A stretch of DNA of 64,000 nucleotides from Actinomycetota bacterium (lineage in GTDB: Bacteria; Actinomycetota; Nitriliruptoria; Euzebyales; JAHELV01), in contig JAHWKT010000001.1 of the NCBI GenBank assembly GCA_019347695.1, positions 24,230-88,229 of the forward strand, in the 5' to 3' direction. Of this stretch, positions 1-64,000 are shown piece by piece; the stretch's first letter is position 1, and every line of letters begins with the position of its first letter. Both the position numbers and the translations under genes were made by a program. The notes below the pieces were generated by a model. It saw only the letters and a list, made by a program, of their open reading frames with translations. It was not told the origin of the DNA and ran no database searches.

Positions 1-1259
1 TCGGCGATCCACGCAGCGAGCGCCCATGGCTTGAACGTCGAGCCGGGCTGACGGCCCAGCCGGTCGGGGCCGCCCGTCGCCAGGTTGTACTGGTCGCGGG
101 CGTAGCGGCGTCCACCCACGAGTGCCCGGATCGCACCGTTGGAGGGATCCAGCGACACCAGCGCACCGGTCGGCACCTTGACGTCGGTGTCCTGGGCGCG
201 CAGCTCGGCGCGCAGCTGATCAAAGCGCTCTTTGTAGATCCGCTCGGCGGCCCGCTGCATCCGAAGGTTCAGCGTGGTCTTCACGGTCAGGCCGCGGTAC
301 GCCTGCGCGGTACCGAGCCGCTCCGCCAGCTCCTGCTCGACCATGTCCATGAAGAACGGGGCAGTGCCCGACCTGCGCTTGGCCCGCTTGGTGACCTCGG
401 GCGGCCGGGCGCGCAGATCGGCTGCGTCGCCACGATCGATCCACTCCTGCGCGAGCAGCTGGTCGATCACGTAGCCGTAGCGCTCGCTGGCCCGCTCGGG
501 GTTGTCCACGGGATCCGACGCAGACGGCGCGGGGATGAACCCGGCGAGCAGCGCCGACTCGGCGGGGGTCAGCTCGCCGACATTCTTGTCGAAGTAGGCG
601 CGGGCGGCGGCCTGGATGCCGTAGGCGCCGCGTCCGAAGTAGATGGTGTTGAGGTACCACTCGAGGATCTGGTCCTTGGAGACCTCCCGCTCCAGCTTCA
701 TGGCGAGCACCGCCTCGCGCGCCTTGCGCATCGCGGTCTGATCGGTGTCACCCGTGATCGTCTTGACGTACTGCTGACTGATGGTGGAGCCGCCCTGGCG
801 CACCTCTCCGGACCGCACGTTGCGGACGGCCGCGCGCACGATGCCCGGCAGGCTGACACCCTGGTGCTCGTAGAACTGCGCGTCCTCGGCGGCGAGCACC
901 GCCTGCCGGGTGTGCTCTGGCACCTGGTCGAGCTCGACGTCCTCGCGCGTGGCCTCGGCGTACAGCTCGCCGATCTCGCGCCCGCGGGTGTCGAGCACGA
1001 CGGTCGGGGTGGTGTCCAGCGCGCTGGGCAGCGGCACGGTGGCGACGGCGTACACGATGGCGCCGCCGATCGTCAGCGACACCAGCACGAAGACCAGCAG
1101 CAACCCGACCCAGAACCCCGGGCGCCGGTACCAGCGGCGGCGACGCGGCGGGCGCCTGGCGGCCCGACCGGGCGACAGCGGACGGCGTCCGCGGTTGGCG
1201 GGACGCGTGCGGGGCGCGGCATGCAGCACTGTGCGCCGCCCCATATGGCCGGTGCTCAT
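1..1259 (-). CDS. ponA: Class A penicillin-binding protein, N-terminal TM helix plus GT51 transglycosylase part (3' end runs off the window)
   Basis: My own minus-strand translation; the frame is absent from the ORF track because it has no stop in the window. It reads MSTGHMGRR...FWVGLLLVFVLV (TM)...AEDAQFYEHQGVSLPGIVRAAVRNVRSGEVRQGGSTISQQYVK...RKAREAVLAMKLEREVSKDQILE, which carries the GT51 motifs EDxxFxxHxG, GGSTIxQQ and RKxxE. Synteny matches ponA1 / Rv0049 / PadR / ino1. The start could instead be an upstream GTG (1265 or 1277). Confidence 0.85.
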   Translation of the reverse strand, partial: MSTGHMGRRTVLHAAPRTRPANRGRRPLSPGRAARRPPRRRRWYRRPGFWVGLLLVFVLVSLTIGGAIVYAVATVPLPSALDTTPTVVLDTRGREIGELYAEATREDVELDQVPEHTRQAVLAAEDAQFYEHQGVSLPGIVRAAVRNVRSGEVRQGGSTISQQYVKTITGDTDQTAMRKAREAVLAMKLEREVSKDQILEWYLNTIYFGRGAYGIQAAARAYFDKNVGELTPAESALLAGFIPAPSASDPVDNPERASERYGYVIDQLLAQEWIDRGDAADLRARPPEVTKRAKRRSGTAPFFMDMVEQELAERLGTAQAYRGLTVKTTLNLRMQRAAERIYKERFDQLRAELRAQDTDVKVPTGALVSLDPSNGAIRALVGGRRYARDQYNLATGGPDRLGRQPGSTFKPWALAAWIA

Positions 1260-1332
1260 GTGCACCGAGTCTGCCACCGGACCGCGGGGCCGCAGCGCCG
1301 GCTGAGCGCGACGTCACCGGCGGGCGCTGCGG

Positions 1333-1749
1333 TCAGGGCTTGTGCGCCTGCCCCATCAGCACGCTCTCATGCAGGTGGTTCCAGCCGCACACCAGGCAGC
1401 ACTCCACGGTGTAGGCGGTGAAGGAGTCGTGGTCGGAGGCGAGGTCGTCGAGCTCTTCGCGGGTCCACACCGGGGTGCCGGACCTCCGGCGAAGATCTCG
1501 GCCGAACACGTACGTGACGAGGCGCAGCGACGAGCTGCGGTCGGTGGCCACTCTGGCGCGCCGGTCAGCGAGCTCGCAGATGGGACACTGACGGTCACTG
1601 GGCGTGCCGATGTTGCGCGCGGCACGAAGCAGCTCGGGATGGGCATCGCAGACATCGCGCACCGAGATCGCGCCCTGCGACACCTGGCGCACGACCGCGC
1701 GCTTGGCCATCTGGTAGTCCGTGGAACCCTGCATCGTCGTCACCGGCAA
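1333..1749 (-). CDS. Conserved actinobacterial protein, Rv0049-like (DUF5318-type), Cys-rich
   Basis: 138-aa ORF with CPIC...CCLVC motifs. It lies between the PBP gene and the PadR/ino1 genes, as in mycobacteria and streptomycetes. Confidence 0.65.
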   Translation of the reverse strand: MPVTTMQGSTDYQMAKRAVVRQVSQGAISVRDVCDAHPELLRAARNIGTPSDRQCPICELADRRARVATDRSSSLRLVTYVFGRDLRRRSGTPVWTREELDDLASDHDSFTAYTVECCLVCGWNHLHESVLMGQAHKP

Positions 1750-1804
1750 GTGTAGGTGGGCGTCGGGATCCGCCGACGGGCGCGGCCGGTCCGCGGTGCT
1801 CCTG

Positions 1805-1841
1805 TCCGATCAACTACCTCCGATCAACTACCATAGATCGG
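1805..1841. promoter_or_regulatory. Putative operator in the DUF5318 / PadR divergent promoter region: perfect 14-bp tandem repeat plus an inverted repeat
   Basis: TCCGATCAACTACC occurs at 1805-1818 and again at 1819-1832. CCGATC (1820-1825) pairs with GATCGG (1836-1841). The site is 70-110 nt upstream of the PadR GTG start. Confidence 0.35.
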
Positions 1842-1914
1842 TCTGACATATCGGAGCGATACATCGACGCGATAGGATGGTCGCGTTGACGTCGCCCACG
1901 AACGAGGATCTGAC

Positions 1915-2559
1915 GTGTTGGAACTGGCCATCCTGGGGTTGCTCAAGGAGCGCCCGATGCATGGCTACGAGCTGCGCAAACAGCTGGCGCAGCGACTTGG
2001 CCTGTTCTGGACCGTGTCGTTCGGTTCGCTGTACCCGACGCTCAAGAAGCTCGAGCGCCGCGGCGTGGTTGAGAAGGTGGCCCCGACCGCCGAGGAGCGA
2101 CCGCGGCGCAAGCAGGAGTACCGCATCACCGACGCGGGCGAAGCCGACTTCCTCGAACTGCTCGAGCAGCTCGACGCGAACACGCTCGAGGAGGAGAAGT
2201 TCTCGCTGCGGCTGACCTTCTTCCGGTACCTGCGACCCGAGATCCGCCTGCGACTGCTCGAACGTCGACGCTCCTACCTGCACGAGCGGCTCGCGCAGGC
2301 CGATCGCGCGCTGGAACGCGCGCTGCGGCTGCGGGCCGACACCTACACGATCGCGTTGATGCGCCACGGTGTGAACGGCATCAACAACGACATCGCCTGG
2401 CTCGATGAGCTGATCGCCGCCGAACGCGTCCGCATCGCCGAGGAGCTGGGTGTCACCGCCGATGCGGAGCCGGGCGCGACATCCGCGACTGACGACGCCG
2501 GAACCCCGAGACCCGACATCGAACCGCCGGTCCTTCGCCGCCAAGAACCCCAGGCCTGA
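1915..2559 (+). CDS. PadR family transcriptional regulator
   Basis: N-terminus [23 protein letters not shown]...[17 protein letters not shown] is a typical PadR winged helix. GAGGA lies 6 nt upstream of the GTG. Synteny with Rv0047c. Confidence 0.85.
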
Positions 2560-2611
2560 TCATCCGACCAGCGATCAACGCCTGCGGGCGTCGACGCAAG
2601 GAGCACACCTC

Positions 2612-3742
2612 ATGGCTAACCCCCGCTCAGCTTCGCCGATCCGCGTCGCCATCGTCGGCGTCGGCAACTGTGCCAGCTCGCTCGTGCAGGGCGTGCACTA
2701 CTACGAGGACGTCCAACCCGACGGGGACGTGCCTGGTCTGATGCACGTCGATCTGGGTGGCTACCACGTCCGCGACCTCGAGTTCGTCGCGGCGTTCGAC
2801 GTCGACGCCAAGAAGGTCGGCCGCGACCTGGCCGAGGCCATCGTCGCCCCTCCCAACAACACGATCCGGTTCGCCGAGGTGCCGCCGGTCGGTGTGGACG
2901 TCGTGCGCGGCCCGACCCTGGACGGCTTCGGCGAGTACTACCGTTCGGTCAGCGAGGAGAGCGACGCCGCTCCCGTCGACGTCGCACAGGTGCTGCGCGA
3001 GACGGCCGCTGACGTGCTGGTCAGCTACCTGCCGGTCGGGTCCGAGCAGGCGGCCAGGTTCTACGCGGAGCAGGCGCTCGAGGCCGGCGTGGCGTTCGTC
3101 AACTGCCTGCCGGTCTTCATCGCCAGCGACCCGGTGTGGGCCGACCGCTTCTCCAGCGCCGGCGTGCCCATCATCGGTGACGACATCAAGTCCCAGGTCG
3201 GCGCCACGATCACCCACCGCATGCTGGCCCGCCTGTTCGAGGACCGGGGCGCGGCCATCGACCGCACGTACCAGCTGAACTTCGGCGGCAACATGGACTT
3301 CATGAACATGCTGGAGCGCAGCCGCCTGAGCTCCAAGAAGGTCTCCAAGACCCAGTCGGTGACGAGCCAGCTCGACGCCCCGATCGGACGTGACGACATC
3401 CACATCGGCCCCAGCGACCACGTGCCGTGGCTCGAGGACCGCAAGTGGGCGTACATCCGCATGGAGGGCCGCAACTTCGGCGACGTGCCGATCAGTGTGG
3501 AGATCAAGCTCGAGGTCTGGGACTCGCCGAACTCGGCCGGTGTCGTGATCGATGCGGTCCGGTGTGCCAAGCTGGCGCTCGACCGAGGGATCGGTGGTCC
3601 GCTGCTCGGGCCGTCAAGCTACTTCATGAAGTCGCCGCCCGCGCAGTTCACCGACGACGTGTGCCACCGGATGGTCGAGGAGTTCATCGCCGGCCCGATC
3701 GGCGACTTCGCCGTCGATCTCGCCGAGCACGCCACCCGCTGA
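2612..3742 (+). CDS. ino1: Inositol-3-phosphate synthase (mycothiol / phosphatidylinositol precursor)
   Basis: [31 protein letters not shown]...[19 protein letters not shown] lies 8 nt upstream of the ATG at 2612. The ORF-track start at 2450 is probably too far upstream. Confidence 0.9.
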
Positions 3743-4121
3743 TCGGTCCGGTGGCCCCCACGTACCCGCTGCGCCCGACGGGCGCGTAGCGCCAGCCGAT
3801 GCACCGCGCGACCGCACCGACGGGCACCGGCCCGAACGTGCGGCTGTCGGTGCTCGCGGACGGGTTGTCGCCCCGCACGTCGACACGATCGCCGGCGACC
3901 GCGTGCACCCGCTTGAGCAGCAGCCGACGCGGTACCCGGGGATCCGCGGCGACGACGAGGTGGCCGACCCGGGGCCGGCCGACGACCCGCAGGAGCACGA
4001 GGCGGTCCCCGGGCGCCAGGGTCGGCAGCATGCTCGTGCCGGCAACCACCACATGACGGACCCGGTGCCGTGCACCGGCGGCGGCCGTCGCGAGGAGCAC
4101 GATGATTATCGGCGTGCGCAC
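3684..4121 (-). CDS. sodX: NiSOD maturation protease (S26 signal-peptidase family)
   Basis: GTSMLPTL (Ser nucleophile), LLKRV (Lys) and [11 protein letters not shown]. Divergently paired with sodN. Its 3' end overlaps the ino1 3' end by 59 nt. Confidence 0.75.
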
Positions 4122-4186
4122 GCGGATATCCTAGCGACTCCGTCCGATTCAGTTGTGTCCACGGGTTCCAAGGAGTCTGAATACCT

Positions 4187-4636
4187 ATGAAGATCAGCAC
4201 CCGACTGCTCGCGCTGCTCGATCGCGTCGCGCCGCCGACCACGGTGCACGCCCACTGTGACATCCCGTGTGGTGTCTACGACCCCGAGCAGGCTCGCATC
4301 GAGGCCGAGTCCTGCTTCAAGATCGCCCAGAAGTACGCCGACTCCGACGACGAGACGTTCCGTCAGCGGTGTCTGATCGTCAAGGAGGAGCGGGCGGAGC
4401 TCGCCAAGCACCACATCTCGGTGCTGTTCAGCGACCGCTTCAAGCCCGAGCACCTCGACGAGTTCCCGAATCTGCAGGACACCTTCTGGCGTGCACTCAA
4501 GCAGTGCTCCGAGGTCAAGCGGAGCATGGACCCGTCCGAGGGCCAGAAGCTGCTCGACCTGATCGACGAGATCGACGACATGTGGAAGAAGACCGGCGGA
4601 CTCGAGGAGACGAGGGTCAACGGCCGGCCTGGTTAG
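4187..4636 (+). CDS. sodN: Nickel-containing superoxide dismutase precursor
   Basis: A propeptide is followed by the Ni-hook HCDIPCGVYDP. AAGGAG RBS upstream. Confidence 0.95.
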   Translation: MKISTRLLALLDRVAPPTTVHAHCDIPCGVYDPEQARIEAESCFKIAQKYADSDDETFRQRCLIVKEERAELAKHHISVLFSDRFKPEHLDEFPNLQDTFWRALKQCSEVKRSMDPSEGQKLLDLIDEIDDMWKKTGGLEETRVNGRPG

Positions 4637-4660
4637 GCGGCGGCGTTCGACTGATCGGCA

Positions 4661-4692
4661 CCGCGGGCCCCGTCACACGGCGGGGCCCGCGG
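4661..4692 (+). terminator. GC-rich hairpin downstream of sodN (12-bp perfect stem)
   Basis: CCGCGGGCCCCG (4661-4672) pairs with CGGGGCCCGCGG (4681-4692), with an 8-nt loop. No U-tract, which is common in high-GC actinobacteria. Confidence 0.55.
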
Positions 4693-4732
4693 CCGTGACG
4701 CGTGCACCGAGCTGACGACTGCGGCCGCCACA

Positions 4733-6940
4733 TTGCCCCGCTCCAACCACCGCACGGCCCTGCGCGAGCTCGCGGACGCGGCCGGCGTCGCCGTTGCGTA
4801 CACCGCGTCCGGTTCGACCCACCGTCCGCCGGACGCCACGCTGCAGGCCGTGCTCACCGCGCTGGGTCATTCGTGCGCCGACGAGCGCGCCGCGCGGCTG
4901 GCACTGCGACAGCTGCGCCGACGGCCATGGACCCGACAGATCGATCCAGTGGTAGTCGTGCGGCGCGCTACGGACGATGGCGCGCGCCGCCAGCACACGC
5001 CGGTTCACCCGGCCAGGGTCACCGTGAGCGCCGGCGTCGGGGTCACACCCCGGCTGCGGCTGACGCTTGAGGACGCCACGCACCGGCCGGTGTCGGAGGT
5101 GCGGTGGGGCGGCCGCATCGACCGCCCCGACGGCGCCAGGCGGCGCGGCAGCATCGCGTTGCCGAACGATCTGCCGCTCGGGTACCACCAGCTCGACATC
5201 GACGATGGCATCGCGCAGGCCACCTGCACCGTGATCGTCGCGCCGGAGCGCGCCCCGTCGCTCGGCGCTGCGCGGCGGTGGGGCTGGATGCTCCAGCTGT
5301 ACGCCGTGCGGTCGAGCGCCAGCTGGGGGCAGGGGGAGTACCGGGATCTCGGTGTGCTCGCGACATGGAGCGCGGAGCAGGGCGCCGACTTCCTGTTGAT
5401 CAACCCCGTGCACGCCGTCGCGCCCGACCTGCCGATCCAGCCGTCGCCGTACTCGCCGACCAGCCGCCGGTTCTACGATCCGTGCTACCTGCACGTGCCC
5501 GACATCGACGGGTTCGCCGGCCTGTCGGCGGAGGAGCTGGCGGCGCTGACCCGTCTGCCGCCAGCGCTGCAGCCGGACAGCGACCGCATCGACCGGGACG
5601 CGATCTGGGAACACAAGCGAGCGGCGTTGTGGACCTTGTTCGCAGACCGCGACGCCACCGGGCAGGCGGCGTTGGACGCCTTCCGACACGACGGGGGAGT
5701 GTCACTGTGGCGGTTCGCGACCTTCTGTGGGATCGCCGAGCACCATGGCACCCCGTTCCACCAGTGGCCCGCCGCGCTGCGAGACCCCCGTGCGGCGGCG
5801 GTGGCCAGCTGGGCCCGCGACCACGATCAGCTGATCGCGTTCCACTGCTGGCTGCAGCTGCAGTGCGTGCGCCAGCTGTCTGGCGCCCAGCACCGCGCGA
5901 CGGCCGCAGGTATGACCATCGGCGTGATCCACGACCTCGCCGTCGGAGTCGAGCCGGGTGGTGCCGACGTCTGGGCGCTGCCCGACGAGTTCGCCCGATC
6001 GATGCGCGTCGGCGCACCACCGGATGCCTTCAACCAGCAGGGCCAGGAGTGGGGCCAGCCGCCCCCGCTGCCGGGCGCCATGCGTGCGCACGGCTACCGG
6101 ACACAGCGGGAGATCCTGCGAGCGGCCCTGACCGTGGGCGGCGGCCTGCGCATCGACCACATCCTCGGCTTGTCCCGGCTGTTCTGGATCCCACACGACG
6201 CCGGCCCGGCGGACGGCACCTATGTGCGCTACCCGGCCGATGAGCAGTTCGCGGTGCTGGCGCTCGAGGCGCACCGCGCCGGCGCGCCCGTCATCGGCGA
6301 GGATCTGGGGACCGTGGACGACCGCATCCGGCGGCTGATGCGCCGCCGTCGGGTCGCCGGCAGCGCGGTCGTCTACTTCGAGATGGACGGGGCGCATCCG
6401 CGGCCGGCCGCGCGGTACCGCCGCAACGCGCTCGCATCGGTGACCACCCACGACCTGCCGACCGCGACGGGCTGGTGGGACGGGTCTGCGTTCGACGTGC
6501 GTACCCGCCTCGGCCTGCTGATGCAGCCGGTCGAGGACGCGACCGCAGAGGTGACCCGCGAGCGGGAGGCTATGGAAGCGCTCCTCGTCGGTGCGGGGTT
6601 CCTCGACCCTGATGGCGCGACCGTGCGCGACCGGGTGCTGGCGATGTACCGCTTACTGTCGGCGACATGCTCGCGGCTCGTCGCCGTCGCGCTGTGGGAC
6701 GCGGTCGGCGATCCCCGCCAACCCAACGTGCCGGGCACGGTCGACGCGTATCCGAACTGGCGCCTGCCGCTGGCGGCCCCGACGCCGGCCGGACCACGGC
6801 CCGTCACCGTCGAGCAGCTCGATGGACTCGCACCGGTACGCCAGATGGTCGACGTCGTGCACCCCCGGGCGGGCACGCGTGCCGACGACATCGCCCGCGC
6901 GCCAGCCGGACAGGCGTACGGCAACCGTCAAGAGCCCTGA
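4733..6940 (+). CDS. malQ: 4-alpha-glucanotransferase (amylomaltase, GH77)
   Basis: YSPTSRRFYDPCYL, LRIDHILGLSRLFWIP, VIGEDLGTV and TTHDLPT motifs. TTG start as given in the track; the exact start is uncertain. Confidence 0.9.
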   Translation: MPRSNHRTALRELADAAGVAVAYTASGSTHRPPDATLQAVLTALGHSCADERAARLALRQLRRRPWTRQIDPVVVVRRATDDGARRQHTPVHPARVTVSAGVGVTPRLRLTLEDATHRPVSEVRWGGRIDRPDGARRRGSIALPNDLPLGYHQLDIDDGIAQATCTVIVAPERAPSLGAARRWGWMLQLYAVRSSASWGQGEYRDLGVLATWSAEQGADFLLINPVHAVAPDLPIQPSPYSPTSRRFYDPCYLHVPDIDGFAGLSAEELAALTRLPPALQPDSDRIDRDAIWEHKRAALWTLFADRDATGQAALDAFRHDGGVSLWRFATFCGIAEHHGTPFHQWPAALRDPRAAAVASWARDHDQLIAFHCWLQLQCVRQLSGAQHRATAAGMTIGVIHDLAVGVEPGGADVWALPDEFARSMRVGAPPDAFNQQGQEWGQPPPLPGAMRAHGYRTQREILRAALTVGGGLRIDHILGLSRLFWIPHDAGPADGTYVRYPADEQFAVLALEAHRAGAPVIGEDLGTVDDRIRRLMRRRRVAGSAVVYFEMDGAHPRPAARYRRNALASVTTHDLPTATGWWDGSAFDVRTRLGLLMQPVEDATAEVTREREAMEALLVGAGFLDPDGATVRDRVLAMYRLLSATCSRLVAVALWDAVGDPRQPNVPGTVDAYPNWRLPLAAPTPAGPRPVTVEQLDGLAPVRQMVDVVHPRAGTRADDIARAPAGQAYGNRQEP

Positions 6941-7131
6941 TAGGCCGCCGCCCAACGGCGTACACGCGGCGGTGCTGGTGCGGTCTGCACCTTCGGGCTG
7001 ACCTCCTTGTACTAAGAGCCATGTTGGTACTACGTTGCGTGAAGTTCGCGGACGCGCGAGTGCACTCCTCTGGGGTGGACCGACCGCGCCGCACACGAAA
7101 TTCACCTAGCGGACACACAAGGCGGGAGCGT

Positions 7132-8790
7132 GTGACGGCACATCAGTTGCCGGACGACGAAGCGGCCGCCCCGGTACTGGTCGTCGACGACGACCAAGCG
7201 ATCCGCACGCTGTTCGTCAGCGTGCTGCGGGCAGCGGGAGTGCGCGCGATCGCGGTCGCTACCGGGGACGAGGCGCTCGCCGTCCTGGATCGGCGCAAGA
7301 TCGCAGCGCTGCTGCTCGACAGCAACCTGCCCGACACCTCGGGCGCTCGACTGCTCCAGATCCTGCGGGAGCGCGAGGACTCCAGAACGTTGCCCGTGAT
7401 CGTCGTGACCGACGAGTCCGACATCGACCATCGCGTCACCGCGCTGGAAGCGGGCGCGGACGACTACCTCACGAAGCCGATCCACGTACAGGAGCTGGTG
7501 GCACGCGTGCGCGCGCAGCTGCGCGGGCAGGCCGAGTGGCTCAGCGTGCTCGGCACGCGGATGCGCGAACGCAACCAGGTGCTGTCCGCGCTGACGCGCG
7601 GACGCCCGTCACACTCGCCATCCGAGACGGCGGAGCTGATCTGCTCGCGGCTGGCGCAGCTGCCAGGCCTCGACGGCGCCGGCGTCTACGCCTTCATCGG
7701 CGACGGCGCGATCATCCCGCTGGCGCTCCACGGCGCGTTCGGGCCACAGATCCGTGTCGGGCGGCCGCTGCCCGCCGCGCTCGCGACGCGACTGCGCGAA
7801 CGTGCCACCAGCGGACCGTGGTCGGAGCGCGCGTCGCCCACCGTCGGCGACACGATGTCGTCGGCCAACCCGACCGGCTCACGCGGCGAGACCGCCTGGG
7901 CGCCACTGCGCTCCCGGGGCGACCTGCTCGGCCTGCTCGCGGTCACCGGCAGTGAGTCGACCGGCGACGTGTTCGGTCGGAGCCTATCGCTGGCGATCGA
8001 TGTGTCCGCCGTCGCCGCGGCGCTGCTCGCGCCGTCGCTGGAGAGCTGGAGCCAGTCCGAGACGCTGCGCAGCGTCATCCGCCAGGTGATCGACCAGCGC
8101 ACCTTCGCGACGGTGTTCCAGCCGATCGTCGAGCTCGACACCATGCGGGTGATCGGCCACGAGGCGCTCACGCGGTTCCACGACGGCACGAGCCCCGAGC
8201 TGCGCTTCGCGGAGGCGGCCGAGGTCGGGCTGGGGGTGTCGCTCGAGACCGCCACGATCAGCAACGCGTTGGAGGCGCTGCGGTCCGTGTCGGACGTCGG
8301 GATGGTCAGCGTCAACGTCTCACCCCTCGTGTTGGTCGCCTGCCCCGACCTGGGCGACATCCTCGCCCGCGCCGACCGTCCGGTCGTGCTCGAGCTGACC
8401 GAGCACGACCGCATCGACGACTACCCCCGCGTCCGCCAGGCGGTCGACGCTCTCGGACCACAGGTGCGGCTGTCCGTCGACGACGCGGGCTCCGGGTACG
8501 CGTGCCTGACCCATGTCCTCGCCCTGCGACCAGCGTTCACCAAACTGGACCGCGGCTGGGTGCACGGCATCGCGACCGACCCGGTGCGTCAGGCGCTGGT
8601 CGCCGGCCTGCAGCACTTCGCTCACCGCAGTGGCTGCCGGCTGATCGCTGAAGGTGTGGAGACCCCCGAGCAGCTCGAGACGCTGCGGGACCTCGGCGTC
8701 ACCTTCGGGCAGGGGTTCCTGCTGGGCGCGCCGAAGCCGGCACCCGGCCACCCGCTCGTCGAGCCCGCGCTGGAGACAGCGAACCACTAA
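7132..8790 (+). CDS. Response regulator: receiver + GAF-like middle region + EAL c-di-GMP phosphodiesterase
   Basis: Receiver: VLVVDDD...LLLDSNLPD...LTKP. EAL domain: FQPIVEL..EALTRF, ELTEHD, DDAGSGY, KLD, EGVETPEQ, QGF. Start moved to the GTG at 7132 (in frame with track ORF 6667) after the SD-like GGCGGGAG. Confidence 0.85.
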   Translation: MTAHQLPDDEAAAPVLVVDDDQAIRTLFVSVLRAAGVRAIAVATGDEALAVLDRRKIAALLLDSNLPDTSGARLLQILREREDSRTLPVIVVTDESDIDHRVTALEAGADDYLTKPIHVQELVARVRAQLRGQAEWLSVLGTRMRERNQVLSALTRGRPSHSPSETAELICSRLAQLPGLDGAGVYAFIGDGAIIPLALHGAFGPQIRVGRPLPAALATRLRERATSGPWSERASPTVGDTMSSANPTGSRGETAWAPLRSRGDLLGLLAVTGSESTGDVFGRSLSLAIDVSAVAAALLAPSLESWSQSETLRSVIRQVIDQRTFATVFQPIVELDTMRVIGHEALTRFHDGTSPELRFAEAAEVGLGVSLETATISNALEALRSVSDVGMVSVNVSPLVLVACPDLGDILARADRPVVLELTEHDRIDDYPRVRQAVDALGPQVRLSVDDAGSGYACLTHVLALRPAFTKLDRGWVHGIATDPVRQALVAGLQHFAHRSGCRLIAEGVETPEQLETLRDLGVTFGQGFLLGAPKPAPGHPLVEPALETANH

Positions 8791-8791
8791 C

Positions 8792-10201
8792 TCAGCTGCG
8801 GTCGCGCGACCACTCGTCGAGCAGCGCGTAGCCCTGCGCGGCGGTCATCGGGCCCCGTTCGATCCTCGCCTCGAGCAGGTAGCGGTAGGCCTCGCCGACC
8901 AACGGGCCTGGCGCGATCCCGAGATGGGCCATGATCTGGTGTCCATCGAGCGGCGGGCGGATCGCCGACAGCTCCTCGTCACGCTCCAGCTGCGCGATGC
9001 GCGCTTCGAGATCGTCCATCGCCGACGCCAGCGCCCGGGCCTTGCGGCGGTTCTGGGTCGTGACGTCCGCTCTGGTCAGCAGGTTCAGACGGCGCAGCTG
9101 CTCGGGGGACCCGGCATCGCGGACGTAGCGTCGCACCGCCGAGTCCGTCCATCCCCGCTCCTGATAGCCGTGGAAGCGCAGATGCAGTGCCACCAGCTGT
9201 GTGATCTGGTCGATCATCTGCTTCGGGTACCGCAGCTCGATCAACCGTTCCCGAGCCATCCTGGCGCCCACGACCTCGTGGTGGTGGAACGTCACCCTTC
9301 CGCCGGGCGCGAACCGTCGCGTCGCGGGCTTGCCGATGTCGTGGAGCAGTCCGGCGAGGCGCAGCACGAGGTCATCGGCCGGACATCCCGCAACCACCGC
9401 CAGCGTGTGCGCGTACACGTCCTTGTGACGATGGCCGGGATCGCGTTGCATCCGCAGCGCCGGCAGCTCGGGCAGGAACTCGTCGGCGAGCCCGGTCGCG
9501 CAGAGCAGGTCGAGCCCACGAGCCACCGCCGGTGCGACGATCAGCTTGTTCAGCTCGTCGCGGATCCGCTCCCGGCTGATGCTCGACAGGTGTCGAGCCA
9601 TCTGGCTCGCGGCGCGGCGCGCATCGTCGTCCACGTCGGCGTCGAGCACGGCGGCGAACCGGGCCAGCCGAACCATGCGCAGCGGATCGTCGCCGAAGCT
9701 GGTCGTCGCCGACAACGGGGTGCGCAGCAGGCCGCGCCGCAGGTCGGCCAGACCCCCGAACGGATCGACGAACCGTCGGCTGCGCAGATCGACGGCCATC
9801 GCGTTGCAGGTGAAGTCGCGTCGGGACAGGTCGACGGTGATGTCGTCGCCGAAGCGCACGTCAGGGTGCCGCGAGCCCGCCTGGTAGCTGTCCGACCGGA
9901 ACGTGGTGACCTCGTAGGTCCGGCTCGCCCGCACCGCGGTCACCGTCCCGAACCGGGCACCGGTCAGCCACAGCTGATCCGCCCAGCCGCGGAGCAGGTG
10001 CTCGGTCTCGTCGGGCCGCGCGGACGTCGCCAGATCGAGGTCGCCGCCGGACTGGCCACGCAGCAGCGTGTCACGGACCGTGCCGCCCACCAGGTACAGC
10101 TCGTGGCCGGCCGTGGCGAAGCGCTCGGCGAGCTCGTCGGCCTCGGGATAGACCGCGACCAGCTCGCCGAGCTGGCGTTGTTGGGTGTCGGCGTCGACCA
10201 T
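8792..10201 (-). CDS. cca: CCA tRNA nucleotidyltransferase with HD domain
   Basis: LYLVGGTVRDTLLG..DLDLAT and LLHDIGKP. Synteny with Rv3907c pcnA. Confidence 0.9.
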   Translation of the reverse strand: MVDADTQQRQLGELVAVYPEADELAERFATAGHELYLVGGTVRDTLLRGQSGGDLDLATSARPDETEHLLRGWADQLWLTGARFGTVTAVRASRTYEVTTFRSDSYQAGSRHPDVRFGDDITVDLSRRDFTCNAMAVDLRSRRFVDPFGGLADLRRGLLRTPLSATTSFGDDPLRMVRLARFAAVLDADVDDDARRAASQMARHLSSISRERIRDELNKLIVAPAVARGLDLLCATGLADEFLPELPALRMQRDPGHRHKDVYAHTLAVVAGCPADDLVLRLAGLLHDIGKPATRRFAPGGRVTFHHHEVVGARMARERLIELRYPKQMIDQITQLVALHLRFHGYQERGWTDSAVRRYVRDAGSPEQLRRLNLLTRADVTTQNRRKARALASAMDDLEARIAQLERDEELSAIRPPLDGHQIMAHLGIAPGPLVGEAYRYLLEARIERGPMTAAQGYALLDEWSRDRS

Positions 10202-10266
10202 GGTCGCGCCATCGTAGTCGGCGCTGCACCGCCGCCATCACCCGGCCGACACGTACCGCGTGCGCC

Positions 10267-11349
10267 TCACCCGGCGACGGTCACGCCCCGGGCTGCGATC
10301 CGGAAGTCGTGGGGGCTGGTCGCCGCGTCCAGTGCCGCGTCCATCGAGATGACACCCTGGCCGTACAGCTCGAGCAGGTGCTGATCGAACGTCTGCATGC
10401 CGTAGTACTCGCCCTCGGCGATCGCATCCGGCAGCTGGTCGGTCTTGTCGGAGTCGAGCACGAACTCGCGCATCCGCAGACTCATCACCAGCACCTCGAC
10501 GACGGCGACCAGGCCGCCGGAGACGCGTGGCACCAGCCGCTGCGAGACCACACCCTTCAGCGACTCGGCCAGTGCGATCCGCGTCTGCTCCTGCTGATGT
10601 GGTGGGAACAGGTCGATCACCCGGTTGACCGTCTGCGTCGCGTCGGTGGTGTGCAGGGTGGACAGCACGAGATGGCCGGTCTCGGCGGCCTGCAGCGCCG
10701 CCGCCACGGTCTCGGTGTCGCGCATCTCACCGATGAAGATGACGTCGGGATCCTGTCGGGCCACCGAGCGCATCGCCGTGGTGAAGTTGCTGGTGTCCAC
10801 GCCGATCTCGCGCTGATCCACGATCGCCAGGTTGTCGGAGTGCAGGATCTCGATCGGGTCCTCGATCGTGACGACGTGACACCGGCGGGTCGCGTTGATG
10901 TGTCCGAGCATCGCCGCGGTGGTCGTCGTCTTGCCCGACCCGGTGGGGCCGGTCACGAGCACCAGGCCGCGGTGCTCCTCGGCGAGGCCCCGCACGGCCG
11001 CCGGCAGCCGCAGTTGCTCCAACGTCTGGTTCTCGCCGAGGACGCGGCGCAGCACGAGCCCCGCCGAGCTACGCTGCCGGAACGCCGCGACACGGAACCG
11101 GCCCAGGCCGGCGACCGAGTACGCGAAGTCGGCTTCGCCGCCGTTCTCGTACGCCTCGCGCTGCGCCTCGGGCATGAGCTGCTCGATGAATGTCGCGGTG
11201 TCCTCGGGTGTCAGCGCGGGCAGCGCGTCGACCTGGTGCAGCGCGCCCGACACGCGGATGTAGGCGGGGCCGCCGGCCTTGAGGTGCAGGTCGGAGCCGT
11301 CCCATTGGCTGGTGAGTCGCAGGTAGTCCAAGAGGTCTGGCACGATCAT
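10267..11349 (-). CDS. pilT: Type IV pilus retraction ATPase PilT family
   Basis: DLHL..G.P...R..G, Walker A GPTGSGKTTT, Walker B VIFIGEMRD and His-box GHLVLSTLHT. Start set at the ATG at 11349 (MIVPDLLDYL); the track start at 11469 looks over-extended. Confidence 0.85.
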   Translation of the reverse strand: MIVPDLLDYLRLTSQWDGSDLHLKAGGPAYIRVSGALHQVDALPALTPEDTATFIEQLMPEAQREAYENGGEADFAYSVAGLGRFRVAAFRQRSSAGLVLRRVLGENQTLEQLRLPAAVRGLAEEHRGLVLVTGPTGSGKTTTTAAMLGHINATRRCHVVTIEDPIEILHSDNLAIVDQREIGVDTSNFTTAMRSVARQDPDVIFIGEMRDTETVAAALQAAETGHLVLSTLHTTDATQTVNRVIDLFPPHQQEQTRIALAESLKGVVSQRLVPRVSGGLVAVVEVLVMSLRMREFVLDSDKTDQLPDAIAEGEYYGMQTFDQHLLELYGQGVISMDAALDAATSPHDFRIAARGVTVAG

Positions 11350-11508
11350 CCTCACACGTACTCGCTGACACGGGTGTCCGACACTGTTGTCGGCCGGCGC
11401 GTCGCGTATCGGAGGGGTTCTGCCAGGCGAATTATCCTTGCGCGACATGCATGCCCGGCCGCGCGTCACATCGCCCGCGCCCGACCGCCCGTCGGTCGGG
11501 CACGCCGC

Positions 11509-13212
11509 GTGAGCGAACCTCAGCAGCCCGCCCCGGCAGGCGGGGGCCAGGTCGATCCCGCCGGGTCGCGGAACTCGGCACTTGTGGCGGCCGGGATCCT
11601 GCTGTCACGGATCAGCGGCCTGGTGCGCACCGCCGTCATCGCGCGCTTCCTGGGCGTCAGCGCGGTGGCCGACGCTTTCCAGGCCGCCATGCGCATCCCG
11701 AACCTGTTGCAGAATCTGCTGGGCGAAGGCGTGCTGTCGGCATCGTTCATCCCCGTCTACAGCCGTCTGCTCGCGCAGGGCCGCGACGCCGAGGCCGGAC
11801 GGGTCGCCGGGGCGATCGCCGGATTGCTGTCGACGCTGACCGGCGTGCTCGCGTTGCTCGGCGTCGTCTTCGCCGCGCCCATCACGCGACTGGTCGCCAT
11901 CGGGTTCACCGGCCGCACGCTCGAGCTGGCCATCACGCTCACCCGGATCCTGTTCCCCGGCGTCGGGTTCCTCGTGCTGTCGGCATGGTGCCTTGGGGTC
12001 CTCAACAGCCACCGGCGCTTCTTCCTGTCGTATGTGGCGCCGGTGATCTGGAACGTCACCCAGGTCGCGGTGCTCGTCGCCGCCGTCGTGCTCATCGACG
12101 GCGACGTGCTGTCGGCCACGCCGTCGACCGCTGTGCTCGAGCAGCTCGCGATCGCACTCGCCTGGGGGGTGCTCGCCGGGGGCGTGTTGCAGTTCGCGGT
12201 GCAGCTGCCCGCGGTGCTGCGCTCAGCCGGACCCGTGCGGCCATCGCTGGACACCCGCCTCGCCGGCGTCCGCGGCACGCTGCGCGCCTTCTGGCCAGTG
12301 GTCACCGGCCGCGGCGTCGTGCAACTGATGATCTACGTCGACATCGCGCTGGCCAGCCTGCTCGCGGAAGGGGCCGTATCGGCGCTCGAGTACGCCACGC
12401 GGCTCGTCCTGCTGCCGATCAGCCTGTTCGGCATGAGCGCGGCCGCCTCCGAGCTGCCGGCGTTGTCGTCGCTCGACACACATGAACGCGCCGGCGTCGC
12501 GCGCAGACTGGCGCCCGCGCTCGCCCGCATCGCCTTCTTCGTCGTGCCGACCATCGCCGCGTTCGTCGTCCTCGGCGACCTGCTCTACGACGTGGTGCTG
12601 CCACCGTTGCCTGCCACCCTGGTGTGGCTGGTCCTGCTGGGCTCGACCGTCGGGCTGCTGTCCAACACCTCGTCGAGGCTGCTGCAGTCCGCCCTGTACG
12701 CCAGCGGCGACACGCGGACACCGACGCGGTACGCGATCATGCGCGTGGTGGTCGCCGCGCTGGTCGGCGCGGCGCTGATGCTGCAGTTCGACCGCGTCGT
12801 GCTGACCGAGGCAGGCTACGCCGTGCAGGGATCCCTGCCGGCGTTCACGCCGCTGCCGCCGGACGTGCGCGGCACCGACCCGACCGAGGCGCTGCGGCTG
12901 GGCGCCGTCGGGCTTGCGCTCGCGGCCGGCGCGTCGTCGTGGCTTGAGTTCGGACTGCTACGGCGACATCTGACCCGGCACCGCGGCATCGCGGTGCGCC
13001 TCGGCGGTGGGCAGCTGCAGCGGACGGGCCTGGCAGGCGCGCTCGCCGGCGCCGCCGGCCTCGTCGTCCGCCTGCTGCTCGCCGACCATCCCCTGCCGGT
13101 GCTCCTCCCGGCGACCGGAGCCACGATCGGCTTGTCCTACCTCGCGCTCGCGGCTGCGCTGCGGCTGCCGCAGATCGCGGAGGTGCGGCGGGTCCTGCCC
13201 AGGCGCCGGTGA
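11509..13212 (+). CDS. murJ: Lipid II flippase MurJ (MviN)
   Basis: LLSRISGLVRTAVIARFLG...ADAFQAAMRIPNLLQNLLGEGVLSASFIPVY and multiple TM helices. Start set at the GTG at 11509. The first ~400 codons of track ORF 10309..13212 are antisense to pilT and are rejected. Confidence 0.85.
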   Translation: MSEPQQPAPAGGGQVDPAGSRNSALVAAGILLSRISGLVRTAVIARFLGVSAVADAFQAAMRIPNLLQNLLGEGVLSASFIPVYSRLLAQGRDAEAGRVAGAIAGLLSTLTGVLALLGVVFAAPITRLVAIGFTGRTLELAITLTRILFPGVGFLVLSAWCLGVLNSHRRFFLSYVAPVIWNVTQVAVLVAAVVLIDGDVLSATPSTAVLEQLAIALAWGVLAGGVLQFAVQLPAVLRSAGPVRPSLDTRLAGVRGTLRAFWPVVTGRGVVQLMIYVDIALASLLAEGAVSALEYATRLVLLPISLFGMSAAASELPALSSLDTHERAGVARRLAPALARIAFFVVPTIAAFVVLGDLLYDVVLPPLPATLVWLVLLGSTVGLLSNTSSRLLQSALYASGDTRTPTRYAIMRVVVAALVGAALMLQFDRVVLTEAGYAVQGSLPAFTPLPPDVRGTDPTEALRLGAVGLALAAGASSWLEFGLLRRHLTRHRGIAVRLGGGQLQRTGLAGALAGAAGLVVRLLLADHPLPVLLPATGATIGLSYLALAAALRLPQIAEVRRVLPRRR

Positions 13213-13291
13213 ACCAGACTGCCGCTTACGTGCGCGCCAGCGCGGCCGACGGACGATGGCACACCGGAGTCTGATCTGTGGAGCCGACACC

Positions 13292-13684
13292 ATGGACCTC
13301 GCGTCCGAGCGCGGCACGGCACGGATGACGTCCACCATCCATGTGGTGACCGTCGTGCTCATCGTGTCGCTGCTCACCTTCGATCTGGGCGCGATCGTCG
13401 TCAACATCTTCCAGCTGGACGAGCTCAGTCACCAGGCCGCGCAGTCGGCCGCCGTCGCCTACCGGCGCGCCCCCACGAACGCCGTGGTCGAGGCCGCGGT
13501 GCGCGACGAGGTGGCCGATCACGGCAACGTCCGGATCGACCGGATCGCGCTGGACCGCACGTCGGTGTGGGTCACGTTGCGCCGACCGCCGCCGGTTGTC
13601 TTGGTCGACAAGCTGCCTGCGGTGCGCCGTCGCATCGACATGGCGATCACCCAACAGGCCGCGCTGCACCCTGAGGGCCTGTAG
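13292..13684 (+). CDS. Small membrane protein with a TadE/pseudopilin-like N-terminus (hypothetical)
   Basis: MDLASERGTARMTSTIHVVTVVLIVSLLTFDLGAIV...AAQSAAVA resembles the TadE-like pattern (ERG.A..E/..TM..FG), but the usual Glu is replaced. An alternative start is the ATG at 13325. Confidence 0.35.
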   Translation: MDLASERGTARMTSTIHVVTVVLIVSLLTFDLGAIVVNIFQLDELSHQAAQSAAVAYRRAPTNAVVEAAVRDEVADHGNVRIDRIALDRTSVWVTLRRPPPVVLVDKLPAVRRRIDMAITQQAALHPEGL

Positions 13685-13685
13685 G

Positions 13686-13720
13686 GCGTGGGTTGGGCGC
13701 GCGGCGCGCCCGACCCACGC
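13686..13720. terminator. Long GC hairpin (16-bp stem, one G-U pair, 3-nt loop) between the TadE-like gene and the kinase gene
   Basis: GCGTGGGTTGGGCGCG / CGCGCCCGACCCACGC. Confidence 0.5.
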
Positions 13721-13939
13721 GCTACGACAGCCGCACTCCGGCCGCTCGCGAACGGTTAGACTCGGTTCCTGGTTCAACGGCCCGACGGGTGAGTCGTTCT
13801 ACAGTGAGCAACCACATGGACCCGGGCTCTCGCGCACCGACCGAGATCCCAGACCATCACGCAGCCGGGTGTCCCGCCCGTGGCGTTGCACTCGCGGGTC
13901 ACGGGCCGATCCACCGTCACGCGGTGCGTGCGGGGTGAC

Positions 13940-15538
13940 ATGAGCGACGACGTCGATCGCACGGGAGTGCTGACGGGGGGAGGGCCCGAACCCGACCCTT
14001 CTCTGCCACCCCGTGTGCTCAGCGACCGCTACCTGCTCGAGGAGCGCATCGCGATCGGCGGCATGGCCACGGTCTGGCGCGCGCATGATGAGAAGCTCGC
14101 CCGCACGGTCGCCGTCAAGCTGCTCCACAAGCATCTGTCGAGCGACCGCGACTTCCGCGAGCGGTTCCGTCGCGAGGCCGTCGCCGCGGCGAAGTTGGCC
14201 CACCCCGGCATCGTCGGCATCTACGACACCGGGCGCGACGGGGACTGGGTGTACCTGGTCATGGAGTTCGTGCAGGGCGTGACCATGCGCGAAGTCATGA
14301 TCCAGTACGAGCGCCTCGAACCAGGCCTGGCCGCGAGCATCGGCATGCGCGTCGCGTTCGCGCTCGACTTCGCGCACGAACGCGCGCTGGTCCACCGGGA
14401 CGTCAAACCGGCCAACATCCTGCTCGGTCACGAGGGCGCCGTGAAGGTCGCCGACTTCGGGATCGTCAAGGTCGAGCACACGCGCAGCGAGCTGACCAAG
14501 ACCGGCATGGTGCTCGGGACCGCCGCGTACGTCGCGCCGGAGCAGGTGGAGGACAGCGCCGTCGACGGCCGGGCCGACCAGTACTCGCTGGGCTGCGTCC
14601 TGTACGAGGCGCTGAGCGGTCAGCAGCCGTTCTCCGCATCGTCCACGGTGGCCATCGCCGCGCAGCGGCTCGACCACGAACCGCTGCCGTTGCGATCGCT
14701 GCGCGCCGATGTGCTCCGCGAGCTCGACGACGTGGTCATGCGGGCGCTGGCTCGCGACCCGGACGCCCGCCACCCCAACTGCCGCGCGTTCGCGGAGGCG
14801 CTCGAGCCGTGGGCACGCGCCGACGAGGCGCTCACCCAGACGACACAGATGCTCGTGCGCGGCGAGACGCTGCCGGACGTCGACGAGGCACCGTACGTCT
14901 CGCAGCCCATCAACAGTCGCTCGTTCCTGCGCAGTGAGGGGCGCTGGCTGGCGTCGGTGCTCGCGCTCGTCGCGTTCTCGGCGCTGCTCATCGCCGTGGG
15001 AGTCGCGACCGGCGTGTTCGAGATCCGGGGCGTGCCCAGCCTCACCGCGACCAGCGACGACGCGACGACCCCGTCGGTCACGCCGCAGGAGCTCACGATC
15101 GCCGAGCTGTCGACGCTCGACCCGCAGGGCTCGCCACCGACCGAGAACGACGACCTGCTCAGCGAGCTGATCGACGGCGATCCCGAGACCCGCTGGCGCA
15201 CGGACACCTACAGCGCGGCCGACTTCGGCAACCTCAAGGACGGGCTCGGCGTCGTCGTCGACCTCGGCGCACCCGCCCAGATCAGCGAGATCACGCTGGA
15301 TACACCGAGCGCCGGGGTCAACTACGACATCCGCGTCGCAGATGAGAAGCTCGACGACCCCGGGGCATGGAACACGATCGCCGAGCTGCGCGGCTCGCGG
15401 CCACGGGAGCACATCACCCCCCAGGAGCAGATCGAGGCCCGGTACCTGATGATCTGGATCGTCGCGCCGCTCGTGAACTACGACAAGGGCCCGAGTGCCG
15501 CGTTCTCCGAGATCTCGATCGAGGGCATCCGCCCATGA
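13940..15538 (+). CDS. Transmembrane Ser/Thr protein kinase with an extracellular discoidin/F5-8-type-C-like domain (counterpart of the kinase-like C-terminal half of Mtb MviN Rv3910)
   Basis: IGGMATVW, VAVKLL, RFRREA, VHRDVKPANILL, VADFGI and YVAPEQ are all intact. TM helix WLASVLALVAFSALLIAVGVA. C-terminus DGDPETRWRTD...ARYLMIWI. An alternative start is at 13880. Confidence 0.8.
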   Translation: MSDDVDRTGVLTGGGPEPDPSLPPRVLSDRYLLEERIAIGGMATVWRAHDEKLARTVAVKLLHKHLSSDRDFRERFRREAVAAAKLAHPGIVGIYDTGRDGDWVYLVMEFVQGVTMREVMIQYERLEPGLAASIGMRVAFALDFAHERALVHRDVKPANILLGHEGAVKVADFGIVKVEHTRSELTKTGMVLGTAAYVAPEQVEDSAVDGRADQYSLGCVLYEALSGQQPFSASSTVAIAAQRLDHEPLPLRSLRADVLRELDDVVMRALARDPDARHPNCRAFAEALEPWARADEALTQTTQMLVRGETLPDVDEAPYVSQPINSRSFLRSEGRWLASVLALVAFSALLIAVGVATGVFEIRGVPSLTATSDDATTPSVTPQELTIAELSTLDPQGSPPTENDDLLSELIDGDPETRWRTDTYSAADFGNLKDGLGVVVDLGAPAQISEITLDTPSAGVNYDIRVADEKLDDPGAWNTIAELRGSRPREHITPQEQIEARYLMIWIVAPLVNYDKGPSAAFSEISIEGIRP

Positions 15539-15557
15539 CCGGCGCGTAGGATGCGCC

Positions 15558-16151
15558 ATGGTGACCGATCAGGAACTGGTGGACCGCGTCCGGGCCGGTG
15601 ACGACACCGCGTTCGATGTGCTCGTCGATCGCCATGCCGACCACGTGTACGCCATCTGCCTGCGCTACTTCGGCGATCCCCACGACGCGGAGGACGCCAT
15701 GCAGGCGGCGTTCCTGGCGTGCTACCGGGGCCTGGCGACGTTCCGCGGGCAGGCCGCCCTGTCGACGTGGCTGTACCGGGTCGCGACCAACGCCTGCCAC
15801 GATCTGGCCAGACGCGGGCGCCGCCAGCCCCGCACGGTGCAGCTCGACGACCGACGCCACGGCGATCACGAGCCCTTCGATCAGGCGACGGTCGATCGCC
15901 TCGCGGCAGCAGAGCTGCAGCCGCAGCTGCTCGACGCGCTCGCACAGCTCGATGCCGACCAGCGACGGGCGGTCCTGCTGCGCGATGTCGTCGGCGCCAG
16001 CTACACCGAGATCGCCGACGCGCAGGCGGTCGCCGTGGGCACCGCGAAGTCGCGCGTGCACCGCGCCCACGCACGCCTGGCCGAGATTCTCCAACCGACA
16101 CGGAACCAACCACCCCGCCGCAGCACTCCAACAGTGCAGGATACGCCGTAG
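15558..16151 (+). CDS. sigM: ECF (group IV) sigma-70 factor
   Basis: ELVDRVRAGDDTAFDVLVDRH...AEDAMQAAFL...STWLYRVATNACHD and region 4 YTEIADAQAVAVGTAKSRVHRA. The symbol is assigned only by synteny with Rv3911. Confidence 0.8.
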   Translation: MVTDQELVDRVRAGDDTAFDVLVDRHADHVYAICLRYFGDPHDAEDAMQAAFLACYRGLATFRGQAALSTWLYRVATNACHDLARRGRRQPRTVQLDDRRHGDHEPFDQATVDRLAAAELQPQLLDALAQLDADQRRAVLLRDVVGASYTEIADAQAVAVGTAKSRVHRAHARLAEILQPTRNQPPRRSTPTVQDTP

Positions 16152-17012
16152 ATGAGTGACCGCCACGACACCGACGCCGACGCCCTCGACGAGGGCGTGC
16201 TGCTCGCTGCCTACCTCGACGGCGACACCGATGACATGACCACCCGGCGGCTCGAGCGCCGGCTCGCCGAGGATGCGCGGCTGGCGGCGCGGTTGGACGC
16301 GATCGCGGAGACCCGCGCGCAGCTGCAACGGCTCGACGATGTCCGCGCCACTTCCGCCGCGCGTCAGCGCGTCAAGGACGAGCTCGCCCGCCACCGCGAG
16401 ACGCCCGAGGTCACGCGCGCACAGCGACCAGCGACGCTGCGGTGGGTGACGCGGTTCGCTCCGCTCGCCGCCGCGGCCGCGGTGGCCGTGATCGCCGTGC
16501 TCGGCCTCGCGACCGTGCTGCCCGCCCTGTCGGGCGGCGACTCCGCGCAAGAGGAGTCCGGGGCGCAAGGCGCGGCGGAGGAGGGCGGGGGCGTGGACGC
16601 CGGGGGGGACGACAGCGACGACGGTGCCGATGGGGGGTTGGAGGCCGCCGCCGAGGCACCGCAGGCGCTGTCTGAGGAGTCGTCGGGCCGCAGCGGCTCC
16701 GAAACCGCAGCGGACGCCACGGCCGTGGCCCCGCCCGCGACGGTCACCGGCGACGCCGACATCGTCGCGCGGGCCGAGCGCCTGCGCGACGGTCCATCCA
16801 CCGACCTGCGGCGCCGCGAGCGCCGGCTGCGCCGTGACGCCGCGCTGCCGGCGGGACCGACGTGTGTGGACGACGTCGACGCCGCGACCGTCGACCTGAT
16901 CGTCGAGGACGGGCGCACCGCCCTGGCGGTGCTCCTCGACGACGGGAGCGGGCAGATCGTCATGCTCGACCCGACGACCTGCGCGCCGATCCGGATGATC
17001 TCCACGGACTGA
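16152..17012 (+). CDS. Anti-sigma factor (single TM helix, no ZAS cysteines)
   Basis: The ATG directly abuts the sigma-factor stop. N-terminal LLAAYLDGD...RRLERRL helix, TM RFAPLAAAAAVAVIAVLGLATVL, acidic Gly/Ala-rich ectodomain. Confidence 0.6.
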   Translation: MSDRHDTDADALDEGVLLAAYLDGDTDDMTTRRLERRLAEDARLAARLDAIAETRAQLQRLDDVRATSAARQRVKDELARHRETPEVTRAQRPATLRWVTRFAPLAAAAAVAVIAVLGLATVLPALSGGDSAQEESGAQGAAEEGGGVDAGGDDSDDGADGGLEAAAEAPQALSEESSGRSGSETAADATAVAPPATVTGDADIVARAERLRDGPSTDLRRRERRLRRDAALPAGPTCVDDVDAATVDLIVEDGRTALAVLLDDGSGQIVMLDPTTCAPIRMISTD

Positions 17013-17024
17013 CGGCGCCAGCCG

Positions 17025-17066
17025 AGAGGTCGTGCCGGTCCGAGCAGCCCTACCGGCGCGACCTCT
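17025..17066. terminator. Bidirectional hairpin in the convergent spacer (14-bp stem with one G-U pair)
   Basis: AGAGGTCGTGCCGG (17025-17038) pairs with CCGGCGCGACCTCT (17053-17066). Confidence 0.5.
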
Positions 17067-17560
17067 TAGCCGTGGAGGCCTCTGATGGCCAGCCAGATCG
17101 CGGCGGGATACGCGAGGATCAGCAGGCCGGCCCCGACGGGCAGCGGGTTCCCGAACGCGACGAGCAGCCCGACCGCGACCGCGACCGTCGCAAGGCCCAT
17201 CGCGATGCCGCGGAACGGCTGCTGGCTCTGCCCGCGTGCACCCCACCGCACGACGCGGCCGATGAGGAACCCGAGCAGCGCCGCCATGATCACCGATCCG
17301 AACCGAACGGTCGCGAGCAGCTGCGCGTACACGACGCCCCCCACGAGCGCGGCGGTGATGCCCCCACCGAGCACGCGCACGTAGTGCTCCGGCTTGCCGA
17401 GGGCACGCGCCGAACGGGGCGTCCTGGCGCATTGCGGGCACTTCTGACCGACCGCGGCGGTGTGCATGCAGCGGGTGCAGATCGGATCGCCGCACGTCGA
17501 ACACGCGATCCGGGTCTCGACGTCCGGGTGGTTGACGCAGGTCTGCACGATTTCGGTCAC
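17066..17560 (-). CDS. Membrane protein with an N-terminal B-box-like zinc ribbon
   Basis: VTEIVQTCVNHPDVETRIACSTCGDPICTRCMH...KCPQC followed by 3-4 TM helices. The GTG at 17560 is preceded by AAGGTGG. The track start at 17713 is probably over-extended. Confidence 0.5.
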   Translation of the reverse strand: MTEIVQTCVNHPDVETRIACSTCGDPICTRCMHTAAVGQKCPQCARTPRSARALGKPEHYVRVLGGGITAALVGGVVYAQLLATVRFGSVIMAALLGFLIGRVVRWGARGQSQQPFRGIAMGLATVAVAVGLLVAFGNPLPVGAGLLILAYPAAIWLAIRGLHG

Positions 17561-17654
17561 GGGCCCCACCTTAGAACGCGTGCGCGCACCGCGTATGCGC
17601 AGTGCAGCCGAGACGACAGGCTCGACTGGGTGCCGCCGCCGCACGTGCGCCGGC

Positions 17655-17681
17655 GGAATATCCTGCACCGGTCTCCACGTT
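17655..17681 (+). promoter_or_regulatory. SigR/SigH-type promoter upstream of trxB (GGAAT-N19-GTT)
   Basis: GGAATATCCTGCACCGGTCTCCACGTT. The established SigR/SigH consensus is GGAAT-N18-19-GTT, and trxB is a classical target. Confidence 0.45.
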
Positions 17682-17745
17682 TGCACCAACGACCGACACG
17701 CACTTGCCCACATCCGGGATCGACTGGCAAGGGATCGACTCGCAC

Positions 17746-18690
17746 ATGACAGACGACGTGGTGCACGACGTCATCATCATCGGCTCCGGGCCGGCGGGGC
17801 TGACCGCCGCCCTGTACGCGGCACGCGCATCGCTGCAGCCGCTCATGATCGAAGGTCGCGCCGCCGGCGGTCAGCTGATGCTCACGACCGACGTCGAGAA
17901 CTACCCGGGCTTCCCCGACGGTGTGATGGGCCCGGCACTCATGGCCGACATGCGCAAGCAGGCCGAGCGCTTCGGGACCACGTTCATGTCCCAGGATGTC
18001 GACGCGGTCGACCTCGCGTCGGGATCGCCGTTCACCGTCGGGGTCGGCGGGGACACCTACCGCGCGCGGACCATCATCATCTCCACCGGCGCGAAGGCAC
18101 GCTGGCTGGAGCTGCCCAACGAGCAGCGCCTCATCGGCAAGGGCGTGTCGAGCTGCGCGACCTGCGACGGCTTCTTCTTCCGTGACCTCAAGCTCGTCGT
18201 GGTCGGCGGCGGTGACTCCGCGATGGAGGAGGCGACGTTTCTGACCAAGTTCGCGAGCTCCGTGACGATCGTGCACCGTCGCGACGAGCTGCGGGCGTCC
18301 AAGGTGATGCAAGATCGGGCCTTCGCGAACGACAAGATTGATTTCGTCTGGAACGCCGAGGTGACCGATGTCATCGGCGACGAGAAGGTGTCGGCGGTCG
18401 AGCTGACCGACACGCAGACTGGCGAGCAGCGGGTGCTCGACACCGACGGGCTGTTCGTGGCGATCGGGCACGACCCCGAGACCAACCTGTTCGCCGACCA
18501 GCTCGACCTCGACGATCAGGGCTACATCATCGTCGACGAACCGAGCACCCGGACCAGCGTGCCCGGCGTGTTCGCGGCCGGCGACGTGGTCGACCACACC
18601 TACCGCCAGGCGGTCACCGCCGCCGGCATGGGCTGCAAGGCGGCGATGGACGCCGAGCATCACCTCGGCATCGACGCCCACAACTGGTAG
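17746..18690 (+). CDS. trxB: Thioredoxin-disulfide reductase
   Basis: [19 protein letters not shown] and the CATCDGFF redox centre. Start at the ATG at 17746 (MTDDVVHDV). Confidence 0.95.
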
Positions 18691-18749
18691 CGGATCCCGG
18701 TGCGCGCCCCGGACGTCCACGACGACGGTGCTGGGCAGGCCCCCGCCGG

Positions 18750-18775
18750 GGAATATCCTCCCTGCCGCAACCGTT
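18750..18775 (+). promoter_or_regulatory. SigR/SigH-type promoter upstream of trxA (GGAAT-N18-GTT)
   Basis: GGAATATCCTCCCTGCCGCAACCGTT. It shares the extended -35 GGAATATCCT with the trxB site. Confidence 0.55.
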
Positions 18776-18868
18776 GGACCGCACGAGTCCCGTGTTCGGC
18801 GGAGCGACCTCAGTGCGATCGACACCGCAGGGCTCCGTGACGTCTCCGTATCGTTGGAAGGCAGAAGA

Positions 18869-19192
18869 TTGAGCAACACCACCGTAGTCACCGACACCAG
18901 CTGGGACACCGAGGTGCTCCAGGCCGACACGCCGGTGCTGGTCGACTTCTGGGCCGAGTGGTGCGGGCCCTGCCGGATGGTCAGCCCCATCGTTGACGAG
19001 CTGGCTACAGAACACCCCGACAGCCTCAAGGTCGTCAAGCTCAACGTGGACGACAACCCCGACATCGCGCGCAGGTACCGCGTGATGTCGATCCCGACCC
19101 TGATGGTGTTCGCGGACGGCGACGAGCGCAGGCGCATCGTCGGCGCACGCGGCAAGGCCCAGCTGCTCAACGAGATGTCGGAGTTCATCTGA
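18869..19192 (+). CDS. trxA: Thioredoxin
   Basis: WAEWCGPC active site. TTG start at 18869 preceded by GGAAGG. The track ORF start at 18728 is over-extended. Confidence 0.9.
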   Translation: MSNTTVVTDTSWDTEVLQADTPVLVDFWAEWCGPCRMVSPIVDELATEHPDSLKVVKLNVDDNPDIARRYRVMSIPTLMVFADGDERRRIVGARGKAQLLNEMSEFI

Positions 19193-19277
19193 CCTGACGA
19201 TCCCGGGTTGTCGGTTCGGCGGTCCGTCCGTCACCGCTGCCGCGCGGCCTGGCGACCGAGGCGCTACCGTCGGGTCC

Positions 19278-20375
19278 GTGGATGTAGACTCACGCCTCGG
19301 TCGCGGGGCGACGGGACCCGAGGTCGCCGATGTGCAACGACGCCTGCTGCGTCTGCGCAGCGACGACGTCGCGGTCACCGGCACCTTCGATGACGCGACC
19401 GAACGTGCCGTCCGACAGTTCCAACGCACTCGCGGGCTGCCCGCCGACGGGGCGGTGACCGGGGAAACCTGGCTCGCCCTGGTCGAGGCGGGGTACTCGC
19501 TCGGCGACCGGCTCCTGCTGCGCACCCGCGTGCCGCAGCGTGGAGATGACGTCGTCGAGCTCCAGCTGCGCCTCAATCAGCTCGGCTTCGATGCCGGCAA
19601 CGAGGACGGTATCTTCGGACGGGCGACGCAGGCCGCGGTCGAGGAGTTCCAACGCAACACCGGACTGGCGGTCGACGGCCGGGTGGGACCGGCCACCGTC
19701 CAGCAGCTGCGGCGCCTGCGTCGTGACCACCAGCGGGTCGGTGCGGGCGTCCGCGCCCGCGAGCGGGAACGGCTGCGTGAGTGGATCGGTCAGGCGCTCA
19801 CGAGCCGCCGTCTCCTGATCGACCCGGCCCACGGGCCCGATGACCCCGGTCCCATCGGACCGTCCGGCGTGGTCGCCGCGGACGTCACCTGGGCGATCGC
19901 CAGCCAGCTCGCGGCGCGCGTGAACGCGGTGGGTGCGAGCGCGCTGCTGTCGCGTGGTCCACGGACGTCGCCGTCGGGTAGCGATCGCGCGCGGCTCGCC
20001 AACGAGCTCGACGTCGACGCGGTCGTCTCGATCAGCGCCAACGCGCTGCCCAATCCCGCCGCGCGTGGTGCGGCGACCTACTACTTCGGCACGCGCCAGT
20101 TCGCGTCGGAATCGGGGCAGCGGCTCGCTGCAGCGCTGCTCGACGAACTGGTCGCCCACGGCTGGGTGCCGGACTGCCGTGTGCACCCGATGACCTGGGC
20201 GATCCTGCGCGAGACGCGCATGACCGCGGTGGTCGTGGAACCGGGATTCCTCACCTCGCCACAGGATGAGCAGCGGCTGGTCGACCCTGCCGCGCAGGCG
20301 ACCATCACCGAGGCGTTGCTGATGGGCATCTCGCGCTTCTTCGTCGCGCCGCTGCCGGTGACCGTCGGGGGCTGA
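19278..20375 (+). CDS. cwlM: CwlM-like protein: two peptidoglycan-binding domains plus an amidase_3 domain
   Basis: Two copies of G..V..VQ..L...G....DG.FG..T..AV..FQ, then the C-terminal amidase_3 fold. Synteny with Rv3915. Confidence 0.85.
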   Translation: MDVDSRLGRGATGPEVADVQRRLLRLRSDDVAVTGTFDDATERAVRQFQRTRGLPADGAVTGETWLALVEAGYSLGDRLLLRTRVPQRGDDVVELQLRLNQLGFDAGNEDGIFGRATQAAVEEFQRNTGLAVDGRVGPATVQQLRRLRRDHQRVGAGVRARERERLREWIGQALTSRRLLIDPAHGPDDPGPIGPSGVVAADVTWAIASQLAARVNAVGASALLSRGPRTSPSGSDRARLANELDVDAVVSISANALPNPAARGAATYYFGTRQFASESGQRLAAALLDELVAHGWVPDCRVHPMTWAILRETRMTAVVVEPGFLTSPQDEQRLVDPAAQATITEALLMGISRFFVAPLPVTVGG

Positions 20376-20397
20376 CGCTGTCGACGACGACCGCCCA

Positions 20398-21021
20398 TCA
20401 CGACGTGGTCGGGATCGTCCGGCGGTCGCGGCGCGACAACACGGCTCGCACGCCCTCCAGCGCGTGCTCCATCGCGTCCTGCCAGCGCACGGTCTGCCGC
20501 AGGTCGAGCCGCAGCAGCGGGAATCGCGGGTGCTGGTGGTGCACCACGAAGCCGCTGGCGAGCAGGAACTGCTCGGGGAGCAGGCATGGCGCGGCGGCAC
20601 CCCGCGCACCGGTGGCCTCCACCGCCCGCCGGCCCGTGTCGTGCGCGTGCTTGAGCACCCGGTGCAGCAGCGTGGTCGCCAGACCGCTGCCTCGAACCTC
20701 GGGATCGATCCACAGCGTGGCGAGCAGCAGCGCGTCGTCGCTTGGCGTGACCCCCAACCGCCTGGCGCGGTGTCCCTGCTCGGCGGGCATGCAGCTCGCG
20801 AACCCCAGCGTGCGGTCGTGATCGACGAGCAGGAAACCGGGTGCGCCCCACTCGAGCTCGACCGAGCGACACCACAGCTGCTTGGCCTCGCGGGCGTCGT
20901 CCGCGTGGTCGGTCTGCGGTCCCCTGGGCGCCTTGGGCAGCTCCCAGAACACACACGACTGGCAGTCCACCGGCAGGTGTGTCAGCTGGTCGGCGGTCAG
21001 TGGGTGGATCTGATGACTCAC
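20398..21021 (-). CDS. GNAT-family N-acetyltransferase-like protein
   Basis: LWIDPEVRGSGLATTLLHRVLKHAHDTGRRAVEA (acetyl-CoA binding motif A). Start set at the GTG at 21021; the N-terminal 99 codons of the track ORF look non-coding. Confidence 0.6.
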   Translation of the reverse strand: MSHQIHPLTADQLTHLPVDCQSCVFWELPKAPRGPQTDHADDAREAKQLWCRSVELEWGAPGFLLVDHDRTLGFASCMPAEQGHRARRLGVTPSDDALLLATLWIDPEVRGSGLATTLLHRVLKHAHDTGRRAVEATGARGAAAPCLLPEQFLLASGFVVHHQHPRFPLLRLDLRQTVRWQDAMEHALEGVRAVLSRRDRRTIPTTS

Positions 21022-21394
21022 CGGCGGCGGACACCGCCGCGCGGCATGAGCAGTGCGAGCACGGCACCGATCGCGAGGCCGACCCCCAGTCCGATCACCG
21101 CACGCATCGCCGGCGTCGGACCGACGTCGACAACGTCGCCGGCATCCACAGGTCGCTGCTGACGCACTCCGCCACCTCTGGTTCGTCGTCGTTGGCCGGC
21201 GGTGACCGCCGCCCGTTGGTGCGACCGGTCCATGGCCGCATGCCGTGGGGCAACCGCCCTCATCCGCAGTGTACGGTGCGCATACGCGCCTGGCCGACGA
21301 TCGACCAACGAGGACCGTCAAGCGGACCCCCTCGGTGGTCGATAGGCTCTCCTCCCCTGGACTGACGAACGCCGATCACGCTGGACGGAACGTC

Positions 21395-22660
21395 ATGACT
21401 GAAGTCCGACTCGATCCGTACCAGGGCCGCTATGCCCGGCGCGCCCGAGGGATGACGGCATCCGAGATCCGCGCCCTGTTCGCCGTGGCGACCCGGCCCG
21501 AGATCGTCTCGCTGGCCGGTGGGATGCCCTACACAGCGGCGCTCGATCGCGACGCCGTCGCCGATGTCACGACCGCGGTGCTCCGCGACTCGGGACCGGT
21601 GGCCCTGCAGTACGGGGGTGGTCAGGGCGTCGCCGCGCTCCGTGAGCGCCTGGTCGACGTGATGGCCGCGGAGCACCTCGAGGTCGCACCAGACGACCTT
21701 GTCGTCACGAACGGCGGCCAACAGGCGCTCGACCTGCTCAGCCGGCTGTTCTGCAACCCCGGTGACATCGTGCTCGCCGAGGGGCCGGCATATGTCGGTG
21801 CATTAGGTGCATTCTCATCATATCAAGGGCACGTCATCCATGTCGATATGGACGCGCACGGGTTGATTCCCGAGGCGCTCGACGAGACGATGGCGGCGCT
21901 GCAGCACGCGGGCCGCACGGCGAAGTTCCTCTACACCGTGCCGAACCACCAGAACCCTGCGGGCGTCTCGCTGTCGCGAGCGCGTCGGGACGCGCTCATC
22001 GAGCGTGCGGAACGCTACGACCTGCTGCTGATCGAGGACAACCCCTACGGCCTGCTCGACTTCAAGGGCGAACAACTGCCCTGCCTGCACACGATGGCCC
22101 CGGAACGGGTCGTCTACCTCGGCACGCTGTCGAAGATCTTCTCGCCTGGCATCCGCATCGGATGGGCGGTCGCGCCCGCGCCGATCCGCGCCAAGCTCAC
22201 ACTGCTCAAGGAGACCGCGGACCTCAGCCAGTCGAACCTCACCCAGTACGTCGCTGAGCGCTGGCTCGCGACGCAACCCTGGCTCGAGCAGGTTGAGGAG
22301 TTCCGCGAGTTGTACCGCGAACGCTGTGACGCGATGCTCGACGAGCTGTCGCGCCACCTGTCGGACATCTGCACGTGGAGCGTGCCCACCGGCGGGTTCT
22401 TCGTCTGGTTGCGCCTGCCCGACGGCATGGACAGCAAGCAGCTGCTCCCGAGCGCACTGCAGGCCCGTGTCGCCTACGTGCCCGGGCGGGCCTTCTACGC
22501 CGACGGTTCGGGCGACAGCGAGATGCGGTTGTCGTTCTGCTTCCCGCCGAGCGAGCAGATCCGCGAGGGTGTCCGGCGCCTGGCGCGGGTCATCCGCGAC
22601 CAGGCCGCGCTCCGCGCGGCGATGTATGACGCAACGGCGCAGCAGGAGCGGACGCCATGA
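21395..22660 (+). CDS. PLP-dependent aminotransferase, class I/II (LysN/ARO8-like)
   Basis: SEIRALF...IVSLAGGMP, YTVPNHQNPAGVSL and LGTLSKIFSPGIRIGW (PLP lysine). Confidence 0.8.
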   Translation: MTEVRLDPYQGRYARRARGMTASEIRALFAVATRPEIVSLAGGMPYTAALDRDAVADVTTAVLRDSGPVALQYGGGQGVAALRERLVDVMAAEHLEVAPDDLVVTNGGQQALDLLSRLFCNPGDIVLAEGPAYVGALGAFSSYQGHVIHVDMDAHGLIPEALDETMAALQHAGRTAKFLYTVPNHQNPAGVSLSRARRDALIERAERYDLLLIEDNPYGLLDFKGEQLPCLHTMAPERVVYLGTLSKIFSPGIRIGWAVAPAPIRAKLTLLKETADLSQSNLTQYVAERWLATQPWLEQVEEFRELYRERCDAMLDELSRHLSDICTWSVPTGGFFVWLRLPDGMDSKQLLPSALQARVAYVPGRAFYADGSGDSEMRLSFCFPPSEQIREGVRRLARVIRDQAALRAAMYDATAQQERTP

Positions 22661-23583
22661 CGATCGCGGTGCTCTCCGGCGGCACCAGCTTCGAGCGCGA
22701 AGTCAGCCTGCGCTCCGGCAGGCGCGTCGCGGAGGCGTTGCGAGCCCGCGGTCACCCCGTCGTCACGCTCGACCTCGATGCGCAGCTGGTCGGCGCGCTC
22801 ACCGAGGACCGGGTGGAGGTGGTGTTTCTCGCGTTGCACGGCAAGGCCGGCGAGGACGGCAGCATCCAGCGGATGCTCGACCTGCTGGGGGTGCCCTACA
22901 CCGGGTCCGACGCGACGGCGTCCGCCCTCGCGTGGGACAAGAGCATCAGCAAGGGCGTCCTGCGACGTGACGGCATCGCCACGCCCGACTGGCAGGTGTT
23001 GAGCGCCGACGCGGTGCGGGAGTACGGCGCGGGGCGGGCGCTCGAACAGATCGCGGCCACGCTCACCTTTCCCGTGATGGTCAAGCCGGTGCAGGGCGGC
23101 GCCTCGCTCGGCGTCGGACGGGTGGACCAGCGCGAGGACCTCGCTGACGCGGTCATGTCCACGTTCCACTACCACCCTGCGGTGCTCCTCGAGCGCGTGG
23201 TCGAGGGAACCGAGGTCGCGGTGTCGATCGTCGACGGGGCACCGTTGCCCGCGGTCGAGATCCACGCCAAGGAGGGCGCCTACGACTTCGCTGCCCGGTA
23301 CACCCACGGCGCCACCGAGTTCCATGTGCCCGCGCGGCTCGACGACACGACCGCGGAGGCGTGCGCCCGCGCCGCGATGCTTGCATGGGACACGCTGGGA
23401 TGTCGTCACATCATGCGAGCTGACATGATGATCGATGCATCCGGTGCTCCGTACCTGCTCGAAGTGGACACATGCCCGGGCCTGACGGAGACGTCACTGC
23501 TCCCACTGGCGGCCCGCACCGCCGGTCTGCGGTTCGACCAGCTGTGTGAACAGCTGGTCGACCTCGCTCGCGCCACCACCTAA
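22657..23583 (+). CDS. ddl: D-alanine--D-alanine ligase
   Basis: IAVLSGGTSFEREVSLRSG, HGKAGEDGSIQ and the ATP-grasp C-terminus EVDTCPGLTETSL. ATGA overlap with the upstream gene. Confidence 0.9.
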   Translation: MTIAVLSGGTSFEREVSLRSGRRVAEALRARGHPVVTLDLDAQLVGALTEDRVEVVFLALHGKAGEDGSIQRMLDLLGVPYTGSDATASALAWDKSISKGVLRRDGIATPDWQVLSADAVREYGAGRALEQIAATLTFPVMVKPVQGGASLGVGRVDQREDLADAVMSTFHYHPAVLLERVVEGTEVAVSIVDGAPLPAVEIHAKEGAYDFAARYTHGATEFHVPARLDDTTAEACARAAMLAWDTLGCRHIMRADMMIDASGAPYLLEVDTCPGLTETSLLPLAARTAGLRFDQLCEQLVDLARATT

Positions 23584-23600
23584 GAGCGGGCTCTGAGGCG

Positions 23601-24494
23601 TTAAGCGATCGGGGCCGGCTCCTGCTGCAGTCCGCCGCCGACACCGCTCTCCAGCATCGCGAGCAGGCGCTGGAGGTCCTCCTGGCCCGCGTAGTCGATG
23701 ACGACCTTGCCTCGGTCGTGCGTCCCCGTGATGCGGACCTTCGTGGAGAACACGTCCGACAGGCGCCGTTGAAGATCCCGATACGGCGCAGGATCGTCGA
23801 GGACGATCTCCGGCGGCGCCGACGTCTGCGCTTCGAGCAACCGCTTGATCAACCGCTCCGCTGCGCGCACGGACAGGCGCTCGGTGATGATCCGCTCGGC
23901 GGCGTCGCGCTGCAGGGCCGGATCGGCGATGCCGAGGAGCGCCCGACCATGACCGGGACTCAGCGCACCCGAGACCACGTGTCGTTGGAGCTCCGGGCCC
24001 AGGCTCAGCAGGCGTAGGGTGTTGGTGATGGCCGAACGCGACCGTCCGAGCCGCGCGGCGAGCTGCTCATGGGTGAAGCCGAAGTCGTCGAGCAACTGCT
24101 GGTAGGCAGCGGCTTCCTCGAGCGCATTCAGATCGACACGGTGGATGTTCTCGACCAGCGCTTCGGTGAGCACCTGATCGTCGGCGGTGTGTCGGACGAC
24201 CGCCCGGATCTCGCGAAACCCCGCCAGCTGCGCGGCCCGATACCGCCGTTCGCCGGCAACGATCTGATAGCGACCACCACCAATCTCGCGGACGATGATC
24301 GGCTGCAGCAGCCCGACCGTCTGCAGCGACTGGGCAAGCTCCGCGAGCGCCTGCTGGTGGAACGCGTCGCGGGGCTGCCGCGGATTGGGCTCGATCTGAT
24401 CCACACCTATCGTGCGGAGACCGCCGCGGTCGTTCGTTGCCGAGGGAATCAACGCGTCGAGGCCTCGTCCCAACCCACCGGTCCGCGTCATCAC
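23601..24494 (-). CDS. parB: Chromosome partitioning protein ParB
   Basis: GLGRGLDALIP, NPRQPR, IVAGERRYRAA and HTH region. Confidence 0.95.
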   Translation of the reverse strand: MMTRTGGLGRGLDALIPSATNDRGGLRTIGVDQIEPNPRQPRDAFHQQALAELAQSLQTVGLLQPIIVREIGGGRYQIVAGERRYRAAQLAGFREIRAVVRHTADDQVLTEALVENIHRVDLNALEEAAAYQQLLDDFGFTHEQLAARLGRSRSAITNTLRLLSLGPELQRHVVSGALSPGHGRALLGIADPALQRDAAERIITERLSVRAAERLIKRLLEAQTSAPPEIVLDDPAPYRDLQRRLSDVFSTKVRITGTHDRGKVVIDYAGQEDLQRLLAMLESGVGGGLQQEPAPIA

Positions 24495-25387
24495 GTGCTC
24501 CTCGTCGTCGTGTCCGTGGCCAGCACGCGTTCCCAGAGCTCGCTGGCGAGTCGATGGTACGCAACCGCTCCGCGTGATCCAGGATCGAAGACCGTGATCG
24601 GTTGGCCATACGACGGCGCCTCGGCGAGGCGTACCGAGCGCGGGATGCGGGTCCGGAACACGAGATCGCCGAAGTGACGTCGGACCTCCTCTGCCACCTC
24701 GTGAGAAAGCTTCGTCCGCCCGTCATACATCGTGAGCGCGAAGCCGGTGATCTTCAGGTCGCGATTGAGTGTCTGTCGGATCAGTTCGGCGTTGCGGGTC
24801 AGTGCACCAAGCCCCTCGAGGGCGAAGTACTCGCATTGGATCGGGACGATCACACCATCCGCGGCTGACATCGCGTTGATCGTCAGCAGGCCAAGGCTCG
24901 GCGGACAGTCGACGATGATGATGTCGAAGTCGTCGCGTACGTCGTCCAGCGCGCGCCGCAGCTGCTGCTCGCGGCTCAGCGCGCTGACCAACTCGATCTC
25001 CGCGCCGGCCAGGTCGATCGACGAGGGCAGCAACCACAGGTTGTCCACATCCGTCTGCTCGACGACCTTCTGCACCGCGGTCCCGGTGCGGAGCACGTCG
25101 TAGATGCTGGGTTGGCCCTCCCGCAGCCGTATCCCGATGCCCGACGTGCAGTTCGCTTGCGGATCACTGTCGACCAGCAGCACCCGGATCGACTGCTGCG
25201 CGAGTGCGGCCGCGACGCTGACGGCAGTCGTTGTCTTCCCGACGCCGCCCTTCTGGTTGGCAACGACAATGACCGAGGCGGGTCCGATCGTGGACCGGTC
25301 GTCATGTTTCACGTGAAACCGTCGGTCCGATCGCCAGTAGCCGTACCAGCGGTCCCGCTCAGGGGGAGTCGTCACGCGTTCCTCCAC
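24491..25387 (-). CDS. parA: Chromosome partitioning ATPase ParA/Soj
   Basis: Deviant Walker A VANQKGGVGKTTT. The start is uncertain: the track start at 25387 overlaps rsmG by 29 nt, and an alternative GTG at 25312 lies inside a parS site. Confidence 0.9.
   Translation of the reverse strand: MEERVTTPPERDRWYGYWRSDRRFHVKHDDRSTIGPASVIVVANQKGGVGKTTTAVSVAAALAQQSIRVLLVDSDPQANCTSGIGIRLREGQPSIYDVLRTGTAVQKVVEQTDVDNLWLLPSSIDLAGAEIELVSALSREQQLRRALDDVRDDFDIIIVDCPPSLGLLTINAMSAADGVIVPIQCEYFALEGLGALTRNAELIRQTLNRDLKITGFALTMYDGRTKLSHEVAEEVRRHFGDLVFRTRIPRSVRLAEAPSYGQPITVFDPGSRGAVAYHRLASELWERVLATDTTTRST
25305..25320. other. parS centromere-like site
   Basis: TGTTTCACGTGAAACC, 15/16 match to the established parS consensus TGTTTCACGTGAAACA. 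Confidence 0.8.
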
Positions 25388-26063
25388 GGCTGGGATCGAG
25401 CCTGGGACGGAGCAATCTACGCCGGATCTTCGAGAACCCCGGCGGCGGTGGCCCGTGTCCCCGCATCCGGATCAACCACGTCGGTCGGATCGTACCGTCG
25501 ATCGACTGGACATCGTGGACCGTCAGCCCGAGCTCATCGGTCAGGCGGTCGAGTGCCCGTGCCTGGGCCGGCGCATCCGCCCCCCGGATCGCGATGATCT
25601 CCCCATTAGTGATGAATGGACGCGACAGCGCAGCGGTCCGTTCCAAGGACGCGACCGCCCGGCTGATCACACCATCGAAGCCGACGTACCCGTGCTTCTG
25701 CGACCACAGATGCTCGGCACGGGCATGACATGTCTGCACGTTGCGCAATCCGAGCGTCGACGCGAAGGCGTCGACCTGGGCGATCTTCTTTGCTCTTGCG
25801 TCGATCAGCGTCCACCACACGGAGGGGAACGCCGCCGCCAGGACGAGGCCGGGCAACCCGCCACCGGTACCGAGATCCATCCAGCGCGCGCCGACGGACA
25901 ACTGCAGCTGACGGGCGACCAGCACACACTCCTCCAGGTGGCGATGCCGCACGTCGTGTCGATCGCTTGCGGACACGAGGTTGACCGGTGCTGCGCCGAT
26001 CAACGTGGCGAGGCGATCCAGCCACTCGTCCGGCGGCGATATCGCGGTAACCACGTCACCCAC
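25359..26063 (-). CDS. rsmG: 16S rRNA (guanine527-N7)-methyltransferase
   Basis: SAM motif DLGTGGGLPGLVLA. Conserved position between jag and parA. Confidence 0.9.
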   Translation of the reverse strand: MGDVVTAISPPDEWLDRLATLIGAAPVNLVSASDRHDVRHRHLEECVLVARQLQLSVGARWMDLGTGGGLPGLVLAAAFPSVWWTLIDARAKKIAQVDAFASTLGLRNVQTCHARAEHLWSQKHGYVGFDGVISRAVASLERTAALSRPFITNGEIIAIRGADAPAQARALDRLTDELGLTVHDVQSIDGTIRPTWLIRMRGHGPPPPGFSKIRRRLLRPRLDPSRGGTRDDSP

Positions 26064-26158
26064 GCGAGGTACGGTGCCGGCTCGGCACCGGTCGCACGGC
26101 GCGGTGCGTCATGTGCACAGCAGCCAGTGGGGGAGGAGTGCGTGCGCCATACCGGGAT

Positions 26159-26174
26159 GTTTCACGTGAAACTA
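26159..26174. other. parS centromere-like site (jag-rsmG spacer)
   Basis: TGTTTCACGTGAAACT, 15/16 match to the parS consensus. Confidence 0.8.
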
Positions 26175-26182
26175 CGGCGGTG

Positions 26183-26932
26183 TCATTCCTCGGCCGCGTA
26201 CACGACCACCCGGCGGCGCGGCTCGACACCCTCACTCGCCGACGTCACACCGCCGGTGCGTGCGACCAGGTCGTGCATCACCTTGCGCTCAAACGCGTCC
26301 ATCGCCTCGAGTCGGAAGGGCTCACCGGTCTCGCGAACCTGAGCGATGCCCTCCCGGCACCGGTCCTTCATCTTGTCGAGCTGGCGCTGCCGATAGCCCT
26401 CGATGTCGATCCGAACGTGCGATCGGCGTTCGACGTGCCGTTGCGTCGCCGCCCGCACCAGCTCCTGCAGGGCCTCGAGTGTCGCACCCCGGCGGCCGAT
26501 CAGCAGTCCGCTGCCGACTTCCACGACGTTCACGAACGCCTGGTTCTCGTCGACCTCGATCTCGATGTCACCCGGCAACTCGAGGATGTCGAGCAGCCCC
26601 TCGACGAAGTCGGCGGCGAGATCCGCCTCTTCGTTCAGCTCCGCCAGTCGGTCGGCGCCGGACGTGTCGTCGGTCTCCAGCCCCGCGGTACCGTCCTCGG
26701 CCCGGGAATCGGGCTCCGTCACCAGGGTGTCGCCCACAGGCGTCTCTCCGTTGCTGCGATCCTCGCGCACCGTCACGCGAACATGCGCGCGGCTGCGACC
26801 GCTGAACAGGCCACGCCGGCCTTCATTGAGTACCTCGACCGTCGCCTCGTCAGGTCCGACACCCAGCTCCCTCAACGCCGCCGCCGTCGCGTCCTTGACC
26901 GTAGAGGCACGCTTCTCGATCATCCGCGTCAT
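26183..26932 (-). CDS. jag: Jag/KhpB-type RNA-binding protein (KH + R3H domains)
   Basis: Jag_N N-terminus, then the C-terminal R3H region FRLEAMDAFERKVMHD. ATGA overlap with the yidC stop. Confidence 0.85.
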   Translation of the reverse strand: MTRMIEKRASTVKDATAAALRELGVGPDEATVEVLNEGRRGLFSGRSRAHVRVTVREDRSNGETPVGDTLVTEPDSRAEDGTAGLETDDTSGADRLAELNEEADLAADFVEGLLDILELPGDIEIEVDENQAFVNVVEVGSGLLIGRRGATLEALQELVRAATQRHVERRSHVRIDIEGYRQRQLDKMKDRCREGIAQVRETGEPFRLEAMDAFERKVMHDLVARTGGVTSASEGVEPRRRVVVYAAEE

Positions 26933-27891
26933 CGCCGCTTGTCCCTCGTCTCGTTGCGCTTCTTTCCCAACCGACCCGGCCTACCCGGGCGATACCCGTT
27001 GCCGCCGCTGCCGTTCGAACTGGAGCCTCCCTTGCCCTTCCGGCCGCCGGCCCCGTCCGGCCGACCAGACGAGCGTTTCGGCCGCGCCGATCGTTGCGGT
27101 CGTTCTGCCGCGCCGGACGGGCCGTTCTTCGGCGATCTGTCAGCCTGGTCACCGTTGGACTGGCCGCCACCGACCTCGCGGAGCATGTACCACTGCTGTG
27201 CCATCTGCCAGACGTTGGTCGTCACCCAGTAGACGAGGATTCCCACGGGAAGGGTGAAGCCCAGGAACACCAGGAACACGGGCATGATGTACATCATCAT
27301 CTTCTGCTGCTGCATCTGCTGATCGTCGGCGGTGATCGCCTGGCGACCCATCATCTGCTTCTGCTGCACGAAGGTGGTCACGCCCATCGCCAGCAGCATG
27401 CCGATCGCGATGACGCCCGCCGCGTTGGCTGGCATCTGCAGCGTCGCGTCGATCGGGAAGGGCGCGGTCGCAAGCTCCGGGATGACGTCGGGGCTACGGA
27501 GCATGCTGAACAGGGCGACGAAGATCGGCATCTGGGCCACGAGCGGCAGGCAACTCGACGCCGGGTTGACGTTGTGCTCCTTGTACAGCGCCATCAGCTC
27601 TTCCTGCTGCTTCTGGCGCTTCTCGCGGAACTTCTCCGGGTCCGTGCGCATCATGCCGCGGTCGGTCTTGTACTTCGACTGGATCTTCTTCATCTGCGGG
27701 CGCAGCTCCTGCATCGCCCGCATCGACCGGAACTGCCGTACGGCCAGCGGCATCATGGCCAGCCGGACCGCCACCGTCAGCAGGATGATCGCCACCGTCC
27801 ACGAGTAGTCGCCGAACAGTCCGACGGTGGCGTCGTGGAAGAACCGGAGGATCTCGCCGAGGCCTTCAAGCAGGCCAATCCAGATGCTCAT
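26929..27891 (-). CDS. yidC: Membrane protein insertase YidC
   Basis: [33 protein letters not shown] and a basic C-terminal tail. Confidence 0.9.
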
Positions 27892-28178
27892 CTACCGACT
27901 TTCAGTGATTGGTGGCGGCCACGCCACCGGACGTGGTCCACGCCTCCCGGGTTCCAAGGATGACACCGACCCAGCCGGCGGATCGCCAGCCACCCGCCGC
28001 GCACTGCTCCATACCGTTGCACCGCGGTGATGCCGTACGCCGAGCACGTGGGATGGAAGCGGCACCGCTGCGGGTCGATGCGCGGCACCAACTGCCAGCC
28101 GCGCATGAGCAGCAGCAGCACGCGGGCGAGGGGAGTCCGACCGGTGACCCGATCCGCTGGCGCATCGCTTGGAGGCAT
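27888..28178 (-). CDS. yidD: Membrane protein insertion efficiency factor YidD
   Basis: [19 protein letters not shown]...RRLGRCHPW. Confidence 0.85.
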
Positions 28179-28501
28179 CAGCGTGTCCGTTCCGCGGCAC
28201 GCCGGCTCAGTCGTTCGACGTCTCGGTGCAGCGTCGTGAATGGCGCACGCACCGTAGCCGGTCGCGCGTCGATCACCAGGTCGACGTCGCTCGGGAGCCG
28301 AGCCTGTCGGACGGCGGCCCGAAGCCGTCGCTTCGCACGGTTGCGCTCGACGGCACCACCGATCGCGCGTCCCGCCACCACCGCGACGTGCGTGGGCACG
28401 CTGTCATCACGCCCGAGCGCGTGCACGACCATCGTCGACGATGCGGCACGCAACCGTGCGGATCGCACGGCGCGGATGCGGCGGGACGACAACGCGGCCA
28501 T
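28178..28501 (-). CDS. rnpA: Ribonuclease P protein component
   Basis: [17 protein letters not shown]. Start moved to the ATG at 28501, just after the rpmH stop. Confidence 0.85.
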
Positions 28502-28514
28502 CAAGTCCACTTCG

Positions 28515-28649
28515 TCAGGCGGCGAGGGTCGTGCGCCCCTTCGCGCGGCGGCGACGGATGATGGCGCGGCCGGCACGGGTCCGCATGCGTGATCGGAAGC
28601 CGTGCTTGCGCTTGCGACGGCGGTTGTTCGGCTGATACGTGCGCTTCAT
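28515..28649 (-). CDS. rpmH: 50S ribosomal protein L34
   Basis: [39 protein letters not shown]. Confidence 0.95.
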
Positions 28650-29159
28650 GCTCGTCCTCGAGTGCTCGCCGGAGCGAACGGTCAACTGGTCTGTGGATGC
28701 GCTGCGCAGCGGCCAGGTGTCTGACTGGCGAGCAGCAGCCGGGGGCGGTGGTGCGCCCATGGCAGGAACCGGTCGCGATGCAGTGGCAACAGGAGGTTTC
28801 CGCCGGTCGCTGCAGAACAACGGGGCCGGGCAATGACGACCATGTCGATTGCGTTCCTACGAGTCTAGAACGGTCAGAACCCCCCGCAACCACCGATCAG
28901 GCGCCGACTGAGGATGCGCGGTCAGGCAGGTCGACGACCACAGAAATGTGTTGCGGGTCACCGCATCGCGAACCTATACTCCTGCCCCGCGTCGGTCGCC
29001 TACCAGACCCGGAGCACGATTGTCACCGAGTGAGCCGAGTGGCCTCGCCGCGGGATGGGCGGGTCGCAGGCTGGTGGGTACATCGACGCCACCGCCGCTT
29101 CCCTCGTGCGACATGTGAGCATCTGTCCTGCGCCGGTGGGAGGCCATCGCTCGTGGCAC

Positions 29160-29260
29160 GAGTCCACAGCTGTGGATATGTATGTGGACAACCCGCCTGG
29201 TTGTCCATAGCGATCGCAGGATCGCCACAGACAACTAGGGAGGATCGTGCCTGTGGAAAC
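29160..29260. promoter_or_regulatory. DnaA boxes in the dnaA upstream region (autoregulation / left part of the origin)
   Basis: GAGTCCACA (29160), TGTGGATAT (29171), TGTGGACAA (29183, perfect actinobacterial TTGTCCACA), TTGTCCATA (29201) and TGTGGAAAC (29252). Confidence 0.6.
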
Positions 29261-30635
29261 CGTCGTGGGCGATCTCAATCAGATCTGGCAGGCGAGCCTC
29301 AAGATCCTTCGTGAGGATCTCACCGCAGCTGCGATACACGCGTGGCTCGACGACACCCAGCCGATCGGCATCGAGAACGACACGGTGGTCCTGGCCGCGC
29401 CACACCGGTTCGCGCGAGAGCAACTGGACGCGCGGTACGGAGACGCGCTACGCACCGCGCTGACCGCAGCCGCTGGCCGCGCGCTGAACGTCCTGGTGAT
29501 CGTGCGCACCGACGCCCAACTCCACGAGACCGCCCCCCCGTCGTCCGTGGCACCGGCCCCGTACGTGCCCGAACGGGCGCCGACCGTGCCGGTGGGCGCG
29601 GGTGGACGACTCAACGAGAAGTACACGTTCGACCGGTTCGTCATCGGGGCGAGCAACCGCTTCGCCCACGCCGCGGCGTTCGCGGTCGCGGAGGCGCCGG
29701 CGCAGGCCTACAACCCCCTGTTCATCTACGGCGGCGCAGGACTGGGCAAGACCCACCTGCTGCAGGCGGTCGGGCACTACACCACATCGCTGTTCAGTGA
29801 TCTGCGGGTGCACTACGCCACCAGCGAGCAGTTCACCAACGAGTTCATCGATGCCATCCAGAGCGGCCGCCGTGTGGGCTTCCAGCGGCGCTACCGCGAT
29901 GTCGACGTGCTGATGATCGACGACATCCAGTTCCTCGAGAACAAGGAGCAGACGCAGGAGGAGTTCTTCCACACGTTCAACGCGCTGCACAACGCACAGA
30001 AGCAGATCGTGATCTCCTCCGACCGACCGCCCAAGGAGATCGGCCAGCTCGAGGAACGACTGCGCACCCGTTTCAGCTGGGGCCTGATCACCGACATCCA
30101 GCCGCCGGACCTCGAGACCCGTCTGGCGATCCTCCGCAAGAAGTCGCAGCAGGATCAGCTGCCCATCCCCGACGATGTGCTCGAGCTGATCGCCAGCCGC
30201 ATCGCATCGAACATCCGCGAGCTGGAGGGCGCCCTCATCCGCGTCGCCGCCTTCGCCAGCCTCCAACGCACCGAGATCACCCTCGAGCTCGCCCAGATGG
30301 TGCTCAAGGACCTGCTGCCGGAGCCCTCGGCGGTCGACATCACCGTCGGTCTCATCATGGCCGAGACCGCCGACTACTTCAGCCTCACGCTCGATGACCT
30401 GTGCTCGACGAGCCGGACGCGCCAACTCGTCAACGCGCGGCAGATCGCGATGTACCTGACCCGCGAGCTGACCGATCTGTCACTGCCCAAGATCGGCCAA
30501 GCCTTCGGCGGCCGCGACCACACGACCGTCATCCACGCCACCAACAAGATCGGCGGCCTGATGCAGGAGCGGCACGCGATCTTCGATCAGGTGCAGGAGC
30601 TCACGACGCGCATCAAGAACGCCGCGAACGCCTAG
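29247..30635 (+). CDS. dnaA: Chromosomal replication initiator DnaA
   Basis: Walker [12 protein letters not shown], box VII, and the C-terminal DNA-binding region [14 protein letters not shown] start at 29247, or at 29253 which has better spacing from GGGAGGA. Confidence 0.95.
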
Positions 30636-30979
30636 GTCGGTTTCCAGATGCGGACCCTGTGGACCACCTGTGCATCACACGTGGGACGACATGTGGAAAA
30701 CTGGGAGTTGTCCACCGCGGAGATGAACCACATGGGTGTCATGGGGACAACGTCAACGTTGTCCACGACTCGTCAACAGGAAGTCCACGTGCCGTGCACA
30801 GGCCGCGGTGCCGGTCTGACCTGCGATGACGACGTGCTATCCACAGGATCGCGGTTTCCCTACTACTACGACAGATCTGCAATAGGAGACACGGTCTTCA
30901 GTCGGGCAGCCCGGGTGCTGTGCACAACCGGCTCCGCCGGACACCGAACGAAGTTCCCATACCCCGCACGGAGGACGAC
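30636..30979. other. oriC (dnaA-dnaN spacer) with at least 8 DnaA-box-like 9-mers and an AT-richer stretch
   Basis: TGTGGACCA 30658, TGTGGAAAA 30692, TTGTCCACC 30708, TGGGGACAA 30742, TTGTCCACG 30759, AAGTCCACG 30781, CTATCCACA 30838, TGTGCACAA 30920. The AT-richer stretch is TACTACTACGACAGATCTGCAATAGGAGA, near 30861-30889. Confidence 0.75.
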
Positions 30980-32101
30980 ATGAAGTTCCGGGCTGAGCGC
31001 ACCGAGTTCGCCGAGGCCGCCACCTGGGTGCTGCGCACCGTCGGCGCGCGAGCCACCCTGCCGGCGCTGTCGGGTGTACGCATGGAGGTCGCCGGCGACC
31101 GGTTGCTGCTCGGATCCACCGACCTCGAGATCTCGAGCACCTTGTCGATCCCTGTCCAGGCGCACCGCGACGGTGTGGCGCTCGTCCCCGGCCGCCTACT
31201 CGGCGACGTCGTGCGCAGTCTGCCCAACGCGGCTGTCAGCGCCGATGCCGACGCGGATCGGCTGCACCTGGAGTGCGGCAATGCCAGGTTCGACCTGCGC
31301 CTCATGCCGCTCGAGGACTTCCCGTCACTCGCAGCCGCGAGTGACGACGCCACGCCCGCGGTGATGAAGGCCGACGAGTTCGCCGCACGCGTAGCGCAGG
31401 TGGCCCGCGCCGCCAGCACCGACGACGCCCGGCCGGTGCTCACGGGTGTCTACGTCGAGGCGACTGCCGACGAGTTGGTCCTGGCCGCGACCGACTCGTA
31501 CCGGCTGGCCGTGCTGACGCTCGGCTGGCAACAGGACGTCGAGGGCACGGTGCTGTTGCCCCGGCGCGCGCTCGATGAGGCACGGCGATCGGCGGAGCAG
31601 CTCGGATCGGAGGTCCGCATCGCCTTCGAGGACAGTCAGGTCGGGTTCGACTTCGGTGACCGGCAGCTCGTCACCCGGCTCATCGAAGGGTCGTTCCCCC
31701 CGTTCAGGCAGCTGATTCCGTCGGGCTACGAACGACGGCTCGAGGTCGACCGCGCAGACCTGATCGAGGTCGTCCGCCGCGTTTCGGTCGTCGGCGATGC
31801 CAACACGACCGCCACGCCGGTGACGCTGCACCTGTCGGCTGACACCGTACGGGTGACCGCCGGCAGCGGTGAGATCGGCGAGGCTGAGGAGTCACTGCCA
31901 GGTGTGCTCGAGGGCGACGATCTGCAGATCGCCTTCAATCCGCGCTACCTCACCGATGGGTTGGATGCGACCGGGACCCAGCAGGTGGCGCTCGAGTTCC
32001 GCGACGATTTGAAGCCGGCGGTCATCCGTCCGACCGACGAGACCGACGACTCGGAGACACCGGTCGACTTCCTGTATCTGCTGATGCCGGTGCGGTTGTA
32101 G
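30980..32101 (+). CDS. dnaN: DNA polymerase III beta sliding clamp
   Basis: MKFRAERTEFAEA...LLGSTDLEIS...ATDSYRLA...MPVRL. GGAGGA RBS upstream. Confidence 0.95.
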   Translation: MKFRAERTEFAEAATWVLRTVGARATLPALSGVRMEVAGDRLLLGSTDLEISSTLSIPVQAHRDGVALVPGRLLGDVVRSLPNAAVSADADADRLHLECGNARFDLRLMPLEDFPSLAAASDDATPAVMKADEFAARVAQVARAASTDDARPVLTGVYVEATADELVLAATDSYRLAVLTLGWQQDVEGTVLLPRRALDEARRSAEQLGSEVRIAFEDSQVGFDFGDRQLVTRLIEGSFPPFRQLIPSGYERRLEVDRADLIEVVRRVSVVGDANTTATPVTLHLSADTVRVTAGSGEIGEAEESLPGVLEGDDLQIAFNPRYLTDGLDATGTQQVALEFRDDLKPAVIRPTDETDDSETPVDFLYLLMPVRL

Positions 32102-32116
32102 GCGAGACACCGGCGC

Positions 32117-33313
32117 GTGCTGCTCGAGCGGCTGGAGCTCGTGGACTTCCGGGCGTACGCCGCCGTCGACGTGCCGTTCCAGGCGGGTCCGAACGTGCTG
32201 GTGGGGCGCAACGCGGAGGGCAAGACGAACGTGCTGGAGGCGATCTACTACCTCGCGACGGGTTCCAGTCATCGCACGAGCAGCGACACGCCGCTGGTGC
32301 GCGCGGGCGCCGAGGCGGCGATCATCCGCGCACATGCGCGCAGCGATGCGGGTCGGCAGGTGCGAGTTGAGTACGAGCTGCGACGGGGCGGGCGGTCGCG
32401 GTCGCGGGTCGGTGGCCAGGCGCAACCGCGGGTGCGTGACGCTCTCGGGCAGATCCGGGCCGTGCTGTTCGCGCCCGAGGACGTGCAGCTTGTGCGGGGC
32501 GATCCGTCGGACCGCCGCAGGTTCCTCGACGAGCTGCTGACCCAACGGCGCCCGGCGTACCATGCGGCGCGGCAGGAGTACGACCGGGTGCTCCGCCAGC
32601 GCAACGCGCTGCTACGTTCGGCGCGGGGGCCGAGCGGGCCATCGGCCACCCTGGACACCTGGACCGACGCCCTGGTTGCTGCAGGTAGCGCCGTTCTCGC
32701 GGCGCGTATCGCCTCCGTGCACGCGTTGGCGGGACCGGCGGCGAGCGCGTACGCCGATCTCGTCGGCGCTGCGGCCGGTCCGTCCGCGCGTGTGCAGTTG
32801 GCGTATCAGCTGTCGACGGGCCGCAGCATCGTCGGCGACCCCGACCGCGGTGTACCCGACCCCGCCGAGCTCGCGAAGGAGCTGCGTACCGGGCTGGACG
32901 AGCGACATGCCGCCGAGTTGGAGCGCGGTGTCACGCTGGCGGGCCCGCACCGGGACGATTTGGCGCTGTCGTTGGCGGAGCTGCCGGCGAAGGGGTTTGC
33001 CAGCCATGGTGAGATGTGGTCGCTGGTCCTGGCACTGCGGCTGGCCAGCCGAGAGGTGTTGTTCGAGGTTGGTGACGAGCCGGTGGTGCTGCTCGATGAC
33101 GTCTTCGCCGAGCTCGACGAGGAGCGTCGCCGACGGCTGGCCGCCCGCTGCGACCGATTCGGCCAGGTGCTCGTCACCGCCGCGGTCGACGGCGACGTGC
33201 CCCTGGACGGACCGCGCTACGCGGTCCGTGACCGTACGATCATCCCGCCACCGGAGCTGGTTGAGGGTGAGGGCGAGCGTCAGCGAGCCGGCGGGTGGGG
33301 ACCTGATGGGTGA
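32117..33313 (+). CDS. recF: DNA replication and repair protein RecF
   Basis: Walker A GRNAEGKTNVLEAIYY, signature SHGEMWSLVLALRLA, Walker B VVLLDDVFAELD. The C-terminal tail runs into the 43-bp tandem repeat. Confidence 0.9.
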   Translation: MLLERLELVDFRAYAAVDVPFQAGPNVLVGRNAEGKTNVLEAIYYLATGSSHRTSSDTPLVRAGAEAAIIRAHARSDAGRQVRVEYELRRGGRSRSRVGGQAQPRVRDALGQIRAVLFAPEDVQLVRGDPSDRRRFLDELLTQRRPAYHAARQEYDRVLRQRNALLRSARGPSGPSATLDTWTDALVAAGSAVLAARIASVHALAGPAASAYADLVGAAAGPSARVQLAYQLSTGRSIVGDPDRGVPDPAELAKELRTGLDERHAAELERGVTLAGPHRDDLALSLAELPAKGFASHGEMWSLVLALRLASREVLFEVGDEPVVLLDDVFAELDEERRRRLAARCDRFGQVLVTAAVDGDVPLDGPRYAVRDRTIIPPPELVEGEGERQRAGGWGPDG

Positions 33314-33350
33314 GGGCGAGCGTCAGCGAGCCGGCGGGTGGGGACCGGAT
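33265..33350. repeat. 43-bp tandem duplication (2 copies, 1 mismatch) spanning the recF stop and the dciA start
   Basis: GGGTGAGGGCGAGCGTCAGCGAGCCGGCGGGTGGGGACC occurs at 33265-33303 and 33308-33346. It is followed by TGAT in the first copy and GGAT in the second. Confidence 0.9.
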
Positions 33351-33729
33351 GTCTGACAGCTCTGACAGACCCCGCCGCCGCTGGTACGACCCGTTGGGTG
33401 TGCCCCCGGAGCAGGTCGCCCGGTCCCGGGCGGTTCCGCCGGTGGGCGATGCGGTGCGGGCGCTCGCTGCACGCCGCGGGTGGCAGTCGCACCTCGTCGC
33501 GGGCGATCTGCACAGCCAGTGGGAGGCGATCGTCGGACCGCAGCTCGCTGGTCACACCGCACCACTGCGTCTCCAGGGTGGCGTGCTCGTGCTGGCTGCG
33601 GCCACACCGCTGTGGGCCGCGGAGGTCCGCCAGCTCGGTAGTGTCATCACCCGTCGCGTCAACGAACGGCTCGGCGAGGGCACCGTACGCACGATCACTG
33701 TGTCGGTTCGCCGATCAAAAACCCGCTGA
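33349..33729 (+). CDS. dciA: DUF721 protein (Rv0004/DciA-like)
   Basis: Conserved position between recF and gyrB. WEAIVGPQLAGHTAPLRLQGGVLVLAAATPLWAAEVRQL. Start at the ATG at 33349 (MSDSSD); the track start at 33310 lies inside the repeat. Confidence 0.7.
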   Translation: MSDSSDRPRRRWYDPLGVPPEQVARSRAVPPVGDAVRALAARRGWQSHLVAGDLHSQWEAIVGPQLAGHTAPLRLQGGVLVLAAATPLWAAEVRQLGSVITRRVNERLGEGTVRTITVSVRRSKTR

Positions 33730-33767
33730 CCAGCGGAAATGCGCGGAAGGCCATGCACAGGCCATCG

Positions 33768-33796
33768 GTGTACCCGTGGTATAATCAACGGTACAC
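33768..33796 (+). promoter_or_regulatory. Candidate gyrB promoter: extended -10 (TGGTATAAT) bracketed by a 7-bp inverted repeat
   Basis: TATAAT at 33780-33785 is preceded by TGG. GTGTACC (33768-33774) pairs with GGTACAC (33790-33796). The site is about 150 nt upstream of the gyrB ATG. Confidence 0.45.
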
Positions 33797-33938
33797 AGGC
33801 GGCCTCGCCACCACAGCGCCGCGCACGACGCGCATGGCGCGGGGTCGACCAGCCGCTCATCGTCTACGACGCCCGGTTGTCGCTGCGATCTTTCCGCATC
33901 CTCTCGGTGACGCCCCGTGATGACACACGAAGGATCAC

Positions 33939-35945
33939 ATGCCCGTGAGCACCACCCCGCCGGAGTACGGCGCCAAGGACATCACGGTGCTCGAGGGTCT
34001 CGAGGCCGTGCGCAAGCGGCCCGGCATGTACATCGGCTCGACGGGACCCCGTGGGCTCCACCACCTCGTCTACGAGATCGTCGACAACTCGGTCGACGAG
34101 GCGATGGCGGGACGGTGCAGCACCATCGACATCGTGCTGGGCACCGATCACTCCGTGCGCGTGTCCGACGATGGTCGCGGCATTCCCGTCGGTGAGCACC
34201 CGACGTTGCACCGCTCGGCGCTCGAGGTCGTGCTCACGGTGCTGCACGCCGGCGGCAAGTTCGACAACAAGTCGTATGCGGTGTCGGGTGGGCTGCACGG
34301 CGTCGGCGTGTCGGTCGTCAACGCGTTGTCAGAGCGACTCGTGGCCGAGGTCCGGCGTGATGGCCGGTTGTACCGCCAGAGCTTCCAGCGTGGCGTGCCC
34401 GACGCACCCGTCGCGGACATCGGTCCCGCAGACGGCACCGGTACCACGATCACGTTCTGGGCGGACCGGGAGATCTTCGAGACGCTGGACTACAACTGGG
34501 ACACGCTGACGACACGCTTCCGCGAGACAGCGTTTCTGACCGCCGGACTGCAGATCACCGTCACCGATGAGCGGGTGCGCGACGGATCGGGTGCGCTCCG
34601 TCGCGCGGAGTACCGCTTCGATGGCGGGCTGCGAGACTTCGTCGCACACCTATCGGCCGCGAAGGAACCGCTGCACGACACGATCATCGCGTTCAGTGCG
34701 GCCGAAGAGGGCGACGGCGGACCGCAGGAGATCGAGGTCGCCCTGCAGTGGAACGGCAGCTTCCACGACTCGATCCACACGTTCGCCAACACGATCAACA
34801 CCCACGAGGGCGGCACCCACGAAGAGGGCTTCAAGAAGGCGCTCACCGGCGTGGTCAACCGGGTGGCCCGGGAAGCTGGGCTGTTCAAGCCCACCAGCAA
34901 GGAACGCGACCTCACGTTGACGGGCGAGGACATCCGTGAGGGTCTGGTCGCGATCGTGTCGGTGAAGCTCGCCGACCCACAGTTCGAGGGGCAGACCAAG
35001 ACGAAGCTGGGCAACACCGAGATCCGCAGCTTCGTCGAGCGCACGTGCAACGAGCACCTGAAGAACTGGTTCGCAGAGCATCCCCACGAGATCCGGGTGA
35101 TCGTCAACAAGGCGATCCAGGGCGCCCGGGCGCGGATGGCGGCGCGCAAAGCGCGTGACCTCACGCGCCGCAAGGGGCTGCTCGAGTCGCACTCGCTGCC
35201 AGGCAAGCTCGCCGACTGCCAGTCCAACGACCCGCAGGAGACCGAGATCTTCGTGGTCGAGGGCGACTCGGCCGGCGGCTCGTCGAAGCAGGCGCGTGAC
35301 CGGCGGATCCAGGCGATCCTGCCGATCCGCGGCAAGATCCTCAACGTCGAGAAGGCCCGCTTGGGCAAAGCCCTGGAGAACCGCGAGATCCAGGCGCTGA
35401 TCACCGCGATCGGCACTGGCATCGGCGAGGAGTTCGACCTCACCAAGTTGCGGTACAACAAGATCGTGATGCTGATGGACGCCGACGTCGACGGCGCGCA
35501 CATCCGGACGTTGGTGCTCACGTTCCTGTTCCGCCACATGCGCGAGCTGATCGATGCCGGCCACGTCTACATCGCCCAGCCACCGCTGTATCAGATCGCG
35601 CCCGCCAACAGCAAGGACAAGCACCGCGACGCCCGCTACGCGTTCAGCGACCCCGAGCGCGACGCGATCCTGCTCGAGTTGCGTGGCGCCGGATCCTCCA
35701 ATGGCAACGGGTCGACGAAGGCGCGCAAGTTCGACATCTTCCGGTTCAAGGGGCTGGGTGAGATGGATCCGCAGCAGCTGTGGGAGACGACCATGGATCC
35801 CAGCGCGCGGGTCATGCGCCAGGTGACGATGGAGGACGCGGCGACCGCCGATCAGCTGTTCACCACGCTGATGGGCGATGATGTCGAGGCCCGCCGCGAC
35901 TTCATCGTCCGCAACGCCAAGGACGTGCGGTTCCTCGACGTCTGA
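33939..35945 (+). CDS. gyrB: DNA gyrase subunit B
   Basis: [17 protein letters not shown], the GHKL ATPase region, Toprim [13 protein letters not shown], and [12 protein letters not shown]-type [11 protein letters not shown]. Confidence 0.95.
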
Positions 35946-35998
35946 CGATCTCCCGGCAGCCACACCTTGGACGTTAGGAGCGCGGCGCAGCCGCGGGA

Positions 35999-36057
35999 AG
36001 TAGCGACAGCGGTAGGTCACATGGCACGACCTCGAGTAGCGACAGCGGTAGGTCACA
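35999..36057 (+). repeat. Tandem repeat, 36-nt period (about 1.6 units), in the gyrB-gyrA spacer; same family as 58599-58654
   Basis: AGTAGCGACAGCGGTAGGTCACA occurs at 35999-36021 and 36035-36057. GACCT/AGGTC arms can form alternative hairpins. Confidence 0.9.
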
Positions 36058-36061
36058 CGGA

Positions 36062-38536
36062 ATGAGCGAAGAAGTCTTGTCAGCACCAGGAGCGCCCGAG
36101 CCCGGCGAGCAGTTCGAGCCGATCGAGCTCGAGGACGAGCTGCAACGGTCCTACCTCGACTACGCGATGTCGGTCATCGTTGGCCGGGCGCTGCCCAGCG
36201 CGCAGGACGGCCTCAAGCCCGTGCACCGCCGGATCCTGTACTCGATGTACGAGGGCGGCATGCGCGCCACCGCCAAGCAGCGCAAGGCCGCCGCCGCGGT
36301 GGGCGACGTGATGAAGAAGTACCACCCGCATGGCGACTCGGCGATCTACGACGCGTTGGTGCGGATGGCCCAGCCGTGGGCGATCCGCTACCCGCTGATC
36401 GACGGGCACGGCAACTTCGGCTCGATCGACGGCGATGCGGCCGCGGCGATGCGCTATACCGAGGCGCGGCTGTCGCCGCTGGCCATGGAACTGCTGCGCG
36501 ACATCGACGAGGACACTGTCGACTTCGTCGACAACTACGACGGGGAGGAGCAGGAGCCCGTCGTCCTGCCCAGCCGGTTCCCGAACCTGCTGGTCAACGG
36601 CAGCTCGGGCATCGCGGTGGGCATGTCGACCAACGTGCCGCCGCACAACCTGGTCGAGATGAGCAACGCGGTGATCGCCTGCATCGACGACCCCGACATC
36701 ACGCTCGACGACATCCAGCGGATCTGCCCCGGACCCGACTTCCCGACGGGCGCGCTGGTCATGGGCACGTCGGGCATCCGTGACGCGTACGAGACGGGTC
36801 GCGGATCCATCCGCATGCGTGCGATCAGCGAGATCGAGGAGGACCGCAACGGCGAGCGGATCGTCGTCAGTGAGCTGCCCTACCAGGTCAACAAGGCGAA
36901 CCTGGCGATGAAGATCGCCGACCTGGTCAACGAGCGGCGCATCTCCGGCATCCGCGACGTGCGCGACGAGTCCAACCGCGAGGGCATCCGGTTGGTCATC
37001 GAGCTGCAGCGGGGTGCCAACGCGCAGGTCGTGCTCAACCAGCTGTACAAGATGACCCAGCTGCAGGAGACGTTCGGGGTCATCAATCTCGCCCTGGTCG
37101 ACGGCGTGCCGCGGACGCTCGGCCTGCTCGACACGATCCGCATCTACATCGATCACCAGATCACGATCGTGACCCGGCGGACGCGCTACCGGCTGCGCAA
37201 GGCCGAGGAGCGTGCGCACGTCCTCGAGGGTCTGATCGTCGCGCTCGACCACCTCGACGAGGTCATCGCGCTGATCCGCAACGCCGCGTCGGCCGACGCC
37301 GCGTTGGGTGAGCTGCAGGAGCGCTTCGAGCTGTCGGAGATCCAGGCGCGCGCGATCCTCGACATGCAGCTGCGACGCCTCGCCGCGCTCGAACGCCAGC
37401 GGATCCTCGACGAGTACGCTGAGCTGACCGACCGCATCGCCGACCTGCGCGACATCCTGGCGCGTCCGGAGCGCGTCCGGGCGATCATCGTCGAGGAGCT
37501 GACGGAGATCCGCGACCGGTTCGGCGACGCCCGCCGCACACGCATCATGCCGGGCGACGGCGACCTCGACATGGTCGACCTGATCCCGCTGGAGGACGTG
37601 GTCGTCACGGTCACGCGGGCCGGCTACGTCAAGCGCACCAAGGTGAGTGAGTACCGCACACAGCGGCGCGGTGGCAAGGGCGTGGCCGGCGCCGGGCTCA
37701 AGGCGGACGACATCGTGCGGGACCTGTTCGTCACGACGACGCACCACTGGCTGCTGTTCTTCACCAATGCGGGGCGCGTCTACCGCGTGCGTGCGTGGAG
37801 CATCCCCGAGAAGTCACGCACCGCCCGGGGCGTGTACGTGACGAGCGTCGAGGGCCTCGCGCTCGAGGAGGACGAGCGCATCGCCGCCGTGGTGGCGCTG
37901 CGGGACTTCGAGGGCAACGGCGGACACTTCCTGACCTTCGCGACCGAGCAGGGCATGGTCAAGCGGACCGCGTTGTCCGACTACGACTCGCCGCGCCAGG
38001 TGCTGATCGCGATCAACCTGCGCGACGGCGACCGATTGATCGGTGTGGCGGTCACGACGGGCGAGGATGACATCTTCCTGGTGTCGCGCAAGGGCATGGC
38101 GATCCGCTTCCACGAGACCGATGCCCGGGCGATGGGCCGCGACACGACCGGCGTCATCGGCATGCACCTCGCCGCCGACGCCGTGCTGTCGATGATGCCG
38201 GCCGTTGCCGATGGGCAGCTGTTGGTCGTGACGGAAGAAGGCTACGGTAAGCGCACACCGCTGGAGCGGTACCCGAGCCAACGTCGTGGCGGCAAGGGGG
38301 TCCGGACAGCCAGGCTGACCGACGCCCGCGGCGCGCTGGTCGGTGCGCTGATCGCCGCGTACGAACAGGAGATCTTCATCATCACCGACAGCGGGACCAT
38401 CATCCGGATGGATGTCAAGGACATCCGTCCGACCGGCCGCTCGACCCAGGGTGTGCGGGTGATGACGCCGACGGAAGGCGCGACAGTGGTGGCGATCGCG
38501 CCGGTCCGTGAGGGTGAAGAGCTGGAGGACGAGTAG
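36062..38536 (+). CDS. gyrA: DNA gyrase subunit A
   Basis: [22 protein letters not shown] (catalytic Tyr), and the C-terminal beta-pinwheel with GyrA box QRRGGKG. Confidence 0.95.
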
Positions 38537-38538
38537 GC

Positions 38539-39063
38539 ATGGACGACTGGTTGCCATCTGAGCGTTCGCGGACGACGGCCAAGCAGCCGACCGCGACGGT
38601 CCCGGGCGGCGTCGCGACGCAAGACACGAGCGATGGACGTCGGCAGCGCTTCACGCAGGCCGTGACGTCTCGGGCCCGCGCGGCCGCCGCGCGGCCGGCC
38701 AACACCCGCCCGACGCGGCGGCTGATACGGCGCGACATCATGGTCCGACGGGTCGACCCGTGGTCCGTGCTGAAGATCAGCGTGGTGTTCTACACCTGCA
38801 TGCTGATCATCGCGATGCTGGCCAACGCGGTGTTCTGGGCGTTCGTCGGCCGACTCGGGTTGATCGACCAGGTCACCGAGATCGCCGGCGCGTTGAACAT
38901 CGCGTTGAGCATCAACACCGGCAACATCCTGCGAGCCTTCTTCCTCGTGGGTGTGCTCGGCGTCATCTTCTGGAGTGCGGTGAACGTGTTCCTCGCGTTT
39001 CTGTACAACCTGGTCGCGGACCTGATCGGCGGCATCCGCATCGATCTCGCGGAGGACGAGTGA
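38539..39063 (+). CDS. DUF3566-type membrane protein (Rv0007-like)
   Basis: RRVDPWSVLKISVVFY...FLYNLVADLIGGIRIDL. Conserved position after gyrA. Confidence 0.8.
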   Translation: MDDWLPSERSRTTAKQPTATVPGGVATQDTSDGRRQRFTQAVTSRARAAAARPANTRPTRRLIRRDIMVRRVDPWSVLKISVVFYTCMLIIAMLANAVFWAFVGRLGLIDQVTEIAGALNIALSINTGNILRAFFLVGVLGVIFWSAVNVFLAFLYNLVADLIGGIRIDLAEDE

Positions 39064-39150
39064 CGCGAGGAACTGGGGCGACGATCGAGCACCTGCATCG
39101 CCTCACGGTCCCCGCTACACTCATCAACCCCCCATCAGATCCCCAATGGA

Positions 39151-39224
39151 GGGCCATTAGCTCAGGCGGTTAGAGCGCGCCCCTGATAAGGGCGAGGTCC
39201 GAGGTTCAAGTCCTCGATGGCCCA
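39151..39224 (+). tRNA. ileT: tRNA-Ile (anticodon GAT)
   Basis: Folded by hand: acceptor GGGCCAT/ATGGCCC, anticodon loop CTGATAA, T-arm CGAGGTTCAAGTCCTCG. No encoded CCA. Confidence 0.9.
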
Positions 39225-39246
39225 CGGTCGACAAGGGATAGTTCCA

Positions 39247-39360
39247 ATGCGCAAGCTGACGCTCATCGCCCTGGCCGCAGCGGCCGTCGCCGCCCTCGTC
39301 AAGCGCCAGCGCGACCGCGAGTTCGACGAGTCCATCTGGGAGGAGCCGAGCGGGGTCTGA
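39247..39360 (+). CDS. 37-aa single-TM protein between tRNA-Ile and tRNA-Ala (possibly a DLW-39-like family member)
   Basis: MRKLTLIALAAAAVAALVKRQRDREFDESIWEEPSGV. AAGGGA lies 8 nt upstream. Not in the ORF track because it is too short. The family assignment is from memory only. Confidence 0.45.
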   Translation: MRKLTLIALAAAAVAALVKRQRDREFDESIWEEPSGV

Positions 39361-39379
39361 CGTCTCGCCTGGCGCTCTC

Positions 39380-39455
39380 GGGCCCTTAGCTCAATTGGTA
39401 GAGCGCCACCTTTGCAAGGTGGAGGTCGCCGGTTCGATTCCGGCAGGGTCCACCA
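39380..39455 (+). tRNA. alaT: tRNA-Ala (anticodon TGC), CCA encoded
   Basis: Acceptor GGGCCCT/AGGGTCC with the G3:U70 identity pair, anticodon loop TTTGCAA, T-arm GCCGGTTCGATTCCGGC. Confidence 0.9.
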
Positions 39456-39868
39456 CCGCCCACTCCTGGCGCACAGTCAGCAATCTCGCCCTCGGATCCA
39501 GCGTATGAGCGGAGGGTCGGCGGAGACGGCCGCAGGCTTGCCGGCTGCGCTAGCACGAAGCCCTGGACTACTGCACGTAGCGGCGACGACGTTGTCGTGA
39601 TGGCTGCCTGGACGTCTGCCGTGCGTGATGCACGGTGGACGTCCGCGTAGTGGCTGCAGACCCGCAAAGGCTTGGGATGCCCTGAGCGTGACCACACATG
39701 ACCGGGTCCACCTGTGCGGCGTCCACCGCGTCGGGCCAGGTTTGTGTACGCGTACACCATTGGCGCGCCGGGCGACGTGGAGCGGTTTCTCGCCCCCAGC
39801 GAGCTGCCGCGCCTGTGCCGCCTGCTGGACGGGATCCCCGACGATGACCAGCCGGTGATGGTCGGCGG

Positions 39869-40339
39869 TCACCCGTTGACCGGCACGTCGAGCTCGGCGA
39901 GCAGATCGCGGACGTGGCGTTCGATGGTGTCGCGGACGGGGCGGACCGTGTCGACCGGCTTGCCGGCGGGGTCGTCGAGCTCCCAGTCGAGGTAGCGCTT
40001 GCCGGGGACCACGGGGCAGGCGTCGCCGCAGCCCATGGTGACGACGTCGGCGGCACCGATGATCTCGTCGGTCCAGGGGCGGGGGGACTCGCTGGCGATG
40101 TCGATGCCCACCTCGCGCATCGCCTCGACGGCGGCGGGGTTGACCTGGCTGGCGGGGTCGGACCCGCCCGAGAGGACGTCCACGCGATCGCCCGCGAGGT
40201 GACGCATCCACCCGGCCGCCATCTGTGACCGGCCGGCGTTGTGGACGCACACGAACAGCACGCTGGGGGCGTCGTCCGTGAGCCTGCCTTCGTTCTTGGC
40301 GATGGCGTGGAGCCGGTCGCCGGTGAGGCGCTCCGTCAT
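39869..40339 (-). CDS. arsC: Arsenate reductase, LMW-PTP (thioredoxin-coupled) type
   Basis: CX5R(S) loop VCVHNAGRSQMA and the downstream Cys pair GCGDACP. Confidence 0.85.
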   Translation of the reverse strand: MTERLTGDRLHAIAKNEGRLTDDAPSVLFVCVHNAGRSQMAAGWMRHLAGDRVDVLSGGSDPASQVNPAAVEAMREVGIDIASESPRPWTDEIIGAADVVTMGCGDACPVVPGKRYLDWELDDPAGKPVDTVRPVRDTIERHVRDLLAELDVPVNG

Positions 40340-40381
40340 GATGCTGCTCCTGGTCGACGTATGCGATCTCGGATCTGTTCG

Positions 40382-41014
40382 TCAGACAGTGGTCTGCGCG
40401 GCGAGTCGCTCGATGCGCTCGGCGATGCGGTCATAGGCCTGTTCGAACACGCGTCGGTCGTGACCCACGGGATCTGGGATCGACCAGTGCCGGTGGGGTG
40501 CGTCGAGGTGCGGTCCGGTCTCGCGCGTGCGATCACACACCGACACGACCAGGTCCGGGCGCGTGCCGACGTCGCTGACGTGGCTTGGCCGTGCTCCTGC
40601 CAGATCGAGACCGTGGTCGGCGGCCACGGCGATGGCGTGAGGGTGCACCCAGTCGGCGGGTCGCGTGCCCGCACTGATCGCCGCCCGCGTTGTCCGCCTC
40701 CTCCACAGTGCGGCCGCCAGCTGCGAGCGCGCGGCGTTGCGCGTGCACACGAACAGCACACACTCAGCGGCCAGCGCTGCGACCGGCTGCACGTACGGCA
40801 CCGCCGCCGGTTTGAGCGCGACGCACCGCCGTCGCCCGTCGCCCTCGGATGCGGGGCGAGAGATCAGGCCCGCCTGCTCGAGCGCGTTGAGGTGGAACGC
40901 GAGCAGGTTCGATCGCAGACCGACCGTGTCCTGCAGCTCCATCGGCGTGCAGTCGCCCTGCCAGAGCCGGTCGATGATCGCGAGCCGATGTGCGTCACCC
41001 AGCGCGCGATGCAC
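40382..41014 (-). CDS. ArsR-family HTH fused to an LMW-PTP/ArsC-like domain
   Basis: N-terminus ALGDAHRLAIIDRL...ELQDTVGLRSNLLAFHLNALEQAGLI (ArsR/SmtB). C-terminus VCTRNAARSQLAA (CX5RS) ...VSVCD. The GTG start lies 15 nt after the dedA stop. Confidence 0.75.
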   Translation of the reverse strand: MHRALGDAHRLAIIDRLWQGDCTPMELQDTVGLRSNLLAFHLNALEQAGLISRPASEGDGRRRCVALKPAAVPYVQPVAALAAECVLFVCTRNAARSQLAAALWRRRTTRAAISAGTRPADWVHPHAIAVAADHGLDLAGARPSHVSDVGTRPDLVVSVCDRTRETGPHLDAPHRHWSIPDPVGHDRRVFEQAYDRIAERIERLAAQTTV

Positions 41015-41029
41015 CTCGGCGCGACGGCC

Positions 41030-41710
41030 TCAGGTTCCGGTGACCGACATGCGATCGCGTCGGGTCCACACGAACTTGATGACCGCGCCGACCAGTAGCA
41101 CGATGACGATCAGGTTGAGCCAGTCGGAGTAGCTGCCGATCGACCGCCACTGGCTGCCCAGCACGTACCCGCCGATGACCAGGAGGGTGTTCCACAGCGC
41201 GCTGCCGACGGCGGTCAGCGCGATGAACGGTCCCAGTGGCATCTCCTGGAATCCCGCCGGCAAGGAGATCAGGCTGCGAACGCCGGGGATCAGGCGGCCG
41301 ATGAAGACCGACGAGCGGTCGTGGCGGTCGAACCAGTCCTGCGCACGGTCGAGGTCACTTGCCTCCATGAGGGGCAGCGACGTCAGCAGCGAACGCACCC
41401 GCTCGACGCCCCAGGCGCGAGCGAGCCAGTAGAGCACCAGGGCGCCGAGCGTTGATCCGATGGTCGCCGCGATCACCGCACCCACCAGGCTCAGGCGGCC
41501 GCGTCCCGCGAGGAACCCGGCCATCGGCAGGACCAGCTCGCTGGGGATCGGCGGGAAGAAGACCTCGGCCAGCGTCATCAGCCCCACACCGACCGACCCC
41601 AGTGCGCCGATGACGTCGGCGACCCACCCGATCAGCCCCGTCAGGTCGTCCGTCCCGCCACGGTTGGCCGCCAGGATCGACACGGGTACAACGCTGGAGG
41701 TCACAGGCAT
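41030..41710 (-). CDS. dedA: DedA/SNARE-associated family membrane protein
   Basis: FFPPIPSELVLPMAGFLAG...FIGRLIPGVRSLISLPAG. Confidence 0.85.
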   Translation of the reverse strand: MPVTSSVVPVSILAANRGGTDDLTGLIGWVADVIGALGSVGVGLMTLAEVFFPPIPSELVLPMAGFLAGRGRLSLVGAVIAATIGSTLGALVLYWLARAWGVERVRSLLTSLPLMEASDLDRAQDWFDRHDRSSVFIGRLIPGVRSLISLPAGFQEMPLGPFIALTAVGSALWNTLLVIGGYVLGSQWRSIGSYSDWLNLIVIVLLVGAVIKFVWTRRDRMSVTGT

Positions 41711-41796
41711 CCGCGCCGATGTACCCGGTCACACCCCACAGACACGCCAACGGTCACGGTACTGTTGCAGCGACGACCTGCGACGAGGGAGGAAGC

Positions 41797-42141
41797 GTGG
41801 CACGCCGGCGCGTGTTCTGGCTGGTCGTGCTGGCGGCGGTGCTGTTGGTCGCGCTCACCGACGTCCCCGCCGCCTATGTGTTCGCGCCACTGCTCGGCGT
41901 GGCGATCCTGTGGTTCGGTGTCGGATCGCTGCTGTCGCTGCAGCAGGGTGCGGCACACATCCCGGACGGCGACCCGTCACCGGTGGATCCTACCGCGGAG
42001 CGCACCATGTACTGGTGTGCCGGATGCGGTGCGGAGCTGCTGCTGCTCGTTCGCGGGACGGCGACACCGCCGCGGCACTGTGGAGAACGGATGCGTGAGC
42101 GCGTGGAGATCCTCCGGGAACGCCTGAGCGACGACCGATGA
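41797..42141 (+). CDS. Hypothetical two-TM protein with a C-terminal CxxC...HC zinc-ribbon-like tail
   Basis: The GTG at 41797 is preceded by GGGAGGA. VARRRVFWLVVLAAVLLVAL...YWCAGCGAELLLLVRGTATPPRHCGERM. Confidence 0.4.
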   Translation: MARRRVFWLVVLAAVLLVALTDVPAAYVFAPLLGVAILWFGVGSLLSLQQGAAHIPDGDPSPVDPTAERTMYWCAGCGAELLLLVRGTATPPRHCGERMRERVEILRERLSDDR

Positions 42142-42142
42142 G

Positions 42143-42260
42143 TGGTCCACACCTGTGGATAACCATGTGGATACCCCGATTTTCGGGGTTATCCCCACCT
42201 GTGGATGACATTGGGGAAATCTCATCTGTGGGAGTCCGCGAAGCACACGGATGTGGACGC
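42143..42260. other. DnaA-box cluster (5 strong and 2 weak boxes) plus a terminator-like hairpin in the convergent spacer beside crgA
   Basis: TGGTCCACA 42143, TGTGGATAA 42154 (perfect TTATCCACA), TGTGGATAC 42166, TTATCCCCA 42189, TGTGGATGA 42200, TGTGGGAGT 42227, TGTGGACGC 42252. Hairpin CCCCGA-TTT-TCGGGG at 42174-42188. Confidence 0.6.
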
Positions 42261-42261
42261 G

Positions 42262-42489
42262 TCAACGCCAGCGGCTCAGGGCGACCAGTCCGCCGGCCAT
42301 CATGACGAACCCGACGATCAGGTTGATGTTGCCACCCGGCAGCCCGGGGATCAGGTAGATGACGAGCAGCAGCAGCGTCCCGAGGCCGATCAGCGACAGG
42401 CCGAGCATCGGGACCCAGCGTGGGCTGCGTGGCGGCTTCGCGGGCTTGGGCGGGATGTAGGTCGAGCGTTTCGATCTGGACTTCGGCAC
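42262..42489 (-). CDS. crgA: Cell division protein CrgA
   Basis: MPKSRSKRSTYIPPKP...two TM helices...ALSRWR. Synteny with Rv0011c. Confidence 0.85.
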   Translation of the reverse strand: MPKSRSKRSTYIPPKPAKPPRSPRWVPMLGLSLIGLGTLLLLVIYLIPGLPGGNINLIVGFVMMAGGLVALSRWR

Positions 42490-42523
42490 GGCTCACTCCG
42501 TAGGTCAACGTACGACAGCTCTC

Positions 42524-43243
42524 ATGGTACGGTCTGCAGGGTTGACCTCGACCAGGACCGCAGCGGCGCGCCCTTGGAGCGCGCGCATCGTCGCCGTGCT
42601 CGGATGGGCACTGCTGATCGCCGGCGCCTGCATCCTGCTCTACCTCGTCTACGCCCTGCTGTTCACCAGCGTCGCGGCCGAACGCGCGCAGGACGAACTG
42701 CGCACGCAGTGGACCGATCGCAGCGCGCCCGAGCCGGTGGTGCCCGCCAGCGAGCCGGCAGCGGACCTGGTCGGCGAGCCCTCCGAGCCAGCGCCGCAAG
42801 AAGACGCGCCCCCCGACAGCGGCGTGGCACTGATCGAGTTCTCGCGACCGGGAGATGCCAGCACCATCGTGCACGACGAACCGTTGGTCGTCCTCGACGA
42901 CGTCTCGGTGGGCGACCTGCAGCAAGGGCCGGGCCACTATCCGGGGACGGCGCTGCCCGGCGAGCCCGGGAACTTCGCCGTCGCCGGTCACCGCACCACC
43001 TACGGGGCGCCGTTCTTTCACCTCGACGCGCTGCGTCGTGGCGACCGCGTCCTGGTGACCGATCGTCGGGGCCGTCGTCACACCTATGAAGTGGCCGAGC
43101 AGCGGGTGGTGCTGCCCAGCGACACCTGGGTGATCGGCGACGATCCGCTCAGATCCGGCCGACCGACGCTCACCCTCACGACCTGCAACCCCCGGTTTTC
43201 GGCCGCCGAACGACTGGTGGTCCACGCCGAACTGCAGTCCTGA
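42524..43243 (+). CDS. Class E sortase
   Basis: N-terminal TM helix, GHYPGTALPGEPGNFAVAGHR, LTLTTCNP (TLxTC catalytic Cys). Confidence 0.85.
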   Translation: MVRSAGLTSTRTAAARPWSARIVAVLGWALLIAGACILLYLVYALLFTSVAAERAQDELRTQWTDRSAPEPVVPASEPAADLVGEPSEPAPQEDAPPDSGVALIEFSRPGDASTIVHDEPLVVLDDVSVGDLQQGPGHYPGTALPGEPGNFAVAGHRTTYGAPFFHLDALRRGDRVLVTDRRGRRHTYEVAEQRVVLPSDTWVIGDDPLRSGRPTLTLTTCNPRFSAAERLVVHAELQS

Positions 43244-43276
43244 TCTGTCTGACCAGCTTCCTGGAGTCCGAACGAC

Positions 43277-43399
43277 GTGAGTCGAACTGTCCGCGCCGTG
43301 GTGCTCGTGATCGCCGTGCTCGTGGCGGTCGTCGTGCTGTTCACCGTCGTGTTCCCCTGGGTGGACCGGCAGTTCTTCGCCAACCCCGTGCTCGGCTAG
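43277..43399 (+). CDS. 40-aa hydrophobic peptide (hypothetical)
   Basis: VSRTVRAVVLVIAVLVAVVVLFTVVFPWVDRQFFANPVLG. Found by eye and not in the track. No clear SD. Confidence 0.3.
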   Translation: MSRTVRAVVLVIAVLVAVVVLFTVVFPWVDRQFFANPVLG

Positions 43400-43402
43400 C
43401 GC

Positions 43403-44698
43403 GTGCGACCGCCGGCCTGCGGATGGGACGATGGCGCAGCACCGTGGCTCGCGACGTACCCGGCTGGCGTGCCAACCACGTACCGGTATCCGACCGTGCC
43501 CGCGGCTCGTCTGCTCGACGATGCGGCACAGGACTTCCCCGACGTCGTCGCCATCGAGTACCGGCGCTACCGGCTGACCTACCGCAAGCTGCTGGATCAC
43601 GCTGACCGCTTCGCCACCGCGCTCGCCGATCGTGGCGTCGGCGTGGGCGATCAGATCGTCGTCGTGCTGCCGAACTGTCCGCAGCTGATCGTGGCGCTCT
43701 TCGCGATATGGCGGATCGGCGGGGCGGTAACCCTGGCCCCGCGCATCGCGCTGGCGAGCGGCACGGTCAAGCGGGCCCGGATCGTGGTGACGCTGGAGCG
43801 CTGGTACCACGCGACCGTCGCGCCGGTACGCGCCACACTGGCGCCCGACAGCGACGTCATCGTCACTGCCCGGAGCGACTACCTGCCGTTCCCGCGCAAC
43901 GTGCTGTCGGGACTTCGGCGCCGCCAGCGACGAATTCCCGAGTCCGATCGTGTGCTGCGGTTCGCCGACCTGATCCGGCGCTCCGTGCCCGCACCACGGG
44001 AGCCGTCAGCGGCCGACCGGTCCGTTGCGCTGTCGACCGACGACACACCCGTCTCGCAGCAGCAGCTGGTGGTCAACAGCTTCCAGCTCCGGCTGTGGCT
44101 GCCGGATGTCGTGGCCGGAGACGAGCGGTTCCTGCTGGCGGTGCCGCTGACGGACGCGATCGGCACCGTGTGGATGCTGACCGCGGTACTGTCGGCGTCG
44201 ACCATGGTCCTCGTCGACGAGGGACGCGCAGCACAGCGACAGCGCAGTGCCCTGCGAGCGCGCCCGACGATCCTGCCGCTCGACCACGACGTGACCGGGG
44301 ATCTGCTGCGCGCATCGTGGCGGCGCGGCAACCTGCACTCCGTGCGGATCGCGCTGTCGGTCGCGCCGCTGGACGATCACGTCCGGGCACAGCTCTCCGA
44401 GCTCACCGACAAGGGACGGATACGCACCGCATGGGGTGTCGGCGGTCTGCTCACGCACGCCGACCCCATCTACGGCCGGGCGGAGCAGGGCAGCGTCGGC
44501 CTGCCACTGCCCGATACCGAGACGGTGGTGCTGGCAGATGGAGGATCCGAACCCGCGGTCGGTGTCCGCGGCCGCTTGTGGGTGCGAGGACCGCAGCTGC
44601 ACCGGTCGGAGTGGGTGGACGCCGGCGTGGAGGCGACGCTCGACACCGACGGGTACCTGGTGGTCCACCCGACCGACGCGATCGGTCGACAGGTCTAG
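43403..44698 (+). CDS. Adenylate-forming (ANL/acyl-CoA synthetase-like) homologue, degenerate: P-loop motif missing and C-terminal subdomain absent
   Basis: N-terminal similarity (YRLTYRKLLDHADRFATALADRGVGVGDQIVVVLPNCPQLIVALFAIWRIGGAV) and the late motifs GRLWVRGPQL and DTDGYLVV are present. The expected [ST]SG[ST]TGxPKG site reads ALSTDDTPVSQQQ. Confidence 0.6.
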   Translation: MRPPACGWDDGAAPWLATYPAGVPTTYRYPTVPAARLLDDAAQDFPDVVAIEYRRYRLTYRKLLDHADRFATALADRGVGVGDQIVVVLPNCPQLIVALFAIWRIGGAVTLAPRIALASGTVKRARIVVTLERWYHATVAPVRATLAPDSDVIVTARSDYLPFPRNVLSGLRRRQRRIPESDRVLRFADLIRRSVPAPREPSAADRSVALSTDDTPVSQQQLVVNSFQLRLWLPDVVAGDERFLLAVPLTDAIGTVWMLTAVLSASTMVLVDEGRAAQRQRSALRARPTILPLDHDVTGDLLRASWRRGNLHSVRIALSVAPLDDHVRAQLSELTDKGRIRTAWGVGGLLTHADPIYGRAEQGSVGLPLPDTETVVLADGGSEPAVGVRGRLWVRGPQLHRSEWVDAGVEATLDTDGYLVVHPTDAIGRQV

Positions 44699-44699
44699 G

Positions 44700-45305
44700 A
44701 TGCGGCGCATGACGCGGCGGCGGATCTTCGTGATCGACAACTACGACAGCTTCACCTACAACCTCGTGCAGGAGCTCGGCGAGCTGGGCGCCCAGGTCGA
44801 GGTGGCGCGCAACGACATGTTCTCACTGGACGACGTGTCGGCCGCGGATCCCGACGGGATCGTGGTGTCACCTGGGCCTGGCACACCGGCCGACGCCGGC
44901 ATGTCCAACGACGTCATCGTCGCGTTCGGTGCGACGGTTCCGCTGCTCGGCGTGTGCTTGGGCCACCAGTGCATCGCGCACGTGTTCGGTGGGCGGGTGC
45001 GTCGGACCCAGCAGCTGCTCCACGGCAAGACGTCGCCGATCCACCATGACGGCAGCGGCGTGTTCTCGGGGCTTGCGAACCCGATCGTCGCCACGCGGTA
45101 CCACTCGCTGATCGTCGACGATGCGGCCCTGCCGCCGGCGCTCGAGGTGACGGCCAGAACGCCCGACGGGCTGATCATGGGCCTGCGCCATCGCGAGCTG
45201 CCCCTGGAAGGCGTGCAGTTCCACCCCGAATCCATCCTGACGACCTCGGGCATGGATCTGCTGCGAAACTTCGTACGTCGCTGCGCGCCGGTCGGCGTTG
45301 GCTGA
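44700..45305 (+). CDS. trpG: Anthranilate / aminodeoxychorismate synthase component II (glutamine amidotransferase)
   Basis: IFVIDNYDSFTYNLVQ, GVCLGHQ (catalytic Cys) and FHPES. An alternative ATG is at 44709. Confidence 0.9.
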   Translation: MRRMTRRRIFVIDNYDSFTYNLVQELGELGAQVEVARNDMFSLDDVSAADPDGIVVSPGPGTPADAGMSNDVIVAFGATVPLLGVCLGHQCIAHVFGGRVRRTQQLLHGKTSPIHHDGSGVFSGLANPIVATRYHSLIVDDAALPPALEVTARTPDGLIMGLRHRELPLEGVQFHPESILTTSGMDLLRNFVRRCAPVGVG

Positions 45306-46320
45306 CATCGACGTCGTGATCGTCGGCGCGGGTCTGGCCGGCCTGGTCGCCGCGCGCGAGTTGACCGCCGCCGGCGCGCGGGTGCGGCTGCTCGACAAGG
45401 GTGTGGGACCGGGTGGACGCCTCGCGACACACAGGATCGACGACGCCACACTCGACCACGGCGCGCAGTTCTTCACGGTCCGCAGTGACGAGTTCGACGA
45501 CCTGGTCGAACACTGGCGTGCGGACGGGGCCTCGGTCGAACGGTGGAGCACCGGGTTCGCGCAGGCGACCGACGTGCGCGCCGGTCCACCTGGCGTCACG
45601 TCGACGGCGGGCGACGGTCATCCACGCTACGTCGTGACCGGCGGCATGGAGACCCTGGCCAAGACGCTCGCGCGCGGGCTCGACGTCGTCGTCGACACCT
45701 GTGTGACCGCGATCTGGGCCCGGGACGGGCGGTGGCGCGTGGCGGCCACGGGCGTGCAGGGGATGCGCACGTACGACGCGGCGGCGGTGCTGTGCACGGC
45801 CCCGGTCCCGCAGGCGCTGGCGTTGCTCGACCGCGGCGCCACCGTGCTGCCCCCGGATGCCGAGGCGAGCCTACGCGCGCTTGCCTACGACCCATGTCTG
45901 GCGCTGCTCGCAGTCGTGGATCGCGATCCCGAGCTCCCAACGCCGGGCGGGGTGCAGTTCGCGGAGGGGCCGGTGCGCTGGCTGGCCGACAACGCCCGCA
46001 AGGGTGTCTCAGCGGTGCCGGCGGTCACCCTGCACGCTGCCGGCGACTGGTCGGCCACCTGGTACGAGGCCGCCGACCGGGTGGTGGGCGTAACCCTGTA
46101 CGCCTGGCTGGCGCCGTGGCTCGGCCCGGCGAGCGTGCGTACGTGGCAGGTCAAGCGCTGGCGCTACTCGCAGCCGCGCAACCCCGCCGACGAACACGTG
46201 GTACGGACAGACGTCGACGAGCTGCCGATCGCCTTCGCCGGTGATGCGTTCGGGCACGCGCGGGTCGAGGGTGCGGCGCGCAGCGGGCTCGCCGCGGCGG
46301 CCGCACTCGTCCGCGGCTGA
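45298..46320 (+). CDS. NAD(P)/FAD-dependent oxidoreductase (renalase/amine-oxidase-like)
   Basis: Dinucleotide fold DVVIVGAGLAGLVAARELTAAGARVRLLDKG.GPGGR. The TTG start overlaps the trpG stop. Confidence 0.7.
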   Translation: MADIDVVIVGAGLAGLVAARELTAAGARVRLLDKGVGPGGRLATHRIDDATLDHGAQFFTVRSDEFDDLVEHWRADGASVERWSTGFAQATDVRAGPPGVTSTAGDGHPRYVVTGGMETLAKTLARGLDVVVDTCVTAIWARDGRWRVAATGVQGMRTYDAAAVLCTAPVPQALALLDRGATVLPPDAEASLRALAYDPCLALLAVVDRDPELPTPGGVQFAEGPVRWLADNARKGVSAVPAVTLHAAGDWSATWYEAADRVVGVTLYAWLAPWLGPASVRTWQVKRWRYSQPRNPADEHVVRTDVDELPIAFAGDAFGHARVEGAARSGLAAAAALVRG

Positions 46321-48345
46321 TCAGCCGCCGCCATTCCCATCGCCGTTGCCATTCCCATCGCCGTTGCCCGTCCCGTCGCCGCTGGTCTCCGGTCCGGTCG
46401 AGATGACCAGCGCGACCCGTGTCCCGGCATCGACCTCCTCGCCCGGCTCGGGGTTCGACTCGATGACGGTGCCGGGCTCCGGGAACTCGTCGCTGGCGCG
46501 GTTCTCGGTCTCACCTGGCACCAGTGAGGCATCGCGCAACGCGATGACCGCGTCGTCCACCCGCATCCCGACGAGATCCTCGGGCACGGTCGTCGTCGGG
46601 GTGGGCTCGGGCTCCGGCTCTGGCTCCTCCTCGGGCCCGCGGGAGACGACCAGTGTCACATCCGAACCCTTGGGAGCCTGCTGTCCACCCTCGGGTGACT
46701 GTCGGATGACCCGACCCGCCTCGACATCGCTGAACTCCTCGGTGACGAAGGCGCCGAAGCAGGGCTGGGGATCACAGGCATCGTTGAGTGCCTGCTCGGC
46801 GTCCTCTCGCTGCCGGTCGACCACGTCGGGCACCTGAGCCTGGTTCGAGCCGGTCGAGATCACCAGGTTGACCTCGGTGTCCTCGGGCACCTCGGTCCCT
46901 GGCGCGGGATCGGTTCGGATGACCAGGCCCTCCTTGACGGTGTCGCTCGCCTCCTCCGACACGTCGCCGACGCGCAGGCCGGCGTCATTGAGCTCCTGGC
47001 GAGCCTCACGGCGAGTGTCCTCTACGACGTTCGGGACCTCGACCGGCGGTGCACCGGTGTTGACCGTCAGCACGATCTCGGTGTCGATTGGTACCTGCTC
47101 ACCCGCTGCGGGGTTCTGGTCGACGACCGCGTTCTCTTCGAAGCCGGACTGCTGGGTCGACTCGGTCCGCACGTTCTCGAACCCGAGCGCGTCCAGCCGC
47201 TCCATCGCCTGCTCGACCTGCTCGCCGACGACGTCGGGCACGTCCTGGACGGTCTCGCCGCCGGCGAGGAAGCTGGTGAACAGCCACCACCCGCCGGCCA
47301 GCAGTGCCAGCAGCACCAGCACCGCGGCGATGACCCAGCCCGCGCGGCTGCGCGGCGGTTCGTCCTCGTAGTAGTCGTCGTAGTACGGCTGCTCGTCGAC
47401 CGGTTCGGTGTAGGAGCCCGACGACGACACCACCGTCTCGTCGTTGCGGCCACCGACGGCCTGGGTCGCCGCGATCGCACCGGCCATCGGTGCGGTGACC
47501 GGCACGCCCGCGCGTGCGCGCTCGAGATCTGCGTTGAACTCCCTGGCGGTCTGGTACCGGTCGTCGGGGTCCTTGGCCATCGCCTTGAGCGTGATCGCGT
47601 CGAGCTCGGGTGTGGACTCGTCGGACAGGTGCGACGGCGGCATCGGCATCGCCGACACGTGCTGGTAGGCCAACGCCACCGGGGAGTCCGCGTGGAACGG
47701 TTGCTGGCCGGCGAGCAGCTCGTACAGCACACAGCCCAGCGAGTAGACGTCGGTGCGGCGGTCGACCGCGTCGCCCTGCGCCTGCTCCGGCGAGACGTAG
47801 GCGGCGGTGCCGAAGACGGCGGCGGTCTCGGTGATCGTCTCCGCGTTGACCGCCCGGGCGATGCCGAAGTCGGTGACCTTCACCTCGCCGTCGTTCGAGA
47901 TCAGGATGTTGCCGGGCTTGATGTCCCGGTGGATCAGGCCGTGCTCGTGCGCGTAGTTCAGCGCGAGCGCCGCATCGCCGACGATCTCCGTCGATCGGCC
48001 CGCGGTGATGCGCTCACTGCGCGTCACCTCGCGCAGGCTGCGACCCCGGACGAGCTCCATGACGATGAAAGGGCGCCCACTGGCGTCGCCGGCGTCGTAC
48101 ACGCTGACGATGTTCGGGTGGTTGAGGCTGGCGGCCGACTGTGCCTCGCGGCGGAAGCGCAGCAGGAAGTTCGGGTCGTCGGCGTAGCGCGCGTGCAGGA
48201 TCTTGACCGCGACCTCGCGATCGAGCTGCTCGTCGTACGCGCGCTGGACGTCGGCCATCCCACCCTGGCCGATGCTGCCGCGCAACCGGTAGCGGCCGGC
48301 CAGCAGCGTCGGGACGCTACTCAGTGGCCTGGTGTCGTCTGACAT
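46321..48345 (-). CDS. pknB: Ser/Thr protein kinase PknB with four PASTA domains
   Basis: GQGGMADV, VAVKIL, HRDIKPGNIL, DFGIARA, a TM helix, four PASTA repeats, and a C-terminal (GNGD)n tail. Confidence 0.95.
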   Translation of the reverse strand: MSDDTRPLSSVPTLLAGRYRLRGSIGQGGMADVQRAYDEQLDREVAVKILHARYADDPNFLLRFRREAQSAASLNHPNIVSVYDAGDASGRPFIVMELVRGRSLREVTRSERITAGRSTEIVGDAALALNYAHEHGLIHRDIKPGNILISNDGEVKVTDFGIARAVNAETITETAAVFGTAAYVSPEQAQGDAVDRRTDVYSLGCVLYELLAGQQPFHADSPVALAYQHVSAMPMPPSHLSDESTPELDAITLKAMAKDPDDRYQTAREFNADLERARAGVPVTAPMAGAIAATQAVGGRNDETVVSSSGSYTEPVDEQPYYDDYYEDEPPRSRAGWVIAAVLVLLALLAGGWWLFTSFLAGGETVQDVPDVVGEQVEQAMERLDALGFENVRTESTQQSGFEENAVVDQNPAAGEQVPIDTEIVLTVNTGAPPVEVPNVVEDTRREARQELNDAGLRVGDVSEEASDTVKEGLVIRTDPAPGTEVPEDTEVNLVISTGSNQAQVPDVVDRQREDAEQALNDACDPQPCFGAFVTEEFSDVEAGRVIRQSPEGGQQAPKGSDVTLVVSRGPEEEPEPEPEPTPTTTVPEDLVGMRVDDAVIALRDASLVPGETENRASDEFPEPGTVIESNPEPGEEVDAGTRVALVISTGPETSGDGTGNGDGNGNGDGNGGG

Positions 48346-48381
48346 CGCTTCCTCGTTGGTTGCCGCCGTCGTGGCGGTGGG

Positions 48382-49872
48382 TCACTGCGTTGTGCCGAGC
48401 GCGGCCTGGATGACCTCGCGGGCCATCGGGCCTGCAATGGCACCGCCCGTTGCCTCGCTGCCCGCGCCGCCACCGTCAGGCACGACGACGGCGACCGCGA
48501 CGGCCGGGTTGTCTGCTGGTGCGAATCCTACGAACCACACGGTCGGCGGGCGACCTTCTCCAGTCTGCGCGGTCCCGGTCTTGCCCGCGACCTGGACGCC
48601 CGGGATGGCCGCGCTGGTTCCGCTGCCGGCGCTCACGACGTTGGTCATCATGGCCTGCAGGGCGTTGGCGGTGCTACGGCTGACCGCCTGCGCAGTCGAC
48701 TGTCCGGGCAGCCGCAGCTCCTCGGGCGCGAACTCGCGGATCACGCGCCCCGATGTGTCCTCGATGCGGTCCACGAGGCGCGGCGCCATCATGACGCCGT
48801 CGTTGGCGATGGCCGCGCTGACCATCGCCATCTGCAGTGGCGTCGCGCGCACATCGCGCTGTCCGATGGCGCTCTGCGCCGTCGCCGGCGGGTCGAGGTC
48901 CGACGGCACCCGACTGGTGGCCACGCCGGGCACCTGGAAGGACCACTCGGTGTTGAAGCCGAAGCGAGCCGCCTGCTCGGCGAGCTCTTCGGAGCCGAGC
49001 TCCAGTCCGAGCTGGGCGAAGGTGGTGTTGCAGCTGACGGTCAACGCCTGGGTCAGGCTGATCGGCTGCCCGCCGTTGCACAGCGATCCACCGAAGTTGC
49101 CGATCGTCGCCGACGTCTGCGGCAGCTCGAGCTGTGGTGGGTCGGGGAACGTCTGCTCGGGACTGACCCCGTTCTCCAGCGCCGCTGCGGCCGTGATCAG
49201 CTTGAACGTGGATCCAGGCGGATACGACTCGCGGAGCGCACGGTTGAGCAACGGCTTGGCGGAGTTGTCGTTGAGTCGCTGCCATGCCGCCCGCACCTCG
49301 TCGGGATCGTGGCTCGCCAGTTCATTGGGGTCGTACGGCGGCGATGACCACAGCGCGAGGATCTCGCCGGTCGGCGGCGCGACGGCCACGACGGCGCCCT
49401 CGCGGTCGCCCAGGGCGTCGCGGGCGGCCTGCTGTACCTCGCCGCGGACCGTCGTGTGGACCGCGTCGCCGGCGCGCTCGCGACCGGCCAGCAGGTCCGT
49501 GAGGTTGCGGGCGAACGCCTCCGGCGCGTTGCCGGTCAGCGCCTCGTTGAACGCCTGCTCGATCTCGGAGCGACCGAAGATCGGGGAGGAGTAGCCGGTG
49601 ACATGGGCGAACAGCGGGCCGCTGTCATAGGTCCGCAGGAACTTCAGCTCGCCTCGCGTCTCGACCGACTCCGCGATCGGCCGCGTGTCCGCGCCGCGCC
49701 CCTCGAGGATCCGCCCGCGCTCCGACTGGTACTCGGCGACGAGCCGTCGTGCGTTCGCGCTGTCCGAGGCGAGATCGTCCGCGCGGACGACCTGCAGGTA
49801 GTTCAGGTTGACGAACAGCGCCCCGAACAGCAGCAGCATCGTCAGCGCCACCCGCCTGATGCTCGCGGTCAC
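48382..49872 (-). CDS. pbpA: Penicillin-binding protein A (class B transpeptidase)
   Basis: STFK (PGSTFKLITA), a variant of the SxN motif, and KTGTAQ. Confidence 0.9.
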   Translation of the reverse strand: MTASIRRVALTMLLLFGALFVNLNYLQVVRADDLASDSANARRLVAEYQSERGRILEGRGADTRPIAESVETRGELKFLRTYDSGPLFAHVTGYSSPIFGRSEIEQAFNEALTGNAPEAFARNLTDLLAGRERAGDAVHTTVRGEVQQAARDALGDREGAVVAVAPPTGEILALWSSPPYDPNELASHDPDEVRAAWQRLNDNSAKPLLNRALRESYPPGSTFKLITAAAALENGVSPEQTFPDPPQLELPQTSATIGNFGGSLCNGGQPISLTQALTVSCNTTFAQLGLELGSEELAEQAARFGFNTEWSFQVPGVATSRVPSDLDPPATAQSAIGQRDVRATPLQMAMVSAAIANDGVMMAPRLVDRIEDTSGRVIREFAPEELRLPGQSTAQAVSRSTANALQAMMTNVVSAGSGTSAAIPGVQVAGKTGTAQTGEGRPPTVWFVGFAPADNPAVAVAVVVPDGGGAGSEATGGAIAGPMAREVIQAALGTTQ

Positions 49873-51365
49873 GCCGACGACTCCGCCCGCGCGCGGCGCC
49901 GCGGTGCGGGCCGGGTGCCGACCTCACCGGTCGACACCCGGATGAGCAACGCCACCAGGATGTAATTGGCGAGCAGCGACGACCCACCGTACGACACGAA
50001 TGGTAGCGTCAGACCCGTCAGCGGGATCAGCCTGGTGACGCCGCCGACGATGATGAACACCTGCAGCGCGTAGAGCGTCACCAGGCCCAGCGCGAGCAGT
50101 TGGCCGAACTCCTGCCGGCAGCGCAGCGCGATCCGGTAGCCGCGCCCGATGAACAGCAGGTAGCACAGCAGCAGCGCGGTGGTGCCCAGCAGGCCGGCCT
50201 CCTCGCCGAACGCGCTGAAGATGAAGTCGGTCGACACGATGGGGATGAAGTCGGGGTGTCCCTGGCCGAGGCCGACGCCGGCGACGCCCCCGGTGCCCAA
50301 CGCGAACAGCGACTGCTGCAGCTGGCCGGCGCCGAACGCGTCGCTGTTCCACAGGTCGAGCCAGATGCCGATCCGATCCTGCACGTGCCCGAAGAGCAGG
50401 AAGGCGATGTAGCCGCCGATCGCGAACAGTCCGAGGCCGCCGATGACGTAGGCAGGGCGGGCGGTTGCGACGTACAGCATGCTGATGAACAGCCCGAACA
50501 GCAGCAACGACAGCCCCAGGTCGCGCTCGAACACCAGGACGGCCAGGCTGAGGCCCCACACCGCCAGCACCGGCCCGAAGGCGCGGGCCGGTGGGACCAT
50601 GAGCGGGCCCACGCGGTTGGTGGCGACCGTCAGCAGCTGACGGTTCTCGGCGAGGTAGCTGGCGAAGAAGATCGCCAACCCGATCTTCGCGAACTCCCCC
50701 GGCTGGATGGAGAACCCGGCGAACCGGATCCACAGGTCGGCGCCGTTGATGGTCGCCCCGATGAACGGCAGCAGTGGCATCAACAGCAGGGCGATGGCCG
50801 CGACGCCGATGCTGTAGCGGTAGCGATCGAGGATCTCGTAGTCGCGGCTGAGGAGCAGGGTCGCGATCATCAGCGCCACACCGATGATCGTCCAGATGGT
50901 CTGCGACGGCGCGAGCTCCGACGCCTCGCTCGCGGCGAGCGCATAGTCGATCCGTCGGATCATGACCAGACCGAGGCCGTTGAGCACGAATGCCAGCGGG
51001 AACAGCAGCGGGTCCGCTCCCGGGGTGACCCGGCGCATGAACAGGTGCGTGCCGACGGCGATCGCCGCGAGGACGCCGCCGTACCCGGCCATGCCGGCCG
51101 GCAACTGCGGCTCGCGCGCCAGGCCGACCAGCGCGTACGCCGCCAGGCAGAGGATCAGCGCCAGCACGAGCAGTCCCAGCTCGGTGTTGGCCCGGCGCCG
51201 GGCCTCGAGCTTGGCCTCGGACGGGTTCACGGTCCTGGAGAGCTTGCGCCGGCAGGGCTGCTCGGCTCGCGTTGACCAGGCGGCGCCTCGCGTCGTTGCC
51301 GTCGTCGCACGTACAACACCGGTACGTTCTCCTCCGTCGCCTCGCGACGCATCCACCTGGACCAA
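49869..51365 (-). CDS. rodA: SEDS-family peptidoglycan glycosyltransferase RodA/FtsW
   Basis: Multi-TM protein with the conserved C-terminus GVTRLIPLTGLTLPFVSYGGSS. The start is uncertain and may be internal. Confidence 0.9.
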   Translation of the reverse strand: MVQVDASRGDGGERTGVVRATTATTRGAAWSTRAEQPCRRKLSRTVNPSEAKLEARRRANTELGLLVLALILCLAAYALVGLAREPQLPAGMAGYGGVLAAIAVGTHLFMRRVTPGADPLLFPLAFVLNGLGLVMIRRIDYALAASEASELAPSQTIWTIIGVALMIATLLLSRDYEILDRYRYSIGVAAIALLLMPLLPFIGATINGADLWIRFAGFSIQPGEFAKIGLAIFFASYLAENRQLLTVATNRVGPLMVPPARAFGPVLAVWGLSLAVLVFERDLGLSLLLFGLFISMLYVATARPAYVIGGLGLFAIGGYIAFLLFGHVQDRIGIWLDLWNSDAFGAGQLQQSLFALGTGGVAGVGLGQGHPDFIPIVSTDFIFSAFGEEAGLLGTTALLLCYLLFIGRGYRIALRCRQEFGQLLALGLVTLYALQVFIIVGGVTRLIPLTGLTLPFVSYGGSSLLANYILVALLIRVSTGEVGTRPAPRRRARAESSA

Positions 51366-51384
51366 CGCTCGCTCATCGAGCCCC

Positions 51385-52806
51385 CTACCGGCGCAAGCTC
51401 TCAGACGGTTCGATCAACGGGTCCCCGACATCCGAGGACGGCTGGCTCTGCTGCAGCTGGCTCTGCAGGTCCTCCACGATGCGCCGTGCATCGTCGAGGC
51501 TCTGCGCGGGCAGGCCGTCGGTGATGGACTGTTGGCGAAACGCCGGGAACTCCTCGATGCGTGTCGTGGTGATCTCCGTCGGCACGACCCGTGCGGCGGA
51601 GACGCCGAGGATCGGCTGGGGAACGCCACGGTAGATGGCCACCACGCCCTCGTGCGCGCCCACGAAGTAGGATCGGGACAGCAGCAGCCATCCCCCGCCG
51701 AGGAGCAGGCCGGCGAGCACCAGCACCACGAGCAGTGCCGCGGCGATGCGGGCGACCGGCAGCCGACGCGTACGATCGGTCGTCCGGTCCGCGCGACGTG
51801 CCGCGCCGATCCGACCCAGGCGTGTGGCCCACGGCTCGTCCGACGTCGGCGGGCTGGTGTCGATGCTGATCTGCCGTCGGGCATCCGGCGACGCGTCCGA
51901 CCCGGTCGTGCCCGACGGATCCGTTCGCGCGGTGCTGTCGGGCGGTTCGTCGGGTTGGGTCGCAAGCTGCTGGGTGTCCTTCGCGCCGGCGTCGTCGCTG
52001 GCGCTCGTGTCGTCGCTGGTGGCGGCGGTCGCGGCGGTCGCGGCGGTCGCGTGGGCCCACCGGGCACCCACCCGCACCAGCACCGCGGTGATGTTGTCAG
52101 GGCCGCCGGCCTCGTTCGCGTGGGCCAGCAGGGTGGCGACGGCCTCATCGCCATCGGGGGTCGAGTACAGGGTCGACGCGATGCGCTCGTCGGTCACCGG
52201 ACCCGACAGGCCGTCGGAGCAGAGCAGGATCTGATCGCCGTCGCGCAGGGTGATCGGCGGCAGCACCTCGATCTCGACGGTCGATTCGTGACCGATCGCC
52301 CGGGTGATCACATTGCGCTGCGGGTGGGTCGCCGCCTCGTCGCGTGACAGCCGCCCCTCCTGCACCAGCCGCTCGACCAGGGTGTGGTCGGTGGTCAGCT
52401 GGCTGATCTGCTCCTCGTCGCGCAGCAGGTAGGCGCGGCTGTCGCCGACGTGCGCCACGTGGAGCTGACCTTCGCGGATCGCGACGGCGGTCAGCGTGGT
52501 TCCCATCCCCTCGAGCTGCGGGTCCTGCGCGGCCCGCTCGACCACCAGCGTGTTGGCCTCGCGCACTGCGGTGGCGAGCAGGTCACCGATGTCGGCGGGG
52601 CCGGTCACATCCAGCAGGTCGATGTCACGCAACGGCTCCAGCGCCGCGTCCGACGCGATCTCGCCAGCCTGGTGCCCGCCCATGCCGTCGGCTACGGCGA
52701 ACACCGCGTCGCCCATCAGGAAGCTGTCCTCGTTGCCCGTGCGCACGCGACCGGTGTGCGTCGCGCCGAACGCCCGCACCGCCAACGCATGCCGGTGCAG
52801 CGTCAC
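51385..52806 (-). CDS. pstP: PP2C Ser/Thr phosphatase with TM helix and extracellular domain
   Basis: NEDSF, VADGMGGHQAGE, LLCSDGL and GGPDNITAV. Confidence 0.9.
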   Translation of the reverse strand: MTLHRHALAVRAFGATHTGRVRTGNEDSFLMGDAVFAVADGMGGHQAGEIASDAALEPLRDIDLLDVTGPADIGDLLATAVREANTLVVERAAQDPQLEGMGTTLTAVAIREGQLHVAHVGDSRAYLLRDEEQISQLTTDHTLVERLVQEGRLSRDEAATHPQRNVITRAIGHESTVEIEVLPPITLRDGDQILLCSDGLSGPVTDERIASTLYSTPDGDEAVATLLAHANEAGGPDNITAVLVRVGARWAHATAATAATAATSDDTSASDDAGAKDTQQLATQPDEPPDSTARTDPSGTTGSDASPDARRQISIDTSPPTSDEPWATRLGRIGAARRADRTTDRTRRLPVARIAAALLVVLVLAGLLLGGGWLLLSRSYFVGAHEGVVAIYRGVPQPILGVSAARVVPTEITTTRIEEFPAFRQQSITDGLPAQSLDDARRIVEDLQSQLQQSQPSSDVGDPLIEPSESLRR

Positions 52807-53273
52807 TTCCTGACCTCGACGATCGTCTTTCCGATCCCGAGCTGGTCACCTGCCGCGATCCGCGTGGGTGCGGTCACCTTCACCCGATTGAGGAACGTCC
52901 CGTTGGTCGACTTCAGATCCGCGACCATCCAGCTGCCGTCCGCCTCGTAGATGCGCGCGTGGTCGTCGCTGACGTACGGATCCTCGAGCCGCACTGTACT
53001 CGATGGGGATCGGCCGAAGAGCACGTTCTGGCCGCGCAGCTCGATGACCCGCGGTCGCCCGTCGGGGAAGTGGATCACCAGCTGGCTGGGGTCGGCCCGA
53101 TTCGAGCTGGGCGTTGCGGGCGACGCCTCGGCTGCCGGCCGGCGCGCCCGCGGGCGCGCCGGTACCGGCCCGAACCGCAGGTCGCGGACGACCGCCCGGA
53201 CCGCACGCCACACAAAGATGTACAGCAGCAACAGGAAGAAGCCCTGGAGCAACCACAGGATGATGGGCGGCAT
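52803..53273 (-). CDS. fhaB: FHA-domain protein FhaB/FipA
   Basis: N-terminal TM helix and C-terminal FHA domain (GRS....V.L.D..VS..HARI....G.W...DL.STNGTF). Confidence 0.85.
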   Translation of the reverse strand: MPPIILWLLQGFFLLLLYIFVWRAVRAVVRDLRFGPVPARPRARRPAAEASPATPSSNRADPSQLVIHFPDGRPRVIELRGQNVLFGRSPSSTVRLEDPYVSDDHARIYEADGSWMVADLKSTNGTFLNRVKVTAPTRIAAGDQLGIGKTIVEVRK

Positions 53274-53279
53274 GGAGAT

Positions 53280-53996
53280 CTAGGAGCCCGCGACGAACCG
53301 CAACCTGACATTGCCGAGCTCGATGTCCTCACCGCCGCGGAGGTACTCGCGGTCCACGCTCGTCCCGTTGACCATCACCCCGTTGGTGGAGCCGAGATCT
53401 TCGACCAGCCAGCCGTTCGACGCCTTGCTGATCCGTGCGTGGCGGCGGGAGACCGACGGATCATCGAGCTGCACATCGCATCCGGGCATCCGGCCGATGA
53501 CCGCCTGGTTGGGCAGCTGGACCGTCTGGCCGGCCTGGTCGACGAGCTCCAACGACGCGCGCGCGGCGCCCGACGGCGTGGCGGACTGCGTGCTCGCCGG
53601 CGGCGGTTGGGCGGCCGGCCCGCCGGGCGACGCCTCCACCTTGCCGCGCAGCTCGTAGGTGCCCAGTGGCACCTGCTCGTCGACGGCGAGCTCGATCCGT
53701 GCCGGTCCGCGCAGCTGCCAGCCGCGCTCCGCAGCGGTCCGCACGAGCACGTCGCTCAACTCATTGGCCAACGACTCGCCGAACTCCCGGAAGCGTTCGT
53801 GGTCCGCCGGATTCAGCTCGAAGCGGTAGACGTTGGGCACGAACACGCCGTCGACGCCGACGTTCTGGTAGTTGCCGGCGTAGCGCTGGACCGCCTTCGC
53901 GAGCTCCACGGGTTGCAGCCCGGAACGGAACGCACGGGCGAAGAACCCCTCGACAGCGCCTTCGAGACGTCGTTCAAAATCTCGCAGAACACTCAT
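53280..53996 (-). CDS. fhaA: FhaA (DUF3662 N-terminal domain plus C-terminal FHA domain)
   Basis: MSVLRDFERRLEGAVEGFFARAF... and the FHA region IGRMPGCDVQLDDPSVSRRHARI...DLGSTNG. Start moved to the ATG at 53996. Confidence 0.85.
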   Translation of the reverse strand: MSVLRDFERRLEGAVEGFFARAFRSGLQPVELAKAVQRYAGNYQNVGVDGVFVPNVYRFELNPADHERFREFGESLANELSDVLVRTAAERGWQLRGPARIELAVDEQVPLGTYELRGKVEASPGGPAAQPPPASTQSATPSGAARASLELVDQAGQTVQLPNQAVIGRMPGCDVQLDDPSVSRRHARISKASNGWLVEDLGSTNGVMVNGTSVDREYLRGGEDIELGNVRLRFVAGS

Positions 53997-54124
53997 CCGT
54001 TCGCTCGGTTCCTCGAGGTCGGGGGCACGTGAACCGTGCGCCGCCACATGCGGGCCGGGTACGCACGCCGCAACATGTCTGTGGCGATGCTACACTCCGC
54101 GCGCTGCGGCGCTGATCGTCTCGA

Positions 54125-54212
<88 letters not shown>

Positions 54213-54256
54213 GTCGGCGCCGCCGTGTCGGTCGTGGCGCGCGCCCAGGCGATCAT

Positions 54257-54922
54257 CTATCTGGGTCGCCTGATGTTGGGCAGCGGACCCTTGGGGATCG
54301 GCAGATCCGAGCCGCCGAGTGCCGCGAGTCTGCGTTCGAGCGCACCGATCTCCTTCGTCTTCACCGCCCGTGGCAGCTTCATGAGGTGGACGCGAAGCTG
54401 TGCCAGCTCGACCTGCCCGTCGGCGGTGCCCACGTTGATCTCGTGCACGGGCACGTCACCGCTGATCCGCGCCGTCTTGCGCGCCTCCTGCCTGAGCAGC
54501 GCCTTGACCCGTGCCCGCCGGCCCTCACCGATCAGCACGACGCCGGGCCGGCCGACCACGCGGTGCACCAGATCCTGCTTGCCGCTGAAGGCGACGGCCG
54601 GCGTGACCTTCCAGGCGCCACGAAGCGACTGGACGACCGCGAGCGCCGCACCGGGTTGGCCTTCGATGCGGGCGATCGCGGCCCGTTGACCACGGATGCC
54701 CAGGATCAGCATTGCGGCTGCCGCCGCCGTCGCCAGGCCGCTGATCACGCCGACGATCGGGGCGCCGAGATAGGTCAGCACCAGCAGGGGGACCGCCAGA
54801 CCAACCAGCGCGGCGATGAGCATGTAGGACACGAGACGGGGATCGGCCGCACGGGTCTGCTGGAAGGTCAGACCGATTTGTCTGAGGCGGCCGCCTAGTC
54901 GGTCACGGAATCGGGAAGCCAT
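54257..54922 (-). CDS. Two-TM membrane protein (DUF4191-like)
   Basis: MASRFRDRLGGRLRQIGLTFQQTR...two TM helices...soluble C-terminus. The family name is from memory. Confidence 0.55.
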   Translation of the reverse strand: MASRFRDRLGGRLRQIGLTFQQTRAADPRLVSYMLIAALVGLAVPLLVLTYLGAPIVGVISGLATAAAAAMLILGIRGQRAAIARIEGQPGAALAVVQSLRGAWKVTPAVAFSGKQDLVHRVVGRPGVVLIGEGRRARVKALLRQEARKTARISGDVPVHEINVGTADGQVELAQLRVHLMKLPRAVKTKEIGALERRLAALGGSDLPIPKGPLPNIRRPR

Positions 54923-54978
54923 GAAATGATGGTAGGCCGTTGCGTGCATGCTGTGCACGCCTCGTCGGGAGAACGCAC

Positions 54979-57045
54979 ATGACCGAGACGTCGGCTGTCG
55001 GCCTGGGCAGTGCGCGGTACCTCAATCGCGAGCTGTCGACGATGGCGTTCAATGCCCGGGTGCTCGCGGTCGCCGCCGACAAGCGACGTCCCCTGCTCGA
55101 GCGTGCCAAGTTCCTGGCGATCTTCGCGACCAACAACGACGAGTTCTTCCAGAAGCGCGTCGGTGGCCTGATCGAGCAGGCCAGCACCGGCGCCGACACG
55201 GTGTCACCCGACCAGCTCCCGCCTTCCGAGCAGCTGGCGGCGGTACGGACGTACGCGCAGGAGCTGGCGGACCGCCAGTCCGCACTGTTCAACGACGAGA
55301 TCGCCCCCGGTCTGGCGGCGGGAGGTCTGCAGCTGTGTGGCTGGGACGATCTCGATGACGACGAGCACGACTACATCACCGGCTACTTCGACGACCAGGT
55401 CTTCCCGGTGCTGACACCGCTCGCGATCGATCCGGGTCACCCGTTCCCCCACATCTCCAGCCTGTCGCTGAACCTCGCGGTGGTGCTGCACGAACCGGAC
55501 CGCTCGCGGCGCCAGCTGGCACGGGTGAAGGTGCCGTCGCTGCTCGACCGGTTCGTCGGGCTCCCCGGCGGTGCGCGGTACGTACCGATCGAGATCGTCA
55601 TCGCCAACAAGCTCGAGACGCTGTTCCCCGGGATGGAGGTGCGCGAATGGCACCAGTTCCGGGTGACCCGCAACGCGGACCTCGCGATCCGCGAGAACGA
55701 GGCGGAGGATCTGCTCGAGACCATCGAGGACCACCTGCTCGAACGTCGCTTCGGGCGAGCGGTCCGCCTCGAGCTGCATCCGTCGATGCCCGACTGGCTG
55801 CTGGAGCGCCTGCGGCGCGAGCTCGACATCGACGCGTCGGCCGTGACGACCGTCGACGCGCCGCTGGACATGTCCGCGCTGTGGCAGCTGTACGGCGGCG
55901 GACCCGCCGTGCTGCGCGACCCGTCGTGGGAGCCGCAGGTGCCGGCACGGCTGGCCCAGCTCGACGGCAGGCCGGGCGCGATCTTCTCCGAGATCGCCGA
56001 GGGGGACATCTTCGTCCATCACCCCTACGACAGCTTCGATGCGTCCGTGCAGCGGTTCATCGTCGACGCGTCGCGGGATCCGGCGGTGCTCGCCATCAAG
56101 GTGTCGATCTACCGGACCACCGAGGAGGAGAGCCCGATCGTCGAGGCCCTGATCCGCGCCGCCGAGGCGGAGAAGCAGGCGGTCGCCATGGTCGAGCTCA
56201 AGGCGAGGTTCGACGAGGAGGCCAACATCCAGCGGGCGCGCCGTCTGGAGGACGCCGGCGTCCACGTGGCCTACGGGCTGATCGGTCTGAAGACCCACTC
56301 CAAGATCGCGTTGGTCATCCGCGAGGAGGAGGGCGCGCTGCGCCGCTACGCCCACATCGGCACGGGCAACTACAACCCGAGCACCGCCAAGATCTACGAG
56401 GACATCGGCGTGCTGACGCGTGATCCGGACATCGGCCACGATCTGTCGCAGCTGTTCAACACGCTGACCGGCTACAGCCGGCACGACGCCTACCGCCGGT
56501 TGCTCGTCGCGCCACGTTCGCTGCGGCCGCGCATGATGGAGCTGATCGAGCGGGAGATCGAGGCCGACGACGGGCACATCGTCGCGAAGGTCAACAACCT
56601 GGTCGACATCGACATGATCGATGCTTTCTACGACGCGTCCGAGGCCGGGACACCGGTCGACCTGATCGTGCGCAGCATCTGCTGCCTACGTCCTGGAGTG
56701 AGGGATCTCAGCGAACACATCCGGGTACGGTCGATCGTCGGCGACTTCCTCGAGCACTCGCGGATCTTCCGCTTCGGGTCCCCGGAGCGCGGCTGCGACT
56801 ACCTCATCGGCTCGGCGGACCTGATGCCGCGCAACCTCGACCGCCGCGTGGAGGCCGTGCTGCCGGTGACCGACGAGGACGCGTGCGCCCGACTGCAACA
56901 GATCCTCGACGTCGAGTTCGCCGACGACCGGTTGGCGTGGGAGCTCGACGGCGACGACGGGAGCTGGCACCGTGTCGAAGAGGGCGACGGCGTCCACACC
57001 CACGAGCGACTGCGCCACCTGGCCATCGAGCGCGCCGACGCGTGA
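54979..57045 (+). CDS. ppk: Polyphosphate kinase 1
   Basis: YLNRELS..AFN.RVL, FLAIF..NNDEFF, and two PLD-like HKD regions (GLKTHSKIALV..., EHSRIFRF). Confidence 0.95.
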   Translation: MTETSAVGLGSARYLNRELSTMAFNARVLAVAADKRRPLLERAKFLAIFATNNDEFFQKRVGGLIEQASTGADTVSPDQLPPSEQLAAVRTYAQELADRQSALFNDEIAPGLAAGGLQLCGWDDLDDDEHDYITGYFDDQVFPVLTPLAIDPGHPFPHISSLSLNLAVVLHEPDRSRRQLARVKVPSLLDRFVGLPGGARYVPIEIVIANKLETLFPGMEVREWHQFRVTRNADLAIRENEAEDLLETIEDHLLERRFGRAVRLELHPSMPDWLLERLRRELDIDASAVTTVDAPLDMSALWQLYGGGPAVLRDPSWEPQVPARLAQLDGRPGAIFSEIAEGDIFVHHPYDSFDASVQRFIVDASRDPAVLAIKVSIYRTTEEESPIVEALIRAAEAEKQAVAMVELKARFDEEANIQRARRLEDAGVHVAYGLIGLKTHSKIALVIREEEGALRRYAHIGTGNYNPSTAKIYEDIGVLTRDPDIGHDLSQLFNTLTGYSRHDAYRRLLVAPRSLRPRMMELIEREIEADDGHIVAKVNNLVDIDMIDAFYDASEAGTPVDLIVRSICCLRPGVRDLSEHIRVRSIVGDFLEHSRIFRFGSPERGCDYLIGSADLMPRNLDRRVEAVLPVTDEDACARLQQILDVEFADDRLAWELDGDDGSWHRVEEGDGVHTHERLRHLAIERADA

Positions 57046-57155
57046 CCCGCCGGCCGCCGACCCCCGGACGTCCGATGGCACGTGGACGTGGGGGCAGGAG
57101 GTGGTGACGCGAGGCCTCGCTACGCTGCTGAGGTGGTCAACGCTCGAGGCTCGTC

Positions 57156-57428
57156 ATGTCCACACGCCCAACGCGGACGCTGCCCGCACTGCTGCTGGTG
57201 GCGGTCCTGACCGGCGCCGGATGTGCCCAGGGCGCGGCCGAGGAGCCACCCCCGGATGGCGCCACGTCGGCCTCCTCGGCGCCCGCCCCGCAGGCCGAGC
57301 CGCCCGCGCCTGCGGCGGCTCCGTCCGCCGACGGTCCGGCCGAGGTGGCTGGGGCGGAGGGTCCAGCGGCGGTCGCGACCACCAGCTCGACGGTTACGGC
57401 ACGGCGCTCGTCGATGGTGCGGGGCTGA
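57156..57428 (+). CDS. Putative secreted Ala/Pro-rich lipoprotein (possibly a disrupted gene; see findings)
   Basis: Signal peptide plus a lipobox-like LTGAGC. The ORF ends at an in-frame TGA that is followed by 42 more codons with coding-like GC3. Confidence 0.35.
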   Translation: MSTRPTRTLPALLLVAVLTGAGCAQGAAEEPPPDGATSASSAPAPQAEPPAPAAAPSADGPAEVAGAEGPAAVATTSSTVTARRSSMVRG

Positions 57429-57557
57429 CGCGTACGTCTTCTTCGAGGGCCGGGCGACGTCCTCGGCTTCGGGCTGGGCAACGTGTGGTATCCGGTGGCG
57501 CCGGACGGAGAGCCGATCGACGTCGCAGAGGACCGCGACTCCGGCGACGGCTACTGA

Positions 57558-57950
57558 TCACCGCCCGTCCCGCGTGCCGCGTCCGACGTCGACCGCGATT
57601 GGCAGTGCGGTGTCGCGCCAGCCGACGAGATCCCGATCCGGGGTCGTGTACGCCGACCACACGAGGTGGCGGGCACGGGCGTCCTCGTCGCTGTCGGCGT
57701 CGACGATCCGCGCGTGGCCGGTCGCCGTGCGATCGGCGATCCGCAGCGTGACGCGGGGCTCGCGGAGCAGGTTGCGGACCCAGTCGGCGCGGTCGCGCCC
57801 ACCCGCGAGGAAGTAGGCGGTGGCACCGTCGACCGCGAACCAGATCTCGATCTCGTGCGGGCGGCCGGTCACGCGTCCGGTCGTCGTGAGGTACGCGAAC
57901 GGCTCGTCGCTGACGGTGGCCAGCCACGCCGCCGGGTCGTCGATGGTCAT
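57558..57950 (-). CDS. PNPOx-like split-barrel protein (deazaflavin/FMN-dependent nitroreductase family)
   Basis: LTTTGRVTGRPHEIEIWFAVDG..AYFLAGGRDRADWVRNL. Confidence 0.65.
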   Translation of the reverse strand: MTIDDPAAWLATVSDEPFAYLTTTGRVTGRPHEIEIWFAVDGATAYFLAGGRDRADWVRNLLREPRVTLRIADRTATGHARIVDADSDEDARARHLVWSAYTTPDRDLVGWRDTALPIAVDVGRGTRDGR

Positions 57951-58081
57951 GCGGTCACGCCTCTGCTCCGACCGAGTGCGTCATCAGCAAGGGTGACACG
58001 GCCGACGGGTCTCCACGCCGCGGGCCATCGCCGTGCGGCTGGAGCGCGGACCGGGGCGTGCGGTGTGCGAGGATTGCGTCC

Positions 58082-58612
58082 ATGGTGAGCGGGGCGCTGG
58101 ACATCGCACTGCTGGTCGTCGTCGCGGCGATCGCGACCACGTCGCTGGTGGTCGCCGTCGCCGCGGTCGCGGTCCAGCGTCGGATCAGGCGCACGCTACG
58201 GGTCGGCACCGGTGCGTCGGGCAATGAGCTGCTGGTGGCGCTGCGCGACCACGACGACGATCTCGACGCGCTCGACGCCGCCGTCGTCGATCTGCGGGCC
58301 CGTCTCACCACGGTCGAACGCGACCTCGACCTGTGCACGAGCCGGGTGGCCATGGTGCACTACGACGCCTTCCCCGACATGGGTGGCAAGCTATCGTTCT
58401 CGGTTGCGATGCTCGATGAGCAGGGAGATGGCATCGTGCTCTCAGTGATCAACGGCCGCAGCGAGACGCGGGCCTGGGGCAAGCGCGTCGTCGCCGGCGC
58501 CAGCCGCCAGCGCCTGTCCAGCGAGGAGGCCGACGTGCTGCAGCGCGCGCTGGTGCTCGATCGGCGGCGCGCCGACATGACCCCGGCCGGTGACAGCCAT
58601 GACCTCAAGTAG
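58082..58612 (+). CDS. DUF4446-like membrane-anchored protein
   Basis: N-terminal TM helix, then VHYDAFPDMGGKLSFSVAMLDEQGDGIVLSVINGRSETR. Its TAG stop lies inside the repeat unit. Confidence 0.65.
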   Translation: MVSGALDIALLVVVAAIATTSLVVAVAAVAVQRRIRRTLRVGTGASGNELLVALRDHDDDLDALDAAVVDLRARLTTVERDLDLCTSRVAMVHYDAFPDMGGKLSFSVAMLDEQGDGIVLSVINGRSETRAWGKRVVAGASRQRLSSEEADVLQRALVLDRRRADMTPAGDSHDLK

Positions 58613-58654
58613 CGGAGCGGTAGGTCACGGGATGACCTCAAGTAGCGGAGCGGT
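58599..58654 (+). repeat. Tandem repeat, 33-nt period (about 1.7 units), spanning the DUF4446 stop and the pheA start; same family as 35999-36057
   Basis: ATGACCTCAAGTAGCGGAGCGGT occurs at 58599-58621 and 58632-58654. The core AGTAGCGGAGCGGTAGGTCAC closely matches the gyrA-spacer unit AGTAGCGACAGCGGTAGGTCAC. Confidence 0.9.
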
Positions 58655-59576
58655 GCGTCGCATCGCCTATCTGGGACCCGACGGCAGCTTCGCGTCGGAG
58701 GCGGCCCGGCGGGCCAGCCACAAGCCCGCGTCGCTGCAGCCGATGCCCACGGTGGTCGACGTCGTCGATGCGGTTCGAGCCGGCGCCTGCGACTGGGGCG
58801 TCGTTCCGATGGAGAACTCGGTCGAGGGCTCGGTCAACGTCACCCTCGACGAGCTGGCGTTCGGCGGCGCCGGCGTCTACATCCGCGCCGAGATCACCAT
58901 GCCGGTGACGATGAACCTGCTCGGACGCGACGACGCCGACCTGACCGACATCGTCGTCGTCCGCAGCCACTCGCATGCGCTCGCCCAGTCCCGCGGGTGG
59001 CTTGCCGCCAACCTGCCGCAGGCCCGGCAGGAGGCCGTGACCTCCACCGCCGAGGCGGCCCGCCAGGTCGGTGCGGATCGCACGCTGGCGGCCATCGGCA
59101 CCACCGCGGCCGCGAGCCGCTTCGGGCTGTCGATCACCGCCGCCGACATCGGCGATCACAGCGACACGGCGACCCGGTTCGTGGTGCTCGGCGACCACTT
59201 CGCCGCCGCGACGGGCGCCGACAAGACGTCGATGGTCGTGTTCTTCGGCAACGACCGGCCTGGCCAGCTCGTCCAGGTGCTCAACGAGTTCGCGATGCGC
59301 AGCATCAACCTGACGAAGATCGAGTCACGTCCCACAAAGAAGCAGCTCGGCGAGTACTGCATCTTCATCGACTGCGTCGGCCACATCTGTGAACCGCGGG
59401 TCGGCGAGGCGCTGCGCAGCGTCCACCGCCACGTCGCCGAGCTGCGCGTGCTCGGGTCGTACGCGCGGTCGGGCGGCCACACCGAGACGACCACCTCGAG
59501 TGACAGCGCGGTCGCCTACGCCGAGTCGGACGACTGGTACGCCAGGATCCTGCAGCACGCCGACGACGGCGGATGA
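58632..59576 (+). CDS. pheA: Prephenate dehydratase
   Basis: IAYLGPDGSFASEAA, ENSVEGSV, TRF.V.G, and the ACT domain ESRPTKK.LGEY.F. The ATG at 58632 is preferred because GGTAGG lies 7 nt upstream; in-frame upstream ATGs at 58599 and 58590 are created by the repeat. Confidence 0.9.
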   Translation: MTSSSGAVRRIAYLGPDGSFASEAARRASHKPASLQPMPTVVDVVDAVRAGACDWGVVPMENSVEGSVNVTLDELAFGGAGVYIRAEITMPVTMNLLGRDDADLTDIVVVRSHSHALAQSRGWLAANLPQARQEAVTSTAEAARQVGADRTLAAIGTTAAASRFGLSITAADIGDHSDTATRFVVLGDHFAAATGADKTSMVVFFGNDRPGQLVQVLNEFAMRSINLTKIESRPTKKQLGEYCIFIDCVGHICEPRVGEALRSVHRHVAELRVLGSYARSGGHTETTTSSDSAVAYAESDDWYARILQHADDGG

Positions 59577-60481
59577 TCCTCGCCACGTCGCCGGTCTCGT
59601 CGACGGCGAGCGAGGCCGCGGGGGCGGTCACCGAGGCCGCCGACGAGGCGCGTTCGCTCGGCGCATCCCTCCTCGACCGTCTACCGGCTATCGGCGTCGC
59701 GGTCGGCGTGGGCATCGCCGCCCTCGTCGTCGCGCTGCTCATCGCCAAGGCGGTCGAACGGACGCTCGCGCGGACCCGTGCCGACCAGGTCGCGGTCGTC
59801 CTGCTGTCGCGCATCGTGCGGTTGCTCGGGATCATCGGCGCCCTGCTCCTGGCACTCGCGATCGCCGGCGTCGCGGTCGGCTCGGTGCTCGCCGGTCTCG
59901 CCGTCGCCGGGGTCGCCGTCGGGTTGGCCGTCCAGGGGATCCTCGAGAACTTCATCGCCGGGGTGATCCTGCTGGTCCGCAAGCCGTTCTCGGCAGGCGA
60001 CCAGGTGAGGACCGGCGACTTCGAGGGGACCATCGACGCAATCGACCTGCGCGTCACGCGCCTGATCGACTACAATGGCGAGCTGATCCTCATCCCCAAC
60101 CGCGACGTCTACAACAATCCGCTCGTCAACCTCACCCGCCGCGGCAAGCGCCGGACGGTGGTGATGGTCGGCGTCGACTACCGCGACGACCACGACGACG
60201 CGCGCAGCGTCATCCTCGACGCGATTCGCTCGGTGTCGGGGGTGCTCGACCATCCCGAACCCGAGGTGCTGCTCACCGAGCTCGGCGAGTCCAGCGTCAA
60301 CTTCGAGGTCCGCTACTGGACCCGGCCGGACATCCGCAGCGTCCGGCGGACCCAGGACCGGGTGCTGGCCGCGGCGAAGCGCGGCATCCAGGAGGCCGGC
60401 ATGACGATCCCCTGGCCGATCCGCACCCTGGTCCCCGACGGCACGTTCCGGACTACCCGCGAGGAGGATCCGCGTGCGTAG
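59573..60481 (+). CDS. mscS: Small-conductance mechanosensitive channel (MscS family)
   Basis: LENFIAGVILLVRKPFSAGDQVRTGDFEGTIDAIDLRVTRL..YNGELILIPN. Confidence 0.85.
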   Translation: MILATSPVSSTASEAAGAVTEAADEARSLGASLLDRLPAIGVAVGVGIAALVVALLIAKAVERTLARTRADQVAVVLLSRIVRLLGIIGALLLALAIAGVAVGSVLAGLAVAGVAVGLAVQGILENFIAGVILLVRKPFSAGDQVRTGDFEGTIDAIDLRVTRLIDYNGELILIPNRDVYNNPLVNLTRRGKRRTVVMVGVDYRDDHDDARSVILDAIRSVSGVLDHPEPEVLLTELGESSVNFEVRYWTRPDIRSVRRTQDRVLAAAKRGIQEAGMTIPWPIRTLVPDGTFRTTREEDPRA

Positions 60482-61808
60482 GGTCCACGCCGGCCTGTTG
60501 GCCGTCGTCGTGCTCGCGGTCGCCGCGGCGGTCACCGGCGCGGCGTTGCTGTGGCCGACCGCCGCGCCCGCCGTTGACCCATCGGTGGCCGGCGACGACG
60601 TGCGCCTGCAGGCCGGCACGTTGACCGCCATCGCGCAGCTCGAAGAGGCCGACATGGCCGGGCTGGCGCCAGGCGCGCGGACGCTGCGGCTCACCGCGGA
60701 GCTCGCCGACGGCCGCGAGGTCGAGTTCGAGATGGTCGACGAGACCGGCGACACCTTCGCGGTCGGCCAGCGGGTGCGCGTCGCGGAGGTCGGGGCTCCC
60801 GACGGCGGCACGACCTTCTACGTCAACGACATCGAACGCACCCGTCCGCTGCTGCTGCTCACCGGCGTGTTCCTCGTTGCCGTGCTGGTCTTCGGTCGCT
60901 GGCAGGGTCTGCGGGCCCTGCTCGGCCTGGCGCTGACGCTGGCGGTGGTCGTCGTGTACGTCGTGCCGGCTGTGCTCGCCGGCAGCGATCCGACGCTGGT
61001 CGCCCTGTCCGCCGCGGTGCTCATCATGGCGATCACGCTGTACCTCACGCACGGGGTGCGACCCAAGACGACCGCGGCGGTCGTGGGCACTCTGGCCGCA
61101 CTCGGCGTGACCGTCGGGCTGTCGTGGCTGTTCATCCGGTTGACGGCGCTCACGGGACTGTCCAGTGAGGAGGCCCGCATGGCGAGCCTGCAGGTCGGCG
61201 GCCTGTCGCTGCGCGGTCTGCTGCTGGCCGGGATCATCATCGGCGCGCTCGGGGTGCTCGACGACGTCACGATGGCGCAGTCGTCGACGGTGTTCGAGCT
61301 GCGTCGGGCCGACCCGCGGGCCGGGTTCGCCGCGCTGTTCTCCGGCGGCATGGCCGTCGGTCGCGACCACGTGGCGGCGACCATCAACACGCTGTTCCTC
61401 GCGTACGTCGGCGCGTCGCTGCCGTTGCTCATCCTGTTCAGCGGTTCGCCGGACCCGTTCCCGATCATCGCCTCGAGCGAGATCGTGGCCGTTGAGATCG
61501 TGCGGACCCTGGTCGGATCGATCGGACTGATGGCCAGCGTGCCGGTCACCACCGCGCTGGCCGCGTGGCTGGCGCATGCCCGCAGCGCTGCCGACGCGGT
61601 CGAGGTCGCCGCCAGCGAGCATGTCGGCGCCGGCCGTGACCGGCGCCGACGGCCGCTGCGTCGGCGCCGGACCGACGAGCGTGAGGCGTCGCTGCTGGAT
61701 GAGAATGGCGACGACGGCGAACTGGACTGGGAGCGGCGACTGCGCGCATCCTACGGACTGCACCGCGGTCCCGACCGACGGCCGCCGGTGTCCGACGACA
61801 CGGCGTAG
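60474..61808 (+). CDS. YibE/F family membrane protein
   Basis: Extracytoplasmic N-terminal domain followed by multiple TM helices with GALGVLDDVTMAQSS and GRDHVAATINTLFLAY. Confidence 0.75.
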   Translation: MRRVHAGLLAVVVLAVAAAVTGAALLWPTAAPAVDPSVAGDDVRLQAGTLTAIAQLEEADMAGLAPGARTLRLTAELADGREVEFEMVDETGDTFAVGQRVRVAEVGAPDGGTTFYVNDIERTRPLLLLTGVFLVAVLVFGRWQGLRALLGLALTLAVVVVYVVPAVLAGSDPTLVALSAAVLIMAITLYLTHGVRPKTTAAVVGTLAALGVTVGLSWLFIRLTALTGLSSEEARMASLQVGGLSLRGLLLAGIIIGALGVLDDVTMAQSSTVFELRRADPRAGFAALFSGGMAVGRDHVAATINTLFLAYVGASLPLLILFSGSPDPFPIIASSEIVAVEIVRTLVGSIGLMASVPVTTALAAWLAHARSAADAVEVAASEHVGAGRDRRRRPLRRRRTDEREASLLDENGDDGELDWERRLRASYGLHRGPDRRPPVSDDTA

Positions 61809-61814
61809 GGCGAC

Positions 61815-63104
61815 ATGATCGACATCCGACGGATCCGCGACGACTTCGACGAGACGGCGCGCGTGCTGGCGCGCCGTGGCGTGACCACCCGCGAGCTGGC
61901 CGCGATCCGCGAGCTCGACGAGCGCCGGCGTGCGCTCATCACCGAAGGCGACAACCTGCGCGCCGAACAGCGCGAGGGGTCACGGCGCATCGGCTCGGCA
62001 CCAGCCGAGGAGCGCACCGAGCTGATCGCCGCGGTCAAGGTCGTGTCGGCCCGGCTCGGCGACCTCGAGCCGCTGCAGGCCGACGCCGAGCGCGACCTCG
62101 AGCGTGCGCTGGCCGTCGTGCCCAACCTGCCGCACCCGGAGGCGCCGGACGGGCAGGACGACACCGACGCCGTGGAGCTGTCCACGTTCGGCGAGCGGCC
62201 GACGTTCGCGTTCGAGCCAGCCGACCACGTCGAGCTGGGCGAGGCCCTGGGCATCATCGACATCCCCCGCGCGGTCAAGGTCTCGGGCAGCAGGTTCACC
62301 TACCTGCTCGGCGCGGCGGTCCTGCTCGAGTTCGCGCTCGTCCGGTGGGGACTGGATCAGCTCGCGGTCCACGGGTTCCTGCCGGTGGTGCCTCCGGTGC
62401 TCACCCGCGAGGAGGCGCTGTACGGCACCGCGTTCCTGCCCAACGGCGCCGACCAGCTGTACCGCATGGAGCGCGACGACCTGTACCTGGTCGGCACGTC
62501 GGAGGTGCCCCTGGCCGGGCTGCACATGAACGAGATCATCGAGCGCGACGCGCTGCCGCTGCGCTACGGCGGCTTCTCGACCTGCTTCCGACGGGAGGCC
62601 GGCACCTACGGCAAGGACACGCGCGGCATCTTCCGCGTGCACCAGTTCGACAAGGTCGAGATGTTCGCCTTCGTGCTGCCCGAGGAGTCGGAGGACGAGC
62701 ATGGCCGTCTGCGCGACATCGAGGTCGAGTGCTTCAAGCAGCTGGGCCTGCACGGTCGCGTCGTCGACATCCCCGTCGGCGACCTCGGCGACTCCGCCGC
62801 GCGCAAGTACGACTGCGAGGTGTGGCTGCCCGGTCAGCAGGCGTACCGGGAGCTCACGTCGGCGTCGAACTGCACCGACTACCAGGCCCGCCGGCTCCGG
62901 TGCCGCTACCGCACGGCCGACGGCGACACGGCGATGGTCCACACCCTCAACGGAACGCTGATCGCCGTCGGGCGGACCCTGATCGCGCTGCTCGAGAACC
63001 ACCAGCGTGCGGACGGCAGCGTCGCGGTGCCGGAGGTGCTGCAGCCGTACCTCGGTACCGAGGTCATCACGGGACACACGATCGACGCCGCCCGGACCCG
63101 CTAG
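61815..63104 (+). CDS. serS: Serine--tRNA ligase
   Basis: MIDIRRIR coiled-coil arm and class II motifs FRREAG and TLNGT.IAVGRTL.ALLEN. Confidence 0.95.
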   Translation: MIDIRRIRDDFDETARVLARRGVTTRELAAIRELDERRRALITEGDNLRAEQREGSRRIGSAPAEERTELIAAVKVVSARLGDLEPLQADAERDLERALAVVPNLPHPEAPDGQDDTDAVELSTFGERPTFAFEPADHVELGEALGIIDIPRAVKVSGSRFTYLLGAAVLLEFALVRWGLDQLAVHGFLPVVPPVLTREEALYGTAFLPNGADQLYRMERDDLYLVGTSEVPLAGLHMNEIIERDALPLRYGGFSTCFRREAGTYGKDTRGIFRVHQFDKVEMFAFVLPEESEDEHGRLRDIEVECFKQLGLHGRVVDIPVGDLGDSAARKYDCEVWLPGQQAYRELTSASNCTDYQARRLRCRYRTADGDTAMVHTLNGTLIAVGRTLIALLENHQRADGSVAVPEVLQPYLGTEVITGHTIDAARTR

Positions 63105-63271
63105 CGCCGCGGGTAGCTCCACAGGAACAGCACGCACCCGGCGAGGAACACCACGCTGCCCGTGGTCATCAGCGGGTCGCCGTCACGCACTCCGGCGGCG
63201 ACGAAGATGCCGGCACACACGAGGAACAGCAGCCAGCCCACCAGCTCGCGCGGGTCGCGCACGACAGCCAC
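63101..63271 (-). CDS. 56-aa two-TM protein (hypothetical)
   Basis: The GTG at 63271 is preceded by GGGAAGGGA. VAVVRDPRELVGWLLFLVCAGIFVAAG...VVFLAGCVLFLW. Its stop overlaps the serS stop (CTAG). Confidence 0.4.
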   Translation of the reverse strand: MAVVRDPRELVGWLLFLVCAGIFVAAGVRDGDPLMTTGSVVFLAGCVLFLWSYPRR

Positions 63272-63365
63272 CGTCCCTTCCCTTCCGACGTCGGCGTGCG
63301 ACGATAGCGGCCCGAGACCGCGGGTTGGGTAGGGTGCCGGCAACGACGACGGCAGGAGGGCACAC

Positions 63366-64000
63366 ATGTCGCTGGTGGCCGGCGTCGACATCGGTGGCAC
63401 CAACATCGAGTGCGCGCTCGTCGACGACGATCACGATGTCGGCGACCGCGCCAAGACCAGGACGCCGACCGAGGGTCCGGCCGCGGTGATCGACGCGGTC
63501 GTCGACCTGATCGGCGGCCTCGACGAGGCGCCGTCGGCGGTCGGTGTCGGCATCCCCGGCCCGGTCAACGACGGCGTCGTCAGCCGCCCGCCGAACCTGG
63601 CGCTGTGGCCTGAGGAGGTCGAGCTCGCGGCCCGCCTCCGCGACGCGGTGGGTGTCCCCGTGGAGGTGGGAAACGACGCGAACGTCGGCGCGCTCGGCGA
63701 GTGGGTCGCCGGCGCCGGGCGTGGATCCAGGTTCATGCTCGGCGTGTGGATGGGCACCGGGGTCGGCGGCGGGCTTGTGCTCGACGGCCGTCCCTACACG
63801 GGGGCGTTCGGTGGCGCGGGCGAGTTCGGGCACATGATCGTGCACCACGGCGGCGCGCAGTGCGGCTGTGGCCGCCGTGGCTGCATCGAGGCGTACGCCG
63901 GCCGCGCCGCGATGGAACGCACCGCCGAGATGTCGCACCGCAGTGGCCGCGCGACGTCGCTGTTCGAGATCCGCGATGACGAGGGCAAGCAGCGGCTCAC
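63366..64000 (+). CDS. ROK-family sugar kinase (glucokinase-like), 3' end outside the window
   Basis: My own translation: MSLVAGVDIGGTNIE...VGNDANVGALGE...GGAGEFGHMIV...CGCGRRGCIEAY (ROK zinc motif). AGGAGGG RBS upstream. Absent from the track because it has no stop in the window. Confidence 0.8.
   Translation, partial: MSLVAGVDIGGTNIECALVDDDHDVGDRAKTRTPTEGPAAVIDAVVDLIGGLDEAPSAVGVGIPGPVNDGVVSRPPNLALWPEEVELAARLRDAVGVPVEVGNDANVGALGEWVAGAGRGSRFMLGVWMGTGVGGGLVLDGRPYTGAFGGAGEFGHMIVHHGGAQCGCGRRGCIEAYAGRAAMERTAEMSHRSGRATSLFEIRDDEGKQRL

Follow-up and report, generated by a model that had tools for sequence, protein, structure and literature searches.

Two genes converge on a spacer of 120 bp (positions 42142-42261) in the 64-kb stretch of actinobacterial DNA analyzed here (hereafter the window). 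The spacer extends from one stop codon to the other and directly abuts that of crgA (Table 1). The gene on its other side encodes a membrane protein of 114 residues for which no Pfam family was matched, and the stop codon of this gene lies 1 bp ahead of the first of two DnaA-box modules; orthologues are also present at four related loci (L001-L004) and at many loci from metagenome-assembled genomes. Judged by its CrgA homologues, the window belongs to a Euzebyales-like actinobacterium in the class Nitriliruptoria, a lineage that branches deeply within the phylum. The GC content of the spacer is 55.8%, compared with 69.7% for the whole window, and falls in the lowest 0.3% of all 120-bp segments. 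The distance to oriC, measured from the dnaA-dnaN spacer, is ~11.2 kb, and the cumulative GC skew has its minimum, and turns, near 31 kb.

The locally higher AT content, the distance of some 11 kb from the origin and the fact that both flanking genes end at the spacer, which makes promoter autoregulation a less than obvious explanation, had all been pointed out in an earlier note on this DNA, and each of these observations holds. With regard to the last, stop codons lie at both edges, and a consensus scan of positions 41600-42700 for promoters and terminators returned no promoter-like or terminator-like site; neither an internal promoter of the sigma-70 type nor a canonical terminator is therefore supported. 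An Rfam scan of the whole window gave three tRNAs as the only hits at threshold, none of them near the spacer, and no match within it. An open reading frame for 55 aa (42138-42305) lies in the spacer and overlaps crgA on the opposite strand.

Two three-box modules at the 3' end of crgA

With a box defined as any 9-mer within one mismatch of TTATCCACA or TTGTCCACA (TT[A/G]TCCACA), and with both strands counted, the crgA spacer harbors five boxes inside 66 bp. These belong to two modules of the same architecture, in which a box on the plus strand is followed after 2 bp by a box on the minus strand, and this after another 3 bp by a second minus-strand box; each module thus consists of an inverted pair plus a tandem box. 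The two modules are direct copies of each other, in the same orientation and offset by 46 bp. The boxes listed in the earlier note, including the perfect TTATCCACA, are all found where it had placed them, but its list was incomplete, as it lacked the third box of module 2 (TGGGGAAAT). Two further, weaker words lie closer to crgA: a fourth box that is partly conserved (as CCCAC or TCCAC) in the closest relatives only, and a 9-mer adjoining the crgA stop codon that is not conserved in three relatives (L001, L004 and L008) and is probably not part of the element.

A third copy of the three-box module is located 56 bp ahead of the dnaA start codon, and its identical architecture links the module in the crgA spacer to DnaA. 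The spacer also compares well with the origin itself: one perfect box and four one-mismatch boxes lie within 66 bp, whereas oriC has seven one-mismatch boxes in 270 bp and no perfect one.

Table 1 Coordinates of the genes, DnaA boxes and box modules in the window
Feature	Position	Strand	Remarks
dnaA-upstream module (third copy)	29160-29191		GAGTCCACA gc TGTGGATAT gta TGTGGACAA
dnaA	29247-30635		Pfam Bac_DnaA and Bac_DnaA_C
oriC (dnaA-dnaN spacer)	30636-30919		seven boxes (<=1 mismatch) in tandem arrays; reference for box usage in this genome
Convergent membrane protein gene	41797-42141	+	114 aa; ends in TGA; CxxC...HC motif
Module 1	42143-42174		TGGTCCACA (+) cc TGTGGATAA (-) cca TGTGGATAC (-); beside the stop codon of the convergent gene
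Box TGGTCCACA	42143-42151	+	module 1
Box TGTGGATAA	42154-42162	-	module 1, middle box; perfect TTATCCACA on the minus strand
Box TGTGGATAC	42166-42174	-	module 1
Extended palindrome	42169-42194		contains the hairpin as its core
Hairpin ACCCCGA-ttt-TCGGGGT	42173-42189		GC-rich
Module 2	42189-42220		TTATCCCCA (+) cc TGTGGATGA (-) cat TGGGGAAAT (-); crgA side
Box TTATCCCCA	42189-42197	+	module 2
Box TGTGGATGA	42200-42208	-	module 2
Box TGGGGAAAT	42212-42220	-	module 2, third box; kept in relatives
Weak fourth box TGTGGGAGT	42227-42235	-	ACTCCCACA on the crgA-sense strand
Weak box-like 9-mer TGTGGACGC	42252-42260	-	adjoins the crgA stop codon
crgA	42262-42489	-	75 aa; Pfam PF06781 (CrgA), E = 5.5e-11; the element is anchored at its 3' end

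The GC-rich hairpin between the modules, which the earlier note had described as the terminator-like core of a palindrome, is real (predicted energy of about -19 kcal/mol when folded within 46 nt; z about -2.6), but it lacks a T-tract and has not been kept in relatives, in which the modules are separated by 13 to 133 bp of unalignable sequence; among 16 relatives no consistent fold was found, most of these stretches being no better than shuffled sequence and several lacking any fold. The hairpin is thus a local feature of this genome that lies outside the conserved element. An intrinsic (rho-independent) terminator was rejected on the grounds that the T-tract is missing and the hairpin is not kept in relatives, and the palindrome was rejected as a part of the element given that the 16 relatives share no structure.

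Box density and conservation of the module

The window contains 23 boxes with up to one mismatch, compared with 7.9 +/- 3.3 in 100 shuffles of the 64-kb sequence that preserved dinucleotide composition. When the highest count in any 120 bp was scored for each of these shuffles, it was one in 84 of them, two in 15 and three in a single case, so that the five boxes of the crgA spacer were never reached. Fifteen of the 23 boxes fall into three clusters, namely the dnaA-dnaN spacer (seven boxes, 30658-30927), the region upstream of dnaA (three, 29171-29209) and the crgA spacer (five), and the other eight are scattered. Closely spaced pairs, whether tandem, head-to-head or tail-to-tail, are confined to the same three places within the 64 kb, those of oriC being tandem arrays only. 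For the inverted pair TCCMCA-NN-TGKGGA, 0.29 occurrences would be expected in the window; there are three, one of them upstream of dnaA and the other two in the crgA spacer. The box cluster in the crgA spacer is therefore real, and within the 64-kb window it exceeds chance.

Related loci were retrieved by exact-protein look-up, from species-representative genomes (13 loci) and from metagenomes (38 loci), the last two sets being entirely of the Nitriliruptoria type. A strict inverted pair, defined as two boxes with at most one mismatch each and a spacer of 2 bp, was sought within 250 bp after the crgA stop codon, and is present in 37 of 44 distinct loci. Across these loci, 41 strict pairs lie in the 11 kb that follow crgA, compared with a single one in the other 137 kb. 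Box density, as judged within the 64 kb, and conservation in related genomes, two of the points that the earlier note had named for checking, both speak for the cluster. Four of the seven exceptions have a looser pair (L012, L020 and L048, 3-bp spacer; L043, a two-mismatch box), and the remaining three have no pair in the 250 bp that were searched.

In the relatives L001-L004 and L008, the five boxes are found in unchanged order and orientation within the corresponding convergent spacer. The crgA-proximal module is the more widespread of the two. In about 40 loci, anchored on the inverted pair, it reads nnnTCCNCA-3-TTNTCCNCA-2-TGGGGAnAA on the crgA-sense strand, with nearly invariant cores and variable flanks. 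The distal module is restricted to a subclade of 16 loci, in all of which its middle box is a perfect TTATCCACA.

The gene beyond crgA is far less constant: it may be the convergent gene for the 114-residue protein, a Zn-ribbon gene, a rhomboid gene (Streptomyces) or Rv0010c (mycobacteria). In four loci (L010, L012, L015 and L020), a co-directional gene for an FmdB-type Zn-ribbon protein begins 5-25 bp beyond the boxes, and in two others (L007 and L013) the Zn-ribbon gene abuts crgA and the boxes are absent. The boxes stay linked to the crgA 3' end, whichever gene lies downstream. They are also absent within 260 bp in two distant loci (L059 and L060), in which a csoR-like gene follows crgA. 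An inverted pair occurs 381 bp downstream in L060.

Counterparts in other actinobacteria and similarity to known DnaA-binding loci

Database records of crgA loci from Streptomyces and mycobacteria were compared next. Both Streptomyces genomes have a rhomboid gene convergent with crgA, and a three-box module follows crgA in this convergent spacer as it does in the window, with the same order relative to crgA, (+)(+)(-). In one of these loci (L025, with a CrgA labeled S. venezuelae by NCBI), the module TTATCCACA-gcg-CTATCCACA-cc-TGAGGAAAA begins 51 bp after the crgA stop codon, and an additional TGTGGATAA lies about 20 bp beyond it; the other (L024) has TTATCCACA-gccg-TTTTCCACA-g-TGGGGAAAA. In three mycobacterial genomes, TCATCCCCA-c-TGTTGATAG-cgtc-TGTGGATAA is found 89-120 bp after the crgA stop codon, preceded by a weak palindrome, AATCACA-cgca-TGTGATT. 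This makes a five-box cluster of mixed orientation that includes one perfect box, the three principal boxes being ordered (+)(-)(-) with spacers of 1 and 4 bp.

The mycobacterial site is an established target of DnaA. In Mycobacterium tuberculosis, the spacer between Rv0010c and Rv0011c (crgA) was among the five top DnaA sites identified in vitro by IDAP-seq, and binding of DnaA to a fragment of this spacer was confirmed by EMSA (Hicks et al. 2020, PMC7738170). The center of the peak is a cluster of DnaA-box-like words, two of which form a small palindrome, and ChIP-seq in M. smegmatis showed DnaA to occupy the homologous regions (PMC7738170). Clinical SNPs have arisen repeatedly in the palindrome, and engineered versions of them gave longer cells and increased isoniazid tolerance to the same extent as dnaA variants did (PMC7738170). 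The earlier note had known of no such element beside crgA in actinobacteria; the study by Hicks et al. corrects it on this point. In an incomplete search of the literature, we found no report that the crgA-adjacent site is conserved outside mycobacteria.

The cluster in the window shares with the mycobacterial site its position directly 3' of crgA and close to the origin (11.2 kb here, about 12 kb there), the presence of 9-mers in both orientations that include one perfect TTATCCACA and an oppositely oriented pair, and the fact that regulation of the flanking genes does not account for it. By contrast, the downstream gene is convergent here and co-directional there (Rv0010c), and the arrangement TCATCCCCA-1-TGTTGATAG-4-TGTGGATAA is replaced here by two (+)(+)(-) modules with spacers of 3 and 2 bp. 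Beyond the boxes, no alignment to the mycobacterial site is possible. As box order and spacers differ, it is position rather than alignment that points to common descent of the two sites. Binding and phenotypes have been measured at the mycobacterial site, whereas the cluster in the window is known from its sequence.

The locus also belongs with a wider class of origin-proximal box clusters. Within the window, near-consensus boxes outside oriC reach a density beyond chance, as they do in titrating clusters. Deletion of the DnaA-box clusters of Bacillus subtilis leads to early initiation, and DnaA binds to them stably (PMC3245932). These clusters are likewise intergenic and mostly close to the origin (PMC3245932, PMC2533591), but they occur in another phylum beside other genes, and some of them regulate their neighbors. 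An actinobacterial example is the D78 cluster of Streptomyces coelicolor, an origin-proximal group of DnaA boxes that restrains initiation (Smulczyk-Krawczyszyn et al. 2006, cited in PMC3479198 and PMC3245932). D78, H69 and H24 are reported to be high-affinity box clusters outside but near oriC in an actinobacterium, and to restrain initiation. D78 may be distinct from the crgA-adjacent locus. Going by cosmid names, H69 could possibly be the crgA-adjacent cluster itself.

The E. coli loci offer parallels of a different kind. In vivo, the unit to which DnaA binds stably in this organism is the 'double DnaA box', two boxes in tandem 2-3 bp apart (PMC11317965). In most such units a consensus box follows a weaker one, a form that is present in the window as GTATCCACA-tgg-TTATCCACA, but the modules described here add a third, inverted box at a distance of 2 bp. 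The datA locus, another box cluster outside oriC, which lowers initiation potential, also contains a double box, its two tandem boxes being 3 bp apart; datA acts by IHF-dependent hydrolysis of ATP bound to DnaA and lies about 470 kb from oriC. The core of the DARS loci has three boxes, of which box I is oriented against the other two, II and III (PMC5742627), and both modules in the window likewise have one box opposed to two tandem boxes. In MG1655, DARS1 reads TTATCCACT-attcc-TGTGGATAA-cca-TGTGTATTA (L026, 608-642). Its spacer between boxes II and III has the same length of 3 bp as in the modules, and in module 1 even the same sequence, 'cca', within an 18-nt identity (CCTGTGGATAACCATGTG); the spacer between boxes I and II is 5 bp in DARS1 and 2 bp here. 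DARS activity also requires ADP-DnaA and, for DARS2, IHF and Fis, whereas for the module the likeness is one of sequence.

Candidate roles of the cluster

The conservation of the boxes in about 40 loci, with variable sequence between them, together with the published binding in mycobacteria (PMC7738170), supports a reading in which the cluster would act on DnaA rather than serve as a promoter operator, in agreement with the proposal of the earlier note that a box cluster outside oriC acts on DnaA. In the organism from which the window derives, DnaA very likely binds the crgA spacer. The spacer as a whole is probably a conserved high-affinity DnaA-binding locus outside oriC, the counterpart of the mycobacterial site, and its most likely role is that of a sink or regulator of DnaA. 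In such a sink, each unit would offer two tandem boxes separated by 3 bp and a third box inverted 2 bp away, and the two units would leave room for six or more DnaA molecules binding cooperatively; the target would be DnaA itself, not the flanking genes. Given the tandem double boxes, the perfect box and a box density higher than that of oriC, the locus would be expected to fill before the origin does. After only ~11 kb of fork travel the spacer would be copied, doubling its dosage soon after initiation, which follows the logic of an initiator sink and makes titration the most likely mode of action. By holding DnaA away from the lower-affinity boxes of the origin, the locus may time initiation to growth and division. 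Titration as the mechanism on its own, a claim based on position and predicted affinity, is nevertheless put forward tentatively, as something slightly short of an even call.

For this genome, the cluster is the sort of regulatory feature to be expected near the origin and not a new type of element; its kind has already been described, as the crgA-adjacent DnaA site of mycobacteria within the wider class of origin-proximal DnaA-box clusters. New here are the three-box module and its copy upstream of dnaA, and the occurrence of the module after crgA in Nitriliruptoria, in Streptomyces and, in altered form, in Mycobacterium. This matters for the M. tuberculosis site, for which the mechanism is open (titration and nucleotide exchange are the candidates considered by Hicks et al. 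2020) and where mutations are clinically selected and raise isoniazid tolerance (PMC7738170); a module shared across lineages provides a comparative definition of the bases that matter.

The main rival to the sink is a DARS-like site, at which ADP-DnaA would assemble on the module, head-to-head contacts would promote the release of ADP and ATP-DnaA would be regenerated, so that DnaA would be promoted instead of absorbed. Titration and reactivation both appear compatible with the sequence. The topology of the core speaks for reactivation, as do the 'cca' spacer and the 18-nt identity shared with DARS1. However, actinobacteria are not known to have the framework of Hda/RIDA, IHF and Fis in which DARS operates. 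In addition, most of the 18 identical nucleotides belong to two consensus boxes, the difference of 2 versus 5 bp in the spacer of the inverted pair shifts the helical phase by ~100 degrees, and the presence of the module upstream of dnaA means that it may simply be the general high-affinity unit of this lineage. The phenotypes reported for M. tuberculosis bear on the same question. The longer cells of dnaA variants were likened by the authors to those of hypomorphic alleles, site mutants phenocopy these variants, and the rate of initiation in site mutants is apparently unchanged (PMC7738170). Hypomorph-like behavior is what loss of an activating site predicts, and the mutants are not obviously what loss of a pure sink would produce; they fit better with a positive, DARS-like role, or with mutations that strengthen binding. 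Longer cells at an unchanged rate of initiation also leave room for the coupling to division that the earlier note had suggested. On balance, we consider a DARS-like function of the window's cluster unlikely, and slightly more doubtful still is the broader proposition that the cluster after crgA is an ancient, phylum-wide locus of the Actinomycetota for reactivating or remodeling DnaA instead of a passive sink, retained at the crgA 3' end because it couples initiation to division. If that proposition were true, actinobacteria would have a DARS-like system of their own that works without Hda, SeqA, IHF and Fis, and it would explain the mechanism of the isoniazid-tolerance mutations in the M. 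tuberculosis site.

Weaker than the DARS-like rival is a role in transcription, in which DnaA at the crgA 3' end would halt converging transcripts as a roadblock or in place of a terminator, or the boxes would be the operator of a downstream or antisense promoter, and expression of crgA or its neighbor would be tied to the level of DnaA. All lineages keep the link to the crgA 3' end, and many relatives lack a hairpin between the converging genes, so that other means of termination could be needed; moreover, mycobacteria and the loci L010, L012, L015 and L020 have a gene co-directional with crgA that starts 5-65 bp beyond the boxes, which are thus placed like an operator. In the window and in Streptomyces, however, the spacer is where both neighboring genes stop, the scan around the window's spacer returned no promoter-like site, the boxes remain in clades without the Zn-ribbon gene, and dnaA mutants of M. 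tuberculosis express Rv0010c and Rv0011c at unchanged levels (PMC7738170). Such a role thus appears improbable, if less so than the binding of some other protein to TCCACA-like inverted repeats, for example MtrA or a dimeric regulator, which is very unlikely. The core TTNTCCNCA-NN-TGNGGANAA is indeed a 20-bp palindrome of the type bound by dimeric regulators, and MtrA binds near DnaA sites in the mycobacterial oriC (PMC6265350). MtrA itself was rejected as the binder: its motif, a direct repeat of GTnAC-type half-sites (PMC6265350), does not match the boxes. More generally, the 9-mers fit the universal DnaA consensus, in one case without a mismatch, identical words occur in oriC and upstream of dnaA, and it is DnaA that binds the mycobacterial counterpart (PMC7738170). 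An ordinary bidirectional terminator, with box-like words that arose by chance or from base composition, would account for a GC-rich hairpin in a 3'-3' spacer that is AT-richer than its surroundings; it is the least credible of these explanations, as the hairpin has no T-tract and is unconserved while the boxes are kept in about 40 loci, at a density that no shuffle reached.

Box modules near dnaA and at oriC

Outside the crgA spacer, the only inverted pair of DnaA boxes in the 64 kb, that is, two oppositely oriented boxes, belongs to a three-box module upstream of dnaA (see table). This module is presumably the site of dnaA autoregulation. No inverted pair occurs among the boxes of oriC, which lies near the minimum of the cumulative GC-skew; these boxes are instead laid out as tandem arrays with spacers of 2–3 bp. 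A perfect TTGTCCACA box stands isolated and without a partner ~4 kb upstream of dnaA (window 25041-25049).

Box-bearing and neighboring features of the window and of related crgA loci (L-numbers)
Feature	Location	Context	Boxes
Three-box module	window 29160-29191	56 bp 5' of the dnaA GTG	GAGTCCACA gc TGTGGATAT gta TGTGGACAA; architecture as in the crgA spacer
oriC	window 30636-30919	dnaA-dnaN spacer	seven with <=1 mismatch, none perfect
Zn_ribbon_8 gene regions	L010 about 1130-1160; L012; L015; L020; L007/L013 3233-3484		

Module 1 of the crgA spacer and the core of E. coli MG1655 DARS1 share an 18-nt identity, CCTGTGGATAACCATGTG (window 42152-42169; ~620-637 in comparison record L026), most of which consists of two consensus boxes, the 3-bp spacer 'cca' also being common to both.

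Genes beside crgA

The convergent gene (window 41797-42141) is kept beside crgA across the class. Its product of 114 aa, for which no Pfam family was found, carries a CxxC...HC motif and is predicted to contain membrane segments. Within this gene, the box-like TGTGGAGAA (minus strand, TTCTCCACA; window 42079-42087) falls within the codons of a conserved HCGERM motif and is found at the same position in relatives; its recurrence there apparently reflects coding rather than a binding site.

Several Egibacteraceae- and Euzebyaceae-type loci carry an FmdB-type Zn_ribbon_8 gene (MPxYEYRC...), absent from the window, between crgA and the convergent gene. Where boxes are present, this gene starts 5–25 bp past them; in L007/L013, it directly adjoins crgA and there are no boxes.

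Probably misbinned and distant crgA loci

One contig (L010, JBBDXN010000039.1) is titled as a Candidatus Rokuibacteriota MAG, yet its crgA locus is actinobacterial and has the box module too; the contig is probably misbinned.

In two distant crgA loci (L059 and L060; 42% identity), the gene following crgA, 0–400 bp past its stop, looks by eye like a CsoR-type repressor, and the palindrome ATACCCCCCATGGGTAT precedes this putative CsoR-type gene. On the far side of the same gene, 381 bp past the crgA stop, L060 contains the inverted pair TTATCGACA-gg-TGTGGACAA.
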